Positions 1-64,000 of a DNA stretch of 64,000 bases are shown here, piece after piece. The translations under genes and the position numbers were made by a program. Source of the DNA: Savitreella phatthalungensis. Taxonomy: Eukaryota. Within the stretch, counting starts at the first letter, position 1; every line of letters starts with the position of its first letter. The stretch covers positions 1 to 64,000 of the forward strand of contig AP039708.1 of the NCBI GenBank assembly GCA_051599415.1, in the 5' to 3' direction. Under the pieces are notes generated by a model. That model was not told the DNA's origin, did no database searches, and worked only from the letters and a program-made list of their open reading frames with translations.

Positions 1-60
1 GTACTCGTTCAGTTACGTATTGCTAAGGTTAAGACTACTTTCTGCCTTTGCGAGAACAGC
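1..60 (+). other. Sequencing artefact: Oxford Nanopore ligation adapter end + native barcode flank + barcode (NB06-like)
   Basis: 1-24 GTACT(T)CGTTCAGTTACGTATTGCT is the ONT adapter end. 25-32 AAGGTTAA is the flank. 33-56 GACTACTTTCTGCCTTTGCGAGAA is the barcode as I recall NB06. 57-60 CAGC starts the CAGCACCT flank. It lies distal to the telomere. Confidence 0.93.
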
Positions 61-183
61 TAACCCTAACCCTAACCCTAACCCTAACCCTAACCCTAAC
101 CCTAACCCTAACCCTAACCCTAACCCTAACCCTAACCCTAACCCTAACCCTAACCCTAACCCTAACCCTAACCCTAACCCTAA
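61..183 (+). repeat. Telomeric repeat array (TAACCC)n, about 20.5 units; left chromosome end
   Basis: Perfect TAACCC tandem array at the contig start, C-rich strand on +. Confidence 0.98.
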
Positions 184-202
184 GACAGGTTCTTGACAAC
201 TG

Positions 203-282
203 CCTAGTACCACTACCTCCTAGTACTACTACCTCCTGGTACTACTACCACCTAGTACTACTACGACCTAGTACCACTACAA
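203..282 (+). repeat. Telomere-adjacent 16-bp tandem repeat CCTAGTACYACTACNN x5
   Basis: Units start at 203, 219, 235, 251 and 267; degenerate CTAGTAC/CCACC-rich sequence continues to about 500. Confidence 0.85.
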
Positions 283-565
283 CCTACTGCTGGTACGACC
301 TAGTAGGTGCGAAAAATGATCGACTCGGCGACGACCTGGCGCCACCACCTAGAACCACCTAGTGCGACCTGGCACGGCCTATTACTAGTACCACCACCTG
401 GCACCACGACAACCTACTAGTACCACCACCTACTAGTACGACCTGGCACTGTAGAGTACTGCCACGAGTACTGCCACTTGGCAATACCTAGCACTGACTG
501 CGACCGAGGTCGACCTGGACCTGGTCACGTGACGGCACAAATCACGTGGAGGTGCCATTAGCGAG

Positions 566-636
566 TCATCTTATCTCATCTTATCTTCTATCTCATCTTA
601 TCTCCTATCTTATCTCATCTTATCTCCTCTCATCTT
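566..636 (+). repeat. (TCATCTTATC)n-type microsatellite; second, longer copy at 2154-2247
   Basis: Direct inspection; tandem GATAAG motifs on the minus strand. Confidence 0.85.
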
Positions 637-768
637 TGACTGGCTATATCTTCTGATCCAGATGTCGAATGATCACGAGACTAGTCTCATCATGACGCCA
701 TTGATCAACTCTATAAAAAACATTTTCACATGTACGATGGTTTTTCACTGTCTGAATTAGATTTGGTT

Positions 769-774
769 TATATA
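769..774 (+). promoter_or_regulatory. TATA element (TATATA) 30 nt upstream of the putative Pol III RNA start
   Basis: TATATA starts 30 nt before G799; same spacing in copy 2 (2421 vs G2451) although the surrounding bases differ. Confidence 0.6.
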
Positions 775-798
775 TTGTGTTTGCCACGTGCTCACAAT

Positions 799-1061
799 GC
801 AAGGCCCTTGGTCTCGTGGCACAGTGGTTTGGCCTCCACTGAGCTACTGAGTCACGAGCTTTGTGCATGGAGGGTAAATGAAGGTCTGGCAGAATTTGAA
901 CTTTGAGGTCTCAAGTTCAAATCCTGCTTGGAGCAACAATTAACTGCCAATAAGCTCTAGGCAGTCAGGGAGCAAGAGCGCTCTCAGGGGCTTTCCCTCC
1001 ATGCACGAGGTCAGAACATTTCTCTGAGTGTTCTGATACAGGGGGTTTTGCCAAATTTTTT
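799..1061 (+). ncRNA. Putative Pol III-transcribed structured ncRNA or tRNA-promoter SINE-like element, copy 1 (family not recognised)
   Basis: A box TGGCACAGTGG 817-827, B box GTTCAAATCC 915-924, T6 at 1056-1061. Closing stem 799-810/1039-1051, hairpin 813-858, 16-bp stem 859-874/995-1010, hairpins 888-928, 943-965, 968-985 and 1011-1036. Confidence 0.62.
1056..1061 (+). terminator. Oligo-T (T6) putative Pol III terminator
   Basis: TTTTTT begins 5 nt after the end of the closing stem; conserved in copy 2 (2699-2704). Confidence 0.55.
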
Positions 1062-1098
1062 CACATTCAGGCACAGAGAGATGCAGAGAAGGCAGTCA

Positions 1099-1187
1099 AA
1101 TGCATAGAATGCAGCGGAATGCAGGGAATGTAGGGGATGCAGGGGATGCAGGGAATGCAGGGAATGCAGGGAATGTAGGGAATGCAG
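1099..1187 (+). repeat. 9-bp GGGAATGCA minisatellite (shorter copy at about 2726-2797)
   Basis: Seven G3/G4 runs at 9-nt period, 1124-1180. Confidence 0.9.
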
Positions 1188-1786
1188 TTTGGTTTTGCAG
1201 TTTGGTTTTTGCAATTTGGTTTTTACAGGTTGGTTTTACAGTTTGGTTTTACAGTTTGGTTTTGCAGTTTGGTTTTACAGTTTGGTTTTACAGTTTGGTT
1301 TCGCAGTTTGGTTCTTGCAGTTTGGTTCTACAGTTTGGTTTTACAGTTTGGTTTTGCAGTTTGGTTTTGCAGTTTGGTTCTTGCAGTTTGGTTCTACAGT
1401 TTGGTTTTTGCAGTTTGGTTCTTGCAGTCTTGGATGCAGTTTGGTTTTACAGATTGGTTTCGCAGTTTGGTTCTTGCACTTTGGTTTTTACAGTTTGGTT
1501 TTACAGTTTGGTTTTTGCAGTTTGGTTTTTGCAGTTTGGTTTTTGCAGTTTGGTTCTTGCAGTCTTGGATGCAGTTTGGTTTTACAGTTTGGTTTTGCAG
1601 TTTGGTTCTTGCAGTTTGGTTTTTACAGTTTGGTTTTTACAGTTTGGTTTTGCAGTTTGGTTTTACAGTTTGGTTCACGGCTGCAGTTTGGATTTTGCAG
1701 TTTGGTTTTACAGTTTGGTTTTACAGTTTGGTTTTACAGTTTGGTTTTTACAGTTTGGTTTTGCAGTTTGGTTTTACAGTTTGGTT
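1184..1786 (+). repeat. 13-14 bp satellite (R)CAGTTTGGTTTT(T), copy 1
   Basis: Dozens of tandem variants (TTTT, TTTTT, TTCTT, TTTC); the overlapping FGF/VWF ORFs are artefacts of this repeat. Confidence 0.95.
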
Positions 1787-1788
1787 CG

Positions 1789-1849
1789 TCCCTAACTGTT
1801 GACTTACAGTTAGGGATGCCATGCAGTGTTTCATCCCTAACTTCATGGC
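1789..1849. other. Conserved inverted-repeat module containing telomere hexamers (CCCTAAC / GTTAGGG / CCCTAAC)
   Basis: TCCCTAACTGT 1789-1799 pairs with ACAGTTAGGGA 1806-1816; AGTTAGGGATG 1808-1818 pairs with CATCCCTAACT 1832-1842. Further copies start at 3220 and 4565. Confidence 0.8.
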
Positions 1850-2450
1850 TATAATCTGGCGCTGCTGAAAACAGTTTGGGATTTTTGAACGGAATATATA
1901 TAGGTGCGAAAATAGATCGACTCGGCGACGACCTAGCACCACCACCTAGTACTACCTAGCGCGACCTGGCACGGCCTATTACTAGTACCACCACCAGGCA
2001 CCACTACGACCTACTACTAGTACCACCTGCTGCTAGTACGACCTGGCACTGCAGAGTTCTGCCACCCGGCACTACCTAGCACCGACAGCGACCGCGGCCG
2101 ACCTGTACCTGGTCACGTGACTGCGAAGAACACGTGTGGGTGCCATTGGCTAGTCATCTTATCTCATCTTATCTCCTATCTTATCTTATCTCCTATCTCA
2201 TCTCATCACCTATCTCATCTCATCTTATCTTCTATCTCATCTTATCTATGCCTCTATGTGTGCGCCCCATGACATCATTGTGTGTCCACTTTGACTGGCT
2301 ATATCTTTTGATCCAGATGTCAGATGATCACAAGACTAGTCTCATCATGACGCCATTGATTGACTCTATAAAAAACATTTTCACATGTACAATGGTTTTT
2401 TATGTGAATAAGATTGGGTTTATATACTGAGCTTGCCACGTGCTTACAAT

Positions 2451-2704
2451 GCAAGGCCCTTGGTCTCGTGGCACAGTGGTTTGGCCCCCACTGAGCTACT
2501 GAGTCACGAGCTTTGTGCATGGAGGGTAGATGCAGGTCTGGCAGGGTTTGAGGTCTTGGGTTCAAATCCTGCTTGGAGCAACAATTAACTGCCAATAAGC
2601 TCTAGGCAGTCAGGGAGCAAGAGCGCTCTCAGGGGCTTTCCCTCCATGCACGAGGTCAGAACATCACTGTGTGTTCTGATACGGGGGGTTTTGCCAAATT
2701 TTTT
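2451..2704 (+). ncRNA. Putative Pol III structured ncRNA or SINE-like element, copy 2
   Basis: TATA 2421-2426, A box 2469-2479, canonical B box GGTTCAAATCC 2559-2569, T6 2699-2704; the stems of copy 1 are retained. Confidence 0.62.
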
Positions 2705-2793
2705 CACATTCAGGTACCTTGCAGAGAATGCATAGAAAGCAGCGGAATGCAGGGAATGCAGGGAATGTAGGGAATGCAGAGAATGCAGAGAAT

Positions 2794-3218
2794 GCAGTTT
2801 GGTTTTTGCAATTTGGTTTTTACAGTTTGGTTTTACAGTTTGGTTTTGCAGTTTGGTCTTACAGTTTGGTTTCGCAGTTTGGTTCTTGCAGTTTGGTTTT
2901 ACAGTTTGGTTTTTGCAGTTTGGTTTTTGCAGTTTGGTTTTTGCAGTTTGTTTTTTGCAGTTTGGTTTGCAGTTAGGTTCACGGCTACAGTTCGGGATGC
3001 AGTTAGGTTCAAATTTGTTGAGCACTGCAGTTTGGTTCTGCAGTTTGGTTTTTGCAGTTTGGTTTTTGCAGTTTGGTTTTTGCAGTTTGGTTTTTGCAGT
3101 TTGGTTTTTGCAGTTTGGTTTGCAGTTAGGTTCACCGCTGCAGTTTGGTTTTGCAGTTTGGTTCTTGCAGTTTGGTTTTTACAGTTTGGTTTTACAGTTT
3201 GGTTTTACAGTTTGGTTT
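2794..3218 (+). repeat. CAGTTTGGTTTT satellite, copy 2
   Basis: Tandem 13-14mers including CAGTTAGGTTC variants. Confidence 0.95.
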
Positions 3219-3404
3219 GTCCCTAACTGTTGGCTTACAGTTAGGGATGCCATGCAGTGTTTCATCCCTAACTTCATGGCTATAATCTGGCGCTGCTGAA
3301 AACAGTTTGGGATTTTTGAACGGAATATATATAGGTGTCTGTGCCTGTCTGTGCTCCTTGTATGCCTCATTCAACTATTTAGTCCGTGCTTTATTGACTG
3401 TGAT

Positions 3405-3590
3405 GGCTGCTACTGCTACCTCACAGACTACTTCCTCCATCATCTTCACTAATTCCAATACTGCCACTACAACAGCTACTGCTGCATTCACTGCTGCTGC
3501 CGTTACTACTGCTGTTACTACTGCTGCCACTGCTGCTGCTACTACTGCTGCTACTACCATGACCACCACTGCTGCTGCTACTGCTGCTGG
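3405..3590 (+). repeat. Degenerate (GCT/ACT)n trinucleotide low-complexity tract
   Basis: ACTGCTGCT-type repeats; translate as Ala/Thr runs. Confidence 0.75.
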
Positions 3591-3603
3591 CGGGCATACT
3601 ACA

Positions 3604-4679
3604 GATTTGTTGAGCGCTGCAGTTTGGTTCTTGCAGTTTGGTTCTTGCAGGTTGGTTTTACAGTTTGGTTTTGCAGTTGGGCGTATCTATGGACACGGCA
3701 TAATTTGCTATGGGCACGGCAGATTTTCTAATTTCACCAAAAGATCATAGCAAATTACTATGCATAACGTATTTTGATAAAAACACCAACGTTCGACGAT
3801 TGTGTGTCAGTCAACCTGATGAATGTTTTCCATGACTGAAGTACCTGACTGGATTGGTTTCACTGTTCAAAATGGCTTGGATTGCGCCTGACTGAAGTTG
3901 AGTTAGTATGTCTGTCAGGCAGGCGACAGTTTGAGGGGCGTGGCCGGCCTCTGGGATGTGTGGCCATTTCGCTTGAAGTTGCCATCTGGCTGCATTGCAT
4001 GTAGAATTCATGCTGTGCTTTCAGCATGAATGCTTTCTGAGCTTCTGTCTTGTAGCGGTACACTGTACATGTCAGCCTCAAACATTGATCAGCCCTACTA
4101 TTATTGCTGCAGTGCAATGTATCAATGTTGCTTCTCTCCAAGTGTCTTTGTGGCAAACCATGTCGAGCACATGCCAATTTTGAGTACTTGTCCTTCTTTG
4201 AGTCTTGCACCACAAGGAGGAAACTTGCAGCTTTGCAAATACAGAACATGCAGCCTTGAGCTCTGTGAGACTGTCCCAGAGGGTGGATTGTAGGCCTTCC
4301 ATGTTGTCTTTGTTGGTGTCAGTGATGGTGGACCGTAAAGTGTCAATATCTGTTATATGTCCTTATAAAATCATCCTTGAGATGGTCCTTCAATCTTTGC
4401 AATTGACTGTGCATCCGAATTCAATTACAGGAGAATTTGCTACATACACCAAATGCCGTGTCCGTGATAAAATCTGCCGTGTCCATAGATGCGCCCTTTG
4501 CAGTTTGGTTTTACAGTTTGGTCTCACAGTTTGGTCTCACAGTTTGGTTTTGCAGTTAGGTTTGTCCCTAACTGTTGACTCACAGTTAGGGATGCCATGC
4601 AGTGTTTCATCCCTGACTTCATGGCTATAATCTGGCGCCGCTGAAAACAGTTTGGTATTTTTGAACGAAATATATGTAG
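3604..4679 (+). repeat. Partial third subtelomeric unit (satellite + CCCTAAC hairpin tail) interrupted by a DNA transposon
   Basis: Satellite at 3619-3678 and 4497-4563; tail 4564-4679 matches 1788-1900. Confidence 0.85.
3679..4496 (-). mobile_element. Non-autonomous Mutator-like (MULE) DNA transposon remnant, 818 bp
   Basis: About 43-bp imperfect TIRs GGGCGYATCTATGGACACGGCA.. at 3679-3721 and 4454-4496; 9-bp TSD TTTGCAGTT at 3670-3678 and 4497-4505. Broken minus-strand frames (KAASFLLVVQDSKKDKYSKLACARHG; RWQL) resemble a FAR1-type N-terminal domain; no DDE domain seen. Confidence 0.8.
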
Positions 4680-4872
4680 AGTTGTGGTATGTATCAGTTA
4701 TTTTCGCCGTCACTGCCTAGACCGTCTCTTGTCCTCCCTCCATGCCCATCGTACTTGTTCATATCTCACCGTGTTCGTCGGTGTACTTTGTCCGTGTCCT
4801 CCTGTGTCGTCTGATTCGTGTCCGTGTCGCTTCGTCCGGCGCTCTTGGGTCCTGAGGCCGTCCTCCACAACA
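4680..4872. mobile_element. Solo LTR (about 193 bp)
   Basis: Ends (A)GTTGTGG...CCACAACA form a terminal inverted repeat; flanks TGTAG/TTTAG fit a decayed 5-bp TSD; homologous to 6565-6763. Confidence 0.72.
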
Positions 4873-5943
4873 TTTAGGTTCTTGCGTGCTTTACTTTGTA
4901 TAGTGCTGGCGCAATAGCTGCTTGTCATCAATTGGCAGCCATCCCTGGCAGATCTGTTTGACTTTGTTGGATCGCACTCCTCGATTCGAACATGCCCCAT
5001 ACATCACAAGAATCGCATCGTGACCGCACATCGCAACTCGTGTCATCTTTGGCCTTGTGATTTCCTGACTAAGCGTGACTTTCGATGCTCTCAGTGACCT
5101 CTAAACCATTCTACTCGTGTGATTTGGCTGGAACCGGGTCTCTTGATCCATCGCTCTCATTCTTCACAGAGACTTTGATTCGATGACCGACATGACCGTC
5201 TCATATCCGCATCCTGCTGCGGGCTTGAAGCGTTTTCGATGAATTACTAGCAATTTCTGACGACCAGACATTGAATGACACAGAAAATTGAAACTTTCCG
5301 GCAACCAAATCACCGGGATCACGAAATTCACTCAAACCTTGTCATCTTTCATCTCGTATATGCTGACACAGAACTACAAAGACGCTGAAATCGATATCGC
5401 AGAGTCCTGAGCGTCTCGATGCGAGCGGTGGGCCTGTTCTGCTGACGCGTTGCGGTTCGAGCGAACGTATTGTAAAGCCTCACTGTTCGATCACAGTTGT
5501 GCCGATGCAAGCCGCTCTTGCGGCCCCTGACAATCTACCAAGCCGCTCTCTCCGTCCGTATGTACACGAAAGTGCACATCGTTCCCTCGCACTTCACCAC
5601 CACTACGTCTCAAAAGGTGATGATCTTCGGGTGTATCAGACGGTCGAGAGACCTGCGAATTGACATGCTTTGTACTTCGACACCTCGTACATTGTTTTTA
5701 TATGGCATTTTTTCCACTTTTTTGTAAGCTTTGTCAAACAGCCATGTAAAAAATGTCAACACATGTGTGGATTATCAAGCAGTTCATCATCTGTTGATCA
5801 GTCACGCGTCCAAATGAATGTCAGCCCGTGAACCTTGCTATCAATGGTTTTCGTGCTTTTCCGCACATTCTGCCTGTTTCGCAGTCCTCTGGAACTTTCT
5901 TGTCCTTTTGTGTAGTCTAAACAACACCCATCCCTTTCTACTT

Positions 5944-5978
5944 GTCGCTCTCGGGTCCTGCAATCGTCCTTCGCGACG
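5944..5978. mobile_element. Fragment matching the right end of the same LTR family
   Basis: GTCGCTCTCGGGTCCTGC..CGTCCT.CGCGAC matches 6729-6762. Confidence 0.55.
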
Positions 5979-6564
5979 CTGCCGCCATCTGGCGGTGTCA
6001 TGGCGGATTCATGTGAATTTTTCGATGTGTCTGCACCGAAGTCGTCAGGTGCGTTGTGTGTGAGACCGAGCTGACGATATGCGCAGCGCATTGTCATCAC
6101 ATTTCGAAGAAAGTGGCGAGCGAATCGCTTCGGTAAGATAATTGAGCAGCACACTGCACTGGAAATGCACTTTTCGTTCCAGCAAATGCCTCTGCAGGTC
6201 TCTATTGCCTCTACTTGTCTCGACTCGAGTCACATCCTAGTTCACTGAAGATCATGTGGAAGTTCGAACACAAACTGTTGCAACTGGTCAAACACCGAGC
6301 GAGCTTGTCTAGCGTGTGTTCAAACCGAGCACGGATATATGTCGCGGCCGGTCGATGGCCCAGGTCGATTGTATACGGTTTGTACACGACGCCGTCACTT
6401 CCGCAATCACTCGGTCTACGTATGACAAGATAGTAGCCCCGTATGGAGCTGTCAAATAGTATCGTTCTGTTCTAGGTCCTGGTGTTGGTGATATCTGGCA
6501 CGCCGTCTCCGTACGGCGTGTCGCGTCCTCTTGTACTTCCCCTACCAACCTGCCACGTCAGCAG

Positions 6565-6763
6565 GGTTGTGGTATGTATCAGATATAGCATGGTCGGTGC
6601 CATCGTCTAAGCCATCTCTCATAGTCCCTCCGTGTCTGTTCGTGCTCGTTCGTGTCTCTCCGTGTTCCTCGGTGACCTCCGTCTGTGTCCTCCTGTGTCG
6701 TCTGTCTCGTGTCCGTGTCGCTTCGTCCGTCGCTCTCGGGTCCTGCGGCCGTCCTCCGCGACA
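6565..6763. mobile_element. Diverged second LTR copy (about 199 bp)
   Basis: GTTGTGGTATGTATCAG start shared with 4681; GTGTCCTCCTGTGTCGTCTG and CGTGTCCGTGTCGCTTCGTCCG blocks shared; ends CCGCGACA. No TSD evident. Confidence 0.7.
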
Positions 6764-7009
6764 ATATAAGTCAAGCTGGACATGATGCATTGCTAGAACA
6801 CATACTCGAGCGCCCCATTGTGGCACAAATGGCCAGAGCACTTAACATTGCATCTGCCGAAGCACACTGACATATCGCAATGATGTCTTTCGACTCTATT
6901 TACTGATCTAAACGCCGTGCGAGGTTGAAGTGCTCTACTGCCCTGACCATCGAGTGCATATCCCTACACTGCGGTATCGATGCCGCCATTGATGCATCAG
7001 TGTCCGAGG

Positions 7010-8992
7010 TCATCGCACCTTAACAATTTCTCGACCATTCATATATGCAACTCCTGCTCCATGGGTAAATTTGCTGCGCGGCGGGGGAACGAGGGCATCA
7101 CGGGGTAGCTTGATAAAGTCATCTCCGACGTAGAGCCCTCCATCAGCCAAGATACAGCCTTCACCAACGAGCTTGCCTTTCTGGCGATGCACCTCTCTGC
7201 CGTCCAAACCGAACCGAATGGTCAACCTCCCGTCATCGACCCAAACACCCTGGTCCGATGCTATAACAAGATCCGCATCAAAGACAAACTCGACCGTGGT
7301 CTTGCGATCGATCATAATTAGGGTCGCCCCGGTTGATTGCCTGACAAGAAGCCTGTCGCTATCGATCCACAAAAGCCCGTGACATTCGATCTGATAAGTA
7401 TCATCACCAACGGTGAGGACATCGGTGTAGAGAGCCCATCGGGTGAGGTACGCAGCCTGGCGGAGCATGTTTGACTCGATTTTGCCAGTGACGACGTCGA
7501 GTAGTCCGTTGCGGAACGCAATCTGGCCAGAGGAGGCGTCGAGTACTCCTTTGCACGGTGCTGAGCGCAGAGAAGGAGACCAGAAATGGATACAGTCAAG
7601 GTTCCAGCCAACGAGGATGTCTCCATCGAGCCGCCAGCGATTAGGGAGCCTCCCGGACGGCCGTTCCAGATGCTTGCCATCGAGGAAGAGGCTGCCAGTC
7701 AGAGTCACGTAGAGAGCCCTGCCACCTACCATCTCGAGATGGATGATCTGCTCGTTGGCCTCAATGGAAATCGGCTTGCTCCCTTGATTGGCGAGAGCTG
7801 TGACGAGGGCATACGTCATGGACATGACGATACCAAAAATGAGGAGTGGGCCACGCAAGGATAGAAGTGATGAGGAGGCTCCGCGGAGGACCGCAACCCG
7901 CTTCGCCATCTTGCCGCCTTGCAGAATCAGAGCACTCTCGTGCAGAGATAAGGCATCCCAGGGCAGGGCGAGACTGGACACGAGGGATCGCTGGCGGAGG
8001 GCACCGGGTGCATTGAGGTCGAGGACAATGAGGAAGATAAGAATGATGGCTGTGGCTGCGTGGGAGGTACTCAGAGGAAAGAAGCGTTCAGATGTGCGTC
8101 GATGGCGTTCCGCGAGAAGATCCATCAGCTCTGTTCGCCTGACATCGATGGCGAGAATAGCACAAAAAAAGGTGAGGTGCAGGGCTAGAGAGATCACCAG
8201 AGCAAGCGCAATCTGTACGCACAGAACGGCAATATGGCGGCGAATGAGGCCGTAGCCTAGACAGACCACAACGTTGAGGATTTGAGAGCTGAGTGTGATG
8301 ACACCGACCTTTGCGAGGCCTTCAGAAACCCTTCGCGCCGGGACCAGCGTGCGAGGCGTGGCTGTGACCGCGTTGGTGAGGCGGAACAAGTTTTCCGTCT
8401 CTGCAACCAGGACGCCGAAGGGTATCAGCAGTGGTGGAGAGCGATCAGGACAGCCGTAGACCGTTGGGGTCCATACCGCAGCACATGAGACGATCGTCGA
8501 GATGAGACTTCCAACAGCCAGGCCTGTCCGGGATCGGACGAGACGCAGCTTGCGAAACCCTACGAGGACGTAGACTAGAGTCGATACATATGCCGAAAGG
8601 GCTGCAATGAGGTGCGGATATTTCATCGGCGAGAGGATGATGTCAAACTGCCGAAACGAGTCGTCCGGTAGAAAGTCATGTACGCTTTCGAGGATAACAG
8701 ACTTCACTGGATGCCTGTCGAGCGTTTCTGTGAGGCATCTGATGGCCGCTCCAGCATCGATGCATCCCGTCATATTGCGAGGAGGTGCTGTCGGTAGCGG
8801 AGGCAAGAGGACGACATCGACGTTGGCAGATCCCCCCTGCTTGTGCATAGTCCAAGTATACACCTGCCAAAGGCGGACATATGAAGCGCACTGCACCGTA
8901 GGATAGAGTACAACAAAGGCAAACGCGCCTGTTGCGAGCACGACCAACTGTGCATGCCGAGCTACGAGCAGACCGAACGTCCGTAGCGACAT
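7010..8992 (-). CDS. scp1: Sterol-sensing-domain membrane protein, SCAP/Scp1-like (SREBP cleavage-activating protein)
   Basis: 660 aa. SSD-like TM block (VRSRTGLAVG..ETENLFRLTNAV..ARRVSEGLAKVG..LHLTFFCAILAIDVRRTEL) then a beta-rich degenerate WD-like tail. Confidence 0.75.
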   Translation of the reverse strand: MSLRTFGLLVARHAQLVVLATGAFAFVVLYPTVQCASYVRLWQVYTWTMHKQGGSANVDVVLLPPLPTAPPRNMTGCIDAGAAIRCLTETLDRHPVKSVILESVHDFLPDDSFRQFDIILSPMKYPHLIAALSAYVSTLVYVLVGFRKLRLVRSRTGLAVGSLISTIVSCAAVWTPTVYGCPDRSPPLLIPFGVLVAETENLFRLTNAVTATPRTLVPARRVSEGLAKVGVITLSSQILNVVVCLGYGLIRRHIAVLCVQIALALVISLALHLTFFCAILAIDVRRTELMDLLAERHRRTSERFFPLSTSHAATAIILIFLIVLDLNAPGALRQRSLVSSLALPWDALSLHESALILQGGKMAKRVAVLRGASSSLLSLRGPLLIFGIVMSMTYALVTALANQGSKPISIEANEQIIHLEMVGGRALYVTLTGSLFLDGKHLERPSGRLPNRWRLDGDILVGWNLDCIHFWSPSLRSAPCKGVLDASSGQIAFRNGLLDVVTGKIESNMLRQAAYLTRWALYTDVLTVGDDTYQIECHGLLWIDSDRLLVRQSTGATLIMIDRKTTVEFVFDADLVIASDQGVWVDDGRLTIRFGLDGREVHRQKGKLVGEGCILADGGLYVGDDFIKLPRDALVPPPRSKFTHGAGVAYMNGREIVKVR

Positions 8993-9304
8993 GCCATGGA
9001 TGGTTCAAGAAGGTGCCGGGTTCGGGATTTGTGTGGGATCTTCCAATCTTATCTCCACATTTTTCTGTCTGTTCTAAATCTTGCATGAATACGGAGAGAC
9101 ATGACGTCGCACAAAGCGACAGGTATGTGATGGAAACTGGCTGGACACCATCGCGGTCGATGACGCACCGCTCCTACGTTGCAATTGGGAGCATGAAACG
9201 ATGTCAGGAGACCAGTGATGATGCAAGGAGAGGGACCATTGGCTTACCAGTGGATTCAGAATGAATTATGCACGAGCATCTACAATTCCTCGCCGCTCTA
9301 CCGC

Positions 9305-9823
9305 TCACTTGAAAGCCGCGAGGGCCTTGTCAAAGGCCGCCTGAGACTTTGCCTCGAGGTCTTTGGCCTCCTGCTTCATGCTATCTGGAGCACGCTTGAT
9401 GAGCTCTTCCTCGAGCTCCTTTGTGGTTGCCCTGACATTGGTAATCTCCCCTTGAACGATGGTTTTGACGAGACCAAAGAGATCCTTCTTGGCGACCACA
9501 ACTTCCATCTGCTTGTCCACATCCGGCATTATGGCTTTGATGGAATCCAGAACCTTCCTGCTTTCTGCCTCTGGGATAGGAACGGGCTCATTGCGAAGAT
9601 CAGTAGTGGCCTTACGAATAGCTCCTTCGAGAGCTCTCTGCGGTGCCAGCAGTGTCGGGGCACTGAGGAGACCGGTAAAACCTTCCATAGCCTTCGTCAT
9701 GTCGACAATCTTTGCCTGTATTGCATTGATATTCTTGACGACGCTATCGCCATCACGTTTGACAAGTGGTTGTGCAGTGGCAAGGCCCAGAGTCGCGAGG
9801 AAGACGATTTTCATAGACACCAT
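9305..9823 (-). CDS. Small secreted helical protein, HsbA / cell-wall mannoprotein Mp1-like
   Basis: 172 aa. Signal peptide MKIVFLATLGLATAQP, KR Kex2-type site, amphipathic helices, C-terminal AFDKALAAFK typical of the family. Confidence 0.72.
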   Translation of the reverse strand: MVSMKIVFLATLGLATAQPLVKRDGDSVVKNINAIQAKIVDMTKAMEGFTGLLSAPTLLAPQRALEGAIRKATTDLRNEPVPIPEAESRKVLDSIKAIMPDVDKQMEVVVAKKDLFGLVKTIVQGEITNVRATTKELEEELIKRAPDSMKQEAKDLEAKSQAAFDKALAAFK

Positions 9824-9904
9824 AATGGAGAAAATAAGAAATGTTAATCTGGCCCAGTCGTGGAGGACCCCATCCTCTTATAATCAAGAAGGGGGTCCCA
9901 GACG

Positions 9905-12900
9905 ATGAGCCTGCTGCTGCTGCAGTTGCGGACAAGTGTGACTCAGGAAGTATCCGAAGATGTCTTCGCGCTCGCGCGGGATCATCTATTGGGGAAGTCG
10001 GACGAGGACGCGCGATTTGTGGAACATTTTGCGGCCGACGACGAAGTGTTTGATCGACTGGTCGAAGGTGACACGAAGGCGGTTTGGGAGGTCGTTTTCG
10101 CGGCGGTCGCTGTCGCTGACGCGAAACAGGCGGTTCGGGCTCAAAATGGCGCGGAGAGGGTTTTAGAAAGCGGCGGTCCGGCGGCGCGGGCTCTTGCTCG
10201 AGCCGTCCTCTTGATGGCCAGCGATGATGCGAAGGATGATCCTGCTTTGGCCTTGGCATTTGGAGCACGTAGGACTGACCGGCAGCTCCTGGAGAAGGCT
10301 GCCTTGGGTAACGCGTACAACAGGATTATCGAAGATCTCGAGAGTTTGACTGGGTCGCCATGCTTGTCAAAAGCTCGAGCCCTCTGGCTTGTGCCGTGGC
10401 TCGACAGTCTACATTACTTCTCTCCTTCACTGCTACAATTCTCCATGGCCGAGCGCCTTGTTCGCTCGGAGAATGCGGCGCGGCGGATGTGGGCACACGA
10501 CAACTTCGGATCCTTGTGGACACTCGCACGACAGCACTTTCCGCACGAGTCGGAGCCACTTCTCTTCCTGTTGCAAGCCTCTGCATACGCGATCGACTAT
10601 TTGTCGCGCGAACTCTCGACTGTTGAGACGCTGACGCAGACCTTGCCACTCGGTACATCAGTCTCGGAACTCTTACTGACCGTCGATGTGGAAAACTCTG
10701 TTGTGGAGCTGACGCGTGTACTCGATGTGCAGAGCTTCCCAGGCGGTGTTCTGACGATACCGAAAGGCAGTCGGGGGATCATCAAAAGTTATGAGTCAGA
10801 CCGACCGGTGGTGCTCTGGCAGTTTGAGTATAGCCCACTGGCCTACCTTTTCAGAGCGATAGACTCGCGCGCGCAGCCTCGACAGGAGATCCTAAAACTC
10901 CTTGCGACGCTGATCGGAGCGACTCAGGACCTGCAAGTGGTGTGTGAATTGCTCGGCACAGATCTCCACGGTCTGCAGGCCGTAGCAATTTCGTCTCTTG
11001 ATATCGACCTCTTGTTGGCGCTAGTGCAGTCGGATATGCCTCTAGAGTGGTCGAGCATAGAAGCTGTGTTCGCGTCGACGAGACAAGACATCTCAAAACT
11101 GGCGCTCAGCCTAAGCTGGAAAATGTCTGCGGCCATGCTTGGCGAAGTCCGCGACCCGTCTCTGCTGGCTTTGGCTGTTCCGATGGCCGATTGGCTCGCA
11201 GGCAGTCTATCTTATACAGACGACGCCAGATTGTTGGATGTGGCGATCAGGCTGCTGCGACTCGGAGGAGAGCCTCGCCGGATGATGTTGGAAGCTCTCG
11301 CTGGTGACGGACTCGTGCTGGCCACAATGCTACGCAAAGGACTCCCACTCACCAGAATTCTCGAAGCAGTTCTTCCATATGTTGGTGATGTCCATGTCTA
11401 CTTTTCGGAGCTCTTGCGTCTGGAGATCCGCGGCAAGGTCTTTCGTGCATCTGTCGAGTTCGCTTCTTCGCACCTGTGGCTTTCCAAGCTCGACCTGGCA
11501 AAGTTCTTGGAGCGCGAGCTGGATTGGCGCGCGATTGTAGCCGTTTTGAAATACGGCGGAGCGCGACTGTCGCTCGCACTGGTCACTGCAGGAGACATGG
11601 CGCTCTCTCGCAGGATCTCAGACACGCTCATGCAGTCGTCGGCATGGGAAACTCGGTCGCTCGCTCTAATAGCTCTTCGCATCGCTGTCGGCTGGGGCAT
11701 AGAAAACAGCTTCGCCTCGGATGTCTGGGTCAAGGTCAGGAGCCTGTCCGTTGCTCCTGATCTTTCGACAGCTGGCTTACGGGACGAAAGGCTGACGGTA
11801 GAAAATGCGTACCGCCTGCGCTGCGTAGGTCTTGCAGCTGAAGTTTGCGCACTTCGTAGGGATATCACCGAGGAGGTGCTCGACGGCATTCGAGCAGAGC
11901 ACCTATCAATTCGCTTCTATCGCCCATCCCTGCACGGCAATCTCTCACGCAATATTGCACAGAAGTACAAAGGTCTCGAATTGGCGCGGCTTGTCAAACC
12001 TTTCCCAATGGAGTTCGGCCCAGACTACATCTACGACATGGCGTTTGCTGAAGAAATCTTGAGGGCTAACAACTTTGTACACGAGGTGGGAATTGCGAAC
12101 CTGAACCTCTCCATGCTCGAGGCTCAGCGCGAGATGCTCCGTGGCTTGAGTCTGCTGATACTTGGAGGACTTGTGGCAGGACGATGTCGAGATGCCGCCG
12201 CTCGAACTTGTGTCAGAGCTTTAATGGTCGATACGTCTGGAGAGCCGCAAAGTGAGACAAGTGGTCTACTGCGTGCGAGGCTCGGTGCTGCAGCCGCCAG
12301 ATGGAATACTACGTCAAGGCAGGAGCTTGCAGCCGCTGCGGTGGAGCTTCTTCGCAGAGACATGCTCGACATGCCGCTGGGGGTTTTGACGACACTCATG
12401 CAGTTGCTCGTGTCGTGTAAAGAGTCTCTGCCTGATGGCATCGTCTCGACCGTGGTCGGTCCAGTGTTCCGGATCTGCATGTCCCAGTCAAGGCCACCGT
12501 TGGAGATCTTGCAACTTCTGACAGCCGTTGCGCAAGCAGCAGGGGCGAAGGATGCTGAGCTGGCAGAAAATTGTGTATCAGTCCTCGGACGAGTACGCGA
12601 CGCAGCAGACCCGGGAGCACCTCTGAGGATGCTTGATTCTCTCTTAGCAATGGCGCTCGCAGTCCTCGATGAGAATGCATCTTCTGCGGTGTCGCTAGCG
12701 CGATGTCTGGCAGGGATTCAGGTTGATCTCGAGGCCAGCGCGGAGGGAAGGCAGATCTACACGCGTCGCATTCTGCCACTTGCCCTGCAGCTGCTTTCAA
12801 CGCGTAGCACGACACTCGCCCTCGAGGTTGGGTCGATCCTTATGGCGGCTTATGGGCCGTCAGTTGAAGAGACCGTACGCTACTGGTGCTCGCCTGATTC

Positions 12901-13108
12901 GAGTTTGACTACGAACGACTGCGATGAGTTGCTGCTGACAACACTTTTGCTGAAGCGTGCAGGCAAAGACGAGCCGCTGCGGGAGCTTGCGGACGCCCTC
13001 GAGGGCCTCATTCGCCATCCGAAGACGACGAAAATGAGATTGTCTTGCGACAACTTGATGTCGACGATCGAGCAAACGCGAGCACTTTTAGGTGAAGCTA
13101 TAGGTTGA
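9905..13108 (+). CDS. NUP188: Nucleoporin Nup188/Nup184-like (apparently N-terminally shortened)
   Basis: 1067 aa helical ORF with motifs FP.E.EPLL, LTIPKGSRG..PVVLWQFEYS, RPSLHGNL.RN, FGPDYIYD and ANLNLSM.EAQ seen in fungal Nup188. Confidence 0.78.
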   Translation: MSLLLLQLRTSVTQEVSEDVFALARDHLLGKSDEDARFVEHFAADDEVFDRLVEGDTKAVWEVVFAAVAVADAKQAVRAQNGAERVLESGGPAARALARAVLLMASDDAKDDPALALAFGARRTDRQLLEKAALGNAYNRIIEDLESLTGSPCLSKARALWLVPWLDSLHYFSPSLLQFSMAERLVRSENAARRMWAHDNFGSLWTLARQHFPHESEPLLFLLQASAYAIDYLSRELSTVETLTQTLPLGTSVSELLLTVDVENSVVELTRVLDVQSFPGGVLTIPKGSRGIIKSYESDRPVVLWQFEYSPLAYLFRAIDSRAQPRQEILKLLATLIGATQDLQVVCELLGTDLHGLQAVAISSLDIDLLLALVQSDMPLEWSSIEAVFASTRQDISKLALSLSWKMSAAMLGEVRDPSLLALAVPMADWLAGSLSYTDDARLLDVAIRLLRLGGEPRRMMLEALAGDGLVLATMLRKGLPLTRILEAVLPYVGDVHVYFSELLRLEIRGKVFRASVEFASSHLWLSKLDLAKFLERELDWRAIVAVLKYGGARLSLALVTAGDMALSRRISDTLMQSSAWETRSLALIALRIAVGWGIENSFASDVWVKVRSLSVAPDLSTAGLRDERLTVENAYRLRCVGLAAEVCALRRDITEEVLDGIRAEHLSIRFYRPSLHGNLSRNIAQKYKGLELARLVKPFPMEFGPDYIYDMAFAEEILRANNFVHEVGIANLNLSMLEAQREMLRGLSLLILGGLVAGRCRDAAARTCVRALMVDTSGEPQSETSGLLRARLGAAAARWNTTSRQELAAAAVELLRRDMLDMPLGVLTTLMQLLVSCKESLPDGIVSTVVGPVFRICMSQSRPPLEILQLLTAVAQAAGAKDAELAENCVSVLGRVRDAADPGAPLRMLDSLLAMALAVLDENASSAVSLARCLAGIQVDLEASAEGRQIYTRRILPLALQLLSTRSTTLALEVGSILMAAYGPSVEETVRYWCSPDSSLTTNDCDELLLTTLLLKRAGKDEPLRELADALEGLIRHPKTTKMRLSCDNLMSTIEQTRALLGEAIG

Positions 13109-14447
13109 CAAGGGCTGCGAGATCCTTAGCCAAGGCGACGCACATGTCATCGATGTAAAGCGTCGCAAAATACGCTGTGACGAGACTCGCTCCGAGCGTC
13201 AAGGCCCAGAATAGCAAGAGTCTCAGGTGAAAATCGATGATTCCGAGGCCTGTCATGTGCTTCAACTCCGAAAGCACCATCGTGCCCAGCTGCGAGGCCA
13301 CTGGCAGCGACAGAGCCCTCGCGAGCCGATCTCCGAACACAAATATGGTAGTGACGTGGAAGATGTATAGCATGAAGCTCACGCGACCGAGGAGTCTTAG
13401 CGACTTGCTGTCGAAGAATCGCTGCAGTGTTGGCAGATGGAGCACGGCAAAGGTCACGCAGATCCCGCCGACCGAATGCCAAAAACGATAGTACTCATCG
13501 TCGTCAAAATCGTGGTAACGTGCTGGAATGATTGCAGTTAGGACACCCCAGCCCGGGGCATTTGCACTGTATGCGATTTGGTTGTCGCGTGTAGGCTCGC
13601 ATAAGAGATAGAGGCCGATGACGAAAAGGAACCAGGCGATATGGCGCGACACTTGGATTCCTGGTATCCGGGTATCGAACCATGACATGAGCGCACCGGC
13701 GATGAAGCAAGCGGACACCCACCAAGCATTAAACAGCAGCAGTATCGTCAAGACCGACCCAGCGGCCAGAAGCAGCAAGGGTGAAACTCCGCTCAAAAGA
13801 GCAGTCATGGCGACGAGCGCATAGACGATGAGCGAGCCCTTAAACTCAACGGGAATGCTCCAGAGTACGATGCTGTATTGATGCCATAGCCTGTGTGTGT
13901 GCGTTCGGAAGGGTGAGAAGAAGAAGACGTTTGCATGAAACCACTTCCTTAGTTCTAACCAGACGTCGGGCTCAGGCATTCGGAAGAAACCATGCTCCAT
14001 CAGTCCTGGCACGTGTAGAAGCATAGCCTGTATGAAGGACCAGATAATCGGTGGTAGAAACAATCGGAAAGGCCGCCTGACTGTTGATGATGCCAGGCCT
14101 TTCCAAAATGTCGATCGACCAAGCTTCAGAAAGCTTGCACGGCTGACCACATAGCCAGAGATGACGAAGAATACGGCAACGGCGGCAGATCCCGCATGCA
14201 GAATTCTCACAAACGGTAGACTGAGGAACAGATGATTGCCGTTGTCGCCAAAGCCGCGACCGAAGTCGACGGGATAATATCCTCCCAGAAAGTGCTGATT
14301 GAAGACGAGCACAGCCGCGAATCCACGCAGGCCATCTAGGAAGGAGGTGGATTTCGAGATTGAGGCCGAGATTGAGGATGGCGGATTTGTAGTTGAAGAA
14401 GCCGGCTGTGGCAAGAGCACCTCGTGCAACTCATGATCCTGTGTCAT
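13098..14447 (-). CDS. Acyltransferase family 3 membrane O-acyltransferase
   Basis: 449 aa. FLDGLRGFAAVLV..H, AVAVFFVISGYV, RRPFRLFLP, LWSIPVEFKGS, LGRVSFMLYIFH. Confidence 0.9.
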   Translation of the reverse strand: MTQDHELHEVLLPQPASSTTNPPSSISASISKSTSFLDGLRGFAAVLVFNQHFLGGYYPVDFGRGFGDNGNHLFLSLPFVRILHAGSAAVAVFFVISGYVVSRASFLKLGRSTFWKGLASSTVRRPFRLFLPPIIWSFIQAMLLHVPGLMEHGFFRMPEPDVWLELRKWFHANVFFFSPFRTHTHRLWHQYSIVLWSIPVEFKGSLIVYALVAMTALLSGVSPLLLLAAGSVLTILLLFNAWWVSACFIAGALMSWFDTRIPGIQVSRHIAWFLFVIGLYLLCEPTRDNQIAYSANAPGWGVLTAIIPARYHDFDDDEYYRFWHSVGGICVTFAVLHLPTLQRFFDSKSLRLLGRVSFMLYIFHVTTIFVFGDRLARALSLPVASQLGTMVLSELKHMTGLGIIDFHLRLLLFWALTLGASLVTAYFATLYIDDMCVALAKDLAALVNL

Positions 14448-14478
14448 GTAAATTGTACAACGGGACTAAGGATTGCTA

Positions 14479-15815
14479 CTAAAAATACATCTTACGGCGA
14501 CGTCGATCGGCGAGTTTGAGGTCAGGGACGCGACTACGAATTTCGAGCCGCTCGTTTGCCCAGTCGACAGGCATGAGTCCTGAGGGCCCAGCTGCCCGGC
14601 AGTCCCGGAGCAAGGCATCGATATACGCCCCGTCGGCTGGATGAGCTAATGACATGGAGCTTCCTTCTTGAAGCCAATTCTCGCGCCATTTTTCAATTGC
14701 TTCGTTTGATGGAGCTGGGAGACGTCCGGACCAGATTCTCGCGACCCAGCATGCTTGCGCCTGAGCAAAGGGAAACGGGAGGACCATGTTGTTCTGCGCG
14801 AGTATCGCTAGAGAGATGTCGCGCGAGTACAAACAAAATCGGTACACCTGGTCGAGCGTGCGGCCATCACGTTTGATTAGATCGGAGTGCGCCTCGTCAA
14901 GATACGGAACACTGTAGTGATATCCGGTACATAAGATGATCGCGTCGATGTCCTCCAAGCTGTTTCCATCGGCCAGCCGTGCCGTTCGCCCTTCATTCTC
15001 AAGCGCGACGACTTCTGGCACCGGTAGGACGCCGAACTCGTCCGCATCGCAACATGCCTCTGTCGACCGTTTTGACCGCCAGACTATTTCAGCTGTGCCG
15101 ATTAAGCCGATCGCGATGTCTTCGCCCGAAGGCCCACCGCCAATCACGAGTGTGCGTTTCCCCGCATAAGCGGCTGGTTCGCGGTAGTATTTCGAGTGCT
15201 CGACGTGGTCTAGAGCCTCTTGAAGCCCACGAATGTCCGGTACGCGCGGACTTTCGTAGTGACCTGTGGCGATCACTACCTTGTCAAATTCTGCCGTTGA
15301 GGTTTCAACGGCGTGTCTGTGTTTCGTGACGACAGTCCAGAAAGTCCCGCGCTTACTTAAAGAAACGACTTCTGTATCGAATTGCACGACAGGTCGCACG
15401 TCCTCGCTGTATTGCTCCACATACTGAAACACGGCATGTCTATCTGGAAATTGCTCCGATGTCAGCATAGGCGCCTCGGCAAATCCCATCAGGGATGATG
15501 GCACGTTGGTGTACAGCCTGTCGTACATCGGTGTCGGCCAGCCTCCATTCCGAGGAAGCTCACCTTCATGCCTTGCCTTACGAGATCGCTCGTATGCATG
15601 TTTGCCCGAGCACTCTCCCAGCCCTGTATCATACAGCCAGACGCCACCGAAGCGGGACTGTCGTTCAAAACACGTTACACGGAACTTTTTGTGTTCTGCT
15701 TGAAGCGCCTATATGTTGTCAGACAGTGCATGGTTGAGCGCTCTTCCCCGGGGGGACCTACTTTGATGGCAGCGACGCCGCTTGGGCCTGCGCCGATGAC
15801 TGCAACCTCTATCAT
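14479..15815 (-). CDS. fmo1: Flavin-containing monooxygenase (FMO), 2 exons (15815-15762, 15708-14479)
   Basis: Exon 1 MIEVAVIGAGPSGVAAIK (FAD GxGxxG); 53-nt intron GTAGGT..CTGAC..TAG at 15761-15709; exon 2 has GGVW, ATGHY, HSKYYR, GGGPSG and CTGY. An alternative in-frame ATG lies at 15830. Confidence 0.88.
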
Positions 15816-17104
15816 AGCGGACCGGAGCATGCAGACGCACTAAGGTGATACACGATTGAGACTTACACTAGATCTGCATGCCTACCGTTACAAGCCTACC
15901 GTTACAATTAGATGCAGGCGAGATGAAACTTGAGACGTTGATTACGGACTCTCGGCCACTTGCCCGATCCAAATGAGTCGCCTTTGAAAATGCCCTGAAG
16001 GAGATCGCGGAAGTTTCGCGTTTTGAATCGGGGAAAAGAGGATCTGGGCTTAATTTAGACGTTCCATCCCAGCAAGCACGCGGCGTATTTCAATGTGCAA
16101 ATCCCCTCTTGAATATGTCCAAGTCAGAAGTCCGCGGAACTGTCAGCAAATTTCACCTTCCTCTCAAATGTGCTAAAAATCCGCCAATTCGAGAGCAAAA
16201 GAGAGCGGCGTGCGTTGTAAAGTAGAACCCGCTGTGCCTTTGATAATGAGTGAATATTCTTGGTCGCCTTTCATAAAAGTTTCCAGTGTCATCGGCTCAA
16301 GGACAGGTGCGATGACAAGATTCCGTGCGTTGATTTATTAACCGAGTACGAGGGTTCTGACAGAGCACAGATTCAAGCTGGTCATCCGGATCGGCGGATG
16401 GCTGCGTAAAGGAGGAGATTACCCTTTACGACTAATCCCGGCCAAGATGGCGATTGTGACCAATTCTCCGAGATGAGCTCCCATCTGCACTAGGCCAAGT
16501 AGTGGAAGTTGTCGGTATGCTAACCCTGCTATGGAATTTCCCTCTAGCGAGGATGAATGATGGCAGGCTCGTTGCTTTGGCAGGCTTCAGCTTGTCTGGG
16601 CTATTAGCTGACTGGTAAAGAAAATGAAAATCATCACCCCTCATCGGACCAAGAAAAAGTCCACGCAAAATTGGGTAGCTCAGGGAGGTCGTAAGTGACA
16701 AATCTCAGATGAGACACTCTCCTCACCTTCAGAGCAACAACGTGTACCAAGATTGGGAGTCACAAACCGACTTTGCGCCTTCCACACTAGCTTCCTTCGC
16801 GTCCTGTCATCATTCTGATATAACGGGGTCTTGTCGCAACGGGCCTGATCAAAGTCCATGCAAAAGTCCTTGTGACACGACACTCTCTTTCGACGTTCTT
16901 TTCTCTCTCTCTCTTTGTTGTCCGTCACACTCTCTTTCTCTTTCTCGCCCATCCCCGTGTTGGTCGCGCTTTTCTCAGGAGGTCGTCCAAACCCTTACAA
17001 CATAACAGTCTAACTCAGTCAAACTGGCGCAGACACTTTCACCATTGGTAGGCGAGCACGTCCTCTCGGTCTTGTCACCGAGCGCGAGGAATCACCTTAC
17101 GAGC

Positions 17105-18493
17105 ATGAGCAACGGTGCCTCACTACATGGGAAATCACTTTCGCTTTCCGTACCGAGTCCGACGAAGGGTCACAAACATCGAAGATCTGCCGCAATCTCT
17201 TTTGATTGGCGTAATGTGCAGCTCCAGGAGGCCGACACGACAAAAATGGCGACGACAGCTTCCCCAACATTGACATTTGCCTCGACAGCAAGCGAGAGCA
17301 GTCTGGGAGGTCAAAGCACGAGCTTATGTTCACGAATGTCAATGCCGATTGCTGCAGTATTTGCCTCGTCTGACTCTGTAGACTCGGCCGAGGACGGCTC
17401 GCGCGCGAGCTCCGCGACAACACTGAAGCCGCGCTCCAGAGTGACGTTCTCAGATGAATTACAGGAAATACCTAGGGGTGAGGAGGGAGATACATGGATG
17501 AAGCCGGAGGACTACAGCTGGCCAATTGCCGAGAAAAGCTCGCGCGATGATGTCGACGATGCGGAAGCTGTGCCAGCAGTCATTACGCTGCAAGCGCTGG
17601 AGCCGGCCCAAGAGCTGGCAGCACCGCTTGCAGAGCGCACAGTGCCTGGCTCACCGGTTCTTCACAAGCACCGGCGTAAACGGTCCTCGTTCCTTCAAAC
17701 GACGAAGAACGTGCTCTCACGCAAGGGCACAAAAGGTCGTGCCTCTTCGCCAGTACTGCCTATGACAATGACAACACTGATGCCGAATTTGCCTCCGCCA
17801 AAATCGAGCATGATCGATCTCGACCGCGCAATGAGTCCAGACCTTGCACTCGCCTTGCCACCGACTGTGCGGCACAAGAAGTCCGGCTCTTTGTACAACC
17901 TGCCGCCTTCACCGATCAAGCTTAGGTCGAAAAGCACTGGCAGCGATAAAATACATAAGCGCGCGGACAGCGCGCCTGCCGACATTTTCTTCAGCTTCTC
18001 CCCACGGCCGATGTCGCCGGACACGCGCAAACGCAAAATGTCCGCAATCTCCGAAGTCCCTTCGTCCCCCGCCACCTCGTCGCTTCACATAGCTCGCCCC
18101 AGCACCGCCCCGTGTTCTCATAGGCTCTCGCTTGCCTTGCAGGCTCACGAGCTCGATCAGATTACGTCTCTCGTGGCGAGTCCGGTCATGTCGCGACAAC
18201 AATCCGGTCACGGTTTCGACGGCGTAGGGATCGACATGCGCTTCTACGATGCGAATGATGAAATGATACCCGGCGAGCCCGGGGATATGCTTCGAGACGA
18301 ATCCTACGATGCGTCCCCGGCACTCGCGGCCCTGCGTGCCCTCGAGGATTCACGACTGTCATCATCAGGGGCCATGAGCGCCAGCATGGACAGCGGAAAC
18401 AGCCGTGCATCCACCACAGACAGCATAAAGACTAAAGATTGTTCCCGGCGCACCGGCTGGAAGAGTGTTCTGCATCGACTCCTCCGTCCGTAG
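17105..18493 (+). CDS. Ser/Pro-rich low-complexity fungal protein of unknown function
   Basis: Long ORF, first ATG at 17105; motifs HKHRRSAAIS and HKRADSAP; CT-rich leader at 16880-16950. Confidence 0.7.
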   Translation: MSNGASLHGKSLSLSVPSPTKGHKHRRSAAISFDWRNVQLQEADTTKMATTASPTLTFASTASESSLGGQSTSLCSRMSMPIAAVFASSDSVDSAEDGSRASSATTLKPRSRVTFSDELQEIPRGEEGDTWMKPEDYSWPIAEKSSRDDVDDAEAVPAVITLQALEPAQELAAPLAERTVPGSPVLHKHRRKRSSFLQTTKNVLSRKGTKGRASSPVLPMTMTTLMPNLPPPKSSMIDLDRAMSPDLALALPPTVRHKKSGSLYNLPPSPIKLRSKSTGSDKIHKRADSAPADIFFSFSPRPMSPDTRKRKMSAISEVPSSPATSSLHIARPSTAPCSHRLSLALQAHELDQITSLVASPVMSRQQSGHGFDGVGIDMRFYDANDEMIPGEPGDMLRDESYDASPALAALRALEDSRLSSSGAMSASMDSGNSRASTTDSIKTKDCSRRTGWKSVLHRLLRP

Positions 18494-18557
18494 CTTCCGA
18501 ATTGACGACTTATGACATTAGAAAAGCTTTCTTCATTCTCGAAAGACATGCTCTATA

Positions 18558-20054
18558 TTATGATTTCATAACTTCCTTGACAACGCGTTCGAGTTCTTCT
18601 AAATCATCTGTCGGCACACGCGTCATTGGCCGTTGAAGGTAGTCTTGAATTGCCTTCATCTCCTCGAAAGACCGCTTGTCGTGCACAAAATTGACGCTGA
18701 CACCAAGTCGGCCAAATCTGCCTGTCCGCCCGATACGATGCAGATAAGTTTCTGGATCTGGTTTCCCTTCGGCGTCAGTAGGCATGTCGTAATTGACAAC
18801 CATATTCACCTGGAGAACGTCAATGCCTCTAGCGATGACGTTCGTCGTGATCAACACCTTCTTGCGACCTGTTCTGAAGTCATCCATGATCGTATCGCGC
18901 TCGCCACCGTCTTTCGCGCCATGCAGTGAGACGACCTGGTGGCCGTCGTCAGTCATACGCTTGGCGACCCGATCGGCGGTGTCTCGTCTCCGGACAAAGA
19001 TGATCGACTGCCCAATTGTGAGAATGCCGTACAGATCGCACAAGATATCGTACTTTGATTCTTCCGTAGGACAGTCCATATACAACTGCTTGATGCCATC
19101 GACGGAGAGCTCTTCCGTCTTCAAGCGTATCTCGTTGGCCGAGGGAGCGAACTTACCGGCGAAGCCTTCCACTTCGGCGGGGAAAGTTGCAGAGAACAGG
19201 ACAATCTGGGTTGTCTTCGGGCAAAGCGACTTGATCTTAAGCGATTGCGACCCGAGGCCTTGCTTATCAAGCATATTATCTGCCTCATCGAGCACCAGTA
19301 CCTGGATGTCCTTCGTAGAAAGCGATCCACGCTTTACGATATCCATAACAGTGCCAGGAGTGCCGACGACGATGTGCGCGTCTATTTTGGCGCCTCTCTC
19401 GATTGTGTCTTTCAGCGCCATGGCCGTCTTTACCTGCGTGTACTTACCCATCTCGACCACAACGTCCATGATCTGGCGGGCGAGTTCGCGGGATGGCGCA
19501 ATGCAAAGTGCTTGTACGCCAGTCTTCGTCGGATCCACACGCGAGAGCATCGTCAGCGCAAAGGCAGCTGTCTTTCCCGTGCCGGACTGTGACTGACCGA
19601 TCATGTTGCGAGGCGGATTCGCCAGGAGCAGGGGCAAAGCACGCTCCTGAATTTTCGACGGCTTTTGAAAGCGCATGGCATACAGTCCTTTCAGGAGTGT
19701 ATCGTGTAGAGGAAGATCTTCGAACGATTTCGCTGAGTACAGAGGTGATTCTGGGTCGGCTTGAAGATCGGCAAGTTTCACACGGACTTCGTTCGTCGTC
19801 TTTATCAAGTTATCGTGGTCCTGAGTCGCTTTATTAGACACGGCAGCGATTTTGGCCGGACTTATAGCATTGGTTGCGCCAGGAACGAACGCTTTGGCGG
19901 TCGCACTCGGGCCCAATCGATCTTTGAGCGTTGTTTGATCAACTTTTCTCTCCAATCTGTTGACTTCCTTGTCTGACAGGCTGTCGTCCTCATCGTCATC
20001 GTCAGCCCAGCTTCGCATTGTGCCGCTCGTTGTGGGTCGAAGCGGATCGGTCAT
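18558..20054 (-). CDS. DBP5: DEAD-box RNA helicase Dbp5 (mRNA export)
   Basis: SPLYSAKSFEDL, PSKIQERALPLLL, QSQSGTGKT, DEADNML, SAT, YLHRIGRTGRFG. Confidence 0.96.
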   Translation of the reverse strand: MTDPLRPTTSGTMRSWADDDDEDDSLSDKEVNRLERKVDQTTLKDRLGPSATAKAFVPGATNAISPAKIAAVSNKATQDHDNLIKTTNEVRVKLADLQADPESPLYSAKSFEDLPLHDTLLKGLYAMRFQKPSKIQERALPLLLANPPRNMIGQSQSGTGKTAAFALTMLSRVDPTKTGVQALCIAPSRELARQIMDVVVEMGKYTQVKTAMALKDTIERGAKIDAHIVVGTPGTVMDIVKRGSLSTKDIQVLVLDEADNMLDKQGLGSQSLKIKSLCPKTTQIVLFSATFPAEVEGFAGKFAPSANEIRLKTEELSVDGIKQLYMDCPTEESKYDILCDLYGILTIGQSIIFVRRRDTADRVAKRMTDDGHQVVSLHGAKDGGERDTIMDDFRTGRKKVLITTNVIARGIDVLQVNMVVNYDMPTDAEGKPDPETYLHRIGRTGRFGRLGVSVNFVHDKRSFEEMKAIQDYLQRPMTRVPTDDLEELERVVKEVMKS

Positions 20055-20425
20055 GGACTTTGAGAGGAGCACTCGGTTGCAATAGCGATAGGCAACGCAG
20101 TTAATCTATATCACCCGTGACGGTAGGAGGGCTCGGGTCTGTCCTTTGTATATGTCCCACAGACGCTATACAATGCTTCACTTCAACTCGACAACAGACT
20201 TTCTACGTTCTTGATTTCTTGATTGATTCACTTCCAAATTGCACATTTATTTCCATGCACGCGCAAATCAAGAGGCACTTTGCCATACACAGTGCTATAC
20301 GATAGCGCTGGCACTAGCACCATAATCGAAGCAAAGCCACATGTGGCTGAATTGCATGATTTCGAGCACCCTGGGGCGGCTGGAGATGGAGCTGGAGCAC
20401 GAGCACGAGCACGAGCATTCACTTC

Positions 20426-20773
20426 ATGTCAAGTACTGAGAAAGACAAGATGATGTCACAGACAGTCGTCATGTTGCGAACATCGAGCAAAGTATTCAGG
20501 GCGGCCGGTAGCCGCGGTTTTGCGGTCAAAGACCCATTTCCGAAGCAGAAGGATAGTTCCCAGGGTCATGCAACAAGCAAAAAGGAAACGGACTTAGGAG
20601 GACAAGGACTTGACAACCAGAGTGATCAGGTGATGAGGGGCAAAGCCGACCGGAAGGAGGCGCAAGACACAATTCCGACAGGCCGCAAGCAGAGCCCTGA
20701 GGACAGTACAAAGGCTCCCGGACCAGTAATTGGCATGCAGGATGAGCGTGGCGGTATCGAGCCATCTGGTTAG
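20426..20773 (+). CDS. Small hydrophilic fungal hypothetical protein, possibly mitochondrial
   Basis: 115 aa; presequence-like basic N-terminal region; C-terminal KAPGPVIGMQDERG motif. Confidence 0.62.
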   Translation: MSSTEKDKMMSQTVVMLRTSSKVFRAAGSRGFAVKDPFPKQKDSSQGHATSKKETDLGGQGLDNQSDQVMRGKADRKEAQDTIPTGRKQSPEDSTKAPGPVIGMQDERGGIEPSG

Positions 20774-20793
20774 ATTTGTACTTCATCGAAGCT

Positions 20794-21987
20794 TCATATG
20801 AGTATTTGTGGCGTAAGCATATCAAGGACTGCCCTTCCACGGCTTGTCGCCCGAAGCATTTTGGTTCCTCGGATTGCTGTGCGCCATTCCAGCGGCACAG
20901 ACCGCAGGGTGGTCTCGGACAAAGGTTCTTGCGTGACTAAACCACTGTCGCACATGAGCCTGATAACTTCAGGATCGAGGTATCTGCCGAAATGATCGTA
21001 AGGGACGCCCCATATCGTCCTGAGTCCGACGGCTATACGCTCATGAGCAAACTCTTCATCTGACAAGTTATCAATCTTCGCCATGCCATGACCGTGCTGT
21101 TGGACATTCGAGACCCAAAGCCTGGGCTCTGCGATGTTTCGCGTTCGATGTAGTCCCTCGATCGTATGACGGCCATGAGCACCAGGCCCTATTCCGAGAA
21201 GATCTTCGCCGAGCCAAAATGCTGAGTTATGTAGCGACTCATGCCCAGGAACCGCGAAGGAAGAAACCTCGTAGCCAACGAGGCCTGCCTGCGTCATGGC
21301 CCGAGTAGCCAGATCATACTGGTCAGCAATCGTGTCGCTGTCAGGCAGCGCTAACTCTTTGCGCGCGATAGCTCGCGCTAAAGGAGTACCGCGCTCTACA
21401 GTCAACTCATACAGTGAGATGTGTCCGCCTACTTGAGCATACGAAACAGCTGCGGTTATCTCTCGATCCCAAGCGGCTAGACTCTCGCCCGGGTTAGCAA
21501 ACATGAGATCGAAAGAGAATCCATGTCGTAGAAGGTGTCGATTAGCAACCAATCGATCAAGCGCCTTGAGAGCGATCGAGACATCGTGGTCGCGATTATA
21601 GACTCTCAGCCTGTCCGAATTTGTGAGCGATTGCACACCGAGACTGAGCCTTGTAACACCATTCTCTGCGAGGTCGCGGATGTTTGGCAGCGAATTCGGA
21701 TTCGCCTCCAGCGTCACTTCAGTCGCCGCTTTAACCTCACAGCCCAGTCTACTGAGTTCTGTCAAAATTTCCGGAACGAGTTGCGGGAAGAGCGATGGGG
21801 TTCCGCCGCCGAAATAGACACTGCGTATCTGCTGACCAGACTGTATAGCGCGTTTGAGCTCGACCTTATACGCATCGAGGAGTACATCATGATCATCTCT
21901 TACCCGATACTTGTTGAACGCGCAAAAGCTACAAAGCTTAGCACAGTACGGATAGTGGACATAAATGGACTTTGCAGCTCTCTGCAT
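20794..21987 (-). CDS. RSAD1: HemN-like radical SAM protein (HemW/RSAD1 heme chaperone)
   Basis: YVHYPYCAKLCSFCAF (CX3CX2C), VYFGGGTPS, EVTLEANP, RLSLGVQS, YEVSSFA..HN, GIGPGAHG. Confidence 0.88.
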   Translation of the reverse strand: MQRAAKSIYVHYPYCAKLCSFCAFNKYRVRDDHDVLLDAYKVELKRAIQSGQQIRSVYFGGGTPSLFPQLVPEILTELSRLGCEVKAATEVTLEANPNSLPNIRDLAENGVTRLSLGVQSLTNSDRLRVYNRDHDVSIALKALDRLVANRHLLRHGFSFDLMFANPGESLAAWDREITAAVSYAQVGGHISLYELTVERGTPLARAIARKELALPDSDTIADQYDLATRAMTQAGLVGYEVSSFAVPGHESLHNSAFWLGEDLLGIGPGAHGRHTIEGLHRTRNIAEPRLWVSNVQQHGHGMAKIDNLSDEEFAHERIAVGLRTIWGVPYDHFGRYLDPEVIRLMCDSGLVTQEPLSETTLRSVPLEWRTAIRGTKMLRATSRGRAVLDMLTPQILI

Positions 21988-22256
21988 GACACCAAGCCTG
22001 GCGGCACGTCAGTCACATGTCAAAAATCCAATCCTCCGCAGCCCTTTTATTTCTCCTTTGATTGCACATGTAAATTTGTATATGCATTTTTATCGATTTG
22101 ATGCGGATTATATACGGATATATCTGCGCGTTGCGGACTCATTAAGGTGACTGGCCCCACCTCCGCATGCACATCAGAGATGACCCTCCGCTGAAATAGG
22201 ATTTAGAAAAGATCTAGATCGTCACGACCGATGTTAGCGCGGAGCGACACCTTACG

Positions 22257-23663
22257 ATGTCTATCATTCGTGTCTCGCTCGCTCTTCCCAGTCTGCTCTG
22301 GCTGCTGGTAAAGCTGAGTATCTACCTTTTGAAGAGTCTTCCTACCGCTGCTTATACCGCTTGGGTTGTTGTTTCGACATTCTCCATCTATGCGGGGTAC
22401 GACAATCGAGTACCGGCCGAGTGTGAGCGTCGCCTGCCGACACGCGGCGTACGCATAGTTCTATGTGTAGCGATGAGCGTGGCCGTCGAAGTGCCAGTCT
22501 ATATTGTCGCTTTGAAGGTTCTGATTGCAAATGCGGCGCGTTCCACGGGCGTCTTTGGCTCGCTCTTCGGAGGTCTTGTTCTTGCAGTCGATCTCGCCTC
22601 GATTGCAGTCCTGCTCGTATTGTTCAATGAAGGCTTCCATGCTGCTGAAGACATGCGCCACCAGCTGCAAGATGTCACATGGTCTGAAGATCCCACGTTC
22701 GAGACCAGAAATCTTGTACTGAAATCGCTCAGCCCGATGTTCATCGAATCGACGCCGAGGGATCTCTACAGATACTACGCCATCAGCTATCTTGGACCTG
22801 ACGACCTTCGTCGCAATTCTGTGCAGCGTCTCGTGATCTGTGACGAGGGCTTGCTTGACGTCTACTCGCTCGGTTGGTTGCCTAATGCAAATCGGCCAGT
22901 CGTAGTCTATGTCCATGGTGGTGGTTGGGATGCCGGCGATAAGAATCACAATCATACGATGCCGAAGATTCTAGCGGAGAAAGGCATGGTAGTTGTGAGC
23001 GCGAACTACAGGCTGGCTGATCGCTTCCCACAGCCAGCGGGTATACATGACGTCAAAAAAGTCCTTCTGTGGACCCGGGCTTGCATAGCATCTTTTGGCG
23101 GCGATCCATCATACATTGTCTTGGCAGGAGATTCAGCTGGGGGCCATCTGGCTCAACTGGCTGCATTGACGCCGGAAGTGGCCGAGCTGTTCGATGGCGA
23201 TGCGACGCCGCAAGACCTGGCCGTGAAGGGCACGATTTTAATCGCTCCTGCCCTCGATGTCAGAAATCATTTTGGTATTCGCGGCTATGGACGTCGTGCT
23301 GAATGGTTCGCAAAGACAGTATGCGGCAATGATGCTGCTGTGGCCAAGCTGATTGATCCGATCCAACACCTTTCGAAAGCTACGGTGGCAAAGATGCCAC
23401 CGGCACTCATCTTTCATGGCACCTTTGACACGATCGTCTCTCCGCTGGAGAGTGCGGGATTTCGTCAGCGGTGTATCGATCTTGGCGGTTCGCCGGACTT
23501 GGTGCGAATTGTCGAAGTGCTTGGCATGCACCACGCATCACATATGTTCCATTCCGTCAGAACGATCACCATGGGTCATCTAGCCGCTGATTGGGCGTTG
23601 GAAAAATGGTCGAAGGCGACCGGTGGCCTCGTCGAAGACAATGACAAGCTCGAGCCTCAGTAA
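22257..23663 (+). CDS. Membrane-anchored alpha/beta hydrolase (HSL-family esterase)
   Basis: N-terminal TM helices; HGGGW oxyanion motif, GDSAG nucleophile, HGTFD and distal His. Confidence 0.88.
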   Translation: MSIIRVSLALPSLLWLLVKLSIYLLKSLPTAAYTAWVVVSTFSIYAGYDNRVPAECERRLPTRGVRIVLCVAMSVAVEVPVYIVALKVLIANAARSTGVFGSLFGGLVLAVDLASIAVLLVLFNEGFHAAEDMRHQLQDVTWSEDPTFETRNLVLKSLSPMFIESTPRDLYRYYAISYLGPDDLRRNSVQRLVICDEGLLDVYSLGWLPNANRPVVVYVHGGGWDAGDKNHNHTMPKILAEKGMVVVSANYRLADRFPQPAGIHDVKKVLLWTRACIASFGGDPSYIVLAGDSAGGHLAQLAALTPEVAELFDGDATPQDLAVKGTILIAPALDVRNHFGIRGYGRRAEWFAKTVCGNDAAVAKLIDPIQHLSKATVAKMPPALIFHGTFDTIVSPLESAGFRQRCIDLGGSPDLVRIVEVLGMHHASHMFHSVRTITMGHLAADWALEKWSKATGGLVEDNDKLEPQ

Positions 23664-23676
23664 ATCAGTAGAATGA

Positions 23677-24768
23677 TTACTTTCGTTTTGCAGTCTCAAA
23701 AAAAGTGCGCACGTGGTCCGCCGTGACGATCTCCCCGCGCTCTGCAAGCGGTCGAAGACAGGCTGTGATATGGTCTTTGAGTGAATTGAAGGCTAATAGA
23801 GAATCGATCGCCCTATCTCTTGGCATCCGAGACAGAGTGTCCTCTAGCGCACGCTGAGCAGACGAGGATGTGGCTGCTGATGCGCTTACAGTGCTACCGC
23901 GTTGAGCATTGCTAGAGTGCTCTTCACTGTCCGAGCCCGCAATTGAGACGTCTTCCGGCGGGTCCCAAACCTCTTCTTCCTGCAGAAGGAATGTCTTCTC
24001 AGCGATGCGCTTCTCCATACAATCCTCGCATGAGCAAATGTGCTGCCGCCATCCCTCACGGAGGAACAGCGACCTGGAACCTTCTTCGTCCTGAAGCTGG
24101 GCCCAGCGACAGCAGATCTCAGATCTGATGCGCTTGGTCAGCGGTTCATAAGGCTCGCCCGTAGCTGAGATCTTATCATCAGATCTATAGCGCCGGAGCC
24201 ATGGACTCGTCTCCGTGCAGCTGCGGCACAGGAACTCGTCGAACTGTTCCTCTTCCGGCAGCATCTCTTCTTTGGCAATGCACCTGTCATGAAACCAGTC
24301 CTCACAGTTGATGCACTGGTACATGGTTCCTGTCTCCTGCTGTGGAACATATGGCTCGTTGCACCAGCAGAACTTGTCCTCAAAATTGTGGTTGTAGCGA
24401 TTGTCACGGTTCGCGGGTCTTCGACCGGGCTCGAAGCCCTCCAAAACACCTCCCGACGGCCCAATCGCCAGAACACAAGGTAGATTCCCGCATCGAGATG
24501 TTCCACAATCACAGCGAAAGTTGCGCTTATTGAAGAGCTCAACCAGGGTGTGTTCGCCGTGACAGCTGATCGAGCAAGAGTAGCATATGCCGCCGCGCTG
24601 ACGTTCCCCGCTTTCCGGAGCGCAAGTCAGGCAACTGAACACTTGCTGCTTGAGCGCCCCAAGATCGTAGGAGCATACACTAAACTCGTATGGAAAAAGC
24701 TCTCTTGCTTCCTGCTCTAGCTTGTCCTGATTTTCAATATACTCTTGCAGACTCGAGGGCACGTCCAT
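23677..24768 (-). CDS. mlo2: UBR-box + PHD protein (UBR7/Mlo2)
   Basis: CSYDLG..Q.VFSCLTC, GICYSCSISCHGEH.LVELFNKRNFRCDCG, NHNF..KFCWC, QC..CEDWFH. Confidence 0.92.
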   Translation of the reverse strand: MDVPSSLQEYIENQDKLEQEARELFPYEFSVCSYDLGALKQQVFSCLTCAPESGERQRGGICYSCSISCHGEHTLVELFNKRNFRCDCGTSRCGNLPCVLAIGPSGGVLEGFEPGRRPANRDNRYNHNFEDKFCWCNEPYVPQQETGTMYQCINCEDWFHDRCIAKEEMLPEEEQFDEFLCRSCTETSPWLRRYRSDDKISATGEPYEPLTKRIRSEICCRWAQLQDEEGSRSLFLREGWRQHICSCEDCMEKRIAEKTFLLQEEEVWDPPEDVSIAGSDSEEHSSNAQRGSTVSASAATSSSAQRALEDTLSRMPRDRAIDSLLAFNSLKDHITACLRPLAERGEIVTADHVRTFFETAKRK

Positions 24769-25022
24769 GAAGTCGTCCGAGATCGATGATCATGTCAATG
24801 ATGACAAGCAAGACAAATGAAATTTGGCTTGGGAGCGAGTCCAGAGTGGACCCCGCATACATGCGCGTGCATCCATGCCTCACATATATTTGTATGCAAG
24901 TATTTGTGTATACATATATATGTGCACATATTACATCGTGATCAGGCATCATATATATATATCGAACTATATAGGTGTAAGATAATTCGTGTCGAGTAGT
25001 AATCACGAATTATGCGATAAAG

Positions 25023-25028
25023 ACGCGT
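25023..25028. promoter_or_regulatory. MCB (MluI cell-cycle box) ACGCGT upstream of MCM2
   Basis: Exact ACGCGT about 85 nt before the ATG of a replication-licensing gene; single site. Confidence 0.5.
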
Positions 25029-25108
25029 CGCAATTCTCATCCACCCCAAAAGGGCTCTTCAGACAATCACTCATTTCTTCGCCTGATCGACCTCACACCT
25101 GGAATAAG

Positions 25109-27634
25109 ATGCCGCCAAAGCGCGCAAGAGATGAGCACGCAGGAAGTAATGGAGCAGGACCTGCGCCGGCTTATTCTGATGCCCTTGCATCTTCTCTGCC
25201 GCCCTCGTCACCTCCTATGCCGTTCAGTGACTTTGACGACGCCGTAGATGAAGCTTTCATCAATGATGAGATTCCTGATCTGGATGAGGCCGGAGATGAA
25301 GAATCCGACGGTGAAGATCTCTTTGGTCCCAACATGGAACGCGACTACGCTGGTCGCAATGATCAAGACGGCTATGATGCTGCTGATATCGACGATGAGG
25401 GTGACTACGAAGAGCTCTCGGCTGCCCAGCGTAGAGCCGTTGATGCAGAATTGACACGGCGCGATCGTGCACTGGCTCGCGAACAAGGACACCGGCCTGC
25501 ATTCTTGGCTGGGGACAGTGATGATGAGATGGATCTGACAACATCGCGGCGACGCAGACGGCATCAGTACGATGAAGATCCTGATGACCTCGATGGCAAT
25601 ATGCTTGATGATGAAATGTCTGCTGAGGCAATTGCTGACATGAAGGCAGACTCGATCGCCGAATGGGTCACTGTCGACAATGTGCGGCGCGCGATCGCTA
25701 GAGAGTTCAAGAAGTTTCTGCTGGAGTACACTGACGAGAATGGCATTTCGGTGTATGGAAACCGGATTCGTACGCTTGGCGAGGTCAATAGCGAGTCGCT
25801 TGAGGTCTCCTATGCACATCTAGCTGAGTCGAAGGGCACGCTTGCTTATTTTCTTGCTGCCGCACCTGAAGAGATGCTCAAGATCCTCGACATTGTCGCT
25901 ATGGAAGCTACCCTTCTCTTCTATCCTGACTATGAGCGCATTCATTCAGAGGTGCATGTCCGCATCACAGATTTGCCAAAGACATTCACGCTGAGAGAGC
26001 TTCGTCAGGTCCACCTGAACGGTCTTGTCAAGGTCAGTGGTGTCGTTACCCGACGGTCTGGTGTCAATCCGCAGCTGAAGTACGTGAAATTCAACTGCGT
26101 CAAATGTGGCGAAATTCTTGGACCTTTCTACCAGGACGCAACGACGGAGACGAAGGTCAATTACTGCCAGAACTGCCAATCCAAGGGTCCATTTACCGTG
26201 AACTCGGAGAAGACCGTCTACCGCAATTTTCAGACGCTGGTCTTGCAGGAAGCACCTGGCACCGTGCCAGCCGGACGTCTTCCACGCAATCGAAAGGTTG
26301 TTCTCTTATGGGATCTTGTCGACGGTGCAAAGCCTGGAGAGGAGATCGAAGTCACAGGTATCTACAGGAATCAGTTCGATGCATCGCTTAACAACAAAAA
26401 CGGCTTCCCGGTTTTCTCAACCATCATTGAGGCCAACCACGTCAACAAGGCGCACGATCAATTCGCGGCATTCCGTTTGACTGAGCAGGATGAAAAATCA
26501 ATAAGGACATTATCGAAGGACCCACGAGTCATTGATCGCGTCATTGCCTCAATTGCACCTTCGATCTACGGGCATCGCGACATCAAGACTTCGATTGCCC
26601 TTTCGTTGTTCGGAGGACTGTCGAAAGACATCAATGGAAAGCACAGGATTCGAGGCGATATAAATGTGCTCTTGCTTGGTGATCCTGGCACAGCCAAGTC
26701 GCAGTTCCTCAAGTACGTCGAAAAAACTGCTCACCGGGCGGTTTTCACGACCGGGCAAGGCGCCAGTGCTGTTGGTCTGACGGCATCGGTGCGAAAAGAC
26801 CCTATCACGAGCGAGTGGACACTGGAAGGCGGCGCACTCGTATTAGCAGACAAGGGCACATGTATGATCGACGAGTTTGACAAGATGAACGATCAAGATC
26901 GCACCTCGATCCACGAAGCTATGGAGCAACAGAGCATCTCCGTGTCAAAAGCTGGTATCGTCACAACGCTTCAGGCTCGCTGCGCTATCATTGCCGCTGC
27001 AAACCCAATAGGTGGCCGCTACAACGCTACAATACCCTTCAGCCAGAATGTTGAACTTACAGAGCCTATTCTGTCTCGCTTCGATCTGCTCTGTGTGGTC
27101 AAAGATACAGTCGATCCAGCGATTGACGAGCGCCTCGCTAGATTTGTCGTCGGCTCGCATTTGCGCAGCCATCCGCGCTTCAACAGCAGCGTTGACCAGA
27201 CGATCGCTTCCACCAATTTACCAGCGAATATCTCCGAAGTCGAGCCCATTCCGCAGGACCTTCTGAAAAAGTACATTGTATACGCTAGGGAACACGTCCG
27301 GCCGAAGCTGCATCAAATGGATACGGATAAGGTCTCAAGGCTGTACAGTGACATGCGAAGAGAGTCGCTAAAGACCGGCTCATTCCCGATCACCGTCCGT
27401 CATCTCGAGAGCATCATCCGAACTTCCGAGGCCTTTGCAAAGATGCAGCTCTCAGAATTCGTCCGACCACGGCATATTGATGAGGCGATCCGCGTCACGA
27501 TTGAGTCTTTCGTTAACGCTAACAAGCTCTCAGTGAAAAAGTCGCTCGCCAGAGCTTTTGCGAAGTACACATTGCCAAAGACGCAGCAAGCTGTCGCGCA
27601 GCAGCAGGCCGCTCTGCAAAGTGCCGTGGCTTAG
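25109..27634 (+). CDS. MCM2: DNA replication licensing factor Mcm2
   Basis: Acidic N-tail (GEDLFG), C4 Zn finger, GDPGTAKSQ, IDEFDKM, SRFD; likely start MPPKR at 25109. Confidence 0.97.
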   Translation: MPPKRARDEHAGSNGAGPAPAYSDALASSLPPSSPPMPFSDFDDAVDEAFINDEIPDLDEAGDEESDGEDLFGPNMERDYAGRNDQDGYDAADIDDEGDYEELSAAQRRAVDAELTRRDRALAREQGHRPAFLAGDSDDEMDLTTSRRRRRHQYDEDPDDLDGNMLDDEMSAEAIADMKADSIAEWVTVDNVRRAIAREFKKFLLEYTDENGISVYGNRIRTLGEVNSESLEVSYAHLAESKGTLAYFLAAAPEEMLKILDIVAMEATLLFYPDYERIHSEVHVRITDLPKTFTLRELRQVHLNGLVKVSGVVTRRSGVNPQLKYVKFNCVKCGEILGPFYQDATTETKVNYCQNCQSKGPFTVNSEKTVYRNFQTLVLQEAPGTVPAGRLPRNRKVVLLWDLVDGAKPGEEIEVTGIYRNQFDASLNNKNGFPVFSTIIEANHVNKAHDQFAAFRLTEQDEKSIRTLSKDPRVIDRVIASIAPSIYGHRDIKTSIALSLFGGLSKDINGKHRIRGDINVLLLGDPGTAKSQFLKYVEKTAHRAVFTTGQGASAVGLTASVRKDPITSEWTLEGGALVLADKGTCMIDEFDKMNDQDRTSIHEAMEQQSISVSKAGIVTTLQARCAIIAAANPIGGRYNATIPFSQNVELTEPILSRFDLLCVVKDTVDPAIDERLARFVVGSHLRSHPRFNSSVDQTIASTNLPANISEVEPIPQDLLKKYIVYAREHVRPKLHQMDTDKVSRLYSDMRRESLKTGSFPITVRHLESIIRTSEAFAKMQLSEFVRPRHIDEAIRVTIESFVNANKLSVKKSLARAFAKYTLPKTQQAVAQQQAALQSAVA

Positions 27635-27721
27635 ATTGCTCTTCTATGCGGAATGAGTTGAAAGGCATGCGGGCATACGGCGTGTATTTAATCCTATTTT
27701 GCTTTCCCTACTTTGAGCCAC

Positions 27722-28780
27722 TCAGCCAGGACACTCGAGGACGAGCCGGCGCTCAACTTCGGTCTCCTTTCCGATCTCCTCTTCGCCCTCGAATTTCAAG
27801 AGACAGATGTCGCGGCGGCTCGCTGTCACTTCCGCCTTGTAGAATGTCGTTGTTTCCGGGTAACGTGCCAACACGATCGTGCCTCTCGGATGTGGAGTTA
27901 GTCCGTGATTGCTCGAGGGCACATGGAGCAATTGAGACATCGTCGTCTTGTAGGTTTGTCCGGGATTCCCTTGCTCGTCCGGTTCGGGATCCTGAACCTC
28001 CACACGTGCTTTTGGACCATCGCCGCCGGATATCCGCAATACTACACACTGAATCCAGTCGCCCCCGTCGCTCCCTTTCGTCTTTGGCGGCTTGAATGCG
28101 ACATTTGAGCCCACTCGAATGGCCGGATCGTCATGGTCACTAGTATCTTTAGCGCGTCTGCTTCCAGGCCCGACGCTGGTCTCTCTGACGTTTGCAGAAG
28201 ATCCAGATGAAGGCGTCTTTGCTGCACCGTTGCTTGCGTGATGATGATGACTCGACTTACCCTTCTTGAAGCGCTGCGGTGGCGGCGTCGTCGAGACAGT
28301 CACGACATCGCTCGCACCGTCATCGGTGCCGATGTCACGGGAGGTTTCTCGCTCCGCGCGGTTAAATTTTCCACCGGCAATCCCGCCAAGGCCTGGGCTG
28401 GAACCATTGAGACCGACGTCATGTGCTGCTAGCTTGCGCTTCTTATTGCGCCGATTCACGTCGTCTACTGCCCCGACGCCAGACTCGGTCGCCAGTCTGA
28501 GTGCGATGAGGACATCTAGTGATTCACGCACCTTTTCTAGAGCGGCGGACTCCCTTTCAAGTACTTCCACATAATCTCTGGAAGCTTTGCTGAGTGCGTC
28601 CACATTATCCAGCAGCTTCGCCTCATCTTCATACCCGACAAGCAGCTTCTTCAGCTTTGTGACTTGCTTGGCATGCGATTCTCCTTGTCCGTGCAATTCT
28701 TTCAGTGAACGCAGGTCTGCCACAGCCCCTGTCCACATAGATATCTCTTCCCCACCCTGCCGCGATTCATAACGGTCCAT
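27722..28780 (-). CDS. SGF29: SAGA-associated factor 29 (tandem Tudor)
   Basis: GS.VAFK..DWIQC.V, VQDPEPDE, VLARYPETTTFYKAEV, LKFEGEEE..VERRLVL. Confidence 0.93.
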   Translation of the reverse strand: MDRYESRQGGEEISMWTGAVADLRSLKELHGQGESHAKQVTKLKKLLVGYEDEAKLLDNVDALSKASRDYVEVLERESAALEKVRESLDVLIALRLATESGVGAVDDVNRRNKKRKLAAHDVGLNGSSPGLGGIAGGKFNRAERETSRDIGTDDGASDVVTVSTTPPPQRFKKGKSSHHHHASNGAAKTPSSGSSANVRETSVGPGSRRAKDTSDHDDPAIRVGSNVAFKPPKTKGSDGGDWIQCVVLRISGGDGPKARVEVQDPEPDEQGNPGQTYKTTMSQLLHVPSSNHGLTPHPRGTIVLARYPETTTFYKAEVTASRRDICLLKFEGEEEIGKETEVERRLVLECPG

Positions 28781-29440
28781 CAGGACCCAGTCGGGCTCAC
28801 TGCTCGACAGTCTTCGTTTGCGCGCCGTGCTGGACTTTCGGATCTAGATCAAGCTCGAGTGAGTCGAATGGAGCCAGGGCAGCACGAACCGAGGAGCAAA
28901 GAGTGCCTGCACTTACGACGAGTGCGGCGACACAGTGCAGAATCGAGAGGGATAGTAGCGACCTTGACCGTCCGCTAGCACACTGTCTGAATCTGTCAAC
29001 GTCTGACGTGCATTCAGGCAGTCTCGTTCAGATAGATCCTGATTGGCGAGGTCCCAATCGGAGGAGTGGAATCAAGTGGCGCAGTCTTGTGGCTGTGATT
29101 CGATTCGAAGATCAAGCTCTAACGCTCCCACTGCACCGGCGTGTCACTGTGCGCGCCCGGATGGGGCTCTGCGGGCGTCCACATCAATCGCAATGCGTGC
29201 ATATGAGGGCAATTAGCGAAAGAGCATCGGCATCCAACCACGTCGAAGAGAACAGTTCTGCTAATGCGTGCATCCAAACGTGCATCCAAACGTTCAAACG
29301 TATTCGAATTGCTCAGCCTGGCATAGTCCGTAGTCAGGTCGCGGCCGAACGATACTCCGCGGAGGACCAACTGCGTCACTGGTTAGATCAAGCGATCGAC
29401 CACCATTGTCAAGAAGAAAGGCAGGCACTGATCCGAAGCG

Positions 29441-30610
29441 ATGAATCCAGCACCACCAATCGTGCTTGATCAAGGCACTGGATTTGTGAAGGTCGGTTAT
29501 GCGGGCCAAAACTTTCCAGAGCAGCAGTATCCGTCGATCGTAGGCAGGCCGATTCTGCGAGCGGAAGAACGATCCGGCGATGTCGAACTCAAGGACATCA
29601 TGGTGGGTGATGAGGCAGCGAGTGTGAGATCAATGCTTCAAATATCCTATCCGATGGAGAACGGCATCATCCGCAACTGGGAAGACATGACACATCTGTG
29701 GGACTACACCTTCTACGAGGCATTGAAGACCGATCCCAGAGGCCAGAAAATCCTGCTGACAGAACCTCCAATGAATCCCGTGTCAAATCGGCAGCGCATG
29801 TGCGAGGAAATGTTTGAACGTTATGGATTCGACGGTGTCTATGTGGCTATCCAAGCCGTGCTTTCTCTCTACGCTCAAGGACTTTCGTCCGGTGTTGTGG
29901 TTGATTCCGGTGATGGTGTGACGCACATCGTGCCAGTCTACGAGTCGACTGTGCTGAATCATCTCACTCGAAGACTTGACGTGGCAGGTCGCGATGTCAC
30001 ACGGCAAATGATTGCCTTGTTGGCACGGCGCGGATATGCACTCAACAGAACCGCAGACTTCGAGACCGTGCGCCAAATCAAGGAAAAGGTGTGCTACGTT
30101 TCGTATGATCTCGAGCTTGACCACAAGCTTGCAGACGAGACAACCACACTTGTTGAGGAGTACACACTGCCGGATGGTCGAGTCATCAAGGTCGGCAGTG
30201 AGCGCTTCGAAGCGCCAGAGTGTCTATTCCAGCCGCATCTGGTGGACTGTGAGCAGCCTGGCATGGCAGAATTCCTGTTCCAGACTATTCAGAGCGCCGA
30301 CGTGGATGTACGCGGAGATCTATACAAAGCAATCGTCCTGTCCGGTGGATCGTCTATGTATCCAGGGCTTCCTACCCGGCTCGAGAAGGAGCTCAAGCAG
30401 CTCTGGCTTACAAAGGTTCTGCACGGCGATCCAGCCCGCCTTTCCAAATTCAAGGTGCGTGTTGAGGACCCACCAAGGCGGAGACATTCTGTGTTTATCG
30501 GTGGCGCTGTCCTTGCCAATATCATGGCGGCCAATGAGCAAATGTGGGTCACAAAGCAGGAATGGTCTGAGCTCGGTCCGCAGCAGGCGCTCGCCAAGCT
30601 CGGACGTTGA
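29441..30610 (+). CDS. ARP2: Actin-related protein 2 (Arp2/3 complex)
   Basis: [54 protein letters not shown]. Confidence 0.97.
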
Positions 30611-30669
30611 TCGTCAAATGGTAGAACCACGTGTACTAAGAAATCGAAGAAGAAAACGACGAGCTTCGG

Positions 30670-31392
30670 CTAAACTACCCTGGCTGAGGTCTTGGAGTTG
30701 CGAATAATAGCGGGTGACTGCGTCCGAGCTTTGCTTGGGAGAACGGAGGACGAGGATGGCTTCACGCGCATTCCTACGCCGCTGAACCCGACCCCAGGTA
30801 GTGGACTCCCTGTCGCAGATGCGTATACTCCTTTGGCCTGCGTCTGATTAGGTGTGTGCGCCTGCTCGCGCAGCCTGCGCTGTGATGGTGAAACCGGAAT
30901 TCGGGATTGCAGAAGACTTGACATCACAGCACTGGCTGCGATGCTGTCTGCTTTGGCCGAACGCTCCACTGGCGGCGTAAAAGTCCTGCTTACAGCGGGG
31001 GAGCGCGAGACTGAGTCGACACGATTTGTGGGGGCCCGAACCCTTATATGCCTTGTTGGCGCTGACGTTTGTATATTGACCGAGCGCACGGCAAGCTTGT
31101 CTCCGCAAATCTCGTCCTGCTTCGTTGGAATACCATGGCGAAGCATCGTCTGCGAAGCCTTTGCTTTAAGTGTTCGTCCTGGCGCTGTAGCGCTTGTTTC
31201 TCTGTCACTTAGCACATGAGGTTGTATTGCGCACGGCTGTTTGACAGCTCGCTGACCGACGGGTATGGGTCCATCACCTGCGCGTAACGAGGCAAACTGT
31301 TCGGCAGCACGTTTGCGCAAGACCGCAGAGAAATTGGCACGAGTGATGAGCTGTTCAGCGGGCTTCCGCTTTGGCGCAGCGTTGCTCGACAT
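30670..31392 (-). CDS. Hypothetical basic low-complexity protein
   Basis: 240-aa ATG ORF filling the gap between ARP2 and CDK8; no recognisable domain. Confidence 0.5.
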   Translation of the reverse strand: MSSNAAPKRKPAEQLITRANFSAVLRKRAAEQFASLRAGDGPIPVGQRAVKQPCAIQPHVLSDRETSATAPGRTLKAKASQTMLRHGIPTKQDEICGDKLAVRSVNIQTSAPTRHIRVRAPTNRVDSVSRSPAVSRTFTPPVERSAKADSIAASAVMSSLLQSRIPVSPSQRRLREQAHTPNQTQAKGVYASATGSPLPGVGFSGVGMRVKPSSSSVLPSKARTQSPAIIRNSKTSARVV

Positions 31393-31576
31393 GACTGGTT
31401 GTTGTGAATTTTACAACGTCGAATACTCTTGTTTTGATCACGTTTTCTACCGTTGCGGCAGCCAACCCAACGTACGCACAAGATCAAATGCTAAATTTGG
31501 AACCGCGTTTGCAAAGATGATCAACCCGAAGAAGACGTGCTGCCAGTAGATCGAGAGATAGGATTATGCGCTGTAC

Positions 31577-32986
31577 ATGATGCAGCCGTACCTTCGCAGG
31601 AAGGAAGCTGGCAGATCGCGCGTGCTCGACCGCTATGTGATACTTGGCTTCATTGCGTCTGGCACTTATGGCAAAGTCTACAAGGCAAAGTCAAAGTATC
31701 TTGAGGTCAAGGAGGAATATGCTATCAAGAAGTTTAAGCCTGAGCGCGAAGGCGAGGCGGCTCAGCAATACACAGGCCTTTCACAATCTGCTATTCGCGA
31801 GATGTCGCTTTGCAGGGAGATTCGACATGACAATATAGTGCACCTCCACGACGTCATCCTCGAGGATAAGTGCATCTTCATGGTTTTTGAGTACGCGGAG
31901 CATGACTTGCTACAAATTATCCACTATCACTCGCACCACGAAAAAGACAAAGGACTGAAGCGTCGCATCCCGGATCTGACTGTCCGATCTATCATTGCGC
32001 AGCTGCTTGCGGGTGTAGCCTATCTCCACGAAAATTGGATAATGCACAGAGACTTGAAACCAGCTAACATCATGATCGATGTCCACGGTCAAGTCAAGAT
32101 AGGCGATCTTGGCCTGGCGCGCGTGTTTCGCAATCCGCTTCAGAGTCTCTATCTAGGCGATAAAGTGGTCGTCACGATCTGGTATCGTGCACCCGAACTT
32201 GTGCTGGGTGCGAAGCATTACACACCAGCGATCGATCTCTGGGCGATCGGTTGCATCTTCGCTGAGCTTCTTGTCTTGAAACCGTTGTTCAAAGGAGATG
32301 AGATGAAGATGGATAATAAAACCAAGACTATTCCGTTTCAGCGCCAGCAGATGGGCAAGATTATGGATATCCTCGGCGTACCGACATCGAAAGTATGGCC
32401 AGGCGTTGAGCACATGCCAGAGTTCAATCAGCTGCGTACTTATCGATCGCAGAATTTCACCAATAATCTGCCCACATGGTGGCAGGGAATCGGATGTCAG
32501 GCGACTTCGAGTCCGCACGGCCTCAGTCTGCTGTCGAAGCTGCTCGAATACGACCCGAGCAAGCGCATTACAGCCCGGACAGCGCTTGACTCGCACCCTT
32601 TCTTCGACGATATGCCTCAACACAGCAAGACAAATGCGTTCGAGGGATCAGGCTTGGTCTATCCACACAGGCAGATCCGTGCTGAAGACTCAGATCTGTC
32701 GAGCATGCACAAACAGCAAAATAGCGTTCTGATCCAAGCGACGAAACACGGGGTCACAGGATCCGCGGTTGCCACTGCAAAGCACACACATAGTAATGCG
32801 AGTAGCGTTGCAGCGGTAGCCGCGATGGCTGCAGCTGTCAAGTCAACAAGCGCCCAGCAGCCGCGGGATTATCAGCAGCTTCAGACTCAGTACTATTCAC
32901 ATCGCCCTCCACTTGGCAGCCAACCGACCAAACGAAGACCCCAAGACGAACTTGATGCAGGACTGTCGAAACGTTTGATGCATTAG
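31577..32986 (+). CDS. SSN3: Mediator kinase CDK8 (Ssn3/Srb10)
   Basis: GFIASGTYGKVYKA, GLSQSAIRE, FEYAEHDLLQII, HRDLKPANI, GDLGLAR, DKVVVTIWYRAPEL. Confidence 0.96.
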   Translation: MMQPYLRRKEAGRSRVLDRYVILGFIASGTYGKVYKAKSKYLEVKEEYAIKKFKPEREGEAAQQYTGLSQSAIREMSLCREIRHDNIVHLHDVILEDKCIFMVFEYAEHDLLQIIHYHSHHEKDKGLKRRIPDLTVRSIIAQLLAGVAYLHENWIMHRDLKPANIMIDVHGQVKIGDLGLARVFRNPLQSLYLGDKVVVTIWYRAPELVLGAKHYTPAIDLWAIGCIFAELLVLKPLFKGDEMKMDNKTKTIPFQRQQMGKIMDILGVPTSKVWPGVEHMPEFNQLRTYRSQNFTNNLPTWWQGIGCQATSSPHGLSLLSKLLEYDPSKRITARTALDSHPFFDDMPQHSKTNAFEGSGLVYPHRQIRAEDSDLSSMHKQQNSVLIQATKHGVTGSAVATAKHTHSNASSVAAVAAMAAAVKSTSAQQPRDYQQLQTQYYSHRPPLGSQPTKRRPQDELDAGLSKRLMH

Positions 32987-33236
32987 AAAACGGCCTTGTT
33001 TTGGCTTGACTTACGAGATATGAAACATGATGAGTGCACATTTAGTCTGGGACAAGAAAAGAAGACCTTAAGCAAATGATCTTAGCGGCAGACTTTCAGA
33101 GCACTCCTGAGCGCGTCAGAGAGAAGATTAGTTTGCATGAATCACATGGACACCTCTTCTGTTCGGGTAGCCATCATGACATGGATGACAATTTGCAGTA
33201 TTCGTCATTCGCGCAGTTGCCTCTCTGTAAATCGCC

Positions 33237-34721
33237 TCACTCTCCCTGATATACCATGCCCCATTTGCTGTTCTTCCGAAGCGACTGACCGTACTTTATT
33301 AGGAGCACTGGCCCGAACATGGCAACGACGCCAATACCTCCCAGCATGGAAAAGCTGCCCTGGACGCTCATATTCACCAACATGCGTCTCGTGAATAAGA
33401 TGAAAGCTGTAGCGAGCAAGGAGCGCAGCATGACGTTAGCTGACACCGCGGAAGCAGCATAAGGCCCATAGCAGTCGGAGCAAAATAGCATACTGCTCAT
33501 GAAGATGCAAATGATGCCCATTCCTGCAAATACACCGGCGATGGTAGGCACAATCCAATGGATCGAGCTATACGGTGCCGTCCAGGCGAACAAGAAGAGA
33601 CCAGTCGGCAGAGCAACAGCTCCAGGCAACATCGGATGCAGTCGCCGCTCGACATCTGGATGGCCAAGTTTAATGAAAGACCGTCGGTAGCTCGGATTGA
33701 AAGAAACGACACAGATGGCGCCGACCACGACGCCGACAATGACGCCAAGCAAAGGCAGGGTTGCAAGCGTGAAGCTGAAGCGCCGGATCCCCTGGAAGAC
33801 GAAATTGTATGCCAGGAGGAACGAGTATAGCAGAGCATATCCAATCGCCGTATAAATGGACACGAACAACAGAGCCGGCTCCGTGACAAGCATGACAAAA
33901 GGTCTTATCAGATACTTCGGCACCACTTGCTTGAGGGTGATTGGATGAGCTTCAAGAGGTGCGATGACGTTGTGTCCCTCTTTTCGCATTTTCAGGGCAC
34001 GCCTTTTGAGCAATACTGGCACGTAGGTCTCCTTCATCGGAATCGTTAGCAGCCAGAGCAGCCCTCCGAAGATACATACGAGCCAGCTTGTCCATCGCCA
34101 GCCGAGATGCACGGCCGTGAAGCTTCCGATGATGGGACCCAGAGCCGGCGAAGCGAAAATCGTGCTGACGCCAAATGCCATCACAAAGGCGCGCTGCACG
34201 GGCGGCCACATATCGGACGTACTGCCCGCAATGAGTGGAAGCATGACTGACCCGAACGCCCCCTCCAGGAATCGCCCGATCAGCACCGCTGCGGCATCTT
34301 GAGCGAACCCCACCAATAGGTGGAAGATAATGAAAAGAAAAAAGGCAGTGAGATAGAGCAATTGTCTGCCGAGTCCTTCTGACAAAGGACCAAAGACAAT
34401 TGGTCCGAGGGTGAATCCGAGGGTGAAAAGAGCAATTGACAAAACAGAGACTTCATAGTCAAGATCGAATAAGCGGACGAATTCAGGCAGAGACCCTGAA
34501 AAGATAGAGGACGACCACGCGGCGGCCATCGTCATCAGGGAAACTATCACCGTCTGGTACACGCGCCGAGCCAAGCTCATGTTATACGGATGCTCCGGAT
34601 CTGATTCCGACATCGAAAGCAGGACTGGTTCGCCCTCCTCCCGAATATGCAAAGCGTCCTTTTCGACTTGCATATCGATCGGTTGTTGATCCTGGCTGCG
34701 CATTGATGTCGTCGAAGTCAT
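33237..34721 (-). CDS. MFS transporter, DHA1-like drug:H+ antiporter
   Basis: DPEHPYN, GPIVFGPLSE.LGR, GWRW, KETYVPVLL, RPFVMLVTEP; about 12 TM helices; likely ATG at 34721. Confidence 0.9.
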   Translation of the reverse strand: MTSTTSMRSQDQQPIDMQVEKDALHIREEGEPVLLSMSESDPEHPYNMSLARRVYQTVIVSLMTMAAAWSSSIFSGSLPEFVRLFDLDYEVSVLSIALFTLGFTLGPIVFGPLSEGLGRQLLYLTAFFLFIIFHLLVGFAQDAAAVLIGRFLEGAFGSVMLPLIAGSTSDMWPPVQRAFVMAFGVSTIFASPALGPIIGSFTAVHLGWRWTSWLVCIFGGLLWLLTIPMKETYVPVLLKRRALKMRKEGHNVIAPLEAHPITLKQVVPKYLIRPFVMLVTEPALLFVSIYTAIGYALLYSFLLAYNFVFQGIRRFSFTLATLPLLGVIVGVVVGAICVVSFNPSYRRSFIKLGHPDVERRLHPMLPGAVALPTGLFLFAWTAPYSSIHWIVPTIAGVFAGMGIICIFMSSMLFCSDCYGPYAASAVSANVMLRSLLATAFILFTRRMLVNMSVQGSFSMLGGIGVVAMFGPVLLIKYGQSLRKNSKWGMVYQGE

Positions 34722-35936
34722 AATCTCGGGAGCGAGCCTAGCTGACCTAGTCGCGGATTGACTGGCCGTCTTTGCCCTCACCTGGAGGATTGAAACAATC
34801 ACCAGGTCAGTCTTTAGTAATGAAGTGTTGATGCATACGTCTGCAGATTCATGGAGTCTAGACTCGCGATTTATCGAGCAACCGGCATGTCAAGAGCGGT
34901 TCTGCGCTGTAGTCTATCACTTGACGGCACGCGGCAGTGTTTAGTATGTCTTCATACTGGTTCCTCGGCCCTCTCGCGAGACTTGACTAAGCTGAAGCGG
35001 GCCAGGATGCAAACCTTGATTCGATTTCGCGATCCTGTGAGTCGAACATCAAATCGTGAGTGGGACCGGCATCTGCCTAAGATTCCGATGAGGCAGAAGT
35101 AAGAAACTAGTCTGGCTTTAAATTGACAGGATGTCGCTGACACGACCCAGATTGTGGCCGAGCCCTCCCCAGGAATTCCAACAAATCAGAATGAAGGCAT
35201 TTCGATTGGCGAACTAACCTACAACGAGTGAACGGTCCGATCGGATCTCACCACATTCCAGCAGTCCATCATTTTCTGCTGTCACTGCTGTATCTCATGC
35301 GCACGGCTTCAGAAACGAGCCTGCCATGGGTAGTTGCACAACTAGACCTTGAGTCGTTATTGTCAGGCGTTTGAGTGACAATGGTCAAACGGATTCCACT
35401 ACCATGAGGCCAGATGCGATTGTGTCGACGCTATCGGTGTCGGACGAGCGCCCGAAGGTATGCATACTTATCGAGCGGCGATCTACAATTGCAAACTTCA
35501 GCCTTGCTCTGAGCCGTAGGTGGGGCATCATCCCTGCATTTGCTAGATAGTTGATCTATGCGGCCTTCCGTGCCTTCAACATCGGCACATCGTGAGCACT
35601 GACGACGCTCACAATGACATGGCTTGTTGACGCCTCTATTCCGACATGCAATGCTGGACGAAGACATTCGGAATTTCAATGGAGATCACGGGAGCGCTGA
35701 GCTGCCTGCGCGTTCGGAATGTCTGCCTGTGCCATGCATATCGGAACGATCTAAGCTCATGGAAGTCATCGGCCTGGAAAGCTCATTTCCATTTACCTTT
35801 TGCCATTTCCAGCATGTACAGTATGTCACATAAAGAGAGACGTTGCCCGGCAAGAGCATCGATATTCTAGTACGCGTGTGTACGTTGATAACTGGCACAT
35901 AGCCAGATGTCTGATTTTGGATCGACACGCGTTTTC

Positions 35937-36015
35937 TGTGCGTGTATATGCGTGTGTCTGTGTGTGTATGTGTGTGTATGTGTGTGTATGTGTGTGTATG
36001 TGTGCGTGTGTGTGT
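35937..36015. repeat. (TG)n/(TGTGTGTA)n microsatellite
   Basis: Direct inspection. Confidence 0.9.
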
Positions 36016-36435
36016 CGAATTACAAGTCTGAGCGAGCAATTATCCATGAAGGGCGAATCCGGGCACCTGGAAGATCAAGTGAACCTTTTCGTGCATCATC
36101 CTGTGCGAATCACAATTTCCTGCCAGGCTATACTCTCTCTCACTCGTAGTAGCACGCGTGGATAAAGCACGACACCGAGGAGCGCAAGGGCAAGCGTTGT
36201 GCCTGCGATTAGGAGGCATCATCAGCTGCCGTGGTATCTCTTTACCTTCTCAGCACCATAGCAACTGACGTACGGCGAACCTGTCTCGGCGGGCTGTAAA
36301 GCTCGGGCGCGTACGAAGAGACGGTGCTTGCGCTCACTTGCAGGTCTGTGACGCCGCTCGTCGCTGCCTGCCAAACAAATTTGATCTGGCCAGACAGTCG
36401 CTCTCTATATAAACCTTACGTCCTTTTTTCCCTAG

Positions 36436-37008
<573 letters not shown>

Positions 37009-37134
37009 ATTTGGGTGATCTCGAATCGCGACACCCCGAACATCTCAGCGCACCTCACTATGTACCACAAGCACAAGCACGCTCCGCTCTTTCATATTAA
37101 TGTTTCCGCTGTCTTCGGATGAGGCTGCATCCGT

Positions 37135-37817
37135 TCAGGCAGGTCGTGTCTGAAATTCCGCGTAGTACTTTCGTGCATGTGCCTCGAGCATCTGCAAGGT
37201 ACCTTCATTGATTTCTTCGATCTCGGCTGGCTGCCCGTAGCAGCGGGAGAAGGAGGTGACAAACGAGCGAGGCGGAACGATGGTGTCGTTCTCTATAATG
37301 ACGCCGTCTCGGATGATTGAGAAATTACCCTGCATCCATTAGTCAATCAGTTGGTGGTTTTTTCTCTTTTTGAATGAGGAGGCCTCACCAATATGCAACG
37401 TTTGCCTATCCGAACGCCGTCTCCGATACTAGAGCACTCGACGATCGACCCTGCCCCTACATGGACAAATTGTCCGATTCGCTGGGGATGATACACTTTT
37501 AAGCCAGTACTCGAGACGATATGTGGTGGCCGCATCTCGACTCCAGCCCCAAGCAAGGAATATCTGCCAATTGTGACGCTCACGTGATCTCCCGTAGAGC
37601 TCGAGTGGTTTGCTCTGCCAACGGCGCTTCTGGAGCGCTCCAGCTCTTGTGCGGGAGATCGAAGATCCCCACGAATCGTGCAATCACGATGAATGATGGT
37701 CTTTCCAGCCAAGACGATGTGCTGTGTTCCGTGTAGCTTGAGCCCATTGCGGTTCAGCTTATTGCCGCTCTCGGTAACAATCCAGCCTAGATCAATATCC
37801 TCCGGCCTGACCGACAT
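37135..37817 (-). CDS. DCTN5: Dynactin subunit 5 (p25), 2 exons (37817-37389, 37329-37135)
   Basis: TESGNK..GTQHIVLAGKTII..IRGDLR, left-handed beta-helix repeats; the 59-nt intron GTGAGG..CTAAT..CAG at 37388-37330 joins the two ORFs in frame. Confidence 0.9.
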
Positions 37818-38268
37818 GTCTGGCTCGGTCTTCCGGACGGATCACCCGTGGACATCGATTGAATGACTCTTTGCTAGCGCTGCTGGAAATTTACGTAGAC
37901 GTCGCAAACCAGTGCGGAGCCGGCAAAGCGTTTCGGTCCTGAGCTGCCACGGCTACCTGCACAGGGCTGCCGGCGTTCAAGGCTGGGTCGCTAGCGCTTG
38001 GCTCCAGTAAGTACTGGAGATCATCGCATACCAACAGCCTAATACCTTGATACCATTGCGGGCAAGCAAAGCGAAGACGACCATGTATTCACACAGATCA
38101 CGGACACCAAAATCTTCAGTAACTTTAGAATAAATGCATCAAGGTCATTAAAGGTAGCTAGCGCAAGCCAAGTCCGTGGTCGGGAACTTCCTACAGCGTT
38201 TGTCTTGCGGAGTGTTACATGCAGGGGAGTCTGAAGTCATTCATGTCTGTCGACTTGCAGCCGGATGT

Positions 38269-38700
38269 TCAAGCGACGCGAGAAGCCACGCAGCGCTCGC
38301 TTTCGAGTCTCGCCTGGTTAGCCGCGCGTAGTTCAGCCTTGCAATCCGCGAGGCCTTTACAATTGTGCTGCTCAAGCAGCCTATGCTTTGCGCAGAAGAC
38401 TCCAGAGCATCGGCTGCAGTCAAGGCCGCGCAAAGCAGGCGCAGAACATTCCGTATGTTGGCATCGCTTCTTCGAGGCGCCTCCACAAAGGCGGTGAGTG
38501 ACGCGGACTGTGGTCTCCGAGGTCAAAACGTCAAAGTCTGCGGCGCTGCGCAGAAGTCTCCCGCCTGCGCGCAGAATCTGCGCGTCTGCAGGTATGCCCG
38601 TGGCGCGCTCAATTTCTGAAGTGAGCGCGGCACAGGTTGGTGCGCTAGCGTCATCAAAACGCATCACACGAGTTGTATCTGCGGCGATGAAGAGCTGCAT
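38269..38700 (-). CDS. Ubiquitin-like domain + AN1 zinc finger fusion protein
   Basis: MQLFI..TGIPADAQIL..GGR.L..RLCGG then C..C..C..C..FC.KHRLLEQHNC; likely ATG at 38700. Confidence 0.88.
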   Translation of the reverse strand: MQLFIAADTTRVMRFDDASAPTCAALTSEIERATGIPADAQILRAGGRLLRSAADFDVLTSETTVRVTHRLCGGASKKRCQHTECSAPALRGLDCSRCSGVFCAKHRLLEQHNCKGLADCKAELRAANQARLESERCVASRVA

Positions 38701-39808
38701 CGCGGTGTTCTTTGAATGGATGACTGTCTTCTTCGGAAGGCTATGCTGGAAATGACGTGCGCACGTCAATAAGCGAGTTGAGATGTTCTGCTGTCCAGCG
38801 GTGTGTCACGGTGCTGGTGACGAGTAGGTTGGAGGTGATGTGTTCGCGGTTGCGGTTGCGGAGTTCCGGTAGTGGAAAGTAAGTGATTGCGTGGCCTTGC
38901 CGACCACCCTTCTTGCTGTCAGGTTTAGTGAATATGATTCATCAAGTGATATGATACAGTAATACTGTTTCCACTCGGATTTGCTCGAGTCTGATAGCAG
39001 TCGGTATCATTACGTCGAATGATCTCTGTCTGAATTTAGGGTTAATCTGATGAGCCTGGGATGGCTTCTTGATTCTTCGGTGGCGGGAAGGTGCTCGCAT
39101 GCCGTGCTTCCTTTGGGTCGAGATACGTCTATTTATGAAAGAGATTACTTTTGATCAGAGCATTGAGCATCAGCCTCTCGCCAGATCTGACTTGAGATCC
39201 AGTGTCGCGGGTGTACTAATTTGAATTACTGCCAATTACCCGCCACAGACAACAAGCTTGCTCACCGCTGCACTGATATCCGAACCGATCCAGATCAGAG
39301 TTTCCATTCGAATTTGAAAATGCAAGAGGCTGACAACCTGCAGCGCGCACCTGCACCTAGCCAAGCGGGACCGATGATGTATCTTACTCGATTCGCCAAG
39401 ATCGTATCACATCTCGGAGCGTTTTCAGTTTATCCTTACACGGCTACCCGAACCCATTATCACAGTGATCTTGTCGAATCTCCGAGGTGCTGGACTTATC
39501 TTACTTTCTTTCTATTCGATCTTTACCATTAGCAGCATAAAGATTAGCACATCGACTGCACGTCATGCATTGATTGCGGGGAATGTTTATATGTTTGAGC
39601 AAACAGTATCCAATACACCTGTCGACCACGCGTTGGAAGGCTGTCGTTCCTGACTTATGCAAAGCGATTTCCTCAACATTTCTAGCATTGATATGTCAGG
39701 CTGTTAGCGCTGTTCCTTGACGAATCTGCACTTAGACGAGGATGACCTGGCCAGGAAATCATTTCACCATCTAATGAGAAGAAAGAGTGAGGACACGAAC
39801 TCTCCAGC

Positions 39809-40822
39809 ATGTCCACTATACAAGTCCCGCTCGAGCTTTGGCAGCAGATTGCAGTGCATCTTGAGCATCAGGCAGACATCTTTGCCCTGTCAAGAGCTAA
39901 CAAACTCATCTGGCAGGCCTGCTCGTGCCAGCTCTATGAAAAAATCTTAATACGATCCACGCAGGGTCTTGCTTCCTTTATTGCTTCCCAAGCACGCAAA
40001 AGCGCTCTTTCGCTGTGTGGCCGACCGCTCCCGCGAGAGCTTCGTTTACATTTTCCGCCACGGACGACGGATACGGACCAGATGGAGCGACGACGCCAGA
40101 CAGGCATCTCGATCGAATATAACTCATCTCTCGCTGATCTCCATCCATCAATATTCTGGCCAGCCGGGGTATTTTCGGGTCAGGATATGCTTCGGACCCT
40201 TGCAAACAATAATCCACCATTGATCAGTCTGTCTGTGCTGGGTATTGCGTACCACCCCGACACTTCCCTCTTTCCTTCACTTGAAGAATTTGCACGCGTT
40301 ATGCGGAAGAATTGCATCTTGGCAAATATGATGATAGACTCCTCCATTAAGATCAACTACAGCATGAGACGACTCTGCGGTTCATGTCGCTTTGATAGCA
40401 GTGTCTTTGATCTGCTGCAACGTTGTCCGAATCTCGAACATCTCGTGATTGTTCGACCGGACTTCATCGATGAGGATCTGATTGCACGAGACTCTGCATT
40501 CAGCGAGCTGCTTGCCGCAATCAAATGTAAGCCGCGCATAACAATCATCTTGGGATCTGTGGCAAAGACCATAAATGATCCGCATTTCAGATTGACAGCG
40601 CGCCGAGAGGCTCAACTCGACCATCTTGCCCGCCATCCGCTGTTGCGCGAGTTTCCATTTCATCGCTTGACCGTACCATTGCAGGTCTCGACGTCACGTA
40701 TCGAGTACGCCTTTGACACATTTTTGCATTCGCATCTGCGCGATGGTAGTCTGTGGAGCTATTGCGAGCATTACGGCTTTCGCTGTGGCCAACTTACCGG
40801 GCTCGAAATGGTGCCGTATTAA
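39809..40822 (+). CDS. F-box-like protein
   Basis: 337 aa; N-terminal VPLELWQQIAVHL..IFALSRANK..LY; RCPNLEHL LRR-like motif. Confidence 0.7.
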   Translation: MSTIQVPLELWQQIAVHLEHQADIFALSRANKLIWQACSCQLYEKILIRSTQGLASFIASQARKSALSLCGRPLPRELRLHFPPRTTDTDQMERRRQTGISIEYNSSLADLHPSIFWPAGVFSGQDMLRTLANNNPPLISLSVLGIAYHPDTSLFPSLEEFARVMRKNCILANMMIDSSIKINYSMRRLCGSCRFDSSVFDLLQRCPNLEHLVIVRPDFIDEDLIARDSAFSELLAAIKCKPRITIILGSVAKTINDPHFRLTARREAQLDHLARHPLLREFPFHRLTVPLQVSTSRIEYAFDTFLHSHLRDGSLWSYCEHYGFRCGQLTGLEMVPY

Positions 40823-40843
40823 CAGCAATCAGAGCTACGCCTC

Positions 40844-41386
40844 TTAGACATCCCAATCACACGCATCTGCAAGCAAACGGGCGAGCTTTTCGATTGCATC
40901 CTTATCTCCTTCGTCGAATCCTTCTTTATCTGCGCAGTCGATGTCCACTACGCCGACTACTTTCCGGTCACTTGTCCGGATGATGGGCACAACGAGCTCG
41001 CTGTTGGTTTCCGAATCGCAAGCAATGTGGTCCGGATGCGCGTGGACGTCTTTGACCAAGGTCGATTTGGCCATGGACGCTGCTTGGCCGCATACACCCC
41101 GTCCAAGCTTGATTACTTGGCATGCGACCTTTCCGTGGAATGGTCCTAGGATAAGTTGCGTAGAGTCGCGATGATCGATCACGTAGAATCCAGCCCAATT
41201 GACAGCACCAGAGGGTCGGTCAAGCGACTTGAGTCCGTGCCACAGCAAACAAGCCGCGTTGGCTAAATTGCACACCCAATTGCGCTGACCTTCCAGCAAT
41301 GCTGTACATTCCTCGAGTATCTGTGCGTATACAGCATCCTTGTTGCCAAGGACCTGCGCAAAGTCCGACGCGTCTGCATGGACCAT
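40844..41386 (-). CDS. GAF-domain free methionine-(R)-sulfoxide reductase (fRMsr/MsrC)
   Basis: NWVCNLANAA, VNWAGFY, LGPFHGKVAC, GRGVCG, HIACDSETNSELVVP, GVVDID; likely ATG at 41386. Confidence 0.93.
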   Translation of the reverse strand: MVHADASDFAQVLGNKDAVYAQILEECTALLEGQRNWVCNLANAACLLWHGLKSLDRPSGAVNWAGFYVIDHRDSTQLILGPFHGKVACQVIKLGRGVCGQAASMAKSTLVKDVHAHPDHIACDSETNSELVVPIIRTSDRKVVGVVDIDCADKEGFDEGDKDAIEKLARLLADACDWDV

Positions 41387-41711
41387 GATGTGCTGTTCTC
41401 GTTGTCTTAATCTGTAGCGTGCACGCACCCGGATGGAAGAATTGCAAGGGGTCGTGCATTTCGGATCTGAATTACGCTGGAGCAGATGTCGGAAATGCCC
41501 GAAGACACCAATGGACTGCACGAGGCGCAAGTCCCAAGATTATCTGGATAATTGTCATGTGAATCTCCACTATAATATACATGCCTCCAAACCCCGTGCG
41601 AGGCTACACCGATCCTTTTGCATATCTTTTTGTCGTTAACAGATCCTTGGGATCGCTTCTTATGTCTATCCATGAGTCTGATGCAGAGGAGATCAGTCAA
41701 TCCGGACAGTG

Positions 41712-43172
41712 TCACGCCGAACAGATCCCACCTTCTGTCCAGTCATCAACCTCAGCACCATTGAGACCGATAAATAACCGCTCATCGCAATTCGAGAGGT
41801 CCGCATGACCGTAGTCGTTCGCCATCAGTACTTTTGCCCAGTTGGACACGGCCATCTGCCCGGTCTCGTCGCGCGTCTGCTTCAGGAAGGCCATCAGGTT
41901 TGTACCGCCAGTGCCTTTCAGTTGCGACCGGCTCTCTGAGATTACGCTCGCCAAGCCTTTTGGAGTCGAGGTGCCACTGGTCGCAGATATCCCTGTGCCC
42001 GGTCTCGAGTCTGCGGAAGCTTGACGGCGTGCGTTACTGGCCGGAATCAGGATAAATCGAGATACGATCGCAAGATGTTTATCTCTGAAGGCCTTAAGCA
42101 TTGCGAGACAGGCGTCGTATGCCTCAGATAGAATGGCATCGTCCTTGTGCTCAAGACAGAATTCGCGAATGTTCGCCACTTGTTCCAGGTGCTCGAGAAA
42201 TCTTCGGTGATTCGCCGGCATGTAGTTACGCATATCAATCATAAAGTCATTGCGCGGTGATATGGCTTGAATGGTCTGAAGCTTGCCGTCGCCAGTTTGA
42301 TGGTGTTCGACGCCGAGCGCAACATCAAGCATGTGGATCAGCGCGCTCTGTGCATTGCTACCGCCACTGTAGTTTCTGAAGGCTCCATCTGCATGATCTT
42401 CACAGCCTTCGTACCTCAGCCCTTGAGGCAACCCTGCCTCAGCCATATTGCGCCACCCTGCCAGGAAGGGTCGCACTTTATTATAGAAGATGTGCGGATC
42501 ACATTTGTCGTGCATGCGTGTCAGTGCTACAGCCATGTCGTCGATGTGAATAGCTAGCGCGCGCAAACCATACGTGACCTCTTTGATGGAATTCGCACGC
42601 ACGCTGCGCATGGCCGAAAGGATTATGGGCAAGGTCGGCGCACCTCGTGATTCCATAGCCGTGCTGACGAGGTAAAACCACGACTCGTCAAGCGAGCCAG
42701 TAAAAGTGTACAAGGTCATCAGGTTAGTGAGGCTCAGTGGCTCTTCGGCAAATATCGGTCGGAAGTTCCACAGACACACTGACGCATGAGAACAGACAGG
42801 CCGGACCTCTAGCGCAGCGGCTACCCTGTCCCAAGGTACGGCAATTGAGGCTGGCAAGACTTCTGCAGCAAACTTTCCGCCCCAGACGTAGCCATGAGCG
42901 ATGAAGGAGAGGAGCAAAAAAGCACGCCTGCGCTCAGCGTCGTTGCGCAAATGATCGGCCGATAGCACCGGCATGTCGTCAACCACCTCCTTAAGTCTGT
43001 CAGCTAGCAAAAGAGCATTAAAAGACTCCATGATTGTCTCCCATGGCCGGTAGTATTTCTGTGGCAGTCTCAGAAGTGGGGGCTCCTCAGGGAGGAAGCC
43101 GGTCTCCGCACTCAGGCCGTAGTCCTCTAGCTTGGGAATGGCATGGATGATAGGCATGACGATGCTCGGCAT
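41712..43172 (-). CDS. BNA2: Indoleamine 2,3-dioxygenase
   Basis: GFLP..PL.RLP, FTGSLDESWFYLVS, YSGGSNAQS, MRNYMP..HRRFL, FRDKH, GTGGT. Confidence 0.95.
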   Translation of the reverse strand: MPSIVMPIIHAIPKLEDYGLSAETGFLPEEPPLLRLPQKYYRPWETIMESFNALLLADRLKEVVDDMPVLSADHLRNDAERRRAFLLLSFIAHGYVWGGKFAAEVLPASIAVPWDRVAAALEVRPVCSHASVCLWNFRPIFAEEPLSLTNLMTLYTFTGSLDESWFYLVSTAMESRGAPTLPIILSAMRSVRANSIKEVTYGLRALAIHIDDMAVALTRMHDKCDPHIFYNKVRPFLAGWRNMAEAGLPQGLRYEGCEDHADGAFRNYSGGSNAQSALIHMLDVALGVEHHQTGDGKLQTIQAISPRNDFMIDMRNYMPANHRRFLEHLEQVANIREFCLEHKDDAILSEAYDACLAMLKAFRDKHLAIVSRFILIPASNARRQASADSRPGTGISATSGTSTPKGLASVISESRSQLKGTGGTNLMAFLKQTRDETGQMAVSNWAKVLMANDYGHADLSNCDERLFIGLNGAEVDDWTEGGICSA

Positions 43173-44400
43173 GGCAGGAAGCGACTGTCCGTTGACCTGA
43201 ATACCGGCGCGAATTCGCCGCGCCGCCCGCTCTCTATACGAGTTGAGCTCGATGCAACGGGCTTGCAGTCAGTGATGCGAGACGAAGCGTGCTTGAGTAT
43301 TATTGTTATAGCTTTATAATCCAAGCTTCTGAATGACCATGCTAGCTTGCTACCTAGACATTGTCAAATAAGGATTGTGCTTGGCTGAGGGACGGGTCAT
43401 GCCCGCCTGCTGAACTGGACAAGCGCCAGCTAGATTTCTTGGCTGTAACACCCTTCGAATCGAAGTCGAATCTAACTCCGTTACTCACCCTCTCTCCGTC
43501 TTTCTCTGTCTCTGTAATGCCTGTAATGACCTTATGTCCCTCGGGATTCGATTTCAGGCGAGTCAGCTAGCTCTGAATTTTCTCTCTATCGACAACACCG
43601 GGCGCTTCCACACCGGCTGACAGATCCCAACGTGAAATTTCAGTTCCCCCGTCACGCAACTTCTCATCTGATTTGTTCCATCATCAATCAATTTCAATTT
43701 TTTCAATTCGTTTTCAAGCGTTGATAATCAGATTTCCGTGATTTCACTCATAAGGCGCGGAAGATTATAACTTGAAGAAGGCGAGGGTGAAATTCAGTGG
43801 AAAATCAAGAGAATGACGCACGAATGATTAAAGTAATTGAGTCACGCGCACAAATTCAAGCTTGCACATATGACTGCCAGCGCAAGACCACGGGGATACC
43901 AATGATAGATACTGACTGCAGCTAAAACCTCCAGCGGTCATAACATATGCCACAAGAAAAGGGGATCTTTTCAGGGTATTGCGCTCCTAAGCGGCCAAAG
44001 AATGAAGTTCACTGACCAGACTTTCAAACAACTACTCTGAGTGCAGATCTATCTAATCTGGATCCAGTGACGAACCTTAGTTCAGATGAGAATATCGGAA
44101 GTAATCGAATTTGCCCCCGGAGGATAGCAAATACACTGGACATGATCGGAAATGAGCTGGAATATTGGCGTGTCGATAATCACAAGCTGCGGCATGGATA
44201 GACTGCATCTTTGTTCTGTAGTTGCAACCAGATCACTTCGCATGTGCACGATGTGTCCAGCGTGCTGACCAAGTTCCATGAAGTATAGAATGTATGCAGG
44301 ATGCCATCAATCGACTTGAATTAGCTAACAGATCAATATGCGCTTGGCTTGGAGAGAATGAGCCTTCTCGTGGAAGCCTGCGAAGCATGAATGCTTTCTA

Positions 44401-47400
44401 ATGGACTACGAGGAGGTCCAGCATAATGAAATCGCTGCTCTACAAAGTATCTTCGCCCATGAGTTCCGTATTCTTGCATCCTCTACCGTGGCTTGGTCGA
44501 AGCGTCCGGACCCGGTCTTCGAGATCGACATCTCGAGTTCCGATGATGGAGCTGCGGCGGCTCGGAACGCCCCGAGAGTCACCTTACACGTCAAGTTGCC
44601 GAAGACATATCCAAAGTCGGCGCCCGAGCTGGACATTCACGGTGCGAAGAATGTGACAAGTGACCGAGTGGCCATATTGCTTGCCCTTGCTCGTAGCCAG
44701 TGTCGCTTACAGCTCGGCTCAGAGATGCTGTATGATGTAGTTATGGCTGTCAAAGACGAGCTTACCAATATTGCTCGAAGAATCGAGGTTCCAAGTTTGG
44801 AGCAAGAGCGCGCACAACGGCTCGCGCAACAGCAGGCTCTCAAAGAGGCCGCAGATGCGGAACGAGCTCTGCGTCATTTGCAGGAGGACAAAGCTCGGCA
44901 AGAAAAAATTGAGTTGGAAAGACAAGATGCTCGTCCGCAGAGCTCACGTCCGGCTGGACCGGTCAAGGTACAACCATTTGAGGATGGCAGGGAGTTGATC
45001 TCATTCGCAATACCTGGTGTAATCGATGGGAAAATTGCTTTCGATTCCGTTGCACTAGGTCCGAAATTGAGCAGTATTGACAGACCAGGCGGGACGGCTG
45101 TGCTGCTGACTGAGTTGCCTCAGGTTGGCTCGCTTGTCGTGAAATTGACGGATCTTCCGACGAACGCATCTCCCAGCAGCCGCCACACTCTAGAAGGACT
45201 GCTTCGAAGTAGTATCGCAGCAGATAGGAATCGCCGCGAAACCCACATCGTAAGCTTCGCTTACACCTTGCGATCTGTTGATTCTCTCGGCTGGCAATTG
45301 GTTGTCGTGCAGGAATTTTGTCCGGGAGGGTCACTGGCAGATGTTATCAGCAGCGTTGGGAGTTTCAGCTTGGATACGGCGCGAGCGAACTTTAGGGACG
45401 TGTGTCACGCCCTCTTGCCCGAGCATCGGCGAGGTGTGGCGCATGGGGCTATCCGACCTAACAAGCTTCTATACAAGCAGGTCGGCAATCGTCGACGACT
45501 TCACCTTGCAGATGGTCAATCGGCAGCTTTCGTCGATCATTTGTGGTCACGGGCGCCCGTAGCGAGCGTTTCGCAGGACATCACAGCTCTTGGCACGCTG
45601 CTTGTTACGATGCTTACAGGATCGGCCGACACCGATCTCGAGGCACTACGCTCACGTCTCCCTGTCGAGGTACATCGCTTAGTCAGTAGCTGCTGGTCAG
45701 ATCGACGGCCATCTGTCGCTGATTTGCTCGCCACCGACTTCATGCGTGCATCCGATGCTGGCACGGCTATTCCGAATCCGATACAACCTCGAATAACGCT
45801 ACAACGCTTTTCGTCCTCAGCGACCGATGCCGTTCGTTCGGGTCGCTACCTGGCCGATTTTGAGGAAGTCTCCAAACTCGGTCAAGGCGGATTTGGCGTT
45901 GTTGTGAAGGCACGGAATCGTTTGGACGGCCGAGCGTATGCTGTGAAGAAGATTCGCCGATTTCGAGAAGAGAAAGTCTTGCGAGAAGTGTCTGGCCTTG
46001 CACGTCTCGACTCGCCACACATCGTTCGCTATTTTTCCGCTTGGATTGAGGACGACGATCATCCGCAGAGTGCGCGAAGTATCGAAGCTTTCGAGGTTCA
46101 AGACACAGACACCGACACCGACGCCGAGTCGTATCCACGACTTGAGTACGATGACGATGAGGATTCCGACATCGTATTCGGCGACGATCTTTCCGAATCG
46201 CATCACGACTTCATGAGCACATCCGCAATCATCCCCAAAGAGACTGCTACTGCCAGTCGAAGGCAGGGCCGTCAGACAAGCCGCATCCCTTCCAACATCG
46301 ACAGATGCACTGCAGACGGTTCGCGTCCTTCCGATACCCGACTCAGAACATTATACATCCAGATGGAGCTGTGCGACTCACTGACGCTGAAGTCATGGCT
46401 CGAATTGACCGATAATCGCTCGCCAGCTAAGTACTGGCCAATTTTCTATCAGATTGTATCTGGAGTACGTTACTTACATGGCCAGCATCTCATTCATCGT
46501 GACCTGAAGCCAGCCAACATCTTCATTGACACAAATGGCGACGTCAAGTTAGGTGACTTTGGCCTGGCTGCTGACATGGGCGACTTTGTGGTAGTGCCGA
46601 CCGACGAAACCGAACATGAGCACCGTACAGCGCAGCTCAGCTCGGCTGTTGGCACTGCTCTGTACATGGCGCCAGAGCTTGTCAGTGGCAAGGGATCATA
46701 CGATGCCAAAGTGGACATGTACGCGCTTGGGGTCATCTTTGCGGAACTTGTGCATCCCTGGTCGACTGGTATGGAACGCGTCACAATACTGATGGAGGTT
46801 CGACGCCAGCAGCCTAGCTTCACGCGGCTCAGCGCGCTGCGCTTTGCAAAGGAGCTCGAGATCTTGCGCGTATTGCTTGACCACGATCCACGGGCGAGGC
46901 CGTCTGCAGAACAACTTCAGGCGCTCTTGCCGCCCATCATTGACGAGGAGCGTCTCTCAGAAGCTCTCAAGCTGTATTCTCGTGGCCAATCGCACACGAA
47001 AGATATCATTCGACGGCTGTTCACGCGCATCGAGCAAGACTCGGTAATTGAGCATGTCTATGAAGCAGCTGCAAACACCGCTACTACAGATCAGGCAGCT
47101 CAACGCACTCGATGGCGTATCGTTTCTGCGCTAGCTCGAGTCTTCGCTCGACATGGCGCGACACGTCGCGTTGAGCCCCTGGTGGTGCCTGCGAGTACAC
47201 TCTATGACGACCTGAACGCCGTGCGTGTAGTTGATAGTAGCGGCCACTTATTGCAGCTGTCGTACGATCTCCGACTCTCTTGGTGTCGAAGCGAGTCCTC
47301 GATCCCAGCGGATGCGATGCCTCGACGAAGCTTCGCTATCGGTACAGTCGCCCGTGGTACTCCCGACGGCCTACAGCCTCGCTATTTGCTGGAAGCCGAC

Positions 47401-48378
47401 TTCGATATGAGCTTTGCAAATAGCCCAGAATCTGTCGATCGGAGCGGCGAGCTCTTACGTGTGCTTCAGGAGATTGATGACGAAGTATCTTCGCTCGACA
47501 AGGTCCAGCCTGTCATCGCACTCGGCCACGTCGGTGTTACACGAACACTGCTTGCGTGCTGCGGCATAGACGACAGGTTGTACAGGTCGATAGCACCTTT
47601 GCTGGGTTCATGGCAAGCCGCAAATCCTGCGTACCACGCCAGCGTCACCAAACGATTGATTGCAGCGGGTCTAAGCGAGACGCATGCTGCTGACAGTCTG
47701 ACAATCGCCGCGGCCACGGCAGAGCATTTTCATGATAAATTGGATGTCCAGTTGAAGGTTTTTGGCGAATTATGCCGTGGAAAGTGGTCCGTCGATGTTG
47801 ATGCACATCTTCGATTGCTGCAGGACTTCGCAACGGCATCAGCTGGCTACAATGTCCGACTGCCGCTGCGTTTCGCGCCTTTTACGTTGGACCTTTACAT
47901 GTATGACCTTATGGTCAAGCTAGACTACAGCCAAAATGGGCGGTGGGAGACCGTTGCGCTCGGCGGCTCATATACGTCAATGGTGAAGCGCTGTGCTGCG
48001 CCTGGTGCACAAGTCTCGAGCGCTCGGCAGTACTGGGGTGTAAGCATGGCAGTGGATAAGCTGATGCAGGTCGCGAGACCGCTCGGCGCATCGACGAGAG
48101 GCGCGTTGGACGTGCTCGTGTTCGCGCCGCACGCCACAGCTCCTCCAATAGACGTGCTCGAGCTTCTATGGGAAAGCAATATCGCTACTGACGCCATCGA
48201 CACTTTGCAGCCGGCGGAAGATGAGCGCCGCGGCGCCAGATACCTTGTCACCCCGCGCGATCGTCGACTCCCCGCGCAGCGACTCAAGGTTCGCAATCTC
48301 GAGACGCGAGCTGTTCATGAGATTCCACAAGCCGAGCTAGCATCCTGGATTTCCGGGGAACTCAACAGACGACTGTAA
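44401..48378 (+). CDS. GCN2: eIF2-alpha kinase Gcn2 (RWD, pseudokinase, kinase, degenerate HisRS-like domain)
   Basis: Q.NEIAALQSIF..YP...P (RWD); RYLADFEE..LGQGGFG, HIVRYFSAWIE, LYIQMELC, HRDLKPANIF, DFGLA, VGTALYMAPE; EADFDM. Confidence 0.9.
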   Translation: MDYEEVQHNEIAALQSIFAHEFRILASSTVAWSKRPDPVFEIDISSSDDGAAAARNAPRVTLHVKLPKTYPKSAPELDIHGAKNVTSDRVAILLALARSQCRLQLGSEMLYDVVMAVKDELTNIARRIEVPSLEQERAQRLAQQQALKEAADAERALRHLQEDKARQEKIELERQDARPQSSRPAGPVKVQPFEDGRELISFAIPGVIDGKIAFDSVALGPKLSSIDRPGGTAVLLTELPQVGSLVVKLTDLPTNASPSSRHTLEGLLRSSIAADRNRRETHIVSFAYTLRSVDSLGWQLVVVQEFCPGGSLADVISSVGSFSLDTARANFRDVCHALLPEHRRGVAHGAIRPNKLLYKQVGNRRRLHLADGQSAAFVDHLWSRAPVASVSQDITALGTLLVTMLTGSADTDLEALRSRLPVEVHRLVSSCWSDRRPSVADLLATDFMRASDAGTAIPNPIQPRITLQRFSSSATDAVRSGRYLADFEEVSKLGQGGFGVVVKARNRLDGRAYAVKKIRRFREEKVLREVSGLARLDSPHIVRYFSAWIEDDDHPQSARSIEAFEVQDTDTDTDAESYPRLEYDDDEDSDIVFGDDLSESHHDFMSTSAIIPKETATASRRQGRQTSRIPSNIDRCTADGSRPSDTRLRTLYIQMELCDSLTLKSWLELTDNRSPAKYWPIFYQIVSGVRYLHGQHLIHRDLKPANIFIDTNGDVKLGDFGLAADMGDFVVVPTDETEHEHRTAQLSSAVGTALYMAPELVSGKGSYDAKVDMYALGVIFAELVHPWSTGMERVTILMEVRRQQPSFTRLSALRFAKELEILRVLLDHDPRARPSAEQLQALLPPIIDEERLSEALKLYSRGQSHTKDIIRRLFTRIEQDSVIEHVYEAAANTATTDQAAQRTRWRIVSALARVFARHGATRRVEPLVVPASTLYDDLNAVRVVDSSGHLLQLSYDLRLSWCRSESSIPADAMPRRSFAIGTVARGTPDGLQPRYLLEADFDMSFANSPESVDRSGELLRVLQEIDDEVSSLDKVQPVIALGHVGVTRTLLACCGIDDRLYRSIAPLLGSWQAANPAYHASVTKRLIAAGLSETHAADSLTIAAATAEHFHDKLDVQLKVFGELCRGKWSVDVDAHLRLLQDFATASAGYNVRLPLRFAPFTLDLYMYDLMVKLDYSQNGRWETVALGGSYTSMVKRCAAPGAQVSSARQYWGVSMAVDKLMQVARPLGASTRGALDVLVFAPHATAPPIDVLELLWESNIATDAIDTLQPAEDERRGARYLVTPRDRRLPAQRLKVRNLETRAVHEIPQAELASWISGELNRRL

Positions 48379-48515
48379 ATTGATGATTTGTGGTTTTGCA
48401 CGTGTTCGCGCTACCCCACTTCAAGTCCGTCATATCTTCTTGTAATGCAATTCTATTTTTAGGGAGTGACATCACGACGAGAAGCGGATAGATAAGACAT
48501 CTAAACTCGGGCAAG

Positions 48516-48849
48516 ATGTCGTCGGCCAAGGGACTAGTCAGTGTTGGGCTCGGCTTGAACGCCATTCTCACCGCATACGTCGCCTATACTGCCAATCAGC
48601 TCCGACAAGATCTCACAAAGCAGCAAGAGTCGCTCGACTTCGGCATGGACCGGATCGATGAGTGTCTTAATCGGATCGACCTTCGCAATAACGAGTGAGT
48701 GCCCTGATAGTCTCTGAGAGGATTGAGTGACACGGGAGCAAATACTGACACTGGGACTTTCGTCATACAGGACGACAGGGTACTTTGAGAAGGTGTCAAA
48801 GAAAGTGGAAGAGCTCGAGAAGGCAGAGAAGGCAGGCAAGAAGAAGTGA
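48516..48849 (+). CDS. Small (about 85 aa) predicted single-TM coiled-coil protein, 2 exons (48516-48694, 48771-48849)
   Basis: Donor GTGAGT at 48695, branch CTGAC, acceptor CAG ending 48770; spliced frame ends ..KVEELEKAEKAGKKK-stop. Confidence 0.62.
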
Positions 48850-48985
48850 ATACAAGACGATGGATGGGAGAGCGTGTAAACATGACAAGTAGCATGGGCT
48901 GAAGGAAAGAGAGAAAGAGGTCTTGTGGATCGTGAAAAATCGGTTATAATGTGAGTATGAAGGTGGGTTGACCGAGTCAGGAAAT

Positions 48986-49873
48986 CTACTCGTCCGCAGC
49001 CTTGATCTGCTGGATGCGCTCCTGGACACCAGCCTTGCGCTGCTCGAGAGACTTCTTGTGGCTCTTGTACTTGAGGGATTCTGCCTTCCAGTCCTTTGAC
49101 TTGTCTGATGGTGTGAAGGTCGGGTCCTCACGGATCTTCTTGTGAGCCTCGAGATACAGCTCCTCAAGTCCATCACTCTCGACACCGTCCTCGATCAGGC
49201 CAGCAAACTGCTTCTGGAAGCGCTCCTCGTCGTCGTCCTGGAGCATGTCCATGTACTCTGCAACGTGTCCGCCAAGGATGTAGCGGCGGAGGGTGTCGGC
49301 GTCGAGCTCCTCAGACTCGATGTCCCAGCCAGGGTAACGGTTGGCCGAGTGTGGGATGTAGAGACCGCCGTCAGAGGCACCCTTGAGGGCAGCGAAGACG
49401 CGCGATCCGGTGGTGGTCCGCTTGAGACCGACGTCGAGGACGACCTTGAATGGACGGGGTCCATCCTCGACAGCCTCTGTGACTATGAACTCACCGTCAG
49501 CCTCCTCAACACCCTCGTATGTCTCGTCCAGGCCGAGCTTCTTCAGTGCACGGCGGGCGACGAGCAGACCGACGGCGTAAGCTGCGGGCCAGTTGGTAAG
49601 GCCGCGCTTGATGCCGTACTTTGGCAGCTCATGGGCATGTGCGTGTGCGAAGACAACGTCGCCCTCGATTTTCGAGTAGACGATCTGGCATGTGATGTCC
49701 CTGCGGGAGAAGCGAACGACGAGACGGTATTTTGGTGCGCCGTACTTGTTCTTTGCCTGGGTGATGAGACGCTTGCGGGCGTAGTAGTCAGTCTTTCCCT
49801 CACGTCTTCTGCGGTACTTTGTCTGGTAACGCGAGAAGTAAGAGCTGTTCTTCACAACCTTGGAGAACGGCAT
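48986..49873 (-). CDS. RPL5: 60S ribosomal protein L5 (uL18)
   Basis: YFSRYQTKYRRRREGKTDYYARKRLI, KYRLVVRF, GASDGGLYIPHS; strong codon bias. Confidence 0.98.
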   Translation of the reverse strand: MPFSKVVKNSSYFSRYQTKYRRRREGKTDYYARKRLITQAKNKYGAPKYRLVVRFSRRDITCQIVYSKIEGDVVFAHAHAHELPKYGIKRGLTNWPAAYAVGLLVARRALKKLGLDETYEGVEEADGEFIVTEAVEDGPRPFKVVLDVGLKRTTTGSRVFAALKGASDGGLYIPHSANRYPGWDIESEELDADTLRRYILGGHVAEYMDMLQDDDEERFQKQFAGLIEDGVESDGLEELYLEAHKKIREDPTFTPSDKSKDWKAESLKYKSHKKSLEQRKAGVQERIQQIKAADE

Positions 49874-50136
49874 TGTTGTCGGTTTGTATACTCCAGCTCT
49901 AGAGGTTGGTTAAGAGTATACTTGTGGAGCACTCGCGGCACACTCTCCCTCACGCTCTCTCCTGGCTCTCTACCACGACCGTAACCGTAATCGTGACACG
50001 GGATTCTGGATTCGTGGTGTATCCAGGAAAGAGACAGATTCGAGGCATTGCATTGCTCGCACGGTTACGAGAAATGATCACTTTTTCCAAATTTCAAAAT
50101 TCGTCTGATCAGTCAAATCGTGGCGCGAATCCATCT

Positions 50137-50144
50137 CAGTCACA
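50137..50144. promoter_or_regulatory. Homol D box CAGTCACA upstream of RPL5
   Basis: Exact match to the fission-yeast ribosomal-protein promoter element, about 265 nt upstream of the ATG. Confidence 0.55.
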
Positions 50145-50369
50145 ATTCCTCGAGTACATCGCAGCCTCACGCGCGTATACTGTATACTCCGATTTGTGTA
50201 TCCACGTGTGCCCACTACATGACGTCTCCATTTAGAGCACGTGATCTTTGGCAGGTGTCCTGTCCCTTGCGGCGATATGAATCGTATACATTTCATCGTA
50301 TGTGAGGTGCTAAATATGCGTTCGATACATTCAGGCGTGCCTTTTCAGGATCGTGCCAGACGTCTTCTG

Positions 50370-52883
50370 TCAAATGACCGGTCTTGGCCGCGTATGGCTG
50401 ACATTAGGCGTTGACGTGCGCTCCGGCGTTGCTGATTCGTCGACGGTGTTACCTGCAGGTCGGTGGAAGACATTTTTTTGTAATTCAAGTAGACGTGCTT
50501 TCAAGGCCGATCCATCTGCCATTGCTTGCGCATCCTCGAGCATTTTGGCTTCCTCAGCATCTGCCAGCTCGCCAGGAGACGGCTGCTGGGAGGGCGACGC
50601 GGTGGCAGATGCAGAAGCAGAGCGCAAGATTGACAAACGCCTCGACATTTGCGTCGACAGTTTCATCATCTCACCTTCTTCCACTTCGAGCTGTCTCGAC
50701 CGCTTGTTGACGCCATCGGCGTGGTGACGCGGCATTCCTGGTGCAGGCTTGCGACCGGAATGCTCGAAGATTGCTCCATGGTTGGCGGAATCAACATCGT
50801 CCTCGTCGATCGGAGTAGGTTCGGGCTCTGGCAGCTTCCACTCCGGGTAAACAGCCTCGACACGCATGATGACGTCGTCAAGTGTCTCTGCGACGAGTTG
50901 TAATCGCCGACGTTGCATCTCTTCCTCGTGGTGCTCTGCAAGAGCAGGCTCGATCGAGGCGCGGATATGCCGTGCCCGATCCAGGAGTTCCTTCGGGACT
51001 CCTTCAGGATCGTTTTCGAAGTCTGGTAGACTCTCCAGAATGTGTCCGAGGGCACTGACGACGCCTGCTGCGCCGCCCTCGAGCTCGGTAGTCCGCGTGA
51101 CATTTGTCGCTTGTTGTCGGGAGGTCATAGCCTCATGCTGCTTCTTTACATTATCGTATGTGTCTGTATCAATGAGCCCGACCGATGCTTCTTGCCGCTC
51201 CATGTTGAGCAGCAGCTTTGCCAATATCCGAACAGCGAGCTTTTCTGCCACTGGCTGGGACGGAATCTCGAGATCCACACTGATGAGGGTGCTGCTGACC
51301 TGAACCAGTGCAAGCAAGGCAGAGCCCGAGCTGACGTCCATTTCTGCACCAGCAAGTCCGAGTTGAGTGATCTTCGTGCGAGCGAGTGCTTCGCAAAGAA
51401 CGACGACGTCGTTCGGGCCAAGCTGACCATGTCCGAGTCCGAGACGACGAAGAATCTTGAGGCGCGGCAGGATTTTACAGAGTGTGGGAACGAGTGGTCG
51501 AATGTCGTGCCCCGTTATATCAAGGGCACGGAAGTTTGGCAGGTCGGGTAAGCGCTCAAGGATCTCCTTGAGGGTGTCGATTTGTATCTTGCAATCGACG
51601 AATTGCAGACTGATGAGCTCGATACCTGGCTTAAGAGCGTCAACGAGTGGCTTGAGCGAGCCTGCTCCAAGGTAGTTGCCGGAGACATCGAGCTGTTTGA
51701 GACCATGTTCGCCAGGAAGAAGCTCTGCGAGAAGACTAACGGATTCCGCATCCAGTTGAGCATTCCGTAGGCAGATTGAGCTGATCGGATGCCGCTTCAG
51801 AGCTGCAACGATCTGACCTACCTGATCATGCGAGATCGTCGCACCACTCAGGTTGAGCTCACGCAGCTCGTGCGCTTCGATCTTGTTATCCGGAGCGTTG
51901 TGCAGGATATCGGTGAGCAGCTTGATCGGATAGCCTGAAAGTTCTGGACCTGCAAGCTTGAGCTCGAGTAATTGGGAGGAAAGACATACGAAGCATGCTA
52001 CAGACTCCATGCCGGCTCGACCAAGGCCGTGGCAATCTGCGATCTGGAGGACTTCGATTCTTGCCGAGGTGTAAAGACAGCTGAGGAGCAACTGTATGAT
52101 GTGGTCGTCGAGGTGACAGTTGCGAATGGCGAACCTATTGAGGTGCTTGCCAGTAATTGGCAGGCCCAGTGTGTCTGCCAGAGCGACTGCGCCAGGCCAA
52201 TCGAGGGTCATGTTCTGCAGGACCAGCTGACGAGGACCTTCGTAGGCTTGCCCTGTGGGTCCCTTTGCCCTGAGTTGCCGTGCAATATCGTCATTTGGCT
52301 GTGTCTTGTAGACCCGGCAGCATTGAAGGTAGAGATCTGCCCGATCTAGCGGAGTCGTGTCAGCGTAAGGCGAAATGGTCTGCATGTCTTTGACCGTCGT
52401 CCCCGGCTGTCCATCGTCAACACCGGGCTCTCGCACAGGCTCGTCCGCCTCAACTTGCTGGTAGACGCGAAGCTCAACGAGCTCATCCAGCTGGAAGCAC
52501 ACTCTGCGAAGGGTTGTATGCTGGAGCTCTGGCACGTCCGGTCGTTTGCGTTTCTGATTCTTGTTCAAGGTCATGCGCGGAGCAATAGATCCCTCGCCCG
52601 CGGAGTCTCTCGAGCTGGCATCACTGTCGCGGCGATCGGACTTATTACCTGTCGAGAGACGTCGTAGAGCGCTTCCGAAGAATCCGCTACCGGACTTCTT
52701 GCCTTGAGCTTGATTTTCCTCCTTTGCAATAGCTTTGTCCTCCGCGGCTGCTAGCTTGGCCTCTCGCTGTTTGACTTGTGTGAACCATCTGCTCTTTCGA
52801 ACTGGCGGTTTTGGCATGTCAAGATCGGTGTCATTGGATACAGTGCTATTGCTGCTTCGGGTTGGGGTTAGCGAAATATTCAT
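50370..52883 (-). CDS. RNI-like leucine-rich repeat protein, Mhp1/Gip3-like
   Basis: 837 aa; LRRVCF (RVxF-like) motif, LYLQCC, multiple RNI-type LRRs (LKQLDVSGN), LLLNMERQ. Confidence 0.72.
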   Translation of the reverse strand: MNISLTPTRSSNSTVSNDTDLDMPKPPVRKSRWFTQVKQREAKLAAAEDKAIAKEENQAQGKKSGSGFFGSALRRLSTGNKSDRRDSDASSRDSAGEGSIAPRMTLNKNQKRKRPDVPELQHTTLRRVCFQLDELVELRVYQQVEADEPVREPGVDDGQPGTTVKDMQTISPYADTTPLDRADLYLQCCRVYKTQPNDDIARQLRAKGPTGQAYEGPRQLVLQNMTLDWPGAVALADTLGLPITGKHLNRFAIRNCHLDDHIIQLLLSCLYTSARIEVLQIADCHGLGRAGMESVACFVCLSSQLLELKLAGPELSGYPIKLLTDILHNAPDNKIEAHELRELNLSGATISHDQVGQIVAALKRHPISSICLRNAQLDAESVSLLAELLPGEHGLKQLDVSGNYLGAGSLKPLVDALKPGIELISLQFVDCKIQIDTLKEILERLPDLPNFRALDITGHDIRPLVPTLCKILPRLKILRRLGLGHGQLGPNDVVVLCEALARTKITQLGLAGAEMDVSSGSALLALVQVSSTLISVDLEIPSQPVAEKLAVRILAKLLLNMERQEASVGLIDTDTYDNVKKQHEAMTSRQQATNVTRTTELEGGAAGVVSALGHILESLPDFENDPEGVPKELLDRARHIRASIEPALAEHHEEEMQRRRLQLVAETLDDVIMRVEAVYPEWKLPEPEPTPIDEDDVDSANHGAIFEHSGRKPAPGMPRHHADGVNKRSRQLEVEEGEMMKLSTQMSRRLSILRSASASATASPSQQPSPGELADAEEAKMLEDAQAMADGSALKARLLELQKNVFHRPAGNTVDESATPERTSTPNVSHTRPRPVI

Positions 52884-53587
52884 CGTGACTGCGGCGATTG
52901 CTCAGGTATGTGTGAGGAAGATATAAGTGGAACTGATAGCGCGGCTCAGACTACCAAGAGCGATGATGTTCTTCCGAACAGGAGTACGAAACGTCGATGA
53001 GGTAGAAGCGCGAAAAGAGAGAGGATTAGAGGGTTATGCTGCTGAGGGAACGGCCGACTGTTACAGCCTTCGGGTATGTGTCCTTTCTTTCGCTTAATTG
53101 GACCTCCTCTCCTCTCCGGTGCACTGCGTTAGAGGCAAGTGCTATCTGTCTGTCGCACGAGCGGTTGCAAATGTAGGCAAAGTCGATTCGCGAGCTGGAA
53201 CTTCAGGCCGGTCCGCGCTGTACTATGCACAAGGTCCTGATCACAAGCTTCAAGATCTGTTCTCCGTGACCGTGACCGAGAACAAGATCGTTATCGACGG
53301 CGTAATGACGAACGATGCAAGCTTGAATTGCCAAGGCTCTTTTCTGTGGAAGGTAGGGAGAGAAGGAGGGAAAGATCAAGGGAGACGAAGTGGAGAAAGG
53401 TGCGCAAGCTATGGCAGAAGTACAGTGGAGGTCGAGGTCCTATGTTCGACGTATGGATTAATGGATCTGGTTGGGACAGTATGGGGGAGGACTGGGGTAA
53501 GGCTGCTTGCTTGCTCTGTCAAGGCGAGGAAATGCAAAGCGAGAGAGACTGGAGCATATAGGTACGTACGGTCTGTGGAATTCCAGA

Positions 53588-53678
53588 AGTAGCAGTGGCA
53601 GCAGCAGCAGCAGTAGCGGTAGTAGCAGTAGCAGTAGCAGCAGGAGTTGTCCCAGTAGTAGCAGTACGAGCAATAGCA
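53588..53678. repeat. (GCA/GTA)n trinucleotide microsatellite
   Basis: Direct inspection. Confidence 0.85.
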
Positions 53679-54911
53679 GGAGTAGGAGAAAGCAATCACA
53701 AGAACCAGATCGAGATCTAAATCTCGGTAGAGTTCGGTAGTGCTCGGCCACCAATAGATTGAAATGCTAGAAGGATAAAAGTCAAAAGCAAGCGACAGTG
53801 ACGAGGAAAGTAGAAGCAGAAGCCCACGAAGCTAGCTCTATGACACAGATTGATACTCTGTTACGAATGATGAATAGGCTTGGTGAAAATTAAGACTGCT
53901 GATGAAGGTGAAGATGATCAGGGCCAGGCGTCCATATCCTCGTTACGCAACTTTGGCCTTACCAGAGCTGATAATATTCCAAGGCTTTTGACACCGAGTA
54001 TCGCAGTATCTTATTTTCGAGCAGATTGTGATTGGGGTCGTCTCTAGTCCGTGTAGACTATACAGAGTATGTTGACCAATTCCAGAGACCAGGAAAAAAC
54101 GTCCCGGTTCAAATCGATATTGAATTTTAATTGGCTAGAATCACATCAGACTTCCGAAAGGCTTTTGAGAAAGTACCCTACTAACCAGCCTGAGGCAAGA
54201 CAGTGGTGATGACGCTTCGTCTTACTCCCAACTGGGCCCAGACTTGATGGAGAATCTGTAAATGATCGAATCGAGTGAGTTTTAATATCAATATGAAACT
54301 CATATATCAATTGACCTTATTGCCATCCATGGCTTTTGACTGCAAACTTCAAAAAGGCAGCTGCTCTCCTTACCTTTTCTCATTTGTTGCAATCAAAATT
54401 AGTTGAACGGCGATTGGTTAGTATCCTACCACTACCAAAATGGTGTCAAAGTATGAAAGTCTGGAAGACCAAATGAGTTTAAGCATTCCGATCACAAGGC
54501 GCTGGCTATTGTTCCACTGTCACAGTAGTAGTCAGCTCCACGATTGTAGCCCTCCAGACGTCACTGCATCAATTGTCTTGTTCAGCTTGCTGCTTGCCTT
54601 CCACCAGTCTGCATACAGAATATGCAAGCTGACGGATTCCGACAAGGTGAAACCTCCCGAAGTCGAGATGCAGCCCTCTTCTAGCATCCAGATTTTTCCT
54701 GATTCGATGTAGATCGAGATCAGGTCGTTGTCACGGGACATTTCAAGGTCGATGGAATGTGCTCGGGATGACGAGTCTCACGTGGAAAGCTTGACGCCGT
54801 CCTCGGGATCTCGCACCATGTTGATCGAGTGACTTGTTATAAGTCAAACCACACAGGGGGTGTGGACAAATGCAAGAGCAAGATATCTCCTTGGACAGAA
54901 GTAACTCGCTC

Positions 54912-57900
54912 TCACACGTCCATAGCAAGTGGTCTCGCCTTGTAGTCGTCCCCTCCGCCGTATCTAATCCAGTCAGCTTGGACAGCGCTGAAGGACGCGG
55001 GCATGGCCGGTGAAGGACCGTGATAGAATCCGAGTTGGGGTGGTTGCTCGATGCCGTTTGCGCCGGCTGGAACGCTTCCATTGTAGACTCCTGCAGCTGC
55101 TGTTGTTGCTCCTCCGTCCTCAGGGTAGATCGGTGCTCCATAGGCATCCCGCAACGGCGGACGCGACCCGTACAAGTCATCTCCAGCCGTCAGACCGACA
55201 CCGACAGGACCACCGCCTCGAGCATCAAATCCTGGTCCACCGCGACGCCCGTACATGCCCGACGCAGGCTCAGCCGGGGCTCTGTAGGCGTGACGGGGCT
55301 TCGAGAGCTGCGTGTTGGATTTGTAGAGGTTGCCGAGAGCTCCTTCGACTAGGACGTCGTTGTCCTTGTAGTGGCTAAGGAGGAAATGCCAAAGCGGATT
55401 GCGTGAGAGCACGCGTGGATTTCCAAGGATTACAAGTCCATACTTGGCACGCGTGAGGGCGACGTTCAAACGGCGCGGATCACTCAGGAAACCAATACCC
55501 TGGTGCTCGTTGCTTCGAACGCAGCTCAAGATGATGTAGTCCTTCTCTCTGCCTTGGAAAGCGTCGACGCTGGCCACCTCGATGTCTTTGTACAGCTCCT
55601 TGCGCATCAGCGTGCCGTTCTGCTGCATATACGACAGAATGTAAGCTCGCTGGCCCTCGTACGGCGTGATGATGCCAATCTTGTCTGGCGATACTTTCGA
55701 CTTGAAGAATCTCGTCACAATCTTCTCGACGTTGGCTGCCTCTGTGCGGTTCAAGTAACTTGTGCCGGAAGATGAGATCTCCTCCTGACCAAAGTTGCCA
55801 AAGAACATGATGGGAGCGTCGATGCGAGGCCAGGGAAAGTCGGAGGTTGTGCGCTGACGTTCGGCTGCAGTCACACCATTCTGCAGCATGCCGTCGTAGA
55901 ACATGTTTGACGGAAACTCCGACATGGCCGGATGCATGCGGTACTGGATCTCGAGACGGATCGGTGCAAGACCGAGGACAACGAGTCGCTCGAAAAGGGA
56001 CTGGCTGAGTCCTGCGTTTGCAGCCTTCTTGTTCATGATGACTGGCGGCAATTGCTGATGGTCACCGACGAGGACTGCCTGCTTGCAGCCTAGGACGAGC
56101 GGAATCATGCATTCGGGCTCGGTAGCCTGTGTCGCTTCGTCAATCAGAACAGTTCTGAACTTCAACTTGGCCAGACGCGGGTCTCCGCAGCCAACGCAAG
56201 TCGCGCAGACAACATCTGCATTCAAGAGCAGCTCACGCTCTGCTTGTCGTGTCAGGTTCCGGAGCTTCTTGTCGTCTGATGCATTCAGTTCTCCAAGTTC
56301 TCCCTTCAACTGCATCAGCTTACGCAATTCGACATTGGCAGGATTGTTGCGGACTTGTTGGTGGAGTGCGAGGAAGCTGACACTCGAATCGAGGTCCTCG
56401 CGCGACTTCGCAGACACTCTGACCACCTTGAGCCCTGTGAGATGGATCTTGTACGCAAGTTGATCAACGGCGACGTTCGAGGGGGCAGCCACGAGGACCT
56501 GGCCGCTGTTAATCTGCGAGAGGTGGTAGATGATCGATGCTGAAGTGACAGTCTTGCCGGTACCAGGCGGACCCTGGATCAGGGAGAGAGGCTTCTGAAG
56601 GACGCTTTCAACCGCTTGTGCTTGGGAGGCGTTCAACTCCGGCAAATTCGGGACTGACACGCGCTTCGGCAGACTTGCCTTGAGCGTGAGTGGCGCAACA
56701 TCATGACCGAGCAGCTTGTGGTAGATATAGCCAGAGACGGATTGCTCGTTGATTGCGAAAGACTTCATGGCGAGCTGCATGCGATCGAAGCTAGTCGACT
56801 TCCACACGTAGTCGACGCTGAAGTTGTGCGTGCAATCCGTCGGCGGACGGTCGGTCTTCTTGATTTCCAGGCCAACCTCATCAGAAAGCGCACCTGGGAG
56901 ACGAACGACAAAGCCAACGCCTTCCCAGGCGGCGCGGAGTTCACCGTGGTACCGCAAACGGAGCTCATCGCCGACAGCTAGCTTGACATCGCCAATCTCA
57001 AGTTTTGGCAGGTAGAACCATGCGACGTGCCGCTGGTTCAGGGCGACGTCCCAACGAACGACAATCCCTTCCTGGCTCTGTGCCTCTTTCATCTTCTTAT
57101 CGTAGTCTGCCTCCATCTTGACGAGCGGCCCAAAGATGTTCTGATACTGATAGGCATCGTCGTACTTGAGCAAGACTGGCGTGACGTCGTCCTCGATGCC
57201 CGGCTTTTCGACATCCGTCAGTGTCGCGTTTGCGTTTTCACGCCACAGTTCCTCGAGCTTGTTGATCTGGTGAGCACTGATCTGTCGAGCACGCATAGTC
57301 TCGTTGTCGCTCGGCACGGTGACGAGCCACGGGAGTAGCGACCTGTCGTCGATCAGCGGCTGCCAGTGTGAAGTGTCGAACTCGACATTGCGTGCAGCAC
57401 CGGCCTGACTGGCGCATGGCTGCCTGCAGAGCAGCACGACGACGGCATCGCTTTTTGCCGGGATAAATCCCAGGAGGAAGACGTTACGAATGCCGCAGTT
57501 ATAGCACTCAAGCACCGTCTCGCCCATGGGAGATTGCGCGTGAAGTACGATCTCCTTGTGTCGGGAACGGACGAGGTGGGTGACGATGTGGGCTGCAGAG
57601 GTGTTTCCGCGACCGTTGCAGAACCACTTGTTGCAGATCAGACACTTGACGACACTGTGCGGGTTGTGAATACCGCAGTATCCGCACGCGTGCGCGGGCA
57701 GGTCTTCTTGCTGCTGCTCGAGGATTCCGTCGTGAGCGTGCTGGAGCGCATCGCCGAGCAGACCGTCTTCGTCCGCCCCGTCCTCTCCATCGATCGCCCC
57801 ATCACCGAGCCGCAACGACTTCAAGGAAAGCTCACCGACATCGCCAGGGCCACCAAATTGCGACTGGTAGTTGGTCGACTCGGTCAAAGCGATCGAGGCA

Positions 57901-57917
57901 GTCTCGTCATCGGACAT
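54912..57917 (-). CDS. UPF1: Nonsense-mediated decay RNA helicase Upf1
   Basis: CH domain (HACGYCG..KWFCN..LECYNCG), [44 protein letters not shown]. The extreme C-terminus is uncertain. Confidence 0.97.
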
Positions 57918-58190
57918 GCCTCGCTAGTGTCTCTGTCGACAAGACGCTCGCACGACGCTCCGGAAATTTTAAAGACAAAATAAATTGCAGTAGATATGCG
58001 CGCCTGATCGTTGTTTATTGAACCACGGTGTATAAGGACACGCCGCGCCACGCTTGTCTAGTCAAGTGCACAGAAATCTGGGCAACAGACTAAAATCACG
58101 CTTGCGGAATCGAGATGAGAACGGATGCTTTGAACAGTTTGGGACACTGACGGCGCAAAGTCAAAGGAGGACACTATGATCATGCTGTAA

Positions 58191-59573
58191 TTAGAGGGTC
58201 AGTCCGACGGCGAGGGCCACCGAAGATACGATGACTGCCACAAGGGAGGAGAGACCGAGCTCACGGACTGGACCAGCTGCTGCGGAGCGGGAGGATGAGG
58301 CTGATGCCGTCGCGCTCGTCCTTGAAGAAGAGATGCTGCGGCTGACAGCAGAGGGTGATACCGCAGGAACTGCGTTGGCTCCGGCCTGCTGGGAGTTGGT
58401 CGAGTCGCCGAGGGGCTGTCCTGCACCGTTCTTGATGTAAGCAGCAGCGCCTGCAGGCTGGGCAGGAAGGACGTCCTCCGCCCAGACGCCAGAGAAGTCG
58501 CTCGAGTTTCCAGGGCAGACGCTTGCTGGCAAGCCAGTCTTGTAGCCGTTTGAGCCGCTCGGATTGTTGGCAGCGAACTGCTTCTGAAGAGTGTTGAAGT
58601 CTGTCAGCTTCTGCACACTACCGCTGGAAACGTCGACGACACCGTAGTTGGACGGCTCCTGGGTGTATTCGTAGACAAGACCACCGCTGAAGACAGGAGT
58701 CATCTGCGATCCGTACAGTGCGTTGATCTCGGTGAAAGGACGTGGTGTGACCTGGTTGCAGCCAAACTCGGAGAAGAAGATCGGAATGGAATAGTTGCTG
58801 AGAGCTGCTGTCAGGGTGTCGTAGCCGGAGCTCTGATAGGTTGCATCGCCGCACCACTCGTAGACGTTGATGGCGTACATGTCTGCACGGGTGTTGTTGG
58901 CACCGCAGTTGAGATATTCTCCGAGCGGCACACGGCTGCCGATGATATCTGCTGCAGAGTATCCGACAGGAATGAAGCGAGATGACTGAGCGGCAATATA
59001 TTGCTTCAAGTCGCGGATAGTCGCCTTGATCCATGGAGACGTGGCGGTGGTGAGATTGTCATTGACGACCTCGTTACTGGAGAAGAAACCAAGTGTATTC
59101 GGGTAACCCTTGAAGGTGTCGACGGTGGCGAAGATGTGCTGAAGGAAGACGGCGTTATAAGAGGATGCTGCGTCAAATCTGTTGAGGGAGTTCTTGGCTG
59201 TTGAGACGTCGAGGACGAGGTAGATGCCAGCCTTCTGGAGAAGCTGCATACAGTAGTCGTGGTTTGCAGAATTGTCTACCTGGTATACACGAATCGTGTT
59301 GATGCCGAGCTGCTGGAAGTAGGGGATATCGCGGTCGCATGTCGACTGAGATGCGAGCGGGTCCTGTGTGCCGGAGCTGCCTCCTGGCTGATACGCGATG
59401 CCCTTGATGTAGAATCTGTCGTTACCACGGAAGAACGCATTGCCCTTGATGGTGATTGGCACTGTGGCCTGAGCGGCAGCTGCAGTGACGGCTGTTGCGG
59501 CGCCTGTGGCGACTGCTGCGCTTGAGGATGCAGCTAGAGCTACGCCTGCGCTGAAAAGGGCGTTAAACAGCAT
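58191..59573 (-). CDS. GH72 1,3-beta-glucanosyltransferase (Gas/Gel, no X8 domain), GPI-anchored
   Basis: Signal peptide from ATG 59573; KGIAYQP, INTIRVY, SNEV, YEWCG, FFSEFGCN, FSGGLVYEY; Ser-rich stalk and hydrophobic C-terminus. Confidence 0.94.
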   Translation of the reverse strand: MLFNALFSAGVALAASSSAAVATGAATAVTAAAAQATVPITIKGNAFFRGNDRFYIKGIAYQPGGSSGTQDPLASQSTCDRDIPYFQQLGINTIRVYQVDNSANHDYCMQLLQKAGIYLVLDVSTAKNSLNRFDAASSYNAVFLQHIFATVDTFKGYPNTLGFFSSNEVVNDNLTTATSPWIKATIRDLKQYIAAQSSRFIPVGYSAADIIGSRVPLGEYLNCGANNTRADMYAINVYEWCGDATYQSSGYDTLTAALSNYSIPIFFSEFGCNQVTPRPFTEINALYGSQMTPVFSGGLVYEYTQEPSNYGVVDVSSGSVQKLTDFNTLQKQFAANNPSGSNGYKTGLPASVCPGNSSDFSGVWAEDVLPAQPAGAAAYIKNGAGQPLGDSTNSQQAGANAVPAVSPSAVSRSISSSRTSATASASSSRSAAAGPVRELGLSSLVAVIVSSVALAVGLTL

Positions 59574-61902
59574 AATGAGTGTGAACGCGTAAGGAGTGTG
59601 AGGATGTGAGTATGAAAGCTGGTGTCCTTGTTTTCGTTTCGTACAAGTAGTCTTTAGGGCACGGTCAGGTGTGACGCAGGGAGTGAAGGGTGTGTTACGG
59701 TGAGTGTACAATGGACGCGGACGTAGACGTGGATGCTGCAGTCCAGAGCTTGTCAGGAATCTGGACGTGAGTAGTAAAGATGATTCAATCTCCGAGTTAG
59801 CCTGATTGTGGACATTGGTGATGTACGTGGATAGGTTGTGACCTCAGATCAGAGAGCAGTGCAGAGTAGAATCCACTGAACTGTAGTAAATTTTCCCCCT
59901 GAATGGATTTAGGATTCACAGGAGGATCACCGTCTAAAGCCATTCTACTGTGAAATTTCCCCCTGTGTTGTTTCTTCAGTGTTTACCCGACTATTCCTCT
60001 ACCCATCCAGATAAAGTCCTATCAAATTGGGTCAAATTGAGAGGTGGTATTCCGTGTAGATGGTGCTATAGCTACGGTTACCTGATTTGCTCACCGTGCT
60101 AATAATAGCTTTCTCTGGCTTTGGCTTCAATAACTTTACTCCCTATTCTCCTTGGAATTTTTGGCTGCTGTTGATGTTTGAGTTGAGCAAGGCGGATTCG
60201 AAGGTAAATTTATTTTCCCTCGTCTTCAAAACTCAGTCGGATTTCCCGCTCTCTTGTCAGATTGAATACACGAGTGTAAACAAAATCAGTCAAGTCAAAA
60301 CGCTGCCGCCGACCATACTTTTATTGTTCTCTCTTGTCAGATTGCACACATTCGAAACGACGAATAAGTTTTCTTTGGTAAGCGTGCGCACGCGCTTATG
60401 CCACTCTGGCCGGCATGACTATCATGATAGGATTTCTATTTTTGGGTGTTGTACAAGCACCTACGAGCTGCATACGAATATGCAAAGGTAGCACAGGATC
60501 AGGGACTAGTTGGATAGTGGGAGTCGTAGCCTAACACTCAAGTCAGTGGGAGACTCTCAAGGTGACGGGATGCAGGACTGGAAGATGAACCAAGTTTGCG
60601 GACACATGCACAAAATCAATGCTCCGTCCGATTGTTTTGAGGAGCTTAATAGGATGCATGATTCGAAAGTAGGACTGATCGTCTCATAGCTCCTGTTCAA
60701 CTTCTCCATCTTTGTTCGACTGGCTTTCATCTGAACAAATCACCTGAGGTGATTCTCTCCGACTCACACGTGACTGGCAGCACACCATCACTCTGTAGAC
60801 ACGGCGATTTGTTCAAGTACGCTCATGGTCAGATCAGCGAGATAAAGCCAAAAAGATCCTCCTTGATGATGTCACCTACAGTGTCTCTGATCAGCAGATG
60901 ACCGAGTGAGATGTTCTTACTCGGACAAGCATCAGACGATAGCAAGATGTGCATATGCGCCAAACTTTTGCCTCTGACAATCGATCTAAGTTGCGTTGTT
61001 CTTTGTCGATCCCTGTTGTTATCGCGAATTCGGCTGTATGAAAGTCTATGCAGAACCGCTACGCTGCTTGCCCTCGCCGTCCTTGACGAGTTTCTGCCCT
61101 GGGATGAGAAGTGGGTTGAAATGCCTGTTGCATTCGGAGTAGCTCTGTCCTAGACCGAATCCGAGTCCTGTAAACACTGGCCATGGTCGACCTTGATCAT
61201 CAAAATGCTATGTCAGTATTCCAGCTCTCTCGATCTTTCAGCTCACAATGTCGGAGCACTCACGTCTGAAAAGCACCACGCTTGCAATCACACCAGCTCC
61301 AAATCCGATTCCACCTTTCACGATCGCATTTGACAAGCACAAGTCCCACTGCGAACCAGACAGTCAGTCTCTCTCGCTCTCTCTCCTTCTTCCTCTTGTC
61401 GTAACCTCTTTTGTCATCTCTTGGAATTGCAAGAATGTCCAATCGGGCCAGGGATACATACCTTGTCGCTAATCAAATCTTCGCTAGCCATGATCTGAGT
61501 GTATAGATGCTCTATCGATGGCACGGAGGACCTGTTTTTTTCGGACTTCCGCCAGACGATGTCCATGCAGGCGGCGAGTGACGTGCTTGGTTGGACGTCC
61601 TCTCTCTCTCTCGCGCGCGCGCGCCCGCGCGACATGACCCGAGCTGCACTGCAGGTGGAGGAGGAAAATTCGGAGAGCACGACAGCAAGCAATCCAGCTA
61701 GAATCGATCGATGTGGGCAATCAAAATTTCAGATTTGCCCTTTCGGTCTGACTCCATCAGAATGCATCACAGACATCAATCGATTCGAAAATTTCAAAGT
61801 TCAGCGTGAGCCACAATGTGGCAATCAATTAATCTACACGACATCGTCTTCTAGCTTGACTTGGCGGACCGTGGGCCTTGAGCTCAAGCTAAGGTCTGCT
61901 GC

Positions 61903-64000
61903 CTATGCTCGTAGACGATCTTTCGACAGAGGCAGCTGGCTGATACCGGCTGATGGCTGCCTGATCTTTGATGGAGAGTAGTTGTTGTGAAGAGCGTGAC
62001 TCTTGCCACTCACAGATGAGCCTGCGGACGCGCGTGCCGGCGATGAAACGGACCTGCCAGAGGTCAGACGACGTGTGGCCGCGCCAAAAGCGTCAAGCTT
62101 GCTGCTCTGAGATGCTGGAGGTGCAAGACGAGCATTCGGTACAAGCTCTAATTTAGGAGTCTTTGACGAGAGATGCTTGTGTCTCGATGGTGCCGGTGTC
62201 CTCGATGGTGGTTCGGGCATCGGCTCCCCTGTGATGAAGGGGTGCTTGAGTGCTTGTTCTGGAGTCATGCGTTTTTGCGGATCCCATTTCAAACATCGTG
62301 TGAGGAAGTCGAGCATTTTGTCGTCGTTGCTGCGGATCGCCTGTGCGAGTGAGCGAGTCGATGGCCTCCGTCGAACGCCTTTGCTCGATACGCATGGTTT
62401 TGGCCGGCCCTGCGCGTCAAAGAATAGCTTGGCTCTGGAAGAATGTTCGACAAGGCGTCGCTCTGGCGGACCAAAGATCTCCATGATACAGCCGAGCTGT
62501 TCTTGCTCGTCTTCTCCCGGAAACAGCGGTACGCCAGTCAACAGTTCCGCGACTATACAGCCCAGACTCCAAATATCGATGCCAAGTCCGTAAGACATCC
62601 CCAGAATCACTTCTGGCGACCGGTAGAATCGCGATTGGATGTATGTATACACCCGCTGGTCTTGGAAGCACGACGACCCAAAGTCGATGACGCGCACGTC
62701 CGACTGCCACGCGTTCACGAGCAGGATGTTCTCCGGCTTGAGATCGCAGTGAATGACACCGTGGCGTGATAGTAATGAGAGACACTGGAGAATCTGTGAA
62801 GCAAAGCTGAGGAGAAATAAGTTAGTGAGCTTGAAGGGGACTATTTGAATAAGAACATACCTTCTGACAAGTTGCATAGAGCAACCCTTAAAATTTCTGA
62901 GTTTCGTGAGTTCGTAAAGGTTCATGCTGAGCACATCGGAGACAATGCAGAGATGGTGGCGGAAGTAGAAGTGCTCGCGATAGCGGAGCGTGTTGTGTTG
63001 ACAGTCAGGATCCTGTGGATTGTCAGTCACGAGTTTCGACCTCGAAGGTGGTTAGCAATGCAGCTTACCCATTCGTGAAGCCGCTTGAGGATGTCGACCT
63101 CAATCAAAGCCTGAGCGTGGAACCGACGCTTGTTTCTCACCAGCTTAATAGCGACGACAATGCCAAGCTTGTGATCAAGACAGCAAACAACTTGACCGAA
63201 TGAGCCTTTGCCAAGGACATCGACGATTTCGTATCTGTAAGCGAGGTGGTCACCCGGCACGATCTTGTAGTCGCCTCGATTGTCGTCATAATCGAAATTT
63301 GCATCTGTCGAGGCGTCTAGTCGGCCGCCGGGCTTGACAACATCACGCAAACCGGCAAAGTACACCTTGTCCTTGTAGTCAGCGACTTCTCCACGCTCGT
63401 ACAGGTTCAGAGGCGCATCTTCCGTTTGCCAGATGGTCTCGTCAGTCGTCCGTCTGCGAGATTCTGTGCGCACACGCTGGTGCATCGCATGCTGCCGACT
63501 CATATCTGCGTCGAGAGCCTCCTGTCCGTGTCTTGCGACGTAGGCTGCCGCCACCTCTTCATCTGCTTCAGTCTGCGCAGTTTGAGTCCGCAGCGCTGGT
63601 GATGCAGCGATGACTGAAGACGTTTTCTTGACTCTGGTGACCCGAGGCAGCGAGGCGAAGGAGCCTGTTTGCGGTGTGGCAAGCTCAGAATCACTCCTGC
63701 CGTCGGTTGATCCTGCCAGGTCCGCGAGCGATTCCGAGGTAAACGATTTGGGGATGGCAGGCGGCGTGCTGCTATCAAAATGCATACTGGGCGCGCGCAC
63801 CCCGAACGGCGAAATTTTGCCCTTGAGCCAAGAGATGCTCAACCTGCGCTGTCGACTCGGAGTCGTCCTTGGCGTCGTCTCGTTGTGGTCCGCCACATCT
63901 GCCACAGCTGTCGCAGCAGATTCAGACAGCTTCCTCTGCGGAACACCATTAGCAGTGCTACTGTTCCGCTGTCGGGATGAGCTGCGCGAGAGCGAAAGTC
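61903..64000 (-). CDS. DYRK-family kinase (Pom1/DYRK2-like), 5' partial; introns 63068-63013 and 62860-62807
   Basis: DH box (YDDNRGDY..GDHLAYRYE), GKGSFGQV, HCDLKPEN, DFGSSC, YTYIQSRFYRSPE; the frame stays open to the window end. Confidence 0.92.

Follow-up and report, generated by a model that had tools for sequence, protein, structure and literature searches.

The window analysed here, the first 64,000 bases of contig AP039708.1, contains two copies of an element that folds as a highly paired RNA of about 260 nt, each copy lying within a larger subtelomeric repeat unit. The explanation that we favour, with moderate confidence, is a multi-copy Pol III gene for a new small structured RNA, carried in each of these units at the chromosome end of a Taphrinales fungus, with a transcription complex that may also mark the border of the chromosome end. 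The features named in a preliminary description of this DNA all lie where that description had placed them; they are collected in Table 1 together with those of the second copy and of the surrounding repeats.

Table 1. Features of the two copies of the element and of their surroundings (positions in the window)
Feature	Positions	Strand	Remarks
Telomere repeat	60-183	-	20.7 units, reading CCCTAA on the + strand; the - strand carries the outward-running G-rich sequence
Subtelomeric repeat unit 1	304-1906	.	16-mer repeats, unique part with the element, 9-mer and 13-mer satellites, telomere-like hairpin
Subtelomeric repeat unit 2	1901-3337	.	From self-BLAST
Predicted RNA, copy 1	799-1061	+	~258-263 nt, from G799 to the U run
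TATATA, copy 1	769-774	+	-30 to -25 if +1 is 799; no listed variant inside it in the public runs
A box, copy 1	817-827	+	Full match to TRGCNNAGTGG, at +19
B-box core, copy 1	915-924	+	Within the 3′ arm of hairpin 888-928; starts 98 bases downstream of the A-box start
T6 run, copy 1	1056-1061	+	Pol III terminator-like, five bases past P1
P1	799-812/1038-1051	+	Joins the 5′ and 3′ ends; 4 pairs are G-U; RNAfold
Hairpin	813-858	+	19 bp, A-A mismatch 821/850, 5 G-U pairs; A box in the 5′ arm
Long arm	859-1010	+	16-bp stem 859-874/995-1010, 7-bp stem 881-887/988-994, then a junction
Second-junction hairpins	888-928, 943-965, 968-985	+	Junction closed by 881-887/988-994
Invariant core	929-994	+	66/66 bases identical in the two copies; 929-942 unpaired, 11-nt loop 949-959
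3′ hairpin	1011-1036	+	11 bp; tip differs among copies by small indels
Predicted RNA, copy 2	2451-2704	+	91.8% identical over the 293 bases of 769-1061
TATATA, copy 2	2421-2426	+	At -30
A box, copy 2	2469-2479	+	Full consensus match, at +19
B box, copy 2	2559-2569 (core 2560-2569)	+	Fuller GGTTC form; 91 bases after the A box
T6 run, copy 2	2699-2704	+	Five bases past the closing stem

RNAfold applied to the + strand of 799-1056 gave 97 pairs that engage 75% of the bases and agrees helix by helix with the fold drawn by hand in the preliminary description, a four-way junction followed by a second junction. That this fold should outdo shuffled controls was borne out: copy 1 has a minimum free energy of -122.3 kcal/mol compared to -82.65 (SD 4.72) for the shuffles (z -8.40), and 0 of 200 shuffled sequences folded as well. 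Copy 2 reaches -125.2 (z -7.60). When windows of 258 nt were taken every 200 bases over the 64 kb (319 positions on 2 strands), the two copies ranked first and second among the 638 (background mean -75.8, SD 13.5), and the G+C content of these top-ranked windows is only 0.50-0.52. Adding 100-base flanks on each side (461-nt context) leaves the fold unchanged. RNAalifold proposes an inner alternative with 924-934 paired to 954-964, which arises because the seven-base deletion of copy 2 misaligns hairpin 888-928; each copy folded singly prefers the three-hairpin form. A seven-pair complementarity between the junction strand 929-935 and the loop 953-959 could correspond to a tertiary loop-junction contact or to an alternative fold.

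The fold is a property of the + strand. Its - strand counterpart attains only -95.3 kcal/mol (z -5.06), a gap of 27 kcal/mol, because 18 of the 97 pairs are G-U and turn into C-A on the opposite strand. The earlier remark that the non-Watson-Crick positions are mostly G-U and favour a + strand RNA holds for both copies, with 18 G-U versus one A-C within the helices of copy 1 and 18 versus 0 in copy 2. DNA palindromes that decay by mutation would be expected to contain G-U and A-C equally often; under equal odds, at least 18 G-U in 19 has a probability of p = 4e-5. The present variation among copies is symmetric in the fullest of the public sequencing runs (X1, see below), with C>T plus A>G at 14 places and G>A plus T>C at 14. 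The arms of P1 compared as DNA, where a G-U counts as a mismatch, match at 8 of 12 positions, and the + strand folded with DNA parameters has a z of -5.51. It is this strand asymmetry, with the + strand favoured through its G-U pairs, that supports reading the element as an RNA.

Pol III-type signals frame the folded sequence. The consensus sequences used were TRGCNNAGTGG for the A box, about 10-20 bases after the start, and GTTCRANNCC for the B-box core. TATATA at -30, an A box at +19, a B box and a T6 run just after the stem joining the ends had been reported for copy 1; all were found, and they follow one another in the same order in copy 2. The A-box pattern occurs five times in the 64 kb where 0.96 would be expected, and four of these matches belong to the two copies, each of which has one on the + strand and a mirror image of it on the - strand (836-846, 2488-2498). 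The B-box core by itself is not rare (7 matches in the window versus 4.4 expected); what counts is its pairing with the A box. The box-like motifs of the - strand come from the palindromic hairpins, and there the order of the boxes is wrong. No T run inside the element exceeds T4 in either copy, and one X1 contig has T5 instead of T6 at 1056-1061. The sequence bears out what appears to be a complete set of Pol III-type signals whose order and spacing are right. The guess that this is the fission-yeast layout fits: the host is placed in the same subphylum (see below), and a TATA box at -30/-24 is regular in the promoters of S. pombe tRNA genes according to the promoter passages of PMC7279448 (citing Hamada et al. 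2001). These type-2 Pol III genes with a TATA box share with the element the A box at about +19, the downstream B box, the TATA position and the oligo-T; the element differs in being a non-tRNA sequence of 258-263 nt whose boxes are 91-98 bases apart, which exceeds the distance in ordinary tRNA genes, and both lie within long hairpins.

The start of the window is a real chromosome end with 20.7 telomere repeat units at 60-183, and copy 1 of the predicted RNA begins 616 bases from the end of this repeat. The bases ahead of it (1-59) are non-telomeric and resemble what we take to be a leftover nanopore sequencing adapter with barcode flanks; if so, the assembly would end in an untrimmed read whose start was the true end of the chromosome, and the telomere repeat would measure only about 124 bases. 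Further inward, the presence of genes for MCM2, UPF1, a GCN2-type kinase and a GH72 glucanosyltransferase shows that the host is a fungus. Its MCM2 protein shares 83-84% identity with the MCM2 of Taphrina deformans and Protomyces lactucae-debilis, compared with 69-73% for other Taphrinomycotina. By these protein identities the host is a member of the Taphrinales, and fission yeast shares its subphylum.

The repeat units are about 1.6 kb in size and each also contains a TCATC-type repeat besides the 16-mer, 9-mer and 13-mer repeats. Self-BLAST aligned 304-1663 with 1901-3218 at 79% and 1382-1906 with 2793-3337 at 86% identity. Each unit is closed by a short perfect hairpin of telomere-like motifs (CCCTAAC ... 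GTTAGGG, at 1787-1815, 3222-3250 and 4562-4590), after which another CCCTAAC follows. A telomere-like hairpin once per unit fits the account of T. deformans in the relevant section of Text S1 of PMC3648899, which gives TTAGGG telomeres and subtelomeres with interspersed telomere motifs at 'moderate density'. The satellite at 1183-1786 and 2793-3218 consists of a 13-14-mer, TGCAGTTTGGTTT, in 45 and 31 copies; since it has no stop codon in any + strand frame, the 252-codon open frame that results at 1037-1795 is spurious. Inside the 13-mer satellite, which resumes on either side, sits a MITE-like element of about 818 bp (3679-4496) with 43-nt imperfect terminal inverted repeats (3679-3721 and 4454-4496, 81% complementary). 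ACT/GCT-rich 12-15-mer repeats at 3403-3600 give rise to an ATG-started, Thr/Ala-rich ORF of 115 codons, which may be a coding sequence or simply of low complexity. Two direct repeats just inside the satellite region (4678-4872 and 6563-6763, about 1.9 kb apart and 78-85% identical) could be the ends of a decayed element or a further subtelomeric duplication. Palindromic CACGTG motifs of the E-box type are present at 524-552 and 785-790 and again at 2111-2135 and 2437-2442, such that each unit has two in the upstream conserved block and one between TATATA and the predicted RNA start; they are possible sites for a bHLH factor of the Cbf1 type.

Comparison of the two units reveals an uneven profile of identity. 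Upstream of the predicted RNA it is 93% in a block at 641-700, 85% at 701-768 and 87% at 769-798. Within the RNA it rises to 98% at 799-858, then amounts to 93% at 859-887, 71% at 888-928, the hairpin with the remodelled tip, 100% at 929-994 and 92% at 995-1056; downstream, at 1057-1100, it is 59%. With respect to the copy-1 structure, the two copies together keep 184 of 185 pair cells paired, and the positions at which they differ are loops, hairpin tips or a single side of a pair that is kept. One-sided changes stay paired at 4 pairs and two-sided changes are absent. Hairpin 888-928 has lost seven bases in copy 2, where a hairpin of 11-12 bp still forms. Covariation, to which the preliminary description had looked for confirmation, provided none, with 0 compensatory pairs from only two full sequences, one of which had served to derive the structure. 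In the window, a covariance model made from both copies (R1) recovered no third copy, only weak - strand mirror images of the two at 18-20 bits.

Further copies were sought in public sequencing runs. Eight of nine runs, from five studies, contain part of 640-1100, and four of them were compared (X1, X3, X7 and X8). X1 (label A), the fullest, may be the source of the window itself and yielded 98 contig pieces; X3 (label B) yielded 13 pieces that span all of 640-1100. X7 (label C) and X8 (label D) gave one contig each, 957-1088 at a depth of 3.6 and 826-970 at a depth of 2, with 10 of 29 bins covered in either case. Pieces of the element are thus present in three studies besides the possible source, those labelled B, C and D, with C and D weak. 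At the hairpin tip 901-905, at least four forms occur in X1, so several non-identical copies exist. Twenty variants are listed inside 799-1056, of which 4 fall on unpaired bases, 6 keep their pair (all as G-U) and 10 break it. Among the frequent ones, those at 815, 855 and 913 keep pairing (to G-U) and those at 835 and 877 are unpaired, the exception being 881 at a helix end; the pair-breaking variants are mostly single contigs. Six of nine transitions at paired sites keep the pair, which is near the neutral half. Among 40 of the 50 variants listed, none lies in 914-1012, in TATATA or in the B-box core. The pattern fits purifying selection without proving it, and the pair-breaking variants and near-neutral transitions suggest that many copies may be decaying.

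Some of these observations would also be compatible with a relic, that is a tRNA-derived or other Pol III-type sequence, once an RNA gene or a retroposon, that was captured by the repeat and is now carried along by homogenization, transcribed or not, with no function of its own. The A and B boxes are hallmarks of tRNA genes, 10 of the 16 listed variants at paired sites break the pair with no compensatory change, and the hairpin tips vary through slippage-like indels. Moreover, the kinship of the copies and gene conversion within a repeat family can imitate conservation. However, homogenization alone is insufficient to explain why the element outdoes its flanks in conservation within one and the same unit. 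The 18:1 excess of G-U over A-C is intact in both copies despite the symmetry of current variation, and both have the upstream TATA, which a retroposed copy would not have carried along. Nor is there a recognizable tRNA, even when introns and lowered thresholds are allowed, or an Rfam tRNA match at E up to 10. We consider a relic unlikely.

The expectation that the element would neither fold as a tRNA nor belong to a known family was upheld by the Rfam and ARAGORN searches. Over the whole 64 kb, Rfam produced 0 matches at the gathering score; at E up to 10, the region 600-1200 had 8 matches, the best (E 0.66) to a miRNA hairpin model and far below the cut-off. ARAGORN called 0 tRNAs in the 64 kb, and with introns and lowered thresholds it returned only inconsistent calls that differ between the two copies. 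A tRNA, with or without an intron, was accordingly rejected, there being no consistent call and no match to RF00005 at E up to 10, and the same applies to SRP RNA, RNase P/MRP, snRNAs, ribozymes, vault, Y and telomerase RNAs, for which no Rfam model matched. CCCTAA, as in a telomere template, does not occur inside 799-1061. A hairpin precursor of siRNAs or miRNAs is not supported either, since the element has no uninterrupted duplex of about 21 bp, the longest helices being the 19 bp with the A-A mismatch and the 16-bp stem. Small RNAs might nonetheless be derived from the hairpins, as genes for Dicer, Argonaute and RdRP are listed for T. deformans in Table S2 of PMC3648899, but these helices are short for dicing.

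Of the alternatives offered in the preliminary description, a new ncRNA family or a structured SINE, the first stands as far as the lack of any known family goes, the RNA gene being what we infer, and the second is disfavoured by the shared flanks and the fixed place in the repeat. Both copies in the window lie in homologous flanks, and in X1 the share of the 98 pieces that run into unlike sequence is 0.03. Such common flanks argue against scattered SINE insertions. Downstream of its terminal T6, the element gives way first to unique sequence and later to satellites, and it has no A-rich or LINE-derived tail. It resembles tRNA-derived SINEs in being multi-copy, in its tRNA-type internal promoter and in a length of a few hundred bases, yet differs from them in being non-dispersed with the same flanks, in the upstream TATA that has been kept, in ending at a terminator and in lacking a tRNA-like head. 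Its predicted fold is also far tighter than those known for the RNAs of SINEs.

Relatives outside the window were looked for in several ways. No locus in JGI metagenomes, prokaryote genomes or viral contigs contained an exact 23-base pattern taken from the invariant core. A gapped A-box/B-box pattern hit 4 metagenome loci that share only the 30-base B-box region with the unit; they were rejected as relatives because they have no R1 match, and by eye they are tRNA-like genes with long inserts. The consulted sections of the literature on Taphrina and Protomyces subtelomeres and on fungal subtelomeric Pol III hairpin RNAs, PMC3648899 and PMC4007546 included, do not describe the element.

Among known RNAs, adenovirus VA RNA I, the EBERs and the vault and Y RNAs are highly paired Pol III products whose 5′ and 3′ ends are joined by a long terminal stem with a U tail after it, and the VA and EBER genes have internal A and B boxes as does the element. 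In contrast to all of these, the element has no sequence or Rfam likeness to them, it is fungal, chromosomal and multi-copy at ends, and its product would be larger with two junctions. The S. pombe SRP RNA is about 250-260 nt long. To SRP (7SL) RNA the element bears a likeness in length, in its paired ends, in a long central stem leading to a hairpin junction and in being a predicted Pol III product; it is unlike it in having no Rfam SRP match at E up to 10 and in being multi-copy, variable and subtelomeric.

If the element is a Pol III gene, TFIIIC would bind the internal A box (817-827) and B box (915-924) and TFIIIB would be positioned on TATATA at -30 as on fission-yeast tRNA genes. Pol III would then start near G799 and stop in the T6 run at 1056-1061. 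The product would be an RNA of 258-263 nt whose 3′ end is a run of U. A 13-bp terminal stem would lock its two ends together, and three quarters of its bases would be paired around two multi-helix junctions. The helices would supply stability, and the core (929-994) would be the likely binding surface for a protein or nucleic-acid partner. The Pol III complex may in addition affect chromatin by forming a barrier that separates the chromosome end from the first genes, a role that we propose because one copy sits in every telomere-adjacent unit. One point that counts against the Pol III gene as the best reading is the location, since essential RNA genes are not usually found in subtelomeric repeats. 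A more specific version, a lineage-specific Pol III RNA for chromosome ends in which the partner of the core acts on subtelomeric chromatin or in telomere protection and the Pol III complex sets the border, seems quite unlikely to us; if true, it would mean a new family of RNAs and would connect Pol III to telomere biology in a new way.

The barrier could in principle be the whole function: the boxes would recruit TFIIIC, alone or together with Pol III, to form a barrier or tether at the chromosome end, and the RNA and its fold would be irrelevant. There is a precedent in S. pombe, where, according to the relevant parts of PMC2040200, the tDNAs of centromere 1 are heterochromatin barriers that need both TFIIIC and Pol III. 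The element likewise would be a unit with a Pol III promoter at the edge of a normally heterochromatic region. It is repeated from unit to unit in the interval that separates the telomere from the first genes, and its B-box core is free of variants among 40 of the 50 listed. The S. pombe barriers, however, are ordinary tRNA genes or bare B-box clusters, whereas the element would encode an elaborate non-tRNA fold. The boxes alone would suffice for a barrier, and a fold with a z of -8.4, the strand pattern of the G-U pairs and a terminator right after the closing stem would go unexplained. A purely chromatin-based function is therefore improbable.

We regard as decidedly improbable a folded domain of a longer Pol II lncRNA that heads away from the telomere, for example from a TATAAAA-like motif at about 710-716. 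Yeast subtelomeres do give rise to lncRNAs, and the conserved upstream block at 641-700 (93%) and the TATA-like run would be in keeping with such a transcript; against it, the A box at +19, the B box, TATATA at -30 and T6 exactly frame the folded domain, and a T6 run is no Pol II signal. Least probable of all are nested palindromes that act as DNA and never as RNA, be it as a foldback or MITE-like insertion or as cruciforms for repeat recombination or replication: the - strand and the + strand under DNA parameters also beat their shuffles and a MITE-like element with terminal inverted repeats is located nearby (3679-4496), yet the symmetric decay expected of a palindrome is contradicted by the G-U excess and by the energy difference between the strands, the fold is multi-branched and not a single foldback, and the end stem pairs only by virtue of G-U, with no terminal inverted repeat at the DNA level and no evident target-site duplication.

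Should the element be transcribed as a Pol III gene, it would define a new family of structured small RNAs in an early-diverging group of ascomycetes that includes plant pathogens, encoded in a telomere-bordering repeat and not at a single locus. Its invariant, partly single-stranded core would offer a handle for probes and pull-downs. The fission-yeast type of Pol III promoter, a TATA box plus internal boxes, would then be more widely used in the subphylum. It would also provide a concrete case of a Pol III unit at a chromosome end, whether as a barrier, as the source of an RNA with a job at the telomere, or both.
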